From NCBI GenBank assembly GCA_000708835.1, contig DF237027.1, positions 62,001 through 126,000 on the forward strand: a stretch of 64,000 nt of DNA, given 5' to 3'. The DNA comes from Klebsormidium nitens. Taxonomy: Eukaryota; Plantae; Klebsormidiophyceae. The position numbers were made by a program, and so were the translations under genes. A model generated the notes under the pieces. The model was not told where the DNA came from. It ran no database searches and saw nothing but the letters and a program-made list of their open reading frames with translations. This document shows positions 1-64,000 of this stretch, one piece after another (positions within the stretch are counted from its first letter, which is position 1; every line of letters starts with the position of its first letter).

Positions 1-3000
1 CTGGTCGACCGTGATCATTGAACATCGGCTGCAGCCGCCAATGACCTGACAGAAGGCCGACGAGAAAGATGAGACGGAGGACTAGCATGCAAGTCTTGTT
101 TGCTCGGCATTCTTATCCAGAGCAGAAAGTCAGAGGACCAGCTTGATAGAAGGTCTGTATCTTAAAAGGGCCTCTGATTTTAGCTCTTTCACGCTTTCGC
201 ACGAAGCTCCTGGCAAAGTTCTCCACGGTGGGGCATTTTGAGCACAATCAGGATTCAGCAAAAGCAGAAGACTTCCAGAATCCTTTACTACCGACAAGCC
301 ACTTGCAGCATAGTCAAAAACCACTTCACCTACTCGCTGTAAGAGCAGGTGTCACGTATTGCCGATCGAGTCAGTAAGGTCCGCCGAAATTCAACCTCAA
401 AAGGTGCTCTCACAACGGCAACACAGCCAGCAGTTGCGAAACTCTTCGAGGCTCAGAGTACCATTGCTGTTGATCGGCGCATTCATCAGCGACTTTCTTT
501 TACTGCGGCTGGTCATTGGGCGCGAGCCCCTCACCCCGAATTGCTGACCGGCGATCCGGACCTGCTGCCACGTGTCCTCCTCGAACGGTTCCAGACCCCG
601 GACGACGAGGTTCGGCCGGAACCTCTCCGGCTCCAAAACCTCCAAACCCCGACTACCTTTCTTTTTATCCCCCGACCGTCCGTCCGTTTCTACCATTCGC
701 CGGTTGAGCTCTTCCACGCTCGCCGTGTTCACGAGCAGAAACTGCCCCTCGTTCGCGAACCCTAAACTGCTGTCTAGCTGCTCGTCTGCTGTAGTATTTA
801 CCTTTCTATTCTCGTTTGTCTGCGCTGCAGACGTGTGATGCGGGCTGGCTATTTCGGATTGTTGCTTGAGCTTATGAGGTGTTTGTCTATGTACAGTGCG
901 GGATCTGGGCTGTTGTCTGACTAGGGTACAAGGGATGCCCAAAGCGTCCGAGAACCAGGAGGAAATCTCAGGACCGTACGCATCCGCGCCGGGCCTGCGG
1001 AGAAGAAACCTAACTCATGCAAACAGGAACTTTTTTGAGCAGGATCGGATCTGCCGTCTGACGTCTGGTGTCCCTCTGCTCATAAACTGGTCACTGGAAT
1101 CTAGGGCACGCTTTCTAGCCGCACTGAGGAAAGAAAGACGAGAAGAAAAACAGAAACTGCTACTTGCCTGTCATCTGCCTCTGAACATCATCACACATGT
1201 AGCATCAGAGATCACGGGTTCTTGGAAAGCCCCTGGCTTGGCAACGGAGAAGGAACCAGCGCTTCTATCCTCAGTTTCACTAAGCAGACCACAAAGCAGT
1301 GGCTTCGAACTTCGAGATGTTGGTGGCGAGATACGATTCAGTCTAGCTATATAAGCCACATTCTATCCCCTCAAAAAGATTTTAACCTAGGGAGAAATAG
1401 AATCAAACCCTCATCAATGCAGAAGGCAAGATGGACAGCTTTTGAACGCAGACAAGCTCCCGACGAGCATGAGTCCCTAGAGTATTGCGCCACTGAACGA
1501 ATGGACTCACCGGTCTCCACAAACTTGTACGGTTCCGTCGAGTGTCGCCCTTGGGCGCGAGTGCAGTGGAACAAGTAGCGCATCTTGCATGGCACGTGAC
1601 GTCACACGGAGGTGGCCCGCTTCTAGGTCGATCGAGGCTTGCAGCGTGCATAGAGCGGGTACCTGTGGCGGGGCGTGAGGAAGGCGGGTAAGCAGACAGA
1701 CACCAAATGGCGTGTTTTGGACGTCCGAAATGTTTGCGTAATAGTCCGTAAGTAGTAAAACGACAAGCCCCACGTCGAGGCTTGATGACAAACTCCTTGG
1801 TGGCACCACGCTTGGAAGGTATCCAGATCAATAAGAAGTGAACAGACTGAAGGCTTACAGAAGTACTCACACATATCTGCGTCAGACGCTAACAATTATC
1901 AATGAGGCAGGAACAAGCTTCAGAACATGATAAAACTAAAACGTCGCCTCTTTGCCTAGTGGGGAGGGCGATAAAGCTCTCACCTTCTTCTGCGTCAACC
2001 CGTTTCCTCCGGAGTCGACCAGCAACCACTCTCGATCGTACAGCAGGCCTGCACAAACATGACGTGAGCATGACATAAGCCCGGGCTCCGTTCCCATGGG
2101 CCGCGCTCCAACAAAGGCGAGCTTGTTCCCAAAAACGAGAGCCTTCTGGTGATACAAAGAGACCACCGAGAACTCCACGTGTCAAAGGACTCAATGAAAG
2201 GCGCCTCTCAAAAGACGGCTGTAAACAGTCATATCTGAAGATCATGAACACGGCATGTGAGGGTTGAAAGCTTACCGTTGGGCCCAATGGGCCAAGCGTC
2301 CGGAGCGAAGCCTCCACACGACTTGATCGGGTACAGGAGGATCTTTTCCAGGACCATCGGCTCCCTAGCGCAATCTGCACGGAACTTCTCGGACTTCAGT
2401 GATTCCGCCGGAAAACTTTTCTTCCCTGCAAGACTGGACGCTGTGCTCGCTCTGACACCGCGCTATGCAACTTCTACTTTCATCGCGTAAAAAACAAAGT
2501 GCTGTGCGCGTGGGCAAGAGCGATCTCTGAGGAGCAAGGGAAATGACAAAAACGATGATACAGCCACTTCAAAAAGGAATCCCAAGGCACAGGAGAATGG
2601 TTCAGTCAGGCGCATTCGACTTTAATCTCTGCTTGATCAAACCGCTGCTTGTTCGAACCCGAGAACGGATCTGAGCAGATCCGCCGTCCAAATCCACAGG
2701 AAAAAGTGAGTTTAAGCCATTATTGACTTGGCCAGCCGCAAACAAGTGGTCATACTATAAGCCAGAACAAACCAGGAGTCAAGTCGGGCTCCGTAACGCC
2801 GAAGGGAGCCAACACGGACCTGTATCCTTCGCCCTCGACTCGGCAACACCGTTCCGCTCGCTCAGCGGTTCCGGTTCTGTCACCACAAAGTAGTCGCGAA
2901 CGAAGCGGAGAACGGCGCGGGCGTCTTCAACGGTAGTCATGTAGCCAAAGGAAATGCGGATTGCGCCCGTCGGGCGGCCGTCAATGAGGTCCTGATCGTC

Positions 3001-6000
3001 CCAGCACACGTGCCCAGCCTGCAAAGAAACAGAAGGAACGTCTGGTTTTAGTGTGTCAACGGTTTTGCCTGCAGGTTTAAGTTAGCAATATTTGAGGATG
3101 TGCACGTTTGCGGCGATTGCCTCAGAGAGAAGCCCTGCTTAAAGGTACAGCGGCGACGGAATAGGTCGGAAGTAGAAAGCGGTCTGCAGGTGCCGTCCCT
3201 TTCGTCGTGCAGAACGGGGTGTACATCAAGCGTCAGCGAAGATGTTGAGCAACGTGTTGAGCTAGAGTGGACGGCAATATGCAGTCATCTGGATCATCAT
3301 ATGATTTGAAAGGCCAGCACGAGCAAAGGGATTACCTCGTAGTTGGCTTCCATCTCCGTCGAAGTGAGGCCCAGGTACTTGGCGCAGGCTCCAGGGTTGC
3401 AGAAGCACCCGGTCTGCAGCGCGCAACAAATACGAGTATCAAGAAAGTACTCAGGAAAGTACTTGCTGCTAGAAACCTCTTTTCATGACGACAAGGTATT
3501 TTTCTTGATCGAGGTTTTTGCCGTAACACCGCAGAGATAGCTTCCTTCTCGCTCCCACACAGAAAGAAGGCAACGTACGAAAATAAACAGTCCTCTTCAA
3601 GTACTTGTCGAAGACGACGGGCTCAATTACATCTCCTTTTAGTCACAAGAGACACAACGCTGTGAGAAGATGTTTACACTCGCATTTAACTTTCTAAGGA
3701 CACGTACGCTTCTTAGACTCGACACGGAGCAGAAATGGAGCATAAGTGCTCGGGCGCTCTCTCTTTGTTTGGAACGGACTACTTTGCAACCCAGACTTCC
3801 CGGAACGAGAGAGTTCACTGACGGAGACAACCGCAGCAAAGATGCTTCAAAACTGTCACCTTTTATAGGATACATTGCTCACCCTTAGCTGAATATCCCT
3901 CAACCCCGCCAACTTTTCCACCTCCCTGTAACCAACCCAGCTGCCGTCTGGCCGCACCAGGTTGAAGGCGATGATCGGGCCCTGGTTTTGGCCGTCGTTG
4001 GCAGCATGGTTTCCGTAAAGCACGCACGCTTTGCGTCCGTTACTGTGCCGCAGGCTGAGCAGTTCACGAGCCGTGAACTGCGTCAGGGCGGCCGTGTGCC
4101 TGGAAGGCGGGAGTGGTCAGCAAGACGTGAGCAAGACGTCAGCAGTCGACAAATGAAGCTCACTCTTTATCTATGTCTCTGTGACGACTGCTTGGTTGAG
4201 ACTTGATTGGACACGATCCGAGTGTCTGGTAGAGTGGTTGAAAATGCCAGACAAACGGCGATCGAAAGCGTTGAAGAGCAAGGTAAGAAGATATTTCAGG
4301 CCTTCGCTTGGCTAGGGGCGAGAAGACCGTTTCAGGGAGTCCCAACAGCAGGATACAAGAAACCGATTTCGATGTCAGCAGAGCTAGATACTCAGACACA
4401 CAGACCCAATCTTCTCTGCACACTTGGAAGGAAACTCTGAATCGCAACGTTCCCAGGTACGACTGAGACTTCGATTCAGGGGGTTCGTACATGAACGAAA
4501 CTGCCTGCTTACTTTCTGATATTGTCCATCCCCAGCTTTTTGACAGCGTCAAACCCGTGCCGAAGTGCAGCCACGCCTAAGAACGAGGCTGTGCCATCTT
4601 CCAGCCACTCCTCAAGTCGCTCTCGCCTCCTCATGTAATCCTTGTCAGCAATCGAAACAGCAACAGTACCTGCAGCAAAAGTAGTTCTGGCAGGTTTGCA
4701 GCTGCCCGCTTTGTATTGATAAATCGTGTAAGACTGGGGTCAACTTTGCAGCCTCTCAACTTGAAGGTGACACAGCTCACCACTTATCACACTAGCACCA
4801 CGGACATAAATCTTTCCAGACACAAATGATAATCACGTAAGAACATGTACGGAAGATAAACAAGCAGTCACCATATGAAGTAGAGCCGTAACCACAGCCA
4901 TTGGCAACCAAGCAGAGTCTTATGTATTAGAATCGAGATCCCTGACACGTCCTCCAGAACACTGTATCCCTCAAAACTTATCAGCGCGGCCTAGTAGAGG
5001 TTCGACGAGGAGCTCACCTCCGCTGAAGTACCGCTTCTGCAGGATTTGACCGGCATCTGAGTAGACAAACGAGAGGTTTGGCTTCCTTCCACCAGAAGAA
5101 CTATTTGCTTTGCTTTCATGTAGCAGGATGACCACTTCAGTCGGAGAAGGTGAGCCCTGAGGACATGCCTGACTTTGAGCGAAGAGAGATACATAGTAAA
5201 GCGACTGCAAAGAAGGAAGTGTGCACTAAAATCTCACAAAGTCGTGATTCAGGTGGGGAAACAAGCGCCTGGGGCTCACCGCTTCGAACTAAAAGGGCCC
5301 CTAGCCCTGTCGGGTAGCCAAAAATCTTGTAAAAGGACACAGCCACAAATTCCGGCTGATGGATGGAAAGATCTGGTGGGGCTGTTCCACAAGCCTTGGC
5401 GGCATCTAGAAGCACCTTCCAATGGCCCCTGCCGCAAAAGAAGATGCACACATGAGAGAAGTTCTTCACGAGCAGCTTAGAGCAAGGACTTGTTGGAAGA
5501 GACCATATTGGACAGACACGGATGGTAACGCTCTGGAACTCCTGACCTTGATCATGTCTGGAATGACCAAAGCAGAAGCCATTTTCTAGTCAACTAGGCT
5601 TACAGAACCCTTGAGGGGGCTTCTACAGCATCCTGACATTGCCTGTGTCCAGGGGGAATCTGGACCTGAAAAAACTGAATGATGGCTGATCTTCTCACCT
5701 TTTGCCAGACCATTGCCCCTTCTGGATCTCCTCTACTTGGCTGAGATTGAGCTTGGCACCAGAGAAGTTGCACTCTGCTGGACAGGCAAACAGGTGGAAG
5801 ACCTCATCTTGAGGGGGATGCTCAATGGAACTACCAGGCGGATCATGCTTCAACTGCGGTCTGATCAGTGGCTCCCGTCTCTTTACTGACCATTTCCTGC
5901 CCCCGTCATCTTCTGAATCTCCACCTATGCTCGTCTCAAAGTCTACAGGGCAGACCACAGCTCCTTTCTCAAGCGCGTATTCGCGGATACCCAGGGCGCT

Positions 6001-7043
6001 GTTGTGGTTCTCAACAGTATAACAAAACTCGCTCTCGCTGCTCCAAGGAAAGACTTCGCCTAAGAGCTTGAGGGCGCCTGTTGCCCCTGCCGTGAATATG
6101 CACGTGTACTCTGCTGAGGAGGTGTTGAAGAAGGACAGAACCCTTGATCGAGCAGCTTCAATGATGGTAGATGAGCGGGTGCTTCCGTCAGACTGCGAAT
6201 CTGCGGACGGGGAGTCAGAAAACTGAAGGCCTTAATCGATGCCTTACTTTTCTGGCTCACGGCGCATCACTACTACTCTATTGGCAAGCGTAGAAAATTG
6301 CAGAGGAAATTCCTACAGAAGATGGCGTTTAATGGCACGGCACTTTCAAACAGTGAAAGTCTGCAATCGATGCAAACCCCTGCAATTGATTGCGAACGCA
6401 CTCTCAAAGCAGCTCAAGTTCTCAGACGGTCCTGCGAGCCGACGTAGGCTCTCATGGAGTGGTGCGTGGCTTGGTGAGGGGCTTACGAGGATTCCCAAAC
6501 AGGTGCCCCCCAAGCTCTTCGGTTGTAGCTTGAAGTTGAGACTTTGAGTAAAGTGTGGCGCCGGCATGATCAACATAGACAGCGCCTGCAAAACGTGATG
6601 GCAATTGTATTCAAGCTCCGCCCAAGAGTTGTTGATTGTATCTCCCGGATAGTATCTCCGGAAGAGTAGTGGTATATTAGGGCCATCCCAACATGAAGCC
6701 AGACTCTTGCGTGCTCATGCAGCATTGCAAAAGCTTGGCACCCCTGCTTACCTTGCAATTGGGGAAACTCTGCTGCACGCCAGCTGCTAAAAGCAGCATC
6801 ACTCATTCCATAATTGCACTCCTTGATGGTATGCTGGTCCTCTGCTTCAAGAATCTTCTGATTTCCCCCCACCTTCCTTACACACGCAGGTTGAGCTCGG
6901 CTAGCATGCACCTGGCAATGCTGTGGCGAAAAGAACCTCAGATAAACCACCAATCTGCAGAAGAAGCTGGCCACTAGTGATTGTGCCCCATGCACCCACG
7001 ACATGTTCTTGCAGAGCGCTTCGAGCAAACTTCTGTTTCGCAT
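1..7043 (-). CDS. ABA3: Molybdenum cofactor sulfurase (NifS-like PLP domain plus MOSC domains), multi-exon, 3' end outside the window
   Basis: Exons in transcription order, all GT-AG with consistent phases: ?..6752 (start codon uncertain: ATGs at 7043, 7004 or 6806), 6585-6487, 6200-5699, 5428-5280, 5056-5018, 4669-4513, 4099-3883, 3413-3336, 3018-2820, 2425-2276, 2048-1984, 1662-1511, 994-535, 45-<1. They encode VYVDHAGATLYS, LFGNPHSQS, CIFTAGATGALKL, ENHNSALGIREYA, CPAECNFSG, VLLDAAK, SFYKIFGYPTGLGALLVR, KRYFSGGTV, TGCFCNPGAC, GHVCWDDQD, GAIRISFGY, LYPIKSCGG, DREWLLV, FANEGQFLL, RFRPNLVV and GGCSRC, collinear with plant ABA3 as I recall it. Confidence 0.95.
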
Positions 7044-8222
7044 TTTTTTTCGCAATTGCAGTGTAGGCGAAGCTAGCACTTCCGCTTCAAGATACCTATT
7101 TATTCTTGCAGACTAGGAATCTCTTTGAAATCCGACTCCAGCAGCTTCCTTGATGCCTCCGCACACAAACCTTTCCCCTCTTCGTGCAAATTTCACTTCG
7201 GAAAGTTGTGCAGAAACTGAGAAAGCAGCTGAGCTTTGAACAAGCGCTTTGAACAGCATGCAGCATCACTTTCATGCGCGCCCAGTATTACACGCCCCGG
7301 CGTTTTCAACCCTCGTTGGCGCGTGTAAAATATTCACCAAGCAAGCGCCCGGTCTTCTTTCGACGCCGAAAAATCGTGATAAGCCCGGTAGAACGAAATC
7401 TGGTGAAGAAACATTCACTCACAGGGACAACAATCGTTGAACAGAAGCAGTGCACAACGTACGAAGAGAAGCACAAAAGCGAAATCGAGCATCTTTTTGC
7501 AGGTGGCTGATGAGCCGACATCTTGCAGTGCTGAGTTCGAGGTTTCAGAGGAAAGAGGATGTTCGAAGATTTGAGAAAGGCGGACCCTTAAGTGATCTGC
7601 ATTCTCCCCTGTGTAAGCAGCTGCTGATGCAAAAGAGTCGAGATAAGTAGCAGAACGTAGACTGCAGAGATAAGTTATGGTGACATGCGAGGAAGGAGAC
7701 ATGAATCTTCGGTTGGTAAGAAAGACAAGAGCTCTTAGGACTGTTGTGAAGCTTCAAAAGAAGAGGTGATCACACAAAGGGTGCAGCATGCAACAGGCAA
7801 ACCTGGGGATGCATATGCAATAACGAAAGGGTGGATAGTCTGGTCGTGACTAAGGTAAGTCCTTCCTCGTGATTTTGCAGACAAATATCACTGACTTTGA
7901 AGACGCCTTGAACCTATCAAAATTTGAAGTAGCCTCCTAAGTATGTTGTCCCACACCAGTCTCCATCAATAAAGAACACTAGACCTTCGAACATCATTCC
8001 TGACATTGACAGAACAGCTGCCTTGGGACAGATTTTAGAAAACTGTGGTAAAGCTCTGTGAAGATGTAGCCTGTAGATGGGCCAGTATGAAGGAGGATAG
8101 GCTGAGTACAGTCTTAGAGACTGAAGTGGTTTAGGCTTTCCTTCGGCGGTTGCAGGAAACGATCGGCAAGGCAGGCTCAAGAAGAAGAGATCTTGTCAAA
8201 CCTTGGCAGAAGGCCTCTGGCC

Positions 8223-11200
8223 ATGAAGTGCAACTCTTGCTGGAGAACGCTAGAAGGGCGTGCTGTGGCAACAACATGTGGACACGTCTTCTGTATCCAG
8301 ATATTTGCACTGCTCTCATCGTAGCCCTGTTCGATATCCAAAGAAGAGGTCGAAAGCGACTTGAGGATCCGTTGAAACAGAAGCATGCTTGGTTGCTACT
8401 GTGCCAACTCAACGTTCTCAACCGTTATTCTCGGGACAGCCCTTTGTGAATTCCTTGACGATAAGACGTGCAGGCACGGAGGATGCCAGCAGGATACTCA
8501 ACTCGGATTTGACATGTCCACTTTGCGAGTCAATCTTGTCCAAAAGGTCAGCAACGAACGCCACTTTGATCCAGCTTTAGTGAGTCCTCAGCAGAGCTTG
8601 CATCGAGTGCGCCATCTGGTGCTTGTATCTCAGTCCTTCCTTCACACACCATTGCATTCTCATGATCGTCAAGGCCACCGTGCTGCTCAATGTGCTAATT
8701 GAGTCGCTTCTTCGAAGAACTCTAACGCATCGTCTCTCGCTTTTTGCCCGCAGCAACATGAAGACGGTGGACATGATTCCAGGAGACGAATGGTGCAATG
8801 TAAGTTTCTTACAGACCGTTTGAAGCAGGATCGAACCTGAAAACGTCTTCCGCGAAGCTTTCCACAATCCCTACATTTTTTCCGAGTGACCTCACTTGCA
8901 TTTTCAGCTTTTCCTGGCTTCACGAATGAAATCGAAACTTGTACTGAGCGCCGTTGCTTGTTGCTGCAGATGTCCATGGCCGGAGTCGCGCCCAACATGA
9001 GTATCCACCAAGACGCAAAGCAGCATTTCGCTCTCGTTGGCCGCTTGTCCGCTTCTCTGATGTGATAGGCGTGATTGACAGCCCTTACCCATCGAATCCT
9101 CAAGTCCCTCCTTCAGACGAAGCTTCGTTTTTATCGTCCTTCCGAAACAATCTACCAAAGTGAGGAGCACGGAGTCGAAGTGAAGCAAAGTCACTGGAAA
9201 GACGTCCTTGACAAGCTGCGCAGTCATGAAGAGCGCGTTCAAGGGCGTCGTCTTCTGGATCGGCCAGAAGGACGTGGAGAACCAGGTGACGGTCAACAAG
9301 GCCATGGCGCTCAAACAGAAGTGCGAGGAGATGCAGACCAAGTACATGGAGAAACTAGAGCAGGTCCACGCGGCGTACCAGAAGGCGATGAAGAAGGTGC
9401 AGGTGCTGGAGCACGAGAAGGATCAGCTGACCAAGGACAAGAACGAGCTGCAGGAGAAATACACCGAGAAGTCGAGGTGAAGCGCCGTCGAAACGAAATT
9501 AGTTGGAGGGATTCCTGCGAGCTCTACGCGAGATGCTGCATCTGTTATGGAGCTTCGATTTGACGAGCACGGGCTTTGGGCGCAGCGTCCATCAGCCGAT
9601 GCTGACGAACTTCAAGTTATTTCGCTTGCCTTGGAGATTCTACCTGCTGAAGGTGGCCGTGTCCTGTACGAAAAGGAGACTAGTTGCGAAGTGTTGGAAA
9701 GGGGGTTTGCCGCTGTTGACGCACGAAATTCAGATCGGATCTAGGCATTTTTGGGCTTCGAACGAGACGAACAGAAGGCAGCCCGCAACGAAGGGCATAA
9801 GCTGTCGTCAGAAAGCATTCAACAAAACGTACACGAGTGAAGTACAGCAGGGTCGAATCGGCTTCGTTTGTGAGGAAGTGTGACGTCAGCAAATGTCCCC
9901 TCTCCTCTTAACTTGCAGGCAGAAGCGCAAGCTGGAGGAGATGTACGACGCGCTGCGTAACGAGTACGAGCAGCTGAAGCGCGGCGGGAGCGCGCGCGCG
10001 GAGCAAGCGCTCGCGCCCCTCCAGCCGCGCGACCGCAACGCCATGATGCCGCGTGGAGCGCCGTACAACTTCGGCCCCTCGAACAGCTTCGACGAGCCGG
10101 CCCCCAAGAGCCGGCCCACACAGGGTTACGAGCAGCTCGCGTTTCGCACGGATACGAGTTGAGAAACGTCGAACAGGGGCTCTCAAGTGTTAAAGCTTCT
10201 GTGCCTAAAAAAGTGCGTAGGTTTGCGGTATCTCTGTGAGAGAGGAGAATGCGAGGTCAGAAATCCTGAGGGTGTGCAGATGGTCGAGCTCCGCCATAAT
10301 CAAATCCAGATTGTGGGACCTGAGTACGGGAATGCTTCGCCGAAAGGATGACAGGGCTTTGTTAACATTTCTGAAACGGACGATTCTTTTTACCAACAAG
10401 GACACATAATTCGATTGGATGTGTTCACTTGTCTGTCAGCAACTGACTGTTTCCTCTTGTGCTTCCTAGGATTTCTCGACTTGCCCGCCCGTCGAAATAG
10501 CGCTACGTCCGGTCACAATCAAGGTGAGGAATCGTAAGTCTCTCAGTCCCCCAGCTCCGGCTTCCCGTAGTCCGCTGTTTGTTGAGTCACGGCGGATGTT
10601 CCACGCGAAGAATGATTTTTTGTGGATGACGTCCTGCAAAAAATAATCATCCATCTCCGGGTTGCTCGAATCCACGAGTTCTTTGCGAAAGTAGAATTGC
10701 AGTTACTTTTCCTCGTTCAAGAGCCTGGATCTTCTCCGTCTGCCACCCTGCCTATCAAACTGAGTTGAATGAGACTTCTCTCTCGCTTGCTCAGGTTTCT
10801 TCGACGTGCCCAGTCTTCCGCCCGCTCGTCGAGCCAGCCCCGGGCCTGGCGCCGGTCTAGGTGCAGGCAAGTAGTATCCATTGCACTTTCAGATACAGCA
10901 AGCTCGAAGATACTCAGTACTTGGGGCACGGGTATGGTTTCTGTGTGGGTTAGGGTGGAAACGGTGCGCGGACCGCATCGGTTTGTCTGAGGGCTTTACT
11001 TTGGTGCGTCCTCCCGGTTCAATTGTTTCTTTATTCGACCTGGCTCATGTCAACCTGAAATTGATACAATGTCTGAACAGGCATGCCTGGCTTAAACCGC
11101 GGCCCCCGGTCACTGTCTCCACTTCGAGGAGGCGATCCGAACGGCTCACTGTTCACTCCGGCCGCCGGAAACCCGTCCAACAACCTGCGGAACCTGCTGC

Positions 11201-11473
11201 TGTCCCCGATGACCCGGCGCCCGACTTCGAGGCTCCGGACTGGGGGTCTGAGGTAAGATGATTGAACTGAAGTCTCGTCCAGCTTGCGGTGAATCCTTAA
11301 TTACTCATTGAGAAAATACCGGATCTCAACGATGGATGTACTCATCAGACTTTATACTCCATGAACGAGGTTGTAAGAGAAGGTTCGGATCTGGTTCCGA
11401 TCTTGCACGGTCTTCAAAGAGCTCGTATATCTTCTGCAGGTCAACAACGTTTGATCCCGTCAATACGATGTAA
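8223..11473 (+). CDS. HEI10: HEI10/CCNB1IP1 RING-finger E3 ligase (meiotic class I crossover factor)
   Basis: Exons 8223-8292, 8474-8546, 8754-8799, 8970-9000, 9224-9476, 9919-10124, 10470-10523, 10795-10860, 11081-11252 and a tentative last exon 11440-11473. Protein: MKCNSCWRTLEGRAVATTCGHVFCTEDASRILNSDLTCPLCESILSK...MKSAFKGVVFWIGQKD...KYMEKLEQVHAAYQK...EKSRQKRKLEEMYDALRNEYE, with a C-terminal NPSNNLRNLLLSP motif. It matches plant HEI10 as I recall it (MRCNACWR..., ...TLRNLILSPIKR). Confidence 0.93.
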
Positions 11474-12806
11474 AGAAGCCTTAAAGCTAGCTTGTGGATT
11501 TGAAGAGGATACTTCAGAATTCGGTTCTTAAGATGACCCGTCGACACTCAATTAGATACTCAATCTCTTGTCCAGAGGAGGTTTATAAGCTCTTGTACTT
11601 GTGGCGCCTTGTAAGTTCAGGTGGTGTTTCTTGTAGCAGGATCGTCCATTCAGGCTGCGGTTCTCATACCGTCGAAGCTCCCAAACCTCCTCGAATATTC
11701 TGTAGGTCCTAGTCTAAGTGGAGGTCCTCAAATTATGGTAAATGATGATATCGCCTGTATTCGCGGCCTGGGCTCATGAACTAGCGCGTGTGTGATAGCT
11801 CGATCTGACCATGCAAAGGAGTATGCTCGACGATCGACTTAGTTGCTCTAGCTTGATCTTCTAGCAAACAGAAATGGAAGGTCGTCTAGCACGTTCTTTG
11901 TGCACGTGTACGGGACATGATTCGGCCTAATGGACCAGATCGTATCATTTAGCGAGACGTCAGGGATACGTACTTTGTGCATTTAGTAGGATGTACAGCG
12001 GGCGATCGGATTCACGGGTTATATTGTGGCACAGCAAAGTAGGTTATATCAGTGCGCGATGAATTACTTTGCTGTGGTATATATCTCTGGCCGAGAATCT
12101 GCACACTTCCCGCAGCTATACTGGCTATAACAGATCGGCCTACAAGCCGGCCTCGCGGTCTGATATGACTGATCGACATGCAGGCTAGCTTCTGGAAAAG
12201 CTATCCGGGCAGTCACTGCATCAGGAATTCGGCCTTCTCCTATTGTTTGCAGTCGGGCATGCATAAAATACAAATGCTCTGTTCTTCCATGCCATATTCG
12301 GCGGACGGTCTAGTAGCTCGTGGGTACGAAAACAATCAGTCATGCAAAGTGATATCTTTCTATTGAGATATGATTCCTTTGTTTGCAAAAGCACTAGACA
12401 TCGTCAGAGGTCGCTCAGGCTTGCTCAAACCTGATGTCATCTGATGGGAAGCTTGCACGGCTTAGAGAGGCCGCAAAATTCAGTCTCAGAACTACATGGG
12501 TTTTGCATTTAATGAAGCACAAGTTCGATTGATCTGCTTCTAGAAATCTTAGCTAACTAAGTGCCACTGAATTGCCGCAAAGAGAATGCGGTGACATCCA
12601 AGAATCCTTCTGTAGCATCAGTATCAAACACAATCCTATGATTCTAAACAAGGCACAGATTAATCCGGCGCGCTGCCAGGATCGAGCGCGCAAGCAAAAA
12701 CACAGTTTCCAATCCCGTATCAACGGGTACCTGAGAGGACAGCCTATCTAGGAACAAACACGCTCCGCACTGCAAGTATCATGACGTCAATCTTCCTCGG
12801 AAAAGA

Positions 12807-15800
12807 TCACCTCTCTTCTTCCTGCGGCAAAGCTTCCTCCGCGGCAGCCTCCGCCTCTAATCTTTCGGCAAACTGCTGGTCCCACCTGGCAGAGGAAAAG
12901 CGCACTTTGCACTTCTAATGGCTTCGAACGCAGTGATGCAAAAAGACGCAGATTTCAGTTTAAATCAGTCTCGCAACAGCCTTGTTCCGCCAAGATGCTT
13001 GACTTGGGCAGAAATTTAGTGACCGGGCTGTTGACTGACGCCCAAGTGCTTTCAGGAGTGGAAATGTGTTTCGGGGCCTGGTATTTAAAATCTGCAACTT
13101 GTGTTCCGCTCAAACTGCAACTCTCAGGCCGACAAGAACGTGTGGCAACACATCACAGCATCAGCGGAGTTTTGAAAAGTTCTTCAGCATGGCTGCTTCG
13201 AAGGCGATCGCCTAAGGTGGATAGAAGCAGAGACGGGTGAAGCACACAGGGCGTCAAGAACAGTGTTAGCAAACAGTGAAATCCAGTAACGAAAGAAGGT
13301 GTCCAAACGGTGTGCAAAGAGGACCCGAATAGTCGTCGCAGGCACACACGTCAAGCAAAAAAGAATCGTACATATTCCGAAAACAGAATCATTAGCTTCG
13401 GTGCCAATCTTGCCAGCTTGAGTCATAGTAAGAACAGTAAGCAGATCGGGATTTGTGAAGCAGTGATTGCACCAACCTTTTTAGCTCCCATTTCTCCTCC
13501 CTTCTCCGGATCTCTTCCTCTGACAGCGGCTTCAGCTTTTTCAAGTCTTTCTGCGAAGAGAACGACGAAGCTTTCGGTAGGGCGGACCCGTCTAGCGGCA
13601 TAACTAGCAAAGCGGCCTCGCTTGGATTCTGCTTCAGCATACGGCTTCGGGCCTTTCATTTCAGATAAGTGTCATCTTTGGATCGAGATGTCGCTTCGGG
13701 TCCAAGTTAGTATTGTGATCACCATCAATCTTCGATTGCGTCCCTTTCGTTCTTCGTGTCGCTTTCTTGTCTTCCTTCCATTTTCTCGTCCCCTCTGCTC
13801 TTTCATTACAATCCGAGTTTGAAAACTCAAAAATAGTGGCCAAAAAGTCATCATGGAACAAAGATCAGATCGAATTCCAGAATGATGCGGGAAACCGCGT
13901 CATATGTTCATTCTCGCAAGGCGTTCGGGCTTCGAACAACCAAAACTGGACGCATTTCTTCAAACCGCTTTTACAAACAATGGCACCAAGTAGTAAATGG
14001 TTCACGTGGGTTAGGCCTAACCTCCTGGACGTTAGCAGCCCAGCCCCGGTCGTCGAAGGCTCCCGCCGGCAGCGCCTTCTCCTCTTTCAGCTCCGCTGGC
14101 TGTTCGCTTTCGGTCGGTAGAGAACGAACCGGGCCCTCAGACTGGACGTAACGGTCGAGCTGGCAGAAAAAGAAGGAAGACGCCGATCCATTTTTCTTCG
14201 TAATCGAAGTGTTCCTTCACAATTGAACCTTCGTACTTTGATGTGCTGAACAAGTACCACACATGGTAAGGCGCTGCCAACCTCACGGTTCTTGAGGTGC
14301 ACTCGAATTCTGCCCTTTTGCACGCAGTATCAGACGGCCATTTGGTCGCCCACCTTATTATGCGGCAGTGCAATAAAGGCGACCAAGGCTCGACGCTGCG
14401 CCTCAAAAGGTTTGACTCTTAAGAGCATTCGCCGCAAACACGCTACAGGATATTGGGGCATGATCCTCCGAGTCTACCGACCAACTAAGAAGCCTCAGTG
14501 CGCAGGGTTTCGCACCTATCCAACTTTCACTTATTTGCGTCCAGAGGGAAACAGTAAGAGCTGTAGGCAAAAGATCGATAACCGAAAAGCGGAACGTGCG
14601 TACCTGCACGTGGGCTGCTCCCAACGCGACGGCTCCTAGCGGCAACCAGCTGTCCGTGAAATTCAACCCGCTCCTGTGCGGCGAGAGAGTGTTGTTCGGT
14701 TCCTCATTTGTGAAATTTAAAATTTACAGGATGGAGCTGAACCAGAACCTGACCGAAACATTATTTTGATCAGGAATAAGTTAAAGCTGTCCTACCGAAC
14801 GCAGAACGGAACATGATCATCCTCGAATCAAATGGAGCCGACCCGATCGGAGCCAACCGGACTCAACCCGTACGCAACCAAAGTGGTTTCGCAATGGTGG
14901 ACGGTCCAAAGCAAGGCTCGAATCCGGTTTCGCTTGGAGCAAAGGCGGCTGCGGATCTTTGTCAATTGCTAATTCGGAACTAATTCGTTCAGGAATCCAG
15001 AATCTGCGAAACCGTGCGCTATGTGCACTCGAGGTTTGGACAATAATCTGACCCGGCAAAGGTGGGCACACCACAAGTGGCTGTCGGCACAGGTCTCTAC
15101 TGATGAGGAAAAGACCGACCAAAGCCAAAAAAGCCAAGATACGTGTTTAGAAGAGTCAATGAGGGTCAGTCGATTGAATAAGAGGGGGGTCGGCGCTATC
15201 CAAAAGAAGTGTTGCTTACTTGACCCACGGAGCAAGATACACAGCTGCGTAGAGGGCGTAGCGGGGGTCGCTTGAGTCCAGCCACGCCAAAACCCATGCC
15301 TGCACAGCGAGCAAAGATTCTGTCTCGCTCTCTTCCGGCATTCCTGTCTACCGCTGAACCAAATTAGAGTCAAGCCGGCACTTTCGACGGATGTTGATTG
15401 CCTTGGCCTTTTGTGGCCTTGTTTTATTTCCTGACATTAGATTGGCAGGCATACATGCGTGCAAATCCATTTACCTCTGTCTTACCACCGTTTATAAGCC
15501 CTCCAGCTTACATCCGTCGAAAGAACGCTCTGCATCTGACTCGTCATGCCTTTGAACATCAGAAAGAGAGTTTCGGTGGATCGAGGTTGAAATCCTCTTT
15601 AGCATGCCCAGGACTCTCAGCCTGGGTGCTTCCAGTCTGCTGTGTCCCCAACCCCAAGACTTGTCGAACCTGGGAGCATCTGTAGCCTTTACCCGATAAT
15701 CCCTGCAATCGCTTAAGTCTCTCCACAGACATGGCGATCGACCCCTCAGATCAGCAGCAGAGAGAATGGGGTCACAACCAGTACTGAACATCCGGTCTAC

Positions 15801-17205
15801 TCGTTGCCCGTTGTGTCTCGACTCTCATCGTCATTGCTAGCTACTTCTTACCACTTTACAGTCACGTCAGTACTTACCAGCCAGTTGAACAGCGGCAGAA
15901 AGCTGATCACGGCCATCGCCGTATACTTTGTGTCCTCATCCCCCATCGTGTTGAAATCGTCGAATCGTTTCTTCTCGTCCACTGCCGCCTTCACGCTCCA
16001 GGGGACGGGAAAGATCAGCGGGGCGGCGGTGACTGCGATTGTGACTCCAATTGCAATTGCATACGGAGCGTCGTCCTGCCAGACCGCCGATGTAGCCCTC
16101 CTGCGGCGCTGACATCAGCAAGAGGGAACATGGTTAGGAGGACGATTAAGGGGCTCAGAGCTGATATCGCGGTTTCTAGTGGGGAACTGGCTGATTGGAC
16201 GCTGCTTCGATTTTGATGAAAGTCTGACCACTGAAAGGCCCATGTCTCATTAGTCTTCTGACCACTGTTTTGATAGGCCTCTGACCACGATCATGGTCAC
16301 AGACGGGCAAAACCCCGCGCGCGTCTTTCTCGCGCGCCGCTGATGTTAGCACAAAGGATTTTGAATAGCACGGTGGTGTGGGGGCTCTAGAAATGGCAGA
16401 AGGGCTTTTGATGCATAGTTCGAGCAACAAATCTGCTGGAAATGTTACTCTACCAAAGGTCCAGGCGTCAACGCGCCAGACCGCTCGCTTCATTTTCCAG
16501 TGGGGCTGAGATTAGCAATGACGAAGAGTGTTAGGGGCTCGTTGGGGGAGCCCTGTGAGAACATTTGGTATGAAGTTTCTAAATGCTGTAATCAAGTTTG
16601 AGCTGGGTGGTCAGAGGCTGGTTAGGGACGGCGCCCATCTGAGATTTGCGTTCTACAAGTTTGCAGGTAGTCAGGTCCCATATATGCGAATCACTCAATC
16701 AACTTCATTTCAGGTCAAGGTACACCTGAGTTTGACAAACTGCACGTCGAGACACGAGTACAGAGTTTGAAGCTTATACAATCTTTCCCCAAGAATGTGT
16801 ATCTCAAGGAGAGTCAACCTAAGGCATGAAGCTAACTTGAGCTTCAAAGACAGCTAGCTTCCTTACCTTCCGCATCAAGAGAGTTCCTGATTGGCATCCT
16901 AACGCTTGCCCCCACCGTGGTGATGCAAATGCAGATTGCAGTGAAGCTCCCTGAGGATTGTTGCGCCTGAGCAAGTCTTTCCTGTTTGAATAGCTGTCCC
17001 CACCACAACTTGACACCCTCTTCGTCCTCCTTCTCTGAAGATGAGCTTTTCTCTGGCAAGCAACCTCCTCCCAATTTCTCCAAGTTGCCCCGCTTTCGCC
17101 AGTGAGAGCGCAGTGGCTTCTGCTGCCACAGTCCCGCTTTCTAAGGGCTTGCATGCATGCACCGCCCACAGCATTGCTGCTAATGAGACCCGAGGAGGTC
17201 TGCAT
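12807..17205 (-). CDS. Conserved plant membrane protein of unknown function (At5g63040-like) with a transit-peptide-like N-terminus
   Basis: In-frame exons 17205-16867, 16108-15878, 15299-15220, 14673-14604, 14159-14022, 13652-13477 (weak AAG acceptor) and 12885-12807 (TGA). The core reads DTKYTAMAVISFLPLFNWL-AWVLAWLDSSDPRYALYAAVYLAPWVK-SGLNFTDSWLPLGAVALGAAHVQ, with C-terminal ELKRWDQQF. This resembles, from memory, the Arabidopsis At5g63040 family (VMSVISFIPYFNWLSWVFAWLD...ESWLPIASI...HVQ). Confidence 0.8.
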
Positions 17206-18611
17206 TGGAGTTTCTGTGCAGGAATATAAGCAATCGGCTGGTTGCGTTGGACGAAGAGCTCAAAAACAAGTGCTTTGAGCTCAAATCTCCTTCGATCACT
17301 TCGGCTTCAGCATGAAGGCAATGCGCCCTAGCAATCGCACTGTTTCAACTTCGAGTTCAATGCCAGTGGAACAGCCTCATGCTGGTGCAGCAGCATTCTT
17401 TGGGAGGGGTTACAATGACCCGCAGTAACCAACCTACCCAATGCGTTCGGTGCGCGGGGTCTAGTATGTATGCGCAATTTTTGCATTTCCAGACGTTTCT
17501 TCCGTACACTACATATGCGCGCTACTGGGCTGCCCCGCGCATATCAGGTGGTTCGATGCTAACCTACCCTTAAACCTGCCAAAACAAGGAGGGCAGCTCG
17601 CCCTTCTTGAAGTTCTTCCCAGTGCTAGCCATCTTCATTTCCACAGCATGATTGCGCAGCTGGCTGGCTGCTTTCTAGGGCTAATTGCGTCCTGCCTGTA
17701 GCCTTGGGATGACCGTGATTGCAAATCACTGTCCTTACATACACGCAGCTAGGAGGCTGTTTGCCGCACAGTTGGTGCAACCTACATCTGTCACTCTGCA
17801 AAGCGCAAGACCACTTTTGGATCCCGCTTTGGTACTAAGGAGAGACGCAGCGTCGATTTCGAAGCAGATTGGGAAAAGCTCGATCGTCAGGTAGGCAACC
17901 TATTCAGTGCTTCAAGTATGTTTATGTTTATGTTTGTGTTCATATGTCCATTGTAGTCCCAATAGGGAACCATAAGGTTTGTGAGTGGTGGTACAGCCTT
18001 CATTTCATTCAGGGCACATTTGATGAGCACGTCTCTACATCTTCAGTCATCTTCAGTCATCATCCCCTTGAATGATGACTTGGACTAAACTTACATGTAC
18101 TTTGGGGCTTAGGGACCTTGCCGTATATGTAGCCTTGGATGGCCCGTCAGTCAGGGGTTGAACTTGAAATTTAACGAGAGCCCTGTCCTCTTTATGCATG
18201 TTTAATCATGAGTCTGAGCTTTCTTGGGTTTGTGATTGAGGAGGGGATATCAAAACCTTCGGTTGTTTTGTCAAGCTGGTGGAAGATAAGGCTTTAGCCC
18301 TTTGCACCCACCTTGGGGTTGGCTTCAGAAGGGCCCAATAATGGAGCACCTTTTCATAGACGCTGTTTGAGAGTCTCCCCTTCTATTTCCAATCTTCAGT
18401 TCAGCAAGTGTGAATACACATATCCATCTACAGTCTCACGCATTCTACCGTGCCCCTTATCAAAAGGTTTCACTTCAGCTTGATTGATCATCATATATGT
18501 GCGCTCAACGTCTGCGCAATTCACAGGAAGCTCAAACGACGATGAAAATTCTGAGCTCCCCCCCTTTTGCGTTCCAGGGCCGCAATTTCAGACTCCAGCT
18601 CCCCTCTAAAG

Positions 18612-21600
18612 ATGGTGAAAGCAATCAGAATTCACAAAGCGGGGGGCCCGGAGGAGCTCAAGTGGGAGGACATTGACGTGCCAGAGCCGGGTGAGGGGGA
18701 AGTGCGAATCAAGCACACCGCAGTGGGGCTCAACTTTATCGACATATATTTTCGGAAGGCCATCTATCCACCGCCCGGTAAGGCAGCTCTGTCTCGCGGT
18801 GTTTTTGCGCTTTGCAGGTGTTCCTCTGCGGTTGAGGCAGTCAATTGCTTGAGCAGAAGACGCAGAAGGAAGCTTTCGGATGTCCAGCGTGCAATAGGTT
18901 TATCTGTAAATTCCAAATCAAAGCTACTGTTGTGTTGCTGAACTATCAAAAGCTTCAGCAACTTTTTATTTCAATTTGGCAGTGCACTCATCCCGGAAAA
19001 GCCTTCAAAGTCCTGAAAACAGTGCACATACCGGCAGGATCACAAATTTTTGTCACAACTCGTTGGGTTGATTGGACCCTGTGGTTTCAGAATGTAAATA
19101 CTCCTTTCCTTTGCACCTGTTAACCTGACTGGGATGAGTTCTTGGTCATGACTGGCACGGGCCTTGCATCAAAAGAACCTATATATTCCATAGGCATCTT
19201 CTGATTGTCCTGACTTCAAATCTGAACGGTTATAAATACAATATCGATTTGCAAGTAAGGAGGGTCCTCAGACATTCCCTTTGCAGAGATTTGTCAGGGC
19301 ATCGTCTCATGAGTACGCTTGCCTTGATCCTTTGTTCAGAACCATATTCGGACGCCGTATCTTTCATGGGACTGGGCTTCGTTTCGAAGCTTTTTCCGAG
19401 GGGATCCCAGAGTGCTGATCTTGGAAAGAAAGACCGCAAGAGACTCGTCCTCTTCTGTGGTTCAATGTACTGTGCTCAGGTCATTAGTCTGAGGTGACTT
19501 TGGCTGCCACTGGTTGCAGGTTATCCTTTCATTCCGGGTATGGAAGCAGCGGGCGTCGTAACGGCCGTCGGGCCGGGCCTGACCGGTTGCAAAGTAGGGG
19601 ACAGAGTCGCATGTGCTGGGCGGCCGATGGGTGCTTATGCGGAGGAGCGAGTGATACCTGCAAACGTGTGAGCGCTGCAAACCCGTCTCGCAATTCTGAA
19701 TTCAAACAATGACCTACGATAAGATAAAAGAATCATATGGCCAATCCCATCGAATCCCTGGGGTCCAAATGGGGCATGGGTTACGAAGGGGGTTCAGTTT
19801 GTTGGATCAATACGAGCATTTCTGAGACCTGCGACCAGAGTCCTCAACGGCCGTGGTGGGAATCCTTGGAGAGTGATTCTTGTCTATGTATATCTGCATG
19901 TTGTTGACTCGACCTCTGACCATTGAACGTGAATTGAAAGAATTGTGAGGAGGTGTCTCTGTTTCTAGGCTTGTGGCCTGTCAGATTGGATGGATTACCA
20001 ATGGTATAAGTCCGGGGAGAGTTCCATCAAACCCCTCGTACGAGCTGATGGAGCTAGCATTCCGACCGTTGATTGCGGCCCAGAGGGGTGGCGAGAGATA
20101 ATTTATAATCCACATCCTCGCTTCGTTCTAGCGACTCTTAGATATGACGAGCTGGCCAGTCCGCTGACGTCATCTTTCCTTTCTGCAGCCTTGTCCCGCT
20201 CCCCGACAACATTTCTGACGAGCTCGCTGCGGCCTCCCTCCTTAAAGGTGCAAATTCCCAGCTTGTGAACCCACGACTTGGCAGCGGATTCCGTGCAAGT
20301 GTCTTGATTCTACGGAAAACGATAAAGCGTGGTGCAAGGCCTCGATTTTTGCATCTTGGATAGTGTTTTTTTGTTTCCGGTCTGCAGAGTGAATTGAAAA
20401 TCAATGTCACCAGTTTTTTAGCTTTACTGCTCACTGCTCATGGATCTTTTCCGACTCGTGTTGTGCCCCATTGTAGCTATGTCTAGTATGCGGATTCTGT
20501 TAGCGAACATGACCACCCTGGTTCTACTCCGCCACTTGTTCCGCGATGGAGCATCGGGACCAAATTCTAGTGGATGCTTTTCTCAAAACGTTAAGGTGCC
20601 TTCCTTGATTGTTCGTGTATCTTCTATTAAGCGTGACCCTCCGTATTCAGGTTTCGACATGCAAAGTTGAGAAGGGGCACCGCATCTTTCTTAAAGTTGC
20701 ATCTTTGACACTTTCTTGAGTTGTCTCCTTCAGCTTGCTTTCAACCCATCTCAGGCACGACCGCCCACCTCCACTTACCTGCGTTTTGAGCTTAAGAAGG
20801 GCCACCGAATCCTACTGACCCTGACTTTTTCTGAACGTTTCCTCACTTAGTCGGCTAAATCCGATGATGGCGCGCGTCGAATTCTGATTGAGAACCCCAC
20901 CTTAGTGCCTTTGAATCTCCTAGACGCGTCCTTGACCTTTCTCGGACCCCACACCCAAAAATCCCTGAAACCCTAAAAATCCGATCGATCTCAAGACCGT
21001 AACCACTCTGATCTTGCCCAGGCATGACCGCTCACATCCTGCTACGCCGCGTGTTCAAGGTCGAGAAAGGGCACCGAATCCTGGTTCACGCCGCAGCCGG
21101 CGGCGTGGGCCAGATTCTCGTCCAGTGGGCGCACTCCTTGGGCGCGACGGTGATCGGAACGGCCGGGTCAGAGGAGAAGATTAAGCTGGTTAAGGACCTA
21201 GGAGCGGACCACGTGATCAACTACAAGACGCAGGACTTCGTGCAGGAAGTCAGGTGAAAACGTCTCGCTTTTCTCGGCAGTGAGTTGGGGAAGTCGTCAG
21301 GGAAGTTGTCAGGGAATTTTCCACTGATTGTAATATCCGCACCGTGACGTCGCTTTGATACGGAGCAGTTGCCATTGGAGCGTTGTTTGTCTGAGGGTGA
21401 TGACGTCAGATTAAGCGCAAGAGTGCAGTGGAGGCGTGTATCGCCGTTGACATGTTGGCTTGTATCTTCCACCCAGGAGGCCGAAGGCAGGGCTCACTTC
21501 TTGTCATTCCGACTCGCAATTCGTGTCGCAAAGAGTGCAGAGCTCTTTTGCCTATGAGAAGGCTGGTTTTGAAGCAAGTGCGACTCGACGTGCTTGCTCT

Positions 21601-22228
21601 CTGCTGGATTATCTGACGTTAAAATGCCATCACGGAGAAGTTGCCTTTTTTATAAAGGCACGTCGCCGAGTCCAGTGGAGAAAGACAAGCATCTTTCTCT
21701 CGCATCCGCCTTTTGAAGAGGTTCAAGTTTCTGACTTGCAGAACAGCGTGGGAAAGGAACACCTGCCCCCTCCGAAATAACGTCACCCGTTGGCTCTTCA
21801 ACCGGTTCGCACGTTCAGTCTGTTTTTGATCCTTGACGTTCCGCTTATCGCTCAGGAACATTACAAACGGTGCGGGCGTGCACGTCGTCTACGACTCGGT
21901 CGGGAAGGACACCTTTTACGGTTCCCTCGACTGCCTCGCCCCGCTGGGAACCCTAGCCGTTTTTGGCGCCTCCTCGGGGGCCCCCGAGCCGTTCTCCATC
22001 TCAGAGCTCGCCAAACGCGGGTCGCTCTCCGTTACCCGGCCATCGCTTATGGACTACACCAAGACCCGGGAGGACCTGCTGACGTCAGCCGGGGAGCTGT
22101 TCCAGATGCTGGCCGGAGGGCTGGTGAAAGTGTCGGTTGGAAATCGATTTCCGTTGGGAGAGGCGCAGAAAGCGCACGAAGCGTTGGAGGGGCGGCACAC
22201 GACGGGGTCGACGGTTCTTGTACCTTAG
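18612..22228 (+). CDS. QOR: NADPH:quinone oxidoreductase (zeta-crystallin/Qor, MDR superfamily)
   Basis: Exons 18612-18777, 19520-19667, 20189-20247, 21022-21253 and 21856-22228. Motifs: [70 protein letters not shown] (NADPH binding), [39 protein letters not shown]. An upstream N-terminal extension cannot be excluded. Confidence 0.95.
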
Positions 22229-23427
22229 GGAGTCTCTGCTACGCGCGTATGATAGGCAGATCGTATAAGTTGGGAACCTGCCACGTGGTTTGTGCTTCAG
22301 ACTTGTCATGCGAATAAGGCTTGGTATCTTCGCGGATCTGGCTGTACATATAATAGAAGCACGGGCACAGAAAGTACGGTTATATAGGGTGACGGATTGC
22401 GTGACCAAGCTGAGAGATGGCACTGTACTGTACGCACGCTACACCGCATGTGAGTGTTCTTTTGACACTCCAACCTATAGCGGTTGCATTTCTGAAATAC
22501 ATTTCGCAGAGCGATCAGATATGCAGCAACCTTGTGTGGGAAATAAGATGTATGTTGCACGAGTCCGTGGCTGCCTCGAGTCCGCCTCAAGACGCTGAAT
22601 CAAAGTTCAACGGTCACGATCGCAATTTCTTCTTTCTGAGATCCCCTGACTGAGGATTCGTGGCCACTTCGATACACATCACTGCCCAGTAGCCTTGATT
22701 GAATGTTCCGACACATGAAGGGCTGTTGCCTGGGCCGATGGCCGCCGCGCCCCAGCGCTCGGGCGTTGAATTACTCTGGCGCTGTATCACAGTACTGAAT
22801 CGTGCCAATACCGCTGCGCCCGTGCGCAGGTTGATTGCAGGGCGGTTGCACCGGTTATGCATGCGCGTGGCCATCGTATTCGATTGCATGTAAAGTTATC
22901 TCCACGACGAACCTGAAGACCGTATGTGGCATGATGGCCATCGCTTACAGGAACCGATGTATTTGTATCCGGCTTATGCAATATAGTACATGACTAGATT
23001 CCGCGGTTTGTAATCCTCGAAAGATTGTGCCTACTGTTACTGCATCATCCAAATTTTGGGACTCACTCACGCTCTGCTGAAGGCCCACTACAGAGCTACT
23101 ACATTCTTGGCAGGGTGCGAGGTTTATCTAGCAGCCGCACGCGGCGGCGGCCGCCGCGTACGATTTACCGATCGCCGAGTCGGCCCGCTTCCTCTGTTGG
23201 GGAAGGCTGGCGCGACCGGTTTGCTCTTACCGATCACCTTCCAAAGTCGAACGCGATTTAATCTCGGGGACCGGGGGGTTATACCGGGGCTGTTGATCAG
23301 TGTTCTTGTCACCCATCCTCTTTCAATCTCTGGCGCTCTACCCTCTAACTTTGGAGGAACTGAAGATCAGAACAACAGAAGGGCGGCTGATGCAGGATCG
23401 ACCGCCATCTTCTTAGCGTGCATCAGG

Positions 23428-24800
23428 ATGTCTCCCATGTCTGTGCTCAGGTGAGCTGAGGGCGAGCCGAAGCTTGGGATTTCGACAACTTTGGCAGGGT
23501 CAGTCTTCTACTTTTTGCTGTATGATGCGAGCGCTGAGACTGGGTTGGTTCGGTCAGGACTGCTTGTGTCTTGACCAAATCTCTTGCATCAGTTGTAGAT
23601 GTTGAAGATTGGCTCAGGTGTTAAGGTGATGCATGAGGCCAATTTTGAATCTTATTTGAGGTACAAGGATCAGGAAGTGGGAGATTTTGCTAACCCAGAT
23701 AATCAACAGCGTTGATGACCCTCCTGCCTTCAGGGCGTCCTCAGAACAACATGTGATAGGATTGCGCAAATATGAAGCTGTATGGTTGCACAACTAGTAC
23801 TCCATCCAACCAAAATTCGTTTCAATCAAACATGCTACAATTCACAAGCCATTTCGTACATCAAGCTTCACCGTAAGCTTTGAGACTGATTGTAGTTGAA
23901 CAAAAGAAGGTCCGAGATACACGAGTCTTTCTTCAGATTGAACAAAAGTAGGGAAGCAAAACTTCCTGCACGGACTCTGCAAGGTCTACGCGCTGGTGCA
24001 AACAGTTGCCAGGAGTCTGGCGCCTTATAGGGGTCATCTTTCGACGTACTCGCGTTCCGCTCTCCAGCCAGACGTTCCGCTCGCAGTCCGCTCTGCTGCG
24101 TACGGCTTCTCGCCTCCGCACAGCACTTCATTTGCCACGAAGATTTGGGTAAGAACCGGTTCAACAATGGCTTTCTGCTTATGAAAGGGCATGCTAAAGG
24201 TTTTTTAAGATGGAGACTTGTGCATCTTGCCTCAAAGAGCTAAGACCTCTTCCGGTAGAGGCTCGAATCATCAACAAGAAAGAAGCCCCCACTACTGCTT
24301 TACAAGTTCACATTATGTGGCCTTAATAAGACCAAAAGACCTCCAAGCTGAGCTTTCCATCCCCTATAGGCGTCTAGTCAAGAGAGGATGCTTTTTCACC
24401 CGACTCTGAGCAAAGCGGAGTCTCTCTTTGTTTTGTTGACGAAGAGACACGAATGTCACCTGTCCCCGTCGCGAGTCTGCAAGTTGACAGACCTATTACT
24501 CTTACGTTCCACACCAATCCCAATGCCTCGTCGGTGCAGAAAGAAGGGGACCGTCACATGATGGAGATCGACGGCAGGAAGGTGGAAGCCCTTGACTACT
24601 CATCCATGAATAAGCTGGAGCCAGAAGTGACGGGGCTAACAACAAACGTGTGGCTCAGCCAGAAGTACCCGGGGCGCGTCTGGATCTCACACGTGGAGGA
24701 TGACGACAGGCCTTGGGAATGGGAAGAGCTGGATGCCGGGCACCTCTTCCCGATGTTCCAAAAGAAGTCCGGTCCAAAAGAACCAGCATCTGAGGAGTGA
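23428..24800 (+). CDS. Paralog 1 of a tandem triplet: transit-peptide-like N-terminus plus truncated 'VTGL..W.S' domain
   Basis: Tentative exons 23428-23450 (MSPMSVLR, donor gtgagc), 23984-24148 and 24491-24800, about 165 aa in frame. The exon 2 translation is R/S-rich with no D/E. The last exon has LEPEVTGLTTNVWLSQKYPGRVWIS, homologous to the ORFs at 27605 and 30279. Internal exon boundaries are less certain than for the other two paralogs. Confidence 0.6.
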
Positions 24801-26345
24801 AGCCAGCAAAAACTTCTTTGTCATCAAACTCGCTTGTCACGATACTCAACTAGGCATACATTGAGGTATAGCTTAGGTCGAGCTTACAAATAGAAGCTGG
24901 CCATGATCGATTCATGAAGTGTCTACCGGTTCCGAATCCATCTAGAACATTCCGCTTGGTTCACACGTTTTAGAACTCAGGTTTGTGTCTGCACTTTAGG
25001 TTTCCAAACGTAATTCAAGGCAGACAGGTGCACCGAAAACGGCTTATCATGTGTTCGATCGCCAGCATAAGGTGTGACGGCAGCTGATGGACATCTTCTT
25101 GAGCTTCTGCGTAGACTACAGGGTTGATGTCGCTTGTGCTGTTCACCAGTACCCAGAAACGGAAGCGCTAAAGGCAGGAAGTTTCCTCTGCTACCAGCAC
25201 GATCAAACGGTTCGTCAGACATGAAGATCTAGAAGACGTTCGGAGCAGTCTGCCTGGTTTGCATTCTTGCCTGCATGTTCGTTTCGGCGTCCAGTGCCAG
25301 GTTGCGCGTGTTCCAGCGTTTCACGTGGAACCCTGTAAGCACAGTTGTTGAAGTGTCAAACGTGCTTGGAAGTGCAATGCACGAATAAGTGCACGGCTAG
25401 CTGCCTTCCTGTGTCCACAGACACATTCAATCTCTCTTTGATCGTCAGTTGCGGGTGAGACACGACATGTAAACTAAGTAAAGCTCAGCGTCCATGCTGC
25501 GTGTTGGAAGTGCAAGCATGTAGATACGCTGTAATTTGATTGATGTCGGCTCATCAAATCATACGAACCCATCGACGTTAAGTTGCCACGAGCAGAGATT
25601 CGGGAAGGCCCAACTAGAGAAGCTGAGAATTTGGATAGCCCAGATGGCTCAGAATGAAGCCACTTGCTTACAATATCACATTTTCCCGACAAGGCGAAGT
25701 CGTGGTGACATGTGACCAGAGATTCTTGCATAAAAGACTCAGACGGGACATCATCAGTGCACCGTCTGAAGAGCGTTCCTTGGCATAAACACCGAAGGAG
25801 AAATCGAACCAGGTTTTGGCCAGGCGGCCGGATCTTCCAGCGGACTCCAGGCCGTATGTGAACCTTGTGCGCTGAGCTTTCCGGCCAGCGGAAAGCAGGA
25901 TTTTCCTTCATCCATAGAGCGAAACTCTTTTGACTAATCCAGTATAGTCGATACATTTTGATACTTCAAAGCGCGCGCGTGTGACTGGGAGCTCACCTCG
26001 GTGTTTCCCGCCTAGAATCGACTGTAACCGGGGATTTACGACAGTTGACATCCAAATCCAACCCACAGTTTACAGTTCAGACCGAGGGAGCATCTGCTTA
26101 CAGCACTACTCTGAGGTAGGAGACTGCAACTTTTGGTCGAACTCGCAGAGGAAGGACTATTCTGTGGCAACATTCTGGCGGATGCTGGTGGGGTGAGACC
26201 AGGAAGGATAAAGTCTCCTTCGAGCAAAACCACAAAAAGGACTCTCTTGGTTGCGAACAGTGAAAAAGCCGTCTTCTTGGCCTTCGCCTCTGAAACTTGA
26301 TCCGAATGTCTGGCACAGCGGGGGTCTTCCGTAACATTAGCTAGC

Positions 26346-27796
26346 ATGGCGTTTTCTGCAATCAGGTGAGCTCAGCACGCCCTCCAAAGCAGCATGATCA
26401 CTTGCTGAGCACGTTTCGATTTTTAAAGCGTAGGATACAGTTGAAGCCGGATTGAAAAGCTCGCTATATCTTCTGGCATGCAAGAATGTACTTTATCTCA
26501 CAGCGGTGCAAAACTACTTGATGCTGTTGACGCTGCTGGAACATGGTGGATTCAGATTCTGCTCCGGAGCTCTCAGGTATTCTTTAGCTCTTCTGACCGG
26601 CGCTGAACTGCAAAGATTTCGTGCTTTTTGGTACAGAACTGGCCAGAGGAGATACATTCACTGATCAACTTACACGAATGCTTTGCCAGCTTTTAGGATC
26701 AGTGGTCGAGCATAAGCAGGCAATTAATGCATGCAAAGTTCTCGCAGGTTTTCGACTTCAGTGGTGCAGAACGCGGCAATTATGACTGGTCCAATGCCAA
26801 AGAAAGTTCACTCCACTTACTCGCCTTTCGCTAGCCGGTCATACGCCGTTCCGCTGAAGAAAGGCTCAGTCCTATGTGGATCCAAGCATGAAGACAATCG
26901 TTTCATGGCCTGCAAGAGCTGGGTAAGCTTTAGCAGTTTACGCAATCTGTGCCAGCTACTGGAATCCGCCAGGATGATTTTTGCGCTTCATGTGCCTTTT
27001 GATTTTGCTGGCTTCATTGTCACCGAGATGTGACCAGAGCCTTCAAAGCTGGCCTCTACAGATCTTGGAGTAGGTTAATTGTTCATGAGGCTCTTTGACG
27101 ATAATCTGTTGATTCTTTCTCTGGTGACTGCTGCTTGCTATTTATGCAGTCAGCCTCTGATTGTAGAGCAGCATCCATTCCATTCTTTTGATTGGTGCAT
27201 CGCGCAGGTGACCACAAGGACTTCATCAGAAAAACAGAAGCGGTCAGGAGCGCCCAAGCAAGTCTCAAAGATCCGAGCTCGGGTGAGCATTCTTCACACT
27301 GGAAACTTTCGATGGCGCTGATCACAGTTTCCGTTCAGGACGTATCGCTCCATTGCGCAGCACTTATAATAGCACAGGGAATTGCTTCAGAGAACGGATC
27401 AATGCGCTTTCAATGGGTTTTGAATGCATTTTGTGCTGTACATTTCTTCAATATATTTGCTTTCGAGGTTGCCTGCTGGTGGTCAAGGGTGTATGTTAAC
27501 AAGCTGTCTGACACTCGTCTCCTCCTTATCAACAGAACGAGGATGTTCATGAAGTTGAGGGAGGTTCTGAAGAGGAAGAGCTGCAGCTGGACGAGTCTAA
27601 TTCCATGCTGGAGTTGAAGCCAGAAGTCACGGGGCTTCCCATGTGCATCTGGATCAGCCAAAAGCACCCTGGGCGTATCTTCGTTTCAAAGCGCTATGGA
27701 GACGATGCTGAAGCTGGGGACTGGTTCGTAATGAACTTCGAAGACATGTTATCTGGTCCAAGAGGGAGTTCGGACGACTCAGAATCGGAGAACTAA
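26346..27796 (+). CDS. Paralog 2 of a tandem triplet: transit-peptide-like N-terminus plus truncated 'VTGLP..IW.S' domain
   Basis: Exons 26346-26365 (MAFSAIR, donor gtgagc), 26748-26922, 27208-27282 and 27536-27796 join in frame with canonical GT-AG sites (176 aa). The last exon contains LKPEVTGLPMCIWISQKHPGRIFVSKRYGDDAEAGDWFVM. Confidence 0.72.
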
Positions 27797-28855
27797 TCTA
27801 GCAGACACGTCAGTGTAGACCGGACATTCTGGTGCTTCCGTAATGGTCTACTACAGGAAGCAAGGGTTTCAGAAGGGATCCATTCGTGGCGACAGCATGA
27901 CTAGAAGGCGAGCAGTTTTTGATATTTGAGCATCTGTGTACGGACGTCTTCGCGTTGATCTTTCCGAGTCAAACTGATTACTCAACCAGTGATCTTTTGA
28001 TGAGTTTGAAGTAGAGCGGCTCCTTGCATCGATCCAATTGAGAGAAGCCCTTGTGTATTCAGCATGGTTTGTGAAGCAAGCGCCGTCATGCGTCAACGAG
28101 TTGCTCGGGTCTAACCTGTGAAGGCTCGCTGGACTTAGCATTGGTATGCGCCTCGAGCGGTGACACGGCTAATAATGACGCTGCACAGATGGGGGTATCT
28201 TATAATGGTCCAAGTAGGAAATTCAGATCGCTAGGAAGTCATCCAAGTCGCCGTTCTGATTGATGAATGTAATCAATGTTTTTTGACATCTGGCCGAGTG
28301 CCTACTATGATCAACCAGGCACAGACTTTAATTCAGGGATACTTGTGAGTCCTTATTTCCTTATTTTAGAGCAAGCGTGCTTGATTGCTTATATTAGCGG
28401 GATCGATCTATACTAATATCTATACGTGACGCAGTTCTGCTTCGTGCAGAATAATGATTCGGAGCTTTCGTCTCAACTTGAATGCTTGGTCTAGATTTCC
28501 CTCGCCTGACGTTCCGCCCACCGGAGACCTGGTGTCAGGCAAGTCAGCAGAAGGGCCGCAATTTTCGCGCGCGTACAACCTTTGCGCAGCTAAGATAGTC
28601 TCATTTGCGTGCTCTCGACGTGAATCGATCCTCTAGGGTCTTAAGACTTTGCAGCAGTCGATCCCCGGTTGATTCTCTATAAAGGGACGTTCCCTGTTGC
28701 GGAAGCCTGGGGGCCCTGAAGGCCCGGGGGGTGACGGGGCGGGCTCATCTGGTCGCGAACCTGAAGAAAGTCGCGTATCTACAGCAGCTGGCCGCCTCTG
28801 ACCTCAATGAATTAGTACCACCCGGCACCCTTTTGAAGTCTTCGGCGGCAAGAGC

Positions 28856-30632
28856 ATGGCGCTTTCAGCCCTCAGGTGATGACCAAGATAGCAACATCTG
28901 CTAAACACTTAGTTAAAGCTGAAGGGTTTGATTGTCCTTCAAGAATGCTGGTGGGTACCACTCTTATTTTTGCAGTCCGCTTCTAATCTGATGCGTACTC
29001 CCCAAGTATGACAACATTGAATACAAAGCTCGGTCTGGTGGTGTACGCTCCTCTGTGGTATCTTCTCAAGAACTGTTCACCGCTCTCTTGTTTGCGTGTG
29101 GCCGTGAAGCAAAAGGTCGCAATCAAAGGTTCGTGGTGGAAGCGAGCTTTTGTACGAAGGCAGCTGACGGTGTACGCTTGAAGCAGACCTTCACTGTTTA
29201 CCCTTCTCTGACATTTCTAAAATTGCACGGGCAGAATTTTCAAGGTTATCTGCCCTTAAAATCCTGTGGGCGCCGTTGGCTTGTCTTCGTTCAACAAAGA
29301 CCACGAGACACAAAACAAAGCCAACCAACGAATCCCACGGACTTTGCCAGGTGCTCAAATCTGGCTAGGGGAGTTCCCTCTACGACTCCGGGAACCGACA
29401 ACAGCCTTTCACAGCGCTGCGCATATGTTCCTCTTGGATACGCTTCGCTTGCTGGAGGCTTCGACAACTGCCTCCAGGCATTCGTGCCTCAAAGGGATGC
29501 ACTTCGTGGAACGCTCCGTCCTTGCAGGTATGAAACTCTGGGTGCCGTCCCAAGTTTTCACTCAAGCCGAGTCTCTGGAGGTTAGTTGAACCTGAACCTT
29601 CGTTCCGCGAAGAGCATTTGATCCTTTGGCAGCATTTAGGATTATGCTAGTATCCATGTGATCAAAACGTTCTCGTTCGATTTGAACCATGCAATCTCAA
29701 CAGCTGCGGCCCGTTGTTGACCATGTCTGTGCTGCATCAAACCCGCCAACTTTGCCTTTAAGACGTTCTCGGACCCAATGTATCTCTGGTGCAGAAACAA
29801 AACACACTCAAGGTCTTGGCAAAGAAAAAGGCTCAGCCAGCTCTCACGCGAACCCAGAAGTATAGGACGGCGGTGAGTGACTTCTGCTGGGCAGCTTTCA
29901 GCGCGCTCCCCGTGATCTTTCTGCTGAGGAAGTGGGTCCCTCTAAGTTCGTTAGAGGATCTCACATCTGTGCGGCAAGGATTCACAGCAAACCGCTTCTT
30001 GTTAGGAGAAAAAAACAAAAAACCCCTTGCATTGCAACCAATGGGCCTTTCCAAAGGGCACGATTGGCTCTCTAACAGTCAGTTAACGCGGTGAAAGGTC
30101 GTGCTCTGCTGACCACTTCTTCTTCCGACCAGTAAGGCGAAGCCTGCATGTTGCAAGGTCAAGGCCCGCTGCATTTCATTCCGGCTTTCCTCCTTGCTTT
30201 CGTGCGGGATTTGTCATTTGGTAGAGCAGAAGTTCATGGCAAAGCTTCCGTCCATTTCAGGACAAGTATCGTGAAGAGGTGGCGGCAGTCGACATGGCGC
30301 ACGTAAAGAGACTGGATCCCAGTGTGACTGGGCTTCCGATGTCGATTTGGCTCAGCCCAAGACATGGGGACTACAGCCCTCGGTTGTGGGTTGCACAAGA
30401 CTACGGGGAGCAAGGGACAGCCGGAGAGTGGTTCATTATGAGTGTTGCTAAGCACTCGAAATCTGTAGGAAACTCGGGGCGTATTGACATCGATGATTTC
30501 GAGATTATAGAAAAGTTCATCCGGAAGAATCGGAAGTTACTGGAAGCTTGCTGGGAGCAGGACACGTGCTTCGACATCGATGACGTTGTTGCGCGCTTGA
30601 AGAAGCTTTCAACAGCTCAATCGCAAGGATAA
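28856..30632 (+). CDS. Paralog 3 of a tandem triplet: transit-peptide-like N-terminus plus full-length bacterial/phage-type small domain
   Basis: Exons 28856-28875 (MALSALR, donor gtgatg), 29351-29527, 29795-29872 and 30230-30632 join in frame, all introns phase 2 (225 aa). C-terminal domain: RLDPSVTGLPMSIWLSPRHGDYSPRLWVAQDYGEQGTAGEWFIMSVAKHSKSVGNSGRIDIDDFEIIEKFIRKNRKLLEACWEQDTCFDIDDVVARLKKL. Confidence 0.75.
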
Positions 30633-32250
30633 CGTAAATGTTGTCGAAGTCGCTCCTTCGGAATGTAGTTCCATCTCATTGTGACATTTGTCCCCCATCT
30701 TTCAAACTCAACCCTTCATTCACGGTCGACCATCTCAGTTGTTCGCATGTAGACTTCGCTGATTTAACGAGTGTGTGGCGAACACATCATTGAAGAGCGC
30801 GCGGCCAGCGTATGTTACATTGATTGGGACTGCCGTCAGTGGTGCTAGCACTTCTCCGACTTATTGTTGCACAATGAGTATCTCAAGATCAGGCGGGCAT
30901 TCTAAAAAGTATCTATGGTCGGCTGCAGTGAAACGAAGACGGAACGAAGTTTTGGAGAGCTGACCATGCACCCCACTGATTCATTGGGGGCCAGCTCAGC
31001 TACTCGTTGCTTGTCAACTAGCCGCTCGGACAAGAAAAGCTGGACGGTGCATGCTGGCGCTGTGGAGTAAACTGTCTGTTATTGTTATTGTTATTGGCCA
31101 ACGACATTAAATAAAGTGGCGCACCGCGTGCCGTAGTACCACTCCCCCATGAGTACGCCCTCTAATTCCGGGTTTAAATAACCTGGCGTACTCGATCAAT
31201 TGCCGATGTTCTGATCATGACGGGATCATGACAATATCACGTCTAGAACCTCAGTGGGAGATAAAAAGGCGTGTGAAGGGCGCACGCCGTGAATGTAAGA
31301 CCCAGTACTATGGAGAATAATTGGGAGAAGCCCTCAGAACTGAATTATGGCCATCGTCGACAGCTGGATGTAGGGCAGTTATACGGAGTCCATGCTGAGG
31401 CACGCGGGGAGGCACGCATGAGAACATTGAAGAAGCCAGGCTAAGTCTGGCACCAGTCATGAGTTATGAGACGTCGGCCCGTCACGCTGTGGCCCCTGTC
31501 TGGCATGATGATCTAAACTTATGGGCCTTCAAGTGCCCAGCTGCAACGCGCCGGAGCAAATCATGGATTCTGGCCGACTGGCTCCGCTTCCGTACGGTCA
31601 GAGGCAGTCATTACTACAGCATACATATTGCGTGCGAGGCATGATCCACGTGGAGGTTCACGCGGCCGCGGGCTGCTTTCAAGTTTCGCTCCGTACAGTT
31701 GCGACGGGACGGTACCGCCTGGGCCGGCCCTGGTGCCGCCCCGGCTTGCTGAAGCACCGGCGGCTTGCCGGAACCCTAGATAAATGCCCAATGCCCAATT
31801 ACTATTAGAAGAAGTTCCATTCGAGAATGCATGTGCGCCCAATTTGTAAATTCTGCAGTTGGCAGCGCGAACAAGGTTCCAGCCCGAGAGAAGATGATGA
31901 CGTCGTAATTCAGCTTCTTTTGTACCTACCTGCAAAGCAACTGTACCACGCTTTTCAGCTCACATTTTTCGTGTCTTCTGAGACTGCACGCCAAGTTTCT
32001 CAGCCTGTTCGGCAAATGCTTTGAGAATAAGGCCCAAGATTGACCACGAAAATGATTGGCCTTTGTCATTGAGTCGCCCGTCAAATCATGAGCATAGCTT
32101 TCTAAGCTGTTAAAGACAGGTCGGGTGCTCCAGAGGTTCAGGTTGGTTGAAAGAGGGGTTCCACTCGAAGGGCAGGGAATCATCTAGGACCCCAAGCATC
32201 ATGGTCAGCAAGTTTTTTACGTTTCACTCTCTCGTCAGAGCTGTCCAGCC

Positions 32251-33536
32251 ATGTCTATAGCTGCTCAGGGCATCAGGAGCCTAGGGTTTAGCAGAAGAAG
32301 GTCAGGCGATGATGCGAGCAATACCTCAGAGGAACATGGTCGAGCTTTCCGGCATGGAGCTGACTCAAGGGCGATCCAGTCCTCGCTGGACTTTCGGTCG
32401 AGGAGCGAAACACCGTGCCACTCTCAGATCTCGCCTGACATTCGTTCTGTCAGCCCATCGCCTGGTAAAGTCAGACGTGAGGCGTTCACCAATGTAGCGA
32501 CAGAACTTGCAAGCCCAGAGGCAGCTGTCCCTTCTTTCTTTGGTCAGAGAGAAGGCGAACGGGCTCTCCGTTCCAGCCAGCAGATAGTTCCGAGAAGATC
32601 TTACTCTAATGCGAGCTCAGCAACCGCTGCCGCAAAGCCAAACGACGCCAAGTTCTGGTTCACGAAAGCGAAGGCAGTTTACAGCTGTCGGCCATTTTCT
32701 CCAAAGAAGAAGCAAGGGGCGCCATTGAAGCCCAAGGGGCCTGCTCGCCGCTCGGCAAGCTTTGCCTCTGTTTGGCCAATCACGGGGATCGGGGATGGCG
32801 TTCCGCACAGGCAAAATGTCAATCTGACGAATTACAGTGATGATACTGTGGAAGATACCGTATGCAAATATGAGACTGCAACGGTAGGAGGAAGCTCAGC
32901 TGTAGGTTCCGAAGGAAGGCCGGATGATGAAAGCTCAGGACAACTAGACTCGGCTGGCTGTTCCTTCGAACAGCTGGCGTCAGACACTAGCGCAGCAAAT
33001 GCAGCTGCAAATCAAAGTAGGTACACTGCGTGCAGAAGTGGTATTGCGGCAGAGCATCCGCACAGATATGAGCCAGCTGAAAGTCATGTGTACACCAGGA
33101 TTGAGTCAGGCAGAATTGCAAGCACCAGCAGCCCGTCCCCTCCCCCCCGCTCGCCCGCCCGCTACTTACCCCGCCGCAGCAAGAGCGTCACAGATGCTGA
33201 CATCAGGCCCCCCTTCTATCCCCAGCCTGGCATCAAAGACGGCGAAAGCCTGCTCGAAACTCTGCCCCAGGGGGGGCTCTATGAGAGCACGCTTGAGCCA
33301 CCCCACGACGGCTCAGCTTCGCGCCTGCGACATGCAAAGTCATTGACAGTTGTGACTCTCCTTGGGGGTGACTCGGATGATGAGCAGAGAGGGCGCCGCC
33401 AGGGGCGGCGGAGGACCTGGAGTTCGCTGCAGCTAGGACAAAGCTTGAGGGGCGATCTGGAGGCCTCTCCGCCTTCCTCTCCTTTGGGGAGGAGCAGGTC
33501 GAAGACCGGGAAGAGATCCTTCACGAGCAAGTTCGG
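32251..33536 (+). CDS. Large Ser/Arg/Pro-rich, probably disordered exon; possibly the first exon of the downstream coiled-coil/EF-hand gene
   Basis: A 429-codon ATG-initiated ORF ending at a strong donor (TTCGG|gtgagt, 33536/33537). I recognise no domain, and the link to downstream exons is not resolved. Confidence 0.55.
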
Positions 33537-35334
33537 GTGAGTGTCTCCGGTGCAGAAGAAAAGAGACGTGTTGGCATTTTTCCTCTGGTGGGTGTGTGGT
33601 AACTGGCAGTACGCACTGTTTGGTAGCTGGGATGGTAAACGAGCCGCCCATCCCTCCGTTTGCTTGGGTGTCAGCTTGGCTTGTTCCTCACACCTCAGCT
33701 CACACCCTGCTTGGATCACTGTGATTCTCACTATTGCAATTGTATCAAACCTCATGTAACTCTCAAACAAAGTAGACATTGCTGCATGTTCGCACACGAC
33801 CTCCAGGGAAAGAACAGACTTGGTGGTAAAAGCTCGGACTTAAACTACTGGAAACTGCAGAGGAGCGGTATATTATTGAAGGATCCCACGCTTACTGGAG
33901 ACGTGTTATGAGATGAATCTCCCGTCGCTGCTGAAAACATGCTGAAGGTTGTGTCTCAGCCATTGATATTGGGATGGCGCTTACGAGACGGCATTCGTAG
34001 GCACTGAACCCGTCCCTCCAATCGAGCGGGTATTGATGCTTGTCAAGAATGTCCGCCTCTCGTGATAGTCTTTCCTTTCTCGCTTCTTCAAGCCTTCTGC
34101 TGCTGCCGCTCCATGACAAAGACACCTTTTCCAAGTGGATTGGAGTACGACAATTGTCAAGTTGTTTCCCATGAACATAGCCATTTTGCCTCTGTAGAAC
34201 CGTTTGCAATCACTGATTCTCTTCCGTGTTCTCCTCGAGCATGGACCGACGAAGCAGCCACATGCATAACAACGTTCATCGGAAAAGCAGGCTCTGTCTT
34301 TTGTTCATAGTAAAAGTATAGCTGCACAACCAAGGATTTTCTTTCCTCTCCTGCCGTTGCGCAGATCGAGCCGGCATCGGAAGCGCAGTTATTTGGCCGG
34401 CAGTGATCCAAGCTTCCGAGGCGTTTCCGGTAAGACGTTCCGTCCATGTTCCGTGCTGAACCCCTCTGAACAATCTTGACAACCTGAGAAAGGTTAGTTC
34501 CAACCGGGAACACGATCTGGACTTTCATTGGCGCTTTTGAGCCAATTGGCGATGAGATTTCAGGAACTGTAACCGCTTGACTCCTATTGGTCGATGGAGG
34601 GTGTTGCTGTACATAGGATAAGCCTCTACGAGAGAACCTGTGATGACGTCTGACGGGTCGAGCATTGAAATGCTCTTTCAAAGGTTGATCTTCATGCGAC
34701 CCTCTGGAGCTTTGGATGCTAAGGCTTTTGCAATTCTAACCGACGGAAACCATGCAATTGGAATATACAACCCAAACGGGCCGCTCCTGCTTGACTGCTT
34801 TACTCTTGCCCCAAAGACATGCCCATCGGCACGTCACTGCCAAAGACTCTCGGCTGTGACGTCATTCCGTTCGTCATCCTGCAGAGGAGCACAGTCGCAC
34901 GTCGCTTGATGGTACAATTGCGTTCGAGGTTAGTCGTCCCCGCCGCGCTTTGTTCGGACTTCGATCACAGCTGCTTTCCGGACTTCCGTTCTGAGAGCCC
35001 GAACTTCTGGAAGACATTCCAAGATGGATGTCTCGAAATACAGCTGTTTGCGTCAAACTTGGCATCCGGTTCCACCATTCCGAGTCCTCCGCGCATGGTC
35101 CTGATCTTGAGCCGTTCGATGCCTTCCCTTGTCGTCGATCGGACGGTCCAAGGTCAGGAACCACGCTCTCAACTTGAACGTCGGATCTTGAAGTGGGTTC
35201 CCAAAGGTCTCCAATTTCGTACTCGAGAGGCCTCTAAGTTTTGTTATCGGCGGACGAGACTTTAAGAATTCAGCCAGTCTCGCACATCAACACCTTCTAC
35301 AAGGGGCGTGGACTCGCATTTCAGAGCTCAATGT

Positions 35335-35812
35335 AAACTGTCCGAACATAGAAAACCAGGATAGGCATTTGACCAGATCTACGGTTTGCGGATCTCAAAG
35401 CTTATCGTGGACTGTCCAATGTAAGAAATCAGGTTATGCATTTGACCAGATTTGCGATTTGCGGCTGCTGAATGCGGAGCGGTCGGTCAGGGCATGTGCC
35501 GTGGAAGACCGGCCGTCGCGCAAGGGGATGGAGCTCTGGTATACTGTCCAAATTTGAGAATCAGGTTACGCATTTGACCAGATTTTTGGTTCGCGACTCA
35601 GTTAAATGCGGAGCGGTCAGTCAGGGCCTGGGCCGCAGAAAACCGACCGCCGCTGAAGAGGATGGAGCTTTCGTAAACTGTCCGAATGTAAGAAATCAGG
35701 TAACATGCTTAACCAGATCTGTGGTTTATGGTTGCAGACACAGTTGAATGCGGAGCGGTCGGTCAGGGCGTGGGCCGCGGAGAACCGGCCGCCGCGCAAG
35801 GGCATGGACCTC
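35335..35812 (+). repeat. Tandem array (~132-bp unit, 3 full copies plus 1 partial) spanning an intron/exon junction
   Basis: The unit actgtcc...aatcagg...gcatttgaccagat...aatgcggagcggtc.gtcagggc...ggatggagct recurs at about 35335 (partial), 35412, 35543 and 35676. The last copy contains the real acceptor and exon start. Confidence 0.85.
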
Positions 35813-38800
35813 GCGATCAAGGCGGCCGCGGATGCTAATGCACATCTCAGCACCAACTACGAGAAGGCGAAGAACAAGGTGAACTTTCCATTCCAACGTT
35901 TCTGTCAGTTACGAGACATTGTCATGGTCACCTTGAAAGGTATTGACTCTTTTCGATCTGAGGAACGAATTCAAACGAGGCAAGAGAAGTGCTGCCCGGC
36001 GGTTGACTTGTTGAAAGTGAAGGTGACAATAGCACACGTTTCGCGTCTTGAGAAGGATCTAGGGAAATAAGACGATGTGAATAACAAGGCTGAAGTGCAA
36101 GGTTCTTTTCTTAGGGCAGCGACAAGCACGGCCAAAGGACTTCGAAAGAAGACAGACAAAACTGAGGTTCACATTGCGTCAGCTTGCATCAATGGTTTAG
36201 TACATTCTCGTGGTGGGGTTGAATCACCAATTCGGTGCGCGATGTCAACTCCAAGATTCTTTTTCTTACCATCTTTAAGGGTTATCCAAAATTGGTCTAC
36301 TCAAATCATCCTTAACCATTGCAGGCCCGGCAGCTGCAAGCTCAACTGGAGCGCCTGACCGAGATCAGCGCAAACCTGGACCGCAGCCTGTCCGCGTATG
36401 AGGAGCTGACACGTGGCGACCAGGAGGTGCTCCAGAAGCTGGAGGACGCGAATGACGTCACGGAGGGGGAGAGGATGACGACCAAGCGGTACGAGCACAT
36501 GCTGACACGTGTCCAGGAGGAGCTGTCCAGGCTCAAGGGGTCGGTGGACACGATAACCAAGGAGGTTAAGGCGGCGGAGAGGGCACGGGTTAGTGTTATC
36601 GCGCCTTCAACTTTATTGCTTGGTGCCGAGTCGCACAGTTAGCAAATGTGTATTCCGCGTAACCTGCTAAGGTTTGGCCGCAGCAGTGCGATGGTCAAAG
36701 GTTCTGTTTACGCGGTGACGGATTTGCAATAAAGAATAGGACAACAAAAGGAACGCCAACTGCTTGTCTGATCGTAACACGAATCCAGGCGCGTTTGGGC
36801 AGCATTATCAAAACAGAAAACGAGTGCGTGAGACGAAGCAGCACCCGTGCGAGAACAGAAAGTCGGGATCACAGGGTCAGTGAACGAGAGCATAGGTCAA
36901 TCGATATTGCAGATTTTCCCTTCGTTCAAAGTTGGTCGTGATGAGCGGCAGGAGCGTCCAAGGACTTTAGCCCCGCTCCTTTCAAGCCGCGGGTCGACGA
37001 CACTGGCCGAGAACAAGTACGAGCAGAGTGTAAAGGATGAGCTTGGAAAGAGGGGACCAGAGATAGTTGGGATTGCCACTTTACAAGCCAGATTGACTCG
37101 TTTGATCCAGATGCCGTTGCCTTAAGCGACAGCTTCGGCCGCTCACGAGTCGACAAACCCGCGAAAGAGATACTAAACCTTAATGCTCAACATTGAGCGC
37201 GGTAGACTTGGGCATGTCTCTCGTTACCAACGCTTTTGGAGCGATCACTCATCGCTCACCTTGTTGCCTGCTTCAGGCGGCGGTGACGCAGCGGCAGGAG
37301 ACGGGCCCAACGAACCCACAGACGGCCGAAAAAGTGATCCACCAAACAGACCTTGGCTCGATATAAATCACGATTTCTCAGAGGAGCCCGACACAGCTTG
37401 ATTCGAAAACAACCACTTATAGCGTCATCTCGTCTTCCGCTTCAGGCGGCCGTGACGCAGCGGCAAGACAAAATCCGCAAAGCCCAGATTCCTTCGTTCA
37501 TCTCGTGTCTGTAAACTTTCAAGCGACGAGTCAATACACCCGCATATCCTCTTGGCTCACTTCTTGACAAGTAACGAGCGCCCTAGATTTGACATTAGTC
37601 ATCAGTGCCAACACTGTATAAAGAACAACCACTCAATAGCGGCATCTCGATTTCCGGCTTCAGGCGGCCGTGACGCAGCGGCAGGAGGGCGCGCGCGCGG
37701 AATCGGTGGGCGCGCGCGAGGCCCTGGTGCGCGCGAAGCGCGAGCTGGGGGGGCTGCACTTCGCGTGGCACGCCCAGCTGGACGAGCTCAAGCGGGAGAA
37801 CGAGTGAGCGCCACGTGGCGCAACCTCGGCCGTTGATGTGTCGAGTCCACAGATGGGGGCACGCGCTCTGATGCATGCGAACCGCGGTTTGCGGCTTCAA
37901 GGATCGCACTGGCAAGAAAGAAGCAATGCTAAAATATACTTGAAAGTCAGCGTTGCCCATTTCAGGATCAATACGCAATCACGTACAACCTGAGCAGCGA
38001 AAATTTTGCGACCCTTAATCCTTTTCCGTTGCTCCGTGCGCGGTCCAGTGAAGTGTCGTATTTACTGGTAGCAATTTTGATCTCTGTACTGAAGGGCGTC
38101 AACTCCTCCGATCTATCGAAGCTAAGATCTGCTCCCACCGACGCTTTGTACTACAGAGTCTCCGTTTTGCTTGTGCACTCTCAATGCTCATTATCTCCCC
38201 TCAAACACGGTATGCTGATCAAACCTGACCGTCTGTCAACGTTAGGGAAAACGAGGAGGCAGTCCAGTACTCCGTGCGGCGGGAGCGGATGCGGCAGCGG
38301 ATCCTGCGGGAACTAGGCAAGAACGGAAAGCCGGTGAGGTGGCGGAGCGTTCTCTACTAAGAAAATCTTTGATGTAAGCAACTTCATGACGGTTGAAAAC
38401 GTTGCGAAACGCTTGATCAAACCCTTTCAAACGTTCCGAAAGGCTTGATATAACTACGTGGCTGCTCAACTTTGGCTTTCGACACTCTCTCCGTATAAAT
38501 CCTACATTTTGGGGCTTCGAAGACCTTGCTCTAGGTTCGACTCCAGAAACTGCTCCAATTGCGAGAAACGTCGTTCGATAAAGGTCCAGCCAAGCGTACC
38601 AAAGTTATCAAAGCCCACTGACGAGTTTGCTGTTTCGTGACACTGTAGATCGAGACCCTGGTTTTAAGTACGCTTTCCAGTATGAGCCGGGAGAAGAAAG
38701 TCCACCACCAATCTGAAAAAGGAGACTTTTCAGTCGATACTGATCTTAAAATTCGGAGTGCATTTTAAGAGCGCATGTGTTCTTTAAAAGGGGACTTTCC

Positions 38801-41800
38801 AGTCGTAAGCATCCTTAATGTCGTTTCAAGACCGTACTTCATCCTGGTCCTCATCTATAGTGAGACGGACTTCTGAATCCGTTTTGTGCAGGCCTCGAGC
38901 TCGCAACCGGGGGATGTTTCCGGTAGGGCCCTTCTTCCGTAAGTACCCGCAACCAGAGCCCTTCCCGCTCCTTTCTCGAGAAGTTCTTTTAACTGGGCAT
39001 GAAGAGTCTCACGTGGCTTTCTTTGACTACCCTTTCCGCTTTGGTAGCTGCCCCCTTTAATCAAGAATTGCCGCTGAAGACGACGACGTCACAAGCATGA
39101 CTTCACCTTTTCGTGTGTCTCAACGTCCCCATGCACCGGCTTGCGCCAGATCAGGACTGCCTAGCCCTTGCTAAAACTCGTCGGCGGTCAGACCTCGCGG
39201 GGTCGCATCTAAGACGCGCGAAGTCTTTGCCACGTTATATGACCATGCAAAGGAACACGTTCCTTATGCAACAACGCCCCATCAATCCTAGCACATCTGT
39301 ACCTCGTAGCGGAATTATTGCTTAACAGACATCGCATTCAAGATGCACTTTTCACTCAAGTTAATCTTGGATCCCCAAGAAAAGCGGGACATTTGGCCTA
39401 GCCTAGCCTTCCTGACAGTCAGATCGAGGGAGTCTACACAAAGTGTCGAGCTTCAAGCTTTTGCTGCGATTGACCATGGGGCGCGCACGTTAGACGCAAT
39501 CAACACACTTTGACCTTATCATTCATGCTCTGGAGTCAATTCCCCTCTGTCGTCATCAACGGCGCGCATGACGTTGGATGGCAAGGATTTCGAAAGCCGA
39601 CAGATCGAGTTTCTAATTGTCAGAAATGAACCTCAAGACATGTGCTTCAAACAAACCCGCCGCTAACATCATCCGTTTCCTGACGTCAGCGACGGCGCGC
39701 CGAGTGACGTCAAGCTGGCGAGCTACGAGGCGCTGACGGGGCTGGTGGGCACGCGTGACGTACCGTCCATCATTTCGATGTACGCTGAGCGCAAAGAGAA
39801 CAACGAGAAGCTGCTCGAGGCCAAGGGCCGCGGGGAGGAGCGATTGCGGCGACTCAAGGACGAGAGGGCCGAGCTGGAGGTCGCCCTCAAGCAGGTAAAG
39901 TGTTGGTCGGAGAACGAGCTTCGAGTATTTCCTGTCGCCGCCAACGCTAAACCAAGAAAGAATTCAACACGCAACGCTGAGCCCGAACAACAAACGCTAA
40001 ATTGAAAACTCGTAAAAATAAAAAGGTGGCCGAGCTGGAGGTCACAAGTATTTGGTTTCGCGGAACGAGCTTTGATGTTTTCCTGTTGCTGTAAACGGCA
40101 AACCCTAAAACCCGGAAACCCTAGATTGGTGCCGAGCTGGAGGCCGCCTTCAAGCAGGTAAGGTTGTCACCGGAGAAGATTCTTCGGCGTTCTCCGCTGC
40201 GCGCGTGTTTTTGCGGCGACTGCAAGCGAGGAGAGCGAGTTGAGAGGTCGCCCAGAAACGACGATGAGGCTGCTTGGGCGGAAGAGCCTCTGTGTATCTC
40301 ATTGGTACACCACTTCTCGTGCATCTAGAAGCGAAGGCAGAGTAAGTAGTCGCGCTCAACCGGGTGATTAGGATGATAAAACTCAAGGAAAATAATAGTA
40401 AGCCAAGATAATAATAAGATCCGACTAACAACAAAAAGCCTAACCCAAACCGACACACCCGCTCCGCACCCGTACCCACCCTAACAACCAAATTAACCCT
40501 ACCCGTCCCAGTGCGGTTACCTTATTATCATCTCGGCTTACTATTATTTTCCTTGAGTTTGAAATTTAAGGATGTAGGCACTGATTTGGTCGCCTTCTTT
40601 TCGGATTCCGTTTATACTACTTTTCTCTTAGGCAGAAGGGTTAGCTTCATTGCACAGCAGTCTCGCGCACAGGACACCGTTTCATTATCAGGCACAAATC
40701 CGGATGCTTCAAGCTGCGCGCGAAGCCTTTCAGAGGCGAACCCAGGAAGCTTCGGACACGGGGACGCTAAATGTCGCCCCTCCGCCGTTTCCTAATTTCG
40801 CGCCTCGTTCCGGACGGTTCGGAGGGGCAGATTCGGACACGGTCAACCGTCAGTCTGCGGCTGCGCGAGCGCGTTGGTTGTCGCGCTTCAAGCACAAACG
40901 GGAGACCACCGCGCGCGCCCGATGATTAACACGCGCGCACGTGCAGCCGTCAGTCTGCGGCCGCGCGAGCGCGTTCGTTCTCGAAGTCGCGCTCCAAAGC
41001 ACAAACGGGAGACCAGCGTGCGCGCCTGATAATTTACACGCGCGCACGTGCAGCCGCAGCCTGGGCCACACACTTCGAACCAAACCCGATTCCCGCTCTT
41101 CGAAAGTAGAACGCGTCCGCGAATGAGCGTACCACTCTTCATTTCTGAGCAATCAATTTCTGATTGGTTAGGATATATTGTTGCGAAGGCTGATGGACTC
41201 GAATATTCCGTCGCAGGTGGTATACGTCGACTTGGGTCAAGCGGTCGGCGCGCAGGCGGGGTTCAAAACCGAGATCCAAAAGAAGGAGGACCGGTTGAGG
41301 CGGGACCAGGTAAGGATAACTGTTCCTGTTGATTGAGCGAGCAGAAAAGCCCGTCAACGAATTAAGCGGGTGGGGTTACTTAGGGAGCCAGGGAGAAAAC
41401 GGGTGCGAAGCACGTGCACCCATGGTTTAGGGTTCTGATTTTAAATTGAAGAAGGAGGACCGGCCGAGGCGCGATCAGGTGCGAAGATTGTCAACAGTTG
41501 GCCCGTCGCAATTTTTGGAGTCCACACAAAGAGATGCTGTGTTCACAAGAGTGCTGAGGTCGATCGAGGACGCTCGATCTGAATCCACGTGCTTGTGTCT
41601 TGCGTTGCGAATGTCCGGTGTATTGAAATTCTATTCTTCTTGTATTTCTCATCACATGCTATAACGCCCCCTCCCCCCGATTTGGAACTTTGTATAGCGG
41701 AGGCCCCGCAAAAAGCTGGTTGCGGCAGAGACGTAGATAATTGAGGGTCTAGAGCAGCTGTGGATATAACATCGTAAAAATCTAATGCTCTTCACTGGTC

Positions 41801-44800
41801 TAATCATGTACAATGACCGATTGTGTTCGGTTGTCATGGTGGCTCTCTTTGAAGCTCGGTTCAGAAACGCGTCCGAAACCACCAGCATGCCGAAAATTTT
41901 CCGGAGTAGAAAGCTTCGATGCTTGATGAGGTCGTGATTACGCCCGATTCTGGGCCGAGTCACTGCGCAGACTCGCAAGTAGCGCCAAGTGCTAGGGGTG
42001 GTGTCTTCCAGCAATTGAGAAGCACTCAACAACATCGACTTCCCGCCCAGCATAGGACGTTCATCAGGCAAGCGGGATAGCCCTGGAGACTTCAAAACCC
42101 TAATTACATACTTCCAAACCCTTAAACCCTCAGCCCCTTGAAACTTAAGCAAGATATAGTAGGCCAAGATAAAAATGATCTTCGACTAACACTGGAAATC
42201 CTAAACCAAAAAGCTACCTGCTCCGCACCCATACCCACCGTAACCACCAAACTAACCTCACCCGTCCCAGCGCGCTTACCTTAGTAATGTCTCGCCTTAT
42301 TTTTGATTTTCTTGAGCTCAATCTGAAACCTCTTCCCAGGAGCGCACGCTGGCCGCGGAGCGTGACATCAGCCTGGTGGGCACGTGCCTCTGGCAGCTGC
42401 TCGCGCGCATCCCCGACTCCTCCGACGCGCTGCAGGGCCTGCCGGCCGCGTATTTCAAGGACGCGGCCGCGGCCGCGACGCCGAACCCCCAAACCCCCGC
42501 GGTCGCGCCGCGGCACGCGCCCCGCAAGTCGGTGGCGAAGGGATCCCTCGACGCCAAACACGCGCGGATGCCGCGGTCGCCGGGGGGGCGGGAAAACGGA
42601 AGAACAGCTGGAGGACCTCGTATGCGTCCGTGAAGGGATGGAGAGGACTTCGTTCGGCTCGGTTATGAGCTTGGAGTGCGTTGGAGTGGGGAAGGCGGGG
42701 GCGGGGGAGGGGGGCGGGGCGACCAAAGAGGAAGGGTTTGTTGGGGGCATGTCGCCGGAAGAGCAGGTGAGTTTTACCAGCGAAAGTGGATCTGAAATCT
42801 GAGATTCCTGTTGGCCTGTGCAGAAGTGGGTAATAGGGTTCTGGATATGATACGTACACGGGTTAATTGGTTCGTCGTCATTGGGGTGAGACGAGAACAC
42901 CTGTAGAGACGATATATAAGGTCGAGAAGCTTGAATCTTGTCGCAACGAAATCTTGTTGGTTCGACTGGTCATTTTTGCACAAATGGGGTCGGTTTTGAG
43001 GTCGTTATTGTTGTCGAGCCTTTGACTTGATTCACAGCTTGTCTTTGTGTGCGCGATATGGAACGTCGGAAGACCGATTGCGCCAAGAAACGGAAGAGCA
43101 TAGACGCGAACTCGCCTTGTCCATCCACCGTGCGCCTCTCAGCATGCCCGTTTGTGAGAGCCTTGCTTGCTTTCCTGAGCAGATTCGAAATCTGAACGTG
43201 AGGGACAACCGAAACCTGAGCTGAGTCCCTCCTCCGTTTCAAGGCGCCGCTGGCTTAAGCAGATCGCCACCCCATTTGCTTTTGTTAGCTGGACCCAAAC
43301 GGAAAGTGCCCAAGTCATGACCACACCAATGAAAGCTAATCAGAACTGCACCTGTTTCTCCACCCAAGACACGGCTCGCTTCCGAAATCTGTCAGACAAA
43401 GCCGCACCGACGCCAACTTACTGTTGGGCTTGGCTCTTACGGATAAATATTCAAATCGTAACTGGACCCGTAACTCACCCTTAACCAAGCTCGTTTTCTG
43501 CACCCCAGGCCAAATTCGCGCTCGACACCCTCGAGCAAGTGCGCACCAAGGTCGACTCCTGGCTGACTTGGGAAACCGCTTATCTGCAAGACGCGGGCCT
43601 CGTATACGACGGCAGCTCCTCGCGCACTCGCCCGTCTAGTTACTCCGCCGGAATAAGCGACGACCGACACTCGACCTACAGCGATCCGGCTCCGGCGGTT
43701 CGGGCGGCGGAACCGAGCGCCGGAGGACCGCCGGCCGCCGACGCGCCGCAAGACCCGGGCGACGTTCCCGCCGCGCCTGACGTAGTGCTGACGTCAGCTC
43801 CCGGCGACCCAGCGCTGGTGACGGCCAGCACCCACCGGGGACTCCTACCGAGCGGAGTGCGCGATCTGGCGCCGGCTTTTGTGAAGGTGAGTGTCAGATA
43901 TGGTCAAAATTCGAGTGAAATTTTGGTTAACCCACCTCCTAACCACTCTGGGACGGGTAAGACTCAATCTGAGAGTTGAGGGTGGGTGAAGGTCGAAGCA
44001 AGCTAGCGAAGGTCTGGGTTCGAATGTTGAGATTACTGTCTGAGTTGGGAACTTATCATTCTCGAAGCTCATTCTCTATGAAGCTCTTCACTTTTGGAGC
44101 TCTTGAATGTTTCTCAAGGCTAAAGCTCCCTAAGGTCCTGAAGCGCATTGTTTATGAAGCTCCAACGACGCCTGAAGCTTATCGTTCCTGAGATCGAACG
44201 TGATTCTGTGCAGCTTGGCGGACCGGCCGACCGGCCCGTTGACTCCCCCACGAACCCGGGGCACGGGAAAGACGCGCGGAGGCCGCTGGGGAAACTAGAC
44301 CTGGCGTCAAAACAGCGCGCGGATGCGGTAACGGTGGCGCGGCTCAAGGCGGAGGAGACGATTGCGTCGGCGGCCATGCAGGCGGTGCGCGGGCGTGCGG
44401 AGAACTACCGGGTGGACGTGGGGCAGGTGACGTCACCGCTACCCTTACGCTGACGTCACCGCTTTGACAAAAGCCTGGTGTTCGTCGATCGAGCAGATAT
44501 ACTCGGTTCGTCGTGAGCAACCGTTGCCCGTTGTTGAAACCAATCAAGGCGCTCCGGGGTTGAGCTTGTGTCGTTGCAAGGGGAGCGAATTACACGATAC
44601 ACTCGATTTTTGTTGCTTCAACTGGGAGGAGTTCCCGTCAATTTGTGTAGGGGGCCGAGCGGGGGGACAAATCGTCAAAAGCGTTGCCATGTTCTGAAAG
44701 CTCTAGAACGGTCACTACTTTCGCATTCCCGGGTTCAGGTTTGGGTTTGGAAGCCAACCTATCCTTCATACTCCCTCCCTTCTGTCCGGGTCTTGAAAAG

Positions 44801-47800
44801 AGCCGGGTGAAGTGCCCACTTCTTGATTTGTTCCTGAAACTGGGACTAAGAGTCAAACGGATTCGCCGACCGCTTGATTAACGTTCTCTCTCAAGAGGCG
44901 TTCAAGAACCCGGACAAAGGTTTGAAGGCCTTCGTGGAGATGCTGCTCGCTTCCTGAACTTGTTTCACAGTACGTTCTAAAAACGAAAAGCTAACGGTTC
45001 CGCCAACCAATATTTCCATTATAGTCTCAGAAGGCCTGTGAGGACTCTGTCAAGAAGTTGGAGGCCATTATGAAGTGGCTGCCTGCTTTTTGGTCTTTTC
45101 AATACACCTAACAATGCAGTGTTACAACGAACTAGCCAATTGTTGTAACTGCTTTTCTCAGGAAGCTTTTGAGGACCCGGTTAAGACTTTGGAAGGCATC
45201 GCGAAACCTGACGAGTTGCCGTCTTTCTGAGCTTTGTCCACAGAGCTCGTATTGAGATTCTTATGCGTTTGCCTGATGATAATCATGTCTTTCTCAAGAA
45301 GAAAAAACTCGATCAAGGGGTTGGAGGCCGTCATGAAGACTCCAAACCAGAGCTGCGAATGTTTTGATAAAACGAACTAAGTTTTGGTTGCAAAGATCTT
45401 GAACCCAAACTCTCACTAGTCTACCGACTTCTCAATCACTCTTTTCAGGAGGCATTCGAGGACCCGGTCAAGGGGTTGGAGGCCATCATGGAGTGGCTGC
45501 ACGCGAACCGCGACAGCCTGCGCGCGCACACGGGCGAGCCCACTAACTGGATTTGGCTTACAAACCCGGTTATCCAGGATTTCGCTGGTTTACTGACTGC
45601 TTCAGCTTCTATTCTCAGGAGGCGTTCGAGGACCCGGTCAAGGGTTTGGAGGCCATCATGGAGTGGCTGCGCGCGAACCGCGACAGCCTGCGCGCGCACA
45701 CGGGCGAGCTGGACTACGACATGAGCGGGACCATCTCCACCGACGAGCTCCTCGAGCTCTTCCGCAAGGTGCGCCGTCAAATGTCTGGGTTTGCTCCATG
45801 AGTTAGTAGCTCATTGAAGGTTCCAGGGGTCTAGATCTGGGTTTACACCGTCGGTTAAGAGCCGTTTAGTCCTTGTTTGCGCTTCATTGTGTAGCTTCAT
45901 GGACCTCTTGTCGTCACAAACACGCGATAAAAGAGTCGGCGGACGCCTCGAAGGTTTAGTCAACGGTTTCGGTCAAATTCGTTGGATTCAGGCAAGTCTT
46001 GCCAGCGTTTCAACTGTTGACCCAATTCTCAACCCGTGCGGATAAAGTGCAAACCAGCGACCTGCTGTCGAAGGGGTTCGCGATCGCAGCAACGGCATCA
46101 TTTGATAACGAAACAGTAACTGTGAACTTTGACCACATTAACCTCTGCAAAGTTTTCGTAATCCACGCCCTAACCCGCTCAGGTCATGTTCGAGCCGACC
46201 CCCGCCGAGCTGCGCAGTCTGTTGTGAAAGCTGGATCGTGACGGCAGCGGCAGCATCACAAACGCCGACGAACTTTTAAGCCCGAGAATTGACCAACGGT
46301 GACTCGCTACCCTCTTAACCTCCCCTTAACCCGCTCAGGTTAAGTTCGAGCCGACCCCCGCCGAGCTGCGCAGCCTGCTGTGGAAGCTGGATCGTGACGG
46401 CAGCGGCAGCGTCACAATTGACGAGTTGCTCGACAGCAGTGACGACGAGGATCACGCCGCCGTGTTCCGCCAAACCGCGCTCGCGCCGGTCTTCAGCCGG
46501 GAGGAGCTCAAGGTGGGTTACGCTCTAACCCTAGGTTTGAACAGGCGTCAGGAATGAGGTCAAGGGGTTTGGTGGGTTGCATTTTGAGATTATTTCGTCA
46601 GGCAGACCGCGCTTGCGCCCGTATATAGCCGGGAGGAGCTCAAGGTGGGCTACGCCTTAACCCTAGGTTTCAAGTGCAATTTGTGGAAGTATCAGGCGTC
46701 TGGAATAAGGTCAAGGGGTTTTCTGAGCTGCAGTATGAGCTTATTTCTGTCAGGCGATTGCGCTCGCGCCCGTCTTCAACCGGGAAGAGCTCAAGGTGGG
46801 TTAAACGGTGTAACATTAGAATTGAATTGCGTTTTGAATGATTATCGGGTTCCTGGAAGAAGGTGTTCAGGTTTAGGGCTTTGCTAAATCCAGGTTTCGA
46901 GATCATGTTCATCGGTAGGACGACGCTGGCGCCAGTCTTCAGCCGGGAAGAGCTCAAGGTGGAGTACGCTTTGACCCTAGGTTTTGTATCGCGTTCTTTT
47001 TGAATATTACCGGGCGTCTGGCACAAGGTCTGGAGAGGTGGGACTTTGGTTCAACATTATAGTCACCACTTAAGCCGCGCTGTGCCGTCTTCAGCCTGTG
47101 CACGCGTCTTCAGCCTGTGTACGAGGGGCTGAGATTTGCTTCGCTTTGAGAGGGTCTGCGGTGTTGGTTCCTGATTGATCGGGTTATGGGGTTTACAGAT
47201 TGCAAGGCAGACCGCGCTCGATTCAGCCGGGTGGACCTTAATGACATGAGGATTAACGTTCTGGGTATTTAACACCGCGTTCAGGGAAAATTGATTGCAT
47301 GCAAATTTTGAACCTTTGGCGTCATGTCTTCGAGATGTTGCAGGGAAGAAGCATATCGTAGCACGAAGGTGTTAGTCCGCACATATGCAGGAGTTTTGGT
47401 GTTGGTTCTAGGGAAAGATTGAAAAATAAAAGTCGACAATCCATGCCTAGGTATCTCATTTTAACTGTTTTAGTTTTCAGTGTATATTTGCGCCAAGAGA
47501 TCTTGATTTCAAACAGCTGTCCAGCACTCACACTCGCGCTTGTAAAGTAGCAAGAACGTCTCCAAGCAGAACAACCTCTTAACCCTTTTTTGGTTCAGGC
47601 CCGGACCGAAAAGATGGCGCGCAACCAGCAGCACACACTGCAGCGCCCGAACACGTCGGACGGATTCCTGTCGGCGGAACAGACTCAACTAGTCCTCCAA
47701 AAGCTGCGAGCAATCAATGTGACCAATCCCCTGGCTTCGGCCACTAGCGGGCCGCCACGTGGACCACCGTCGAGCTCGGGATCCGCTCTTGCAAGTAGCG

Positions 47801-48231
47801 GCAGCACGTCGTCTCGGACCGGAATCCTAAAGATGAGCACTATGAATCGGCCCAGGAGTGTGCGGAACGGGACCGGAACCGGAACGGGCAAGGCGGGCGC
47901 TATTCGGGGGACGAGCTCCAGCGAGACAACGCCGAGGCACGCGAGCTTCAAAGCGGGGGGTGGGGATACCCGCGGAAACTACCCCGCCGCAGAGGACCTG
48001 AAGCGGCGGCCCGATAGCGCACCGATTCGCGGGGGCGACGAGAGAGTGAAAGCGAAGAAAGAGGAGACGCGGAAAAGTAGGATAGCGTTTGTCGATCTCC
48101 CCCCCGAAAACGAAGAAAACAGAGGAACGGGCGGGATGACGTCCCGGCCTACGTCAGCTGGCCGAGGGAAAGTGTCGGGGAGTGTGAGCCTGAGCCGGCC
48201 GCTGTCGAGCTCGGGACACAGGTTGCGGTGA
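35738..48231 (+). CDS. Long coiled-coil protein with a C-terminal EF-hand pair; possibly related to outer dynein arm docking complex subunits (ODA-DC/CCDC151-CCDC114-like)
   Basis: GC-rich exons: ~35738-35878, 36325-36588, 37664-37803, 38246-38333, 38892-38938, 39690-39894, 41217-41309, 42340-~42766 (internal frame break), 43509-43886, ~44193-44426, 45619-45768, 46339-46512 and 47599-48231 (TGA). They encode heptad-rich segments (ARQLQAQLERLTEISANLDRSL; ERKENNEKLLEAKGRGEERLRRLKDERAELEVALKQ) and two EF-hand loops (LDYDMSGTISTDELLELF; LDRDGSGSVTIDELLD). The ODA-DC assignment is inferred from architecture and KLASYEALTGLVGTRDVPSIISMY only. Confidence 0.75.
40379..40560. mobile_element. MITE-like element with 40-bp terminal inverted repeats
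   Basis: 40379-40418 (aaactcaaggaaaataatagtaagccaagataataataag) matches the reverse complement of 40521-40560 at 38/40 positions. The internal core is ctccgcacccgtacccaccctaacaaccaaattaaccctacccgtccc. No clear target-site duplication. Confidence 0.7.
40848..41055 (+). repeat. Two-copy tandem duplication, ~100-bp period, intronic
   Basis: cgtcagtctgcggc.gcgcgagcgcgtt...aagcacaaacgggagacca...acacgcgcgcacgtgcagc starts at 40848 and again at 40948. Confidence 0.8.
42141..42318. mobile_element. Decayed second copy of the MITE-like element
   Basis: Same core (ctccgcacccatacccaccgtaaccaccaaactaacctcacccgtcccagcgcgcttacctta) with degenerate inverted ends (aaacttaagcaagatatagtaggccaagat ... atgtctcgccttatttttgattttcttgagct). 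Confidence 0.6.
44888..45540 (+). repeat. Five decayed copies of acceptor plus 5' part of the EF-hand 1 exon
   Basis: Variants of ctcag|GAGGCGTTCGAGGACCCGGTCAAGGGTTTGGAGGCCATCATGGAG occur at about 44888, 45022, 45155, 45290 and 45443 (near-perfect over ~90 nt). The true exon starts at 45619. Confidence 0.85.
46598..47250 (+). repeat. Decayed copies (~150-bp period) of the 3' end plus donor of the EF-hand 2 exon
   Basis: Variants of CAAACCGCGCTCGCGCCGGTCTTCAGCCGGGAGGAGCTCAAG|gtggg occur at about 46598, 46748 and 46915, with weaker copies at about 47070 and 47205. Confidence 0.85.
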
Positions 48232-48654
48232 CGTAACGCAAGCGCGTGCGCGCTGACTGAGGTGACGTAGGGCGCGAGCGCGCGTGCGGAGAGAGACCGA
48301 GTAAACTGATAAAAAAACGGTAAATCGAGTTTGAGAAAAGGTTCTCGGAGGTAACGTAACGAGTTCTTGTGTTCAAACTTTGTAAAAGCGCGAGGTGAAA
48401 GGATCTATGTACTCAGAATTGACTTGTTTGTGGACGAAGTGACTTAGGAGTCAGGTATCAAGGTATAGATTAACTGAGAGTTTTGGGTCTCTTGCAAAGC
48501 GAGAGCCCTCGGATCAAGGTGCGGATCTCGATCAATGCTGCGCATGCGGCAGCAGAGTGGAATGTCTCGCTCGATTAAATAGGCCTTTTCACAGATCGCA
48601 ATGCAAATCTGCTTATATTTGAGGGACATACTCAATCAACGTTTCGAAAGTAGC

Positions 48655-48723
48655 TGTGGCCGTACGGTTAACGTTAACGTTTAACGTGTGGCCGTACGGG
48701 TGTGGCCGTACGGTTAACGTTAG
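48655..48723. repeat. Short minisatellite of gtggccgtacgg and ttaacg units
   Basis: gtggccgtacggttaacgttaacgtttaacgtgtggccgtacgggtgtggccgtacggttaacgttag. Confidence 0.7.
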
Positions 48724-50460
48724 CAAAAGCTCGTCCCAGTATGGACCTTTCGCTTCAACCATTTCTGAGTAAATCGCTAATTCATCACTTTGACCACAAA
48801 TCCTTCGCGCTTCGACTAACAAAAGCTTTTCATGACCGTGCGACTGTGTAAGCAAACGTGGGTCCCCTTGTCCAAAGTCGTAAGTTGTCGTCTGGCCGAC
48901 GTCCAGCTCGCATAGTGAACTTAAACTTTGCTCCAAACCACAACGTTGAACTCGACCCGCAAGTTGGGAGTGAAACAATCTGCCGCGCCCTAACCGAGTT
49001 TTTTTGTTTGATGAAAAGAGCATGATGCCGGCGCGATCATGAAGCCCCCCCGGTCGCGCGGCTAGGCGAAGCGTAACGTGGGAAAGCGCACTGAACTATG
49101 TTTCCGGCGTCCCTTTCGAACTCTCTTGCAGTCGAACCTGTCATCGTGTCGTCACAGAGATAGAATATGGAGCATCGTCCATTTTCGATCATGTATCCCC
49201 TGTAACTTGATTTTAATTCAATTAGGAGCCTCGTAACACATATCATCTGCGGCCGGACCATGCATGAAAACTAGTCCCAGTACGTCCATCGTTGACTTTG
49301 GTTCAGCTAGATTGTACGGATGCAGTTGGTACTGAGGACGCGCGTTCAATTTCCTTGAGGTATGCATTCTCGACTGAGACGGGGCGTCCAGCCTAGTTTG
49401 TGTGCAGTCGCTCTGATCAGCTTCTGTCCAGACTTTGTTTCCAACATGATATACACGGAGCGCAAAAAAGTAATGAAGGTGAAAGATATCGAGCCGCTAC
49501 TATATAGTCGGACTTCAAGTTCGACCATGGGCGTACTGGCTGTATATTCAAAGCCTGATCAAGCCGGCTCAGGTTGGCACTTCTAGAAATACGAAACCGC
49601 GGTGCCCCCAAGTCGAATCTAGATTCTGGCCATTCATGATGGTACAATCGATTCGTAGTCAAATCTGTGAATTTTCAATACTGTATTGCCAGCCTGCCAG
49701 ATATCTCAGTGCAAGTGCAAACGGTTCCAACGGCGCTCGGCTACTAAAGAAAATGTACTAAGATACAACAAAGACCTTAGATTATCATCTGCAGCAACAA
49801 TTATGTACCAGCTATCCAAGTAGCAGTTATATTGACTATTCCAATAGTAAGTTTTCAGAAACACACCTCACAAAAATTTCTATATCGAATGTTACCCCAT
49901 CCGGCTGACTGTATGACTGGGCCGAAGAAGTTGCGGAACCCTCTGGATTGTTGCCACGTGTCCTCAAGTTCGCTCAACTGCCACGCGTAACGTCCTCTGC
50001 TTTCAAATTTGTGGAAGTCTTTGCTTGGGAAGCTGCCAGCCGCAAACACCAAATCTTGGGAAGCAATCAGCTGCGTCGCTTAAATCATCTCAATTTGTCT
50101 TGACCCTACACTGTAAATATTATGGCTACGTTCGCGAATAGAGCTTGCACCCCGCCCAACTAGCTCTCCAGTTCCGCTGCTTTAGAGAATAGGCCTTAAA
50201 TGGAAGTAAATAGGTCTCAAATGGTTCTCGTCGCTTGACGTAGCCCAAAGCAATCCGGTCGCACCGCCGGACTCCGCTTACTTTAAGTTTACACTCTTAC
50301 AAACATATATTCCGGCTTCTAAGATGTAAATAAACTCCAGTCACGAGACCTCAATAAACCTCTTCGCATCTAGAAGCCACCCTCCGAACTCTCAAAACCT
50401 GCCGTAAAATGTACACCGATTTCAAATCTCCTTCGACTTCGCGAAGTTTTCAACAGCTTC

Positions 50461-51990
50461 TCATTCCGATCGGCTCACTGACAGGAGAGCCCCAAAGGGG
50501 TCCCAAGGGCCTTCCACGTGTCCCTGCGCGTTCCACTCGCCCCATTCGCCAGTCTCTGTAAGCTGCCACGTGTCCTTCGGCGGTTCCGCCAGCGCATCTG
50601 GCGGAAACCGGCCGACGAGCGGAACGAAGAGAGGGCCCTGAACCGGTTCTACCCAACCGTTCGGAGTGACCGCCAAACCGGACGATCGCGTCGTCCCCGT
50701 ATAAGGGGACGGCGACTCGCCACCAAACCGGGTTTCCGGCCCAGTAACCCGCTCACGTAACCCGCTTTTGATCCCCCCAACCGCTCCCCACTTCTCGGGG
50801 CAAGCCGGCTCCGGGGCATAGGACTGGGTTCCGTTGAGAGAGGGCTGTCCGGTGGAAGAGTAGTTCTCCCCGGTCGACGGGCTTAACACGGTTGGTTCTG
50901 AACCGGTTAGGGTTCTGAAATAATCCAAAGCGGCCCTCATCTGCCCCTGCCGCTCCAGAATCTTCGCGACCTGCCCCGGGGAAAGCTCTACCGGGCATCG
51001 ACCGGAGTCCGCCGTTCCGGCGAGCTGCGCTTCCTGCGCGTCGACAAGCGCGTGCATGTGGTCGGTCAAGAGTGCGGTTATTGACGAGGTCAGGTCGTCA
51101 AGCCCACCGTCCGGGTCATCAGCCCCGTGGTTAGGAGTGTTAACCCCAGCATTAGGACCATTGACCGCCGCGTTCAGTTCATCAAACCCACGGTGTGACT
51201 CGTTAACCCCGTCCTTTGGCAGGGGGTAGATTTCGCGGTAACCCGGTTTGCAAGGCGCCTCAGCCCCGCTAACTGCGGCGTTCGTACCGGAGCGTTCCTC
51301 CAGAACCGGGTACTCGCTTCCCGTACCGAACTGCAGCTCGACTGGCCAACTTGCACTAACCGGGGCATCCCTTCTCAAGCAAAGCTCGCTACGATCAAAA
51401 CGGCCTGACGGTGCCCTCCGATCACCAAGCACCCCGGTGGTTTCTACCGGGCTTTTCTCGTCGCTTATATCCTGCAAACGCCAGGCTTCGGCGCCATTCC
51501 GCCGTTCCGGCATTCCGTTCCATGGCGTATCCGCGGCGACAGGAAAGCGCGGGGATCCGCCCCGGCGTCGCCGAAAACCTGAAGGCTTCGTCAGCGGCCC
51601 GCACTCCGGCGCATCGGCGGGGAACGGGGTTTCGCTCTGGGGGGGTGGATCGCCGGGCCAAACCGGACCCCCGCGGCGGCGTTTTGAGCAGGGTTCCTCC
51701 GTTTGAAGTTCCGCTGACTCGTGGGATGAGAGTCGTCCGCCGGGAGAAGAATTTGCCGACCGGAACGGCTCTTGCTCGTCCACATCTGGCGGCCGGAACC
51801 TCCCGCCCGATCGTTTAGCCGACGCGCTGGACACTTCCCCAGAACTCTGCCTCGCCCCGGCGACTCTCTTCCCGACTGTCCCCCCTGAAACAGTCGGCTT
51901 CCAAGTTCCATACAGCGGGAGAGTCACGGTACGTACCGCCAAGTTTATGGACGCTCTTGAGGGATTGTTTTGTTGTTTTCCGCTCTTCAT
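50461..51990 (-). CDS. Large low-complexity ORF (509 aa), probably the terminal exon of the upstream minus-strand gene
   Basis: A stop-free 1.5-kb frame preceded by a candidate acceptor (ggaacgcag|AGGATGAAG). It is G/P/S/R-rich with one helical patch (LDDLTSSITALLTDHMHALVDAQEAQLAG). I recognise no family. Confidence 0.55.
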   Translation of the reverse strand: MKSGKQQNNPSRASINLAVRTVTLPLYGTWKPTVSGGTVGKRVAGARQSSGEVSSASAKRSGGRFRPPDVDEQEPFRSANSSPGGRLSSHESAELQTEEPCSKRRRGGPVWPGDPPPQSETPFPADAPECGPLTKPSGFRRRRGGSPRFPVAADTPWNGMPERRNGAEAWRLQDISDEKSPVETTGVLGDRRAPSGRFDRSELCLRRDAPVSASWPVELQFGTGSEYPVLEERSGTNAAVSGAEAPCKPGYREIYPLPKDGVNESHRGFDELNAAVNGPNAGVNTPNHGADDPDGGLDDLTSSITALLTDHMHALVDAQEAQLAGTADSGRCPVELSPGQVAKILERQGQMRAALDYFRTLTGSEPTVLSPSTGENYSSTGQPSLNGTQSYAPEPACPEKWGAVGGIKSGLRERVTGPETRFGGESPSPYTGTTRSSGLAVTPNGWVEPVQGPLFVPLVGRFPPDALAEPPKDTWQLTETGEWGEWNAQGHVEGPWDPFGALLSVSRSE

Positions 51991-54818
51991 CCTCTGCGTT
52001 CCTCCAAGGAGCCCAGATCGGACGTTGAGGTCTAATCCACCATTCTGGCGGGATCCGTTCCGGTTCAGCCGCTGCGTCCCTTTCGGCGGAGATCAGAGAC
52101 TACGGTCGAGTTGTGCCGCACTGTGGGTCTTCTGACGAAAGAAAAAAGAGGAACGTCAGACTCGAAATTTTCTGGCTCAATGTCCGGTGAGGAAGAGCTT
52201 ACAGATATCATCAAGTGCGTCTTTTGAGCAATGACGTCTTTTGCGGAGACGCTTCGATTCACCAGGAAGAGAAAAGAAAGGATTCACTTGCTCACAAACC
52301 AGATCCGAATTGCTCGAGGGCCTTTTCGTAAATTCCACTTTCGCAAACTTTAGATGTCGGCACGTAGACAACTGTGAACTGCTCCCGATTCGTCCTGGAT
52401 ATCTTTTGAGCCATCTGTCGGCATCCAATCTGTGGCGTCATCAGGGAAGGCCAAAAGTGACGTCTTACCGCAGGCTGCTTTAGACCAATCTCGGCGGACC
52501 TTACCCCCGTCCTCGCACCGACCCTCTCTCTTCCAAGCGAATCCGCGGACGAACGCGAGAGCGACCACCTGCACTTGAGAGCGACTGGTTGGTCGCCCCG
52601 CCCTTGATCATGACCGGCACATCGTGGTAGGAGCTGCGAGGTGTGCACTATAACTCAAGGCCGATCGTAGTACAACCAGTTCCGTGACGAAGTCCCCTTT
52701 TGACGATCATAGGCGCTCCAAACTTCGACGCCGTTCTGGGAATCAGTATCGAGTGAAAAGTCTCCTCTTTCAGATCACCTGCGGACTACATCCTCCCTGC
52801 CTACACTGAACATGGGTCCTAAATTCGGGTCCTGATTTGTAGCGGAAACAGGAGGGAGCAGGGCATTGCTCAAAAAGGCGACCGTCTGGCTCCAAATCCG
52901 CTCAGTAAGACAGTGATGATCGCGAGAAGAAGTGAACAGCTGATATCTCGTGCACCAAAAAGGGGTTTTTAGATCATCCAGAAGTAAAGATACTTGGGCT
53001 GGCACCTCCATAACCTCGAAGTCTGACATTCGAGAAGCACAGAAGGTTACAGTACTGAAACAAAAGCCCTGGAGCATCTGAATTTTGCTTCCCCTGCGTT
53101 GAGCATTCACTGAAGGCGTCAGATGATAGCCTCGACTCTGCTTCATGCTAGGACAGTAACAAATGTGGATGCAGAAGCTGAATCTTAATCTTTGCTTAAG
53201 CACAAACAACTATTGAATTCATAATGGCTTCCATAGTTCGAGTGTCCTTGAAAGTAAACTCATAACAGTGGGAAGCTCCTCACGAGATCGTGTGTTCACT
53301 GCTTTTCGTTCTAAAAAAATCCTTGCAAGAAATTGCATCCCGCATAACGCAAGGTGTTCAGCGACAGGATGTTTGACGGGAGGAACGTTTCACCGTCCGG
53401 ACTAACTGGAGGGAAAATGAAAGCGACCTAAGGGGGAGGCTCGAAGGAGGAGCAATGTGCTCTATGTTTGGCGTTTTCCCTATTTTAAGGTTGGGGAACC
53501 TTAAAGAGTTCACGACCCATCTTGCAGTTGTGAAATAAGCCTGTGTGCAGGCTAACAAGACTTTTCGTTTTCCTGATAGGAGGATACTTTTGCCATATGA
53601 AGGTACGTACAAATCGGGTCTCTTACCAATCTGCTTTTGATTCTGGAGTCCCTCTCTGTACCATAAGCAAAAGCGTCCGACTCCTGTCACCAAGGCCAAC
53701 AAGGCCCCCGATTGCTGACGTCAGCGTCCTCACAGCTCCTGCAGGCAGATGGGTTCCGAAAATAGTCACAAGTTGGTTACAAGGTCCAGCAGTAAGATAA
53801 TGGGGTGGGAGAGAATTGTGCAGGTCAGCAATGCTTTCCGGATTCAGGTACGCAACCTCTCAATCCTAACTTAGGGGAGGATCTGTTCGCATATGTGTCT
53901 TCATATGGACTTCTGTCAGACTCTCAGCTTAGTCATCCAGCCGACAGAATTATTTGGGCGCCTAGGTAAAACGACAAGCAGTGTGACTGCACAGCTGGAC
54001 AAGGGAGGTGCTCAAACGCTGTCGAGTGCAAGCGGTTCATGACTCAGTCAAAGGCTTACAAGTTCCAAATTTCAGAAGGGCAAATTCAGATTCATGCTGG
54101 AGGTTTTCCTTTTCAGCTCATAACAGCAAGCAGTATACATGCTCAAAATTGCTTCAGAAAATGAACACCGCATGCTTATGCTACTGCAGTGGCTTTGACA
54201 GCACAGCAAGAGAGCTGCTTATGCCCAGACAGGAACTGGGGACTCTGCTGCTTATGGCACGTGCTTATGAGTCAAGCCAGACGTCTGCAGATCCTGATAG
54301 CTGGCAAGAGACTTTATAAGCAGGAATGCTTATGTTTCGAGGGGGGCCAGCTTCTGGCACGTTCACACGACTTGCGCCACGAGCTCAGCAACTGAGCGGG
54401 GAGCCGTCTGTAAAACATGCTTCTTTTGGGGCTTATGAAATGGGCGGACTGCTTATGATCGTGAAACTGCCAAAGGCTGACAGCTGGCAGCTAATGTCTG
54501 CCTAAGATTCGTCTCCATCCCCCTGTGCGTAAACATGTGCGCTGGAGCTACTGACTTTGTTGGCCAATTCTGAGTCTTCTTCTTCATATGTTGTTGGAGA
54601 GGATAAAGAAGATACGGAAGAGCAGGTCCTGACACAGCTGTTCAGACTCGTCGATTTTGAGTGCATTATGAAGTTTTCAACTTCAGAATAAAACTTCTAG
54701 AGTCAGCTGTACTTTGATAGCAGAGAAGGGTGCTGAGCTTGATTGCCTCTTCGAAAGAGAATGGGATTGTGACTAGCTGAAATGCTGAGAATAAATTCTA
54801 ACTGCCACTGGCGCTTAC

Positions 54819-56583
54819 CTGGAAGTCTGGAAACCCTCTGTGGTCAAGCCAAGGGAAGTCCTGATAAAGCCCCAGTCCTTTTCTGCAAATAGTCGAAACA
54901 ACATTGTGAGAGATCAAGATCAGGGGGTTACCCCTTCCAATGCAACTGGGAGCTTTCTTAATTTGAACAAATGTCCGAAGGTGCTTGTCTGGGCAACACA
55001 GTACTGTCCGTGAGCCTTTCAATTGAAATGCAAAACCCTGTCCTTCTTTGCGACGGGCAGGAAGCCAACTTTGAAGGGAGCTGCTCTAACTCTTGGGAAC
55101 TGTAAGAGCAACAGGTGCTAGCAAGTTCGCGCTTTCTTCAGACTGAGCTTTGGCAGCAGGCAACTCAGAGAGAGGCTTATTAAAGCCATATCCTGTTTCT
55201 TTGTCTTGCTTATGCCCAGTGTTCAGATAAGCAATGCTGACGACCATGATGACGCTTGAAGGAGCTCAAGGGGCATGCCTCACAGACCAGCCCATCGCCT
55301 CTGTTGCAACAGTTTGAGGGACAAACACACAGTCTGAAAAAACAAAATCTGCCTCCTATTTCAAGGGATTGAGAATTGAGTACTACTGACTCTTGAAAAC
55401 AGCCGAAGTTTATGGCTTTCCAGAAACTGACAAGTGTTCGCTCAATTGGCTGCAAAGACAACCATTGAATCTGACCTTCAAAGAAGGTGACAAGGCCCTA
55501 CTTGAGCCTGGCCCACCTCCGGTCATAAGCTATGAGATATGCGCCCCAAGTCCTTGGACGTGGAACGTAAGAGGAGCTGGGGCATGAGGATTAACTACAG
55601 CAGCAATCATCGAAACCTCATGCGAGAGGTTTCTGCTTTGGAACATCAAAGAGACCTCAGTCTAGACCGCTCTGAGTTGATGAAAGATCGTAAATTCTTA
55701 TACGGAGACCCTTCTTTAGCTCCTGCAGTATCCCTCACAAAGTGGCCCGCGGATTTTCAGACAAGTCCTGAGCGACCACTGGCACCGCGTCGGGCAAGAA
55801 TTCAAAATTCTATATTTCTTGCAACCGGTCCGCACAGTTGTGATAGCACTCACCTCAAAGTCCCGTGTGCAGCGGGCCCTGTGATGGTGACTGTAGTGTG
55901 GGCAAAAGTCTGGAGAGTGAGGAAGGAAAGCACAGTGCCGTGAATCACACCAGAAATCGGAGACTACAGGCCTGTTTCACTGGAACTGGCTGACAATCGG
56001 TTGGAAGAACTCTCTGAGCAGGGCTGTTCACTCTGCGGCACGGTCTTGCGCCGCTCTCAGCTTTGCAACGAATCTTAGCTATAGTTCACAGAAAAGTCAG
56101 CAGAATATTGCTGCCATCCGACTCGCGGTCTCTCCTCGAAATGCTCACTCCTTTGGACTTCCAACGCCTATAATTATAGCTCCCATTGGCTTCGCAATGG
56201 TCCTGTCAAGATTTGCGTGCGGGCAGCAGACACATCTCCCAGTCCCCCCTCAGTCTCTCCCAAGATTCCGACTGCAGCGAAATTCGCCGCTCAATTCTGG
56301 CGCACCAAAAAAGTGAAGCTTGCGTCTCTTTGGTGCTCATGTTTTTGCGGCGGAACGATTCTCTCGTCGACTCGCTTGCAAACTTCCCTGATCAACGTTG
56401 CGCCGCATTGCGCAAGCGGAAGCTGCCGTGAGAATCCTGCAATCGCCATGACCATTTGGGTTCACATCAACGGGCATGTCAGAGGCCTGAGAGCTGAATC
56501 CTGAATAGTGCTGACGCGATGGTGTGATGGTGGCTCTTCCCGAATGCTGACGTACTGTGCTCGCCAAGATAGTAAAGTCCCAT
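54819..56583 (-). CDS. 5' exons of an unidentified multi-exon gene (probably continuing to 50461)
   Basis: Five consecutive GT-AG exons join in frame: 56583-56556, 56436-56306, 55909-55854, 55576-55517, 54882-54819. They give MGLYYLGEHRFSRQLPLAQCGATLIREVCKRVDERIVPPQKHEHQRDASFTFLTFAHTTVTITGPAAHGTLSSSYVPRPRTWGAYLIAYDRRKGLGLYQDFPWLDHRGFPDFQ. Further candidate exons at 52.2-54.6 kb are unresolved. Confidence 0.6.
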
Positions 56584-57205
56584 TGGTTCCGTACAGCCAG
56601 AACTGATTGCGCTCGCCGCTCAGTCCCATGGTCTCCGGAGTCCGGGCCCCGTCCGCGTACCTATCTCGGAGTGCATATACCATTGCCTTAGGTATGGCCG
56701 GGACTTGACCGGGCAGTTGCCAGTGTTCGACACGAGCCGTCACACCAGGCAAACGTCAGCCGACGTCGAAATGCCACGGATCGATCGATCCGGCCGACTC
56801 AATCGAGGGGCGTTGGCCAAAAAGCTATAACCGACAGAAATCAAGGTGTTTTGGGGGTGTTGGCTGACACATGCCGACCGGTTCAAAGGTCCAGCCGACT
56901 GACCAGAGAACAATCGGCCTGGCCGGCCAATAAGTCACAAAGTTAAATGGGGTCCGTGTCGATTTAACGTAGCACGCTGCAAACGGGACGCCGCCCCGGT
57001 GCCTCGACTGGAGGCTTGGACCGGGCGGGGCTGGTACGTCCAATTACGGTCATCAGTGACTCCCGTGACCTGTCCGCAGTGCGCATGGCGCACGGGCCGC
57101 AAACCTGTACGGTTGATCCGGAAATTCCGCAATTCGCACTGCACATTGCGCAGTGCGCACCGCAGCACAGTGTGCACACTTCACCTGGTTTGTCGGCCAA
57201 GCACG

Positions 57206-58206
57206 GTACATACTACCGTACTGTTTAATACCTACGGTACCGTACAGACTACAGATACCGGTGTACAGAAAGCAAATTAATTCGCAATGGACCAACTTTG
57301 AGGCAAGCTTGTGAACTTTGAAGTTACAATTTGCGCTGTATTATTAGACGGTACAGCAGCATAGGTATGTCAATGATCAGCTAGGAAGTAATGATTGCAC
57401 GACGTGTGCGCGCAATTTTTATACTGGTAACTCTGGTGTGCACTACCGTATTACCTAGGCACACTGCAATTAGGGCACACTTGAGTTACCACACAACATT
57501 TTTTGAGATTTATCAGATTGCAACTGGGCAGTGGGTACCGGTACGGTCAAATGGGTGTACCTTTCAAATGTGGGAGGTTAAAGGCTCATTGCCCGGGGCA
57601 AGGGTTGGGGTTGGTTTGGTGGTTAGGGTGGTTAGGGGTGCGGAGCGTGTACCGGGAGGTACTAGGTATTCTGGTTAAGGTTGAGTTTCCCAGGGTTTTC
57701 GAAATTTGGAAGTCAAGCTCCTGGGACACAAGGGAGTACGGTAGTTCCGAGATACCGCGCGGCGCGCAGTATCCAGGGAAAGTATCGGCCTACGTGTTCA
57801 AGATGGAAACGTTCATTGGCTGCGCGAAGATTTGCCTGTGGTTTCTCGCTCTCTGATTTGCTCAAAATTTGCTTACTGCAGTGGCCGCAGTATATTTAGG
57901 ACGAAGGTGAACCGTAGATTTATAGCAGCCTGCCTGAGCGTCCGATAAGCTTTGTATAGGCTGTATAGAGTATCGACGGGAGAAAATCGCACACGACAGA
58001 AAGAGTGGCAGAGGTAGGCTGGTATGGGACCCTATGGGTTCAATTGGCAGTTGCCGGTGCGCAGAAGTCGTAGACGGTATGGTAGAACCGTAGAAGGCTA
58101 GGTAGGTACCGTACCTCAGTAACCTGCCCTGTGCAGCGTGCTGGACTCTAGAGTCTAAACCCACCTACACCTAAGTTACCGTACCGTACTTGTCTGAGGT
58201 ACGTAC
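57206..58206. promoter_or_regulatory. GTAC-rich divergent intergenic/promoter region
   Basis: I counted 18 GTAC tetramers by hand in about 1.0 kb, against about 4 expected at uniform base composition. About half lie in a CGTAC/GTACG context. The region lies between the unknown gene's ATG (56583) and the METE ATG (58430). Confidence 0.4.
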
Positions 58207-58429
58207 CGAGTATGGCAAGGTGCGCTGTGGATTCCAGTGGAAGCAAGGAATCTCACTGTCAGTCTGGATCAAGGATTCTAGATCTCTTCCTCAAGTTCAA
58301 TTTTAAGAACTGGAAGAAGCAATTGCAATCGTCGTTTGCCGCCACCTGCCCTCCATTTTCGCATTCAATCTATTACCGTTGCGCCCCTTTCTGCTTTTCT
58401 GCCTTCGTACAACGGTCTATTGCAACAAA

Positions 58430-61400
58430 ATGGCTCCCGCTTCCCACATTGTCGGTTACAGCCGGATCGGCGCTAAGCGCGAGCTGAAATTCGCACAGGA
58501 GGCGTACTGGAACAAGAAGACCAGCGCCGCAGATCTGGAGAAGACTGGGAAGGAGCTCAGGCTTGCTCTGTGGAAACAGCTGAAGGATCAGGGGTTGGAT
58601 CTGATCCCCAGCAACACCTTCACCTTCTACGATCATGTGTTGGATGTCACATGCATGGTCGGTGCTTTGCCAGAGCGTTATGGCTGGACCAACGGCGAGG
58701 TGGATCTGGATACATTCTTTGCCATGGCGAGAGGGAATGCGCAGCAGCCAGCGATGGAGATGACGAAGTGGTTCGATACAAACTAGTAAGGGGTTTATCA
58801 AAAAAATTGGCTTCGTGGAGTTGGATTCATTCTGAAGTTTCTTGTGTGTGAGGATGTATCCTGGAAGAATGCTATCAATGCTCTGTTAGGATGCTCTGTT
58901 GTCACAGGTACTGGCCTGATCTTGAGATTGGAAAAGGTTTATGCTAGCAGCCGCTGGGTTCCTTGTTTTGGTTTCTGGATTATTGTGTAGGTTTTGGCAG
59001 AATGCAAGGCAGCCAATACATCACCATGCGTGGAAACCCTGCAATATCCAACTCTCTGCAGCCACTACATTGTGCCGGAGCTGGCTCCTACCACCAAGTT
59101 TGCACTCTCCTCCACCAAAGCCATCAGGGAGTACCTTGAGGCCAGGGAGATCGGCATTGACACCCTCCCCGTTCTAGTCGGGCCCGTCACCTACCTGCTG
59201 CTGTCCAAGGCGTCCAAGGACGCACCAAAGGCGTTTGACCGCCTGTCTTTGCTGCCGGCCCTTCTCAAGGTCTATCAGTGAGTGGACATTCTTAGACCAC
59301 CTGGTGTTAATTGGTCGGACTGAAGTGTCGCTTCGCATTCTAGGGAGTCGTCCCGACTGCTACTCTTTTGTTTCAAGTTTTCTGTCAATCTGAGAAGTGA
59401 GGCGGTTGTGTGTCGCTTGGGTTTTATGTTTGGCCTGACGTCATATCATTGTCAGCTGTTCATGGCAGCTTGGTACACTTCCGAGCTACTATTTTCCATT
59501 GAACTTTCAGCTTCTTGCGTCAATGTGAGCCATGTGGTTGCTGCTGAGACTGAGATTAAACCATACTCCTGCGGAAAGCATTACGGCTTGTAGCTCAGTG
59601 GAAGAGCGCTTGGCCCCTCGTGGGGCCCAGAGGTCTTGGGTTCAAACCCCAACCTGCCCCAGATCTGCTTTTCCAAGGGTTTATGGATTGGTCAAAGGTT
59701 AACGAAAGTTGTTGTTCTGGTCTGGCCGTCAGTTTGCAGTTTCTTGTGAGCTGCCTTGGGTTCAAACCCCATACTGATAGGTCTCATCGGTGCATGTCGT
59801 TCATTTTGCACAACATCTCTGCTCAGCAGCCTGCAGCAGTCTCCTGACTTGCTGCCTTGGGATCAAACCCCATACTACTGATGCATTGGTCTCGCATTGC
59901 TTCTTGTTGTGACCCAATTGCAGCAGGTCTCATTGTCATGCTTGTTGCAGCAGTAATGGTTGCCGTAGTGGAGTGCACCACAATCCCATCTCCTTGGTAT
60001 CTTCCGCACTTCTTCTCATGTGGATCTCTATGCAAGTTAAAATTAGTGAATCCTGTGCCTGAGTGCATTTTCTATGCACATTGCTCTCCATCAGCACTCG
60101 CCTTACTCGCTGCCATTGGGATACGACCCAACTGACTGTGTGGGCCTGCCTTTTTGTACAATCGGATGGGTGCGTACGCGCAAATTTCATTACAGAATCC
60201 GCTAATGGCATTGTCCTCTTTGATGAGCAGAGAATGGATAAAGGATGGTAGTAGCCTCCAAAACCCAGAGCTCATCTCTGGCAAATGCAGATCTGATGTT
60301 TCCATGCTTCTTGCTGTGCATTGGTGATTGGATTGTTGCCTGCAGGAAGCAGCACCTTCTGGGTTCAAACCCCAGCATTCCCTTCACCATTTCACAGTCT
60401 CGTGCCAGTCACCTTTCTGTAAAAGCAATCGCTGTTGCACCTGATTGTGGTCTTGTCTGACAAGATCGCTATTTCCAAGCTGCAGACCCCCTGCAAATCC
60501 ACATCCTGGAATGCCGAGTTTCTGCCTCTGTTGTCCTTCCACAGCAAGTGACGTGTAGCTCAGAGGAAGAGTGCATGGCCCATTGTCAGGCCATGAGGTC
60601 TTGGGTTCGAACCCCAACCTGTCCGAAAAGCTCGTGGAAGGTTCAACAAAAGGCACATGTGGGAGAGATTTGTCTTCTTACTATTCAGTTCTCCTGCTTT
60701 CAAGTAGGTCTTGTTTGGGACAAGCTCCAGGAATGCTCTTTGAACACACTGTTGGGAAGTCTGCCTCTTGATGCTATTGCGCTGTGCTTACTCTTGGTTG
60801 AAAATATTCAAAATCAGGGCTTTTATTGTGCACTGACTGTTCTGCTGATCTGCTGTGTGTGAGTCTGGCTATCCAGTCTCCTTGGGTTCAAACCCCTGCA
60901 TAGCAATGAACCTCATCCAAAACACTGCCAGAACGGCTCGGTTTCCTGGAGTTGAACCTGATCTACTCAGTTCCTTCCTGCTCTCAAGTCTCACCGTCCC
61001 CCTCTTTGCGGATCTGCCGCCATCCCTGGTAACGGTTGCCTGACCATACCAAGTTGCTCTCTCATAACGCAGTAGACTTCTGAGTTTCTCTGCCCCTGTT
61101 CTCCTTCTAGTAGCAATCGATGCGTAGCTCAGAGGAAGAGTTTGTGGCCCCTGGTCAGGTCATGAGGTCTCGGGTTCGAACCCAACCTGATTGAAAAGCT
61201 GCTGGAAGGAAGTGACATAAAAGGGACACTTTGCGATGCATTGTAGTTTCTTTAGCCAATTTCTATCTGTGTAAGCTGGTGGTTCACCTATTTCCCCTTT
61301 TCTCGTATCATGCCATTCTTTTGCTTGTGTACAATCTTCTGCTGGACAGATCATTGTCACTGCTCTGCAGTTGGTCTGGAGATCACTGCCTTTGTAATCA

Positions 61401-63365
61401 TAAGCCATGCTGTCTTTACTCTAGAATTTGAGCTTTGGCCTGAGACTTGGTTATCAGGTGCATACTTGGTGCCTGCACACTTTGTCTTCCCGTCACCTCT
61501 TACTTGTCAGCCCATACAGTTGTGCACCCCCTTCTCTGCTGCAAAATTCGTTGAAGCTCCCCACTTCCAAATCTGGGTAAGTGGAATTGCGGAAGTCGTT
61601 TGTCTCTTGTCAATGTTGTGTGCGCACGTCAATGATGGTATTATGTCGCTTGAGTCGACTAAGCATGGGGCTTAGGTACCTGGTTTTAAACCCCAACGAC
61701 TCAAGTTTTTCTGTATGGCATCATCCTATCACAGCTCTCAGATCTGGCTGATCCTTGTTTGGTCTTCACGTTTCTCTGGTAAAACGCTGATGGACTTCCA
61801 CTCTGATCTCAATGTGGTCAAAGCTTTAGTTGACTGCTCCTTCTGCCATTCAGGTTGGAAGCTTGACTCTCCAAAACCTTTTCCTTCCTGCAATAGCTAG
61901 TGGCTTGTAGACGGATTCCTTGGCCCCTTGTCAGGTCTAGAAGGTCTTTGGGTTCAAACCCCAACCTGTTCAACAACCTTGCGGAAAGAAATGCAGATCA
62001 TTCTTATCTTCTTTATGATAAAAGGTGATCTTTGTTTGGCCTTTGTCTAGGCCTATCTGGGTTCAAACCCCAGCAAGATCACCTTTGCAGCCCTCTTCTT
62101 ACACCTAGGTTTCTCATTTCCATGCCCCCTGTAGACTATTCCTGCTGCTGCTACCTGTGCAATGAGAAGTCGATCAATTCTGGCCAGCCATTGACGCTGT
62201 GATTGAAGCTGTTCTCTGCAGTTTTGTCCGTGGTCTTCAGGGAAAAGGCCCGCAGCTTACCGAGTAGTAATTGTAACAGTGTCAAGAACGCATGACCATT
62301 CTCTGCCTTGCCTTCAGTCCTTTCTCTCCTGCTCTAGTAAACAAAGCTTCTGCTTTAGATTTTTGAAGTGGCCCATTGGGCTGACTTCTTGTTGCAAGAA
62401 TGTCGAGATCTTTCCATACGCACTCATCGGGCAATATCTGACAAGCGCTTGTTTAAATTTTGAAGCATAGGAGAAAGCTCTCTGAAACGTTGTCTTCCTG
62501 ATCGTATTCTTCGTCAAGTCAATATTGCCTACCTTGACTGGGGGTAATAAACAGCACTTTCTTGTGTTTCTGGATGGAATGAAGCAGCTCGACCAACTTT
62601 TTGAAAGTCTAGGCCATAAAACCACTGTCGTTTAGATCATCAGCTTGGCGCAAAAAATCCGTTGCTATTGTGTACGGAACAAATATTTTAAAAATTCACC
62701 TCCCTTTCTTAAATTGCTTACCTCCTGCTGTCACTTGCAGATTTGTGGTCCAGTCAGCAAACGCCCGTTGCCTTTGAAGTTTCTGACTCCGCATTTGTAC
62801 GCCTTGCTCTTCCTCCCCTAGAACAAATACGACATTCTTCCTCTGTTCATCACATTAGCAGCAATGAGTTCTTTAAAATTGTCTCCATTTACACCGGTAT
62901 CACCTCAGAGTTTCCGTTTATGAAACCCCAACACTAACCCTCTCAAACCCCCTTCCGAGCTCAGGGAAGTAGCGTCCGAGCTCCAGAAGGCAGGTGCCCA
63001 GTGGATCCAGTTCGACGAGCCCATCCTAGTTACGGACGTCGACGCCCCGGTGCTGGACGCCCTCAAGACGGCATATGCCGCGATCGGAGCGGCCCTGGCG
63101 GGCGGCAAGACCCAGATTCTCATCGAAACCTACTTCGACTCGGTTAACGAAAATGCGTTCCAAACCCTGGTTAACATCCCGGAGGTTTCGGCAGTTGGCA
63201 TCGACCTGCAGCAGAAGCCGCGCAACCTTGAAACGCTGCGCAAGCACGGGCTGCCAGCTGGCAAGACCCTATTCGCCGGTGTCGTGGACGGGCGCAACGT
63301 GTGGGCCAACGACCTGAATGCGTCGCTCGAGGTGCTGCAGGAGTTGGAGGCCAAGATCGGGAAAG
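58430..63365 (+). CDS. METE: Cobalamin-independent methionine synthase, 5' part (continues beyond the window)
   Basis: Exons 58430-58785, 59062-59277 and 62965-63365. Motifs: [112 protein letters not shown]. Confidence 0.97.
59584..59659 (+). ncRNA. tRNA-like element (SINE head or pseudo-tRNA), copy 1, in METE intron 2
   Basis: D-arm GCTC-AGTGGAA-GAGC (A box), extended arm CTTGGCC-CCTCGTGG-GGCCCAG, variable loop AGGTC, T-arm TTGGG-TTCAAAC-CCCAA (B box). The acceptor stem is poorly paired, so this is not a canonical tRNA. Confidence 0.6.
60549..60624 (+). ncRNA. tRNA-like element, copy 2
   Basis: GTAGCTCAGAGGAAGAGT-G-CATGGCC-CATTGTCA-GGCCATG-AGGTC-TTGGG-TTCGAAC-CCCAA-CCTG. Confidence 0.6.
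61118..61192 (+). ncRNA. tRNA-like element, copy 3
   Basis: GTAGCTCAGAGGAAGAGT-T-TGTGGCC-CCTGGTCA-GGTCATG-AGGTC-TCGGG-TTCGAAC-CCAA-CCTG. Confidence 0.55.
61893..61970 (+). ncRNA. tRNA-like element, copy 4 (D-arm decayed)
   Basis: CTTGGCC-CCTTGTCA-GGTCTAG-AAGGTCT-TTGGG-TTCAAAC-CCCAA-CCTG, with only a remnant A box upstream. Confidence 0.45.
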
Positions 63366-64000
63366 GTGAATTGTTTCTCAACATTCTGTGCATCAATCTG
63401 ATCTATTACCCATACTCAGTCGACCTTCTGACATTTACCCAGTCTTTGCAAACTCTATCTTTCAAATTCATAGTCTTGTTGTGTCCGGTTCGTTAGACTG
63501 GAATCGTGCTCTCTACACAGGAGCTCTGCCCATTTTGACTGGTCATGTTCTGGATCCGTCATCGATTTCACCGGACGACACAGTCTTCTTCTCATTCGAT
63601 CTCAAACCGTGCTCGACCTTTGTCCAAGTACTTGTAAGACGTCAGCCATCCCAGCATTTAGAAGCTGACTTTATTGATCAACTTTTTCAGAGGCGATTGT
63701 GCTATCGATCTTCTGCGTGATTCCTCTTATGTTCGGCTTAGACGAGAAGATGGCCCTCAATTCCCATTCTGTCTGCTTCTCGCGTTACCTGACGTTTGCA
63801 AGGCCTCACAAATGAACACCACATATTTCAGGAACAACTATTTCTATTCGCGCCGTCAATCTTGGTTATGAAACAGCTTGCGAGTCTCGGACTGCAGTTG
63901 ACTTGCTCCTTCAGACATCGCAATCAAGTATCATAGGCTGCTTCAGCTTCTCGCAATGCCCGTTGCCATTCTCTGCAATTCCACCGCCTTTGTAACTGTC

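Follow-up and report, generated by a model that had tools for sequence, protein, structure and literature searches.

Two of the closest described systems are bacterial. DhiT, a DUF4160 (PF13711) protein, is the toxin of the type II pair DhiT/DhiA (DUF4160/DUF2442) of Dickeya dadantii 3937, and for DhiT/DhiA only has it been shown experimentally that growth inhibition is neutralised by the cognate antitoxin (PMC8198452). In the Menshen antiphage system a DUF4160 effector domain, whose fold class is unknown, forms the C-terminus of NsnC-like proteins (PMC12065111). Here we analyse a 64,000-nucleotide stretch of DNA (the window) that is part of scaffold DF237027.1 of Klebsormidium nitens and in which three genes on the plus strand are annotated as hypothetical proteins. 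Streptophyte algae hold horizontally acquired bacterial genes, which are of prokaryote type, have gained introns and lie in a normal nuclear context; compared with other such transfers, the donor family here is a toxin/effector-type small protein and not a metabolic or signalling gene. A literature search found no mention of these genes, or of DUF4160 together with Klebsormidium.

Like DhiT, the domain encoded by gene 3 is small (~100 aa) and alpha/beta, and over its whole length it is homologous to bacterial members that pass as DUF4160; for both, no solved structure shares the fold (PMC12065111 for DUF4160; a PDB fold search for gene 3). Unlike DhiT, the algal genes carry introns and N-terminal extensions, gene 3 has no PF13711 match, and no conserved partner gene, DUF2442-like or other, was found in the 128 prokaryotic and viral loci of its subfamily, across which the largest same-strand neighbour cluster had 6 members and consisted of housekeeping genes. 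The Menshen NsnC-like domain belongs to the same Pfam superfamily as the algal one, but there it is fused into a bacterial multidomain defence protein, whereas in the alga it occupies a terminal exon behind a short basic leader, with no Menshen components near the locus.

Three paralogous genes in tandem

Our best explanation as a whole, in which we have good though not complete confidence, takes the locus to be three nuclear genes of K. nitens, paralogous to one another and clustered in tandem (Table 1). The last exons are alike beyond chance, with BLASTP E values of 4e-14 for gene 3 and gene 2, 2e-12 for gene 2 and gene 1 and 4e-8 for gene 3 and gene 1, and it is in these exons that the homologous cores quoted by an earlier, sequence-only reading are located. 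The share of the domain differs from copy to copy: gene 3 encodes the whole (~115 aa), in gene 2 its N-terminal half is left, and in gene 1 roughly a quarter. The amplification which that reading had proposed holds as regards the three tandem copies, but two of the three are truncated. The tandem duplication took place in the Klebsormidium lineage. By annotation, the neighbours at the locus are the paralogues, an ADH gene and a gene of 907 aa.

Table 1. Features of the gene cluster (positions in the window).
Feature	Position	Strand	Description
Gene 1	23428..24800	+	annotated range (L011 4421-5793, offset 19007); product 139 aa
Gene 1 mini-exon	23428-23450	+	ATG-led, MSPMSVL+AG
Gene 1 domain remnant	24573..24668	+	profile positions 7-38/124 (hmmsearch, family profile): N-terminal helix and TGL-loop strand
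Gene 2 (KFL_000780160; P0272, 137 aa)	26346..27796	+	exons 26346-26365, 27150-27282, 27536-27796; join equals P0272 exactly
Gene 2 mini-exon	26346-26365	+	ATG-led, MAFSAI+AG
Gene 2 alternative exon	26748..26922	+	S/T-rich, acid-poor; proposed by the sequence-only reading; in frame with exon 1, phase 2 to 0
Gene 2 half-domain	27569..27748	+	profile positions 6-68/124; acidic Ser/Asp/Glu tail after
Gene 3 (KFL_000780170; GAQ81355.1, P0001, 207 aa)	29008..30632	+	exons 29008-29128, 29528-29580, 29795-29872, 30261-30632; join equals P0001 exactly
Gene 3 mini-exon-like element	28856-28875	+	MALSAL+AG, then GTGATG; absent from P0001
Gene 3 complete DUF4160-related domain	30273..30617	+	profile positions 8-120/124

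Annotation and RNA contigs together bear out that these are real spliced nuclear genes. For gene 1 the exons 23428-23450, 24013-24148 and 24540-24800, joined across GT-AG introns, yield 139 aa as annotated, although a matching length does not by itself settle the exon structure, and RNA contigs of 4 runs from 2 studies extend its 3' UTR to about 25208. Among the introns that had been predicted at the cluster, only one is confirmed by a spliced RNA contig, that of gene 2 at 27283-27535 (X2 record 5, in which 15 loose letters equal window positions 27267-27281). The annotated gene 2 splices exon 1 to 27150 and omits the middle exon of the sequence-only reading. No RNA contig covering the last exon of gene 3 was found in four runs.

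The gene 3 domain and its prokaryotic and phage relatives

The domain consists of an N-terminal helix and a beta-sheet with the TGLP loop and an H..R.K strand, followed by a C-terminal three-helix unit with conserved N and W. An AlphaFold2 model of gene 3 built with the family alignment reached a pLDDT of 89.3 and a pTM of 0.84. Against a profile made from named bacteria only, gene 3 scored 54.1 bits (positions 21-124), gene 2 27.5 and gene 1 14.0, the latter two matching only its N-terminal part, while 200 shuffles gave at most 2.1. The most conserved positions of the family are T-G-L-P, W33, S35, H41, R44, K46, N93 and W101. Gene 3 retains T, G, L, P, W, S, R, N and W and departs from the bacterial/viral consensus at two columns of the basic strand, where H41 is replaced by Y and K46 by W; an H lies three residues upstream of the H41 column, beside a 3-residue insertion. 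The ED.P motif, kept by the eukaryotic relatives of gene 3, is gone (SVAKHS versus TIEDxP), and given this loss and the H41 and K46 changes the gene 3 protein may be inactive.

An exhaustive HMMER search returned 119 representative relatives at E≤1e-3. One peptide pattern run against the GTDB bacterial and archaeal species genomes placed the family in no fewer than 182 bacterial species, and it is carried by 48 viral contigs of IMG/VR, those of T4-like phages included. As a stand-alone gene it is common both in soil bacteria, among them Acidobacteriota and Alphaproteobacteria, and in large T4-like phages, where Rnl1, an Rnl2-like ligase, RNR, gp32 and DNA ligase are its neighbours. The assignment to uncharacterised proteins of ~100-120 aa from bacteria and large tailed phages is supported by profile, GTDB and IMG/VR evidence. 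These stand-alone "TGLP...HGPRIKV" proteins (for example BFVD A0A6J5LAD3 and A0A6J5LA28; loci L012-L139) resemble gene 3 in profile score (54 bits), in predicted fold (TM 0.71-0.81 for the BFVD phage structures), in length and in the conserved T-G-L-P, W, S, R, N and W. Each of their genes is an ORF without introns that encodes this one domain and lies among genes for housekeeping or nucleic-acid metabolism, whereas the alga has a tandem triplet of spliced genes with N-terminal extensions, two of which are truncated.

PF13711 is matched by 14 of 85 family members (E≤0.01). Bacterial members score 24-51 bits against a gathering cut-off of 23, but only over model positions ~27-64 of 65, the C-terminal half of the model. 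None of the three algal last exons has a Pfam match even at E≤10, and at this threshold gene 3 matches nothing in NCBIfam, PHROG or PADLOC either. Since gene 3 lacks a PF13711 match and its bacterial relatives match in part, its relation to DUF4160 is a transitive one and holds at the level of the superfamily. The gene 3 model superposed on a DUF4160-tagged Atlas cluster with a TM of 0.79 over 111 residues (rmsd 1.8), the top cluster of a feature search was likewise tagged DUF4160, and Atlas Uroviricota clusters gave a TM of 0.76-0.78. On these profile and model comparisons the family is a divergent branch of DUF4160; the DUF4160 link named in the sequence-only reading stands for the bacterial members, which exceed the Pfam cut-off, and for the Atlas fold match, but gene 3 itself falls below the PF13711 threshold.

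A probable old entry into eukaryotes

The sequence-only reading had expected the best matches to be bacterial or viral, and a horizontal acquisition by the alga. The nearest relatives of gene 3 turned out to lie instead in a clade of proteins from eukaryote-type contigs. This clade (UFBoot 95 / SH-aLRT 80) includes all nine sequences from such contigs, in 100% of bootstrap trees a branch separates the sequences of eukaryotic context, all together, from the remainder, and gene 3 groups with P0002 and P0004 at 96/97. The genes beside the nearest relatives are eukaryotic (Adaptin_N, a split ILVD, Med22, DNAAF11 and a giant Tudor/PUB/EF-hand protein), and in the NCBI assembly GCA_030012865.1 the context comprises JmjC and a Ty3/gypsy element. 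The ORF density of these contigs is 0.5-0.65, like that of the window, as against 0.98 for a bacterial locus. A prokaryotic or phage source is still the likely one, and judged from the relatives the transfer is old, neither recent nor specific to the alga: with its closest relatives in a eukaryote-contig clade, it is shared with other eukaryotes and is not an innovation of K. nitens. The tree has no root and draws on about 121 columns; for the direction of transfer we therefore rely on how the family is distributed and not on which group nests in which. Eleven rows of the eukaryotic clade lack context information.

The unrooted tree and the single clade of relatives, all on eukaryote-type contigs, would also suit a family that is ancestrally eukaryotic or ancient and vertically inherited, its patchiness being due to loss and poor sampling and its bacterial and phage copies being recipients or equally old. 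We regard this as quite unlikely: among matches of named source within the searched collections (NCBI, UniRef, EukProt) K. nitens is the sole eukaryote, while bacteria and phages hold many and varied members of both the family and its DUF4160 superfamily. Still further from the evidence is a HicA-like RNase toxin, the fold that the sequence-only reading had put forward. Its one point in favour is a broad parallel with small proteins of toxin families, but Pfam gave no HicA_toxin match and HicA was missing from the PDB fold matches, which leaves it extremely improbable. We retain a prokaryote- or phage-to-eukaryote transfer, in which a single entry from a bacterium or phage into a eukaryotic ancestor likely took place long before K. 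nitens and the transferred gene would then have gained spliceosomal introns and N-terminal extensions. If true, no eukaryotic branch of the DUF4160-related toxin/effector superfamily would have been described before this one, in which a small prokaryote/phage protein acquired introns and leaders, spread in eukaryotes and, in one streptophyte alga, diversified into full-length and conserved truncated forms.

Truncated copies and proposed short first exons

Gene 2 keeps the predicted beta-sheet half of the domain together with its acidic tail, a form conserved in related samples: the same type, with the same end point and tail and an almost invariant core, occurs in P0059 (87% identity) and P0049 (69%), which come from two other samples. 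Gene 1 is a remnant only, in which the P of TGLP has become T, and no orthologue of it was found.

The sequence-only reading had also proposed a tiny first exon shared by all three genes. The sequence elements do exist in all three, with GTGAGC or GTGATG directly 3' of each, and those of genes 2 and 3 are identical at 23 of 27 nt. The annotated ranges of genes 1 and 2 begin at the ATGs which that reading had chosen, and the pattern of an ATG, 5-8 codons and AG before GTAAG or GTGAG has just two matches on the plus strand of the 64-kb window, which are exactly those of genes 1 and 2. In gene 3, on the other hand, annotation does not use the element and starts at 29008, not 28856, and the sole RNA contig there (28827-29096) is colinear with the genome and unspliced across the proposed donor. 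The gene 3 element could be a first exon that is alternative or goes unused; otherwise it would be an upstream ORF of 7 codons (MALSALR-stop) within the 5' leader.

That all three mini-exons are conserved upstream ORFs, reading M-x-x-S-x-x-R and ending unspliced at the TGA of AG/GTGA with main translation starting downstream, seems to us rather improbable, since annotation splices from the mini-exons of genes 1 and 2, in-frame continuations are available for all three genes, and AG/GTGAG matches the consensus donor, so that the stop codon may be incidental. It does fit the AGG TGA with which all three end when unspliced, the downstream start and unspliced contig of gene 3, and a downstream in-frame ATG at 26731 in gene 2. 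A more serious competitor, though one that we still doubt, takes genes 1 and 2 as decaying, non-functional duplicates, transcribed pseudogenes of gene 3 in a cluster without joint function. Only 25-50% of the domain is left in them, gene 1 lacks the P of TGLP and all beyond the first strands, and the lost half leaves no trace downstream; yet both copies are spliced or expressed with open frames, and the gene 2 type is conserved in the two samples named above. As no orthologue of gene 1 was found, decay is quite possible for gene 1 alone.

Possible function

On our preferred reading of an old transfer followed by duplication in Klebsormidium, the full-length protein might be a small effector, or a binding module, that acts on the metabolism of RNA or of nucleic acids, by analogy with the toxin/effector roles of the family and its position in phages among RNA-ligase and DNA-metabolism genes, and the conserved half-domain paralogue might modulate it. 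A far bolder version would have a DUF4160-type toxin domain of phage or bacterial origin domesticated once in an algal/protist ancestor and give Klebsormidium a nuclear-encoded two-component module, in which gene 3 acts as effector on organellar or nuclear RNA/DNA and the gene 2 type as an antitoxin-like regulator. We consider this version very unlikely; if true, it would represent a eukaryotic toxin-antitoxin-like or defence module made from one domain by truncation. The evolutionary observation is well supported and its immediate impact moderate, and the locus offers a tractable case for probing a phage/bacterial domain without a solved structure or known target, and an example of how eukaryotes can tame toxin-type domains.

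A basic, acid-poor N-terminal leader might direct the full-length protein to an organelle or to the nucleus, and the K/R-rich exons 27208-27282 and 29795-29872 could equally well hold nuclear localisation signals. By composition count, the first 53 residues of gene 1 contain 5 K/R, 1 D/E and 19 S/T/A, and the annotated exon 1 of gene 3 contains 6 K/R and 0 D/E.

Gene models and transcription

The last exons of the three genes carry homologous cores (pairwise E = 4e-14, 4e-8 and 2e-12), as the sequence-only reading had claimed, and all the peptides that it quoted are present in the window. The scaffold is K. nitens DF237027.1 (our locus L011, whose coordinate + 19007 gives the window coordinate), where the trio lies in a region of uniform GC (~51%) flanked by genes for a zinc-type alcohol dehydrogenase and a 907-aa protein. 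Joining the proposed exon coordinates reproduced the annotated proteins of gene 3 (P0001) and gene 2 (P0272) exactly; P0272 joins exon 1 to 27150 and skips the S/T-rich middle exon that had been proposed for gene 2. The exon model of gene 1 is based on length and frame only and, since 1122 models fit the annotated length, length alone cannot decide it. The window held no further domain copies and no remnants of the lost C-terminal half 3' of genes 1 and 2.

Features of the K. nitens locus and of related loci (window coordinates unless a locus is named)
Feature	Coordinates	Strand	Description
Gene 1	23428-24800	+	annotated, 139 aa
Gene 2 (KFL_000780160, P0272)	26346-27796	+	annotated, 137 aa
Gene 3 (KFL_000780170, GAQ81355.1, P0001)	29008-30632	+	annotated, 207 aa
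Gene 2 middle exon	26748-26922		S/T-rich, left out of P0272
Gene 2 intron	27283-27535		GT...AG
Candidate uORF, gene 3 leader	28856-28879		7 codons, MALSALR-stop
Spacer RNA contig, run X1	25635-25922		288 nt, genome-colinear
Spacer ORF	25474-25956	-	160 aa
L004 (eukaryote-type contig), tandem domain genes	6721-7149, 8001-8399		
L142 (GCA_030012865.1, JASCQU010007384.1), domain copy	10001-10360		apparent frameshift at TGLP motif
L097 (IMG/VR, T4-like), RNA ligase region	1877-4697		239 kb contig
L097, family gene	2947-3327		between the two RNA ligases

RNA data consisted of contigs from four runs belonging to two studies. A contig of run X2 contains 15 letters equal to 27267-27281 joined straight to 27535/27536, which proves the removal of the gene 2 intron and shows that the runs do contain RNA. 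This is the only splice junction across the gene trio to be confirmed, and the remaining proposed introns gained no such support in the four runs. At the 3' end of gene 1 the contigs reach about 25208 in all four runs, and gene 3 is covered at 28827-29096 only. The spacer between genes 1 and 2 is unannotated, and the X1 contig found there overlaps the minus-strand ORF; an unannotated transcript may be its source, or else DNA or pre-mRNA carried over in X1.

The tiny ATG-led phase-2 first exons (mini-exons) proposed for genes 1, 2 and 3 measure 23, 20 and 20 nt. They have been adopted by the annotation for genes 1 and 2, and on the whole plus strand of the window the pattern 'ATG + 5-8 codons + AG|GT[AG]AG' occurs at these two genes only; the gene 2 and gene 3 mini-exons are identical at 23 of 27 nt. 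The proposal fared less well at gene 3, which is annotated from 29008 and where an RNA contig follows the genome without a break through the putative donor at 28875/28876. Because each mini-exon, if left unspliced, terminates at AGG-TGA, it is a live alternative that these elements are uORFs of 7-8 codons, above all at gene 3 with its read-through contig. Provided that the annotated start of gene 3 is correct, its 5' leader holds a 7-codon uORF homologous to the coding first exon of gene 2, and a first exon would have become a uORF in gene 3, or the reverse. Upstream regions of the relatives in other eukaryotes were without mini-exon-like elements.

A divergent branch of DUF4160

None of the last exons matched Pfam, NCBIfam, PHROGs or PADLOC at E<=10, and a sequence search of the PDB gave no meaningful match. 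With gene 3 as query a word-indexed homologue search returned 0 candidates, and tblastn against 50,697 GenBank phage records found no match. HMMER, run exhaustively over 1.84 billion representatives, yielded 119 relatives at E<=1e-3, and the family consensus (TGLPxxIWxS...HGPRIKV...YG...F.xTIxDxP...G..G.I...D...V..FI..N...LL..W) agrees with the domain pattern given in the sequence-only reading. The attribution to a family of bacteria and phages was borne out: with a single peptide pattern 182 relatives were found among the bacterial and archaeal species genomes of GTDB, chiefly Acidobacteriota (Bryobacterales, Terriglobia) and Alphaproteobacteria (Caulobacteraceae, Stellaceae, Geminicoccaceae), with others in Nitrospirota, Spirochaetales, Methylococcaceae and more, and 48 IMG/VR viral contigs carry the domain. 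With a profile made only from the 80 named-bacterial sequences, gene 3 scored 54.1 bits across the whole domain, gene 2 27.5 and gene 1 14.0, the best of 200 shuffles reaching 2.1 bits.

Bacterial members exceed the gathering score of PF13711, in the C-terminal half of the DUF4160 model only, and 14 of 85 family members match DUF4160 at E<=0.01, so that by sequence the family is a divergent branch of DUF4160. The DUF4160 label suggested earlier thus suits the family, but gene 3, without a direct Pfam match, is assigned to it by transitivity. AlphaFold2 with the family alignment gave a confident model of the gene 3 domain (pLDDT 89.3, pTM 0.84); a single-sequence model was poor (pLDDT 54.7) and was set aside. 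In the Atlas the predicted structure matches clusters of bacterial (DUF4160-tagged) and Uroviricota proteins with TM 0.76-0.79, and also an N-terminal region of RepA-family proteins; in BFVD it matches three proteins of uncultured Caudovirales. Neither the HicA-like fold that had been suggested nor any other solved fold was supported for the gene 3 model: Foldseek found no solved counterpart at E<=0.001, and the best VIA-align Z among 48,161 chains was 4.3.

Three related proteins (P0034, P0006 and P0016) contain the domain as two or three tandem repeats, and the fold also lies inside plasmid RepA-family proteins of ~443 aa; the domain therefore serves as a module in larger proteins.

The three paralogues form an amplified triplet as proposed, yet the whole domain is present in gene 3 only: of the 124 positions of the family profile gene 3 covers 8-120, gene 2 6-68 and gene 1, the more eroded copy, only 7-38. 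Two proteins from other samples, P0059 (87% identity) and P0049 (69%), are closely related to the last exon of gene 2. They stop at the end point of gene 2, directly after the beta-sheet half, and have a similar acidic Ser/Asp/Glu tail and a nearly invariant core, which argues that the half-domain form is probably maintained and not simply decaying. No gene 1 orthologue was detected, and two metagenome scans for DNA of gene 2-type orthologues were without a find. In gene 3 the fold and the majority of conserved positions are kept, but the ED.P motif present in its eukaryotic relatives has been lost, and compared with the bacterial/viral consensus two basic-strand columns are changed (Y replaces H41, and W replaces K46). 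Complex prediction for the gene 3 domain with the gene 2 last exon scored 0.00 ('No answer'), which speaks neither for nor against a complex.

Eukaryotic relatives and origin

The best matches (P0002-P0007, P0010, P0014 and P0029; 30-43% identity) lie on contigs with eukaryotic signatures, namely Adaptin_N with an ILVD gene split in many pieces, Med22, DNAAF11 with a 2082-aa Tudor/PUB/EF-hand protein, and, in NCBI assembly GCA_030012865.1, JmjC with a Ty3/gypsy chromovirus. ORF density on these contigs is 0.5-0.65, similar to the window, as against 0.98 at a planctomycete-type locus; the window shares no synteny with them except the gene itself. A careful IQ-TREE analysis of a short alignment (78 rows, 121 columns; unrooted) placed all nine eukaryote-context sequences within one 20-row clade (UFBoot 95 / SH-aLRT 80), and 100% of the bootstrap trees contain a branch with all nine on the same side; gene 3, P0002 and P0004 group at 96/97. 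In a larger tree every named bacterium lies on the far side of a branch with SH-aLRT 96.

One old transfer into a eukaryote, followed by descent and duplication, would be the parsimonious reading. The acquisition of a prokaryotic or viral gene proposed earlier is likely in this form, but not as an event specific to K. nitens, the clade being common to nine eukaryote-context sequences. Broadly distributed, vertically inherited eukaryotic homologues did not emerge: the only named eukaryote among hits with source names is K. nitens. Literature searches with the gene IDs and with Klebsormidium, HGT and toxin-antitoxin returned no paper.

Contig L004, which shares its sample with the closest relative of gene 3, has two domain genes in tandem, so tandem duplication of the family is not unique to K. 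nitens. The L142 copy, which adjoins the Ty3/gypsy chromovirus element, is apparently frameshifted with respect to its close relative P0015, which would point to a pseudogene or to a fault in the assembly.

Neighbours and possible function

Canonical DUF4160/DUF2442 pairs form operons (PMC8198452, PMC12065111), whereas in the present subfamily we found no conserved partner gene among 128 prokaryotic and viral loci. Neighbour clusters comprised at most 6 of the 128, the largest being housekeeping genes (class II aminoacyl-tRNA synthetase, FtsX/MacB permease, aminotransferases). At L037 and five similar alphaproteobacterial loci a solo gene sits between class II aminoacyl-tRNA synthetase and FtsX/MacB-type permease genes, a conserved position that implies stable chromosomal residence in those Alphaproteobacteria and not a mobile toxin-antitoxin cassette.

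T4-like large phages account for the viral contigs closest to the algal branch; RNR and gp32 are nearby on one contig, and DNA ligase adjoins on another. On a third, L097, the family gene is flanked by Rnl1-type and Rnl2-like RNA ligases, the latter with a PHA02142 OB domain, and a homing endonuclease adjoins; this setting suggests a possible connection with RNA repair or anti-defence.

DhiT, the prototype, is a toxin that inhibits growth and has no known target (PMC8198452), and DUF4160 is also an effector domain in Menshen (PMC12065111). These precedents, together with the RNA/DNA repair and replication neighbours in phages, lead us to speculate that the domain could act on nucleic-acid metabolism as a small effector or binding module, our best guess although one we consider rather unlikely to be right. 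Charge and pI of the domain are near neutral in all groups and gave no functional hint. The N-terminal regions are rich in basic and poor in acidic residues; this composition would fit the organellar presequences proposed earlier, and the K/R-rich exons would fit nuclear localisation signals equally well.
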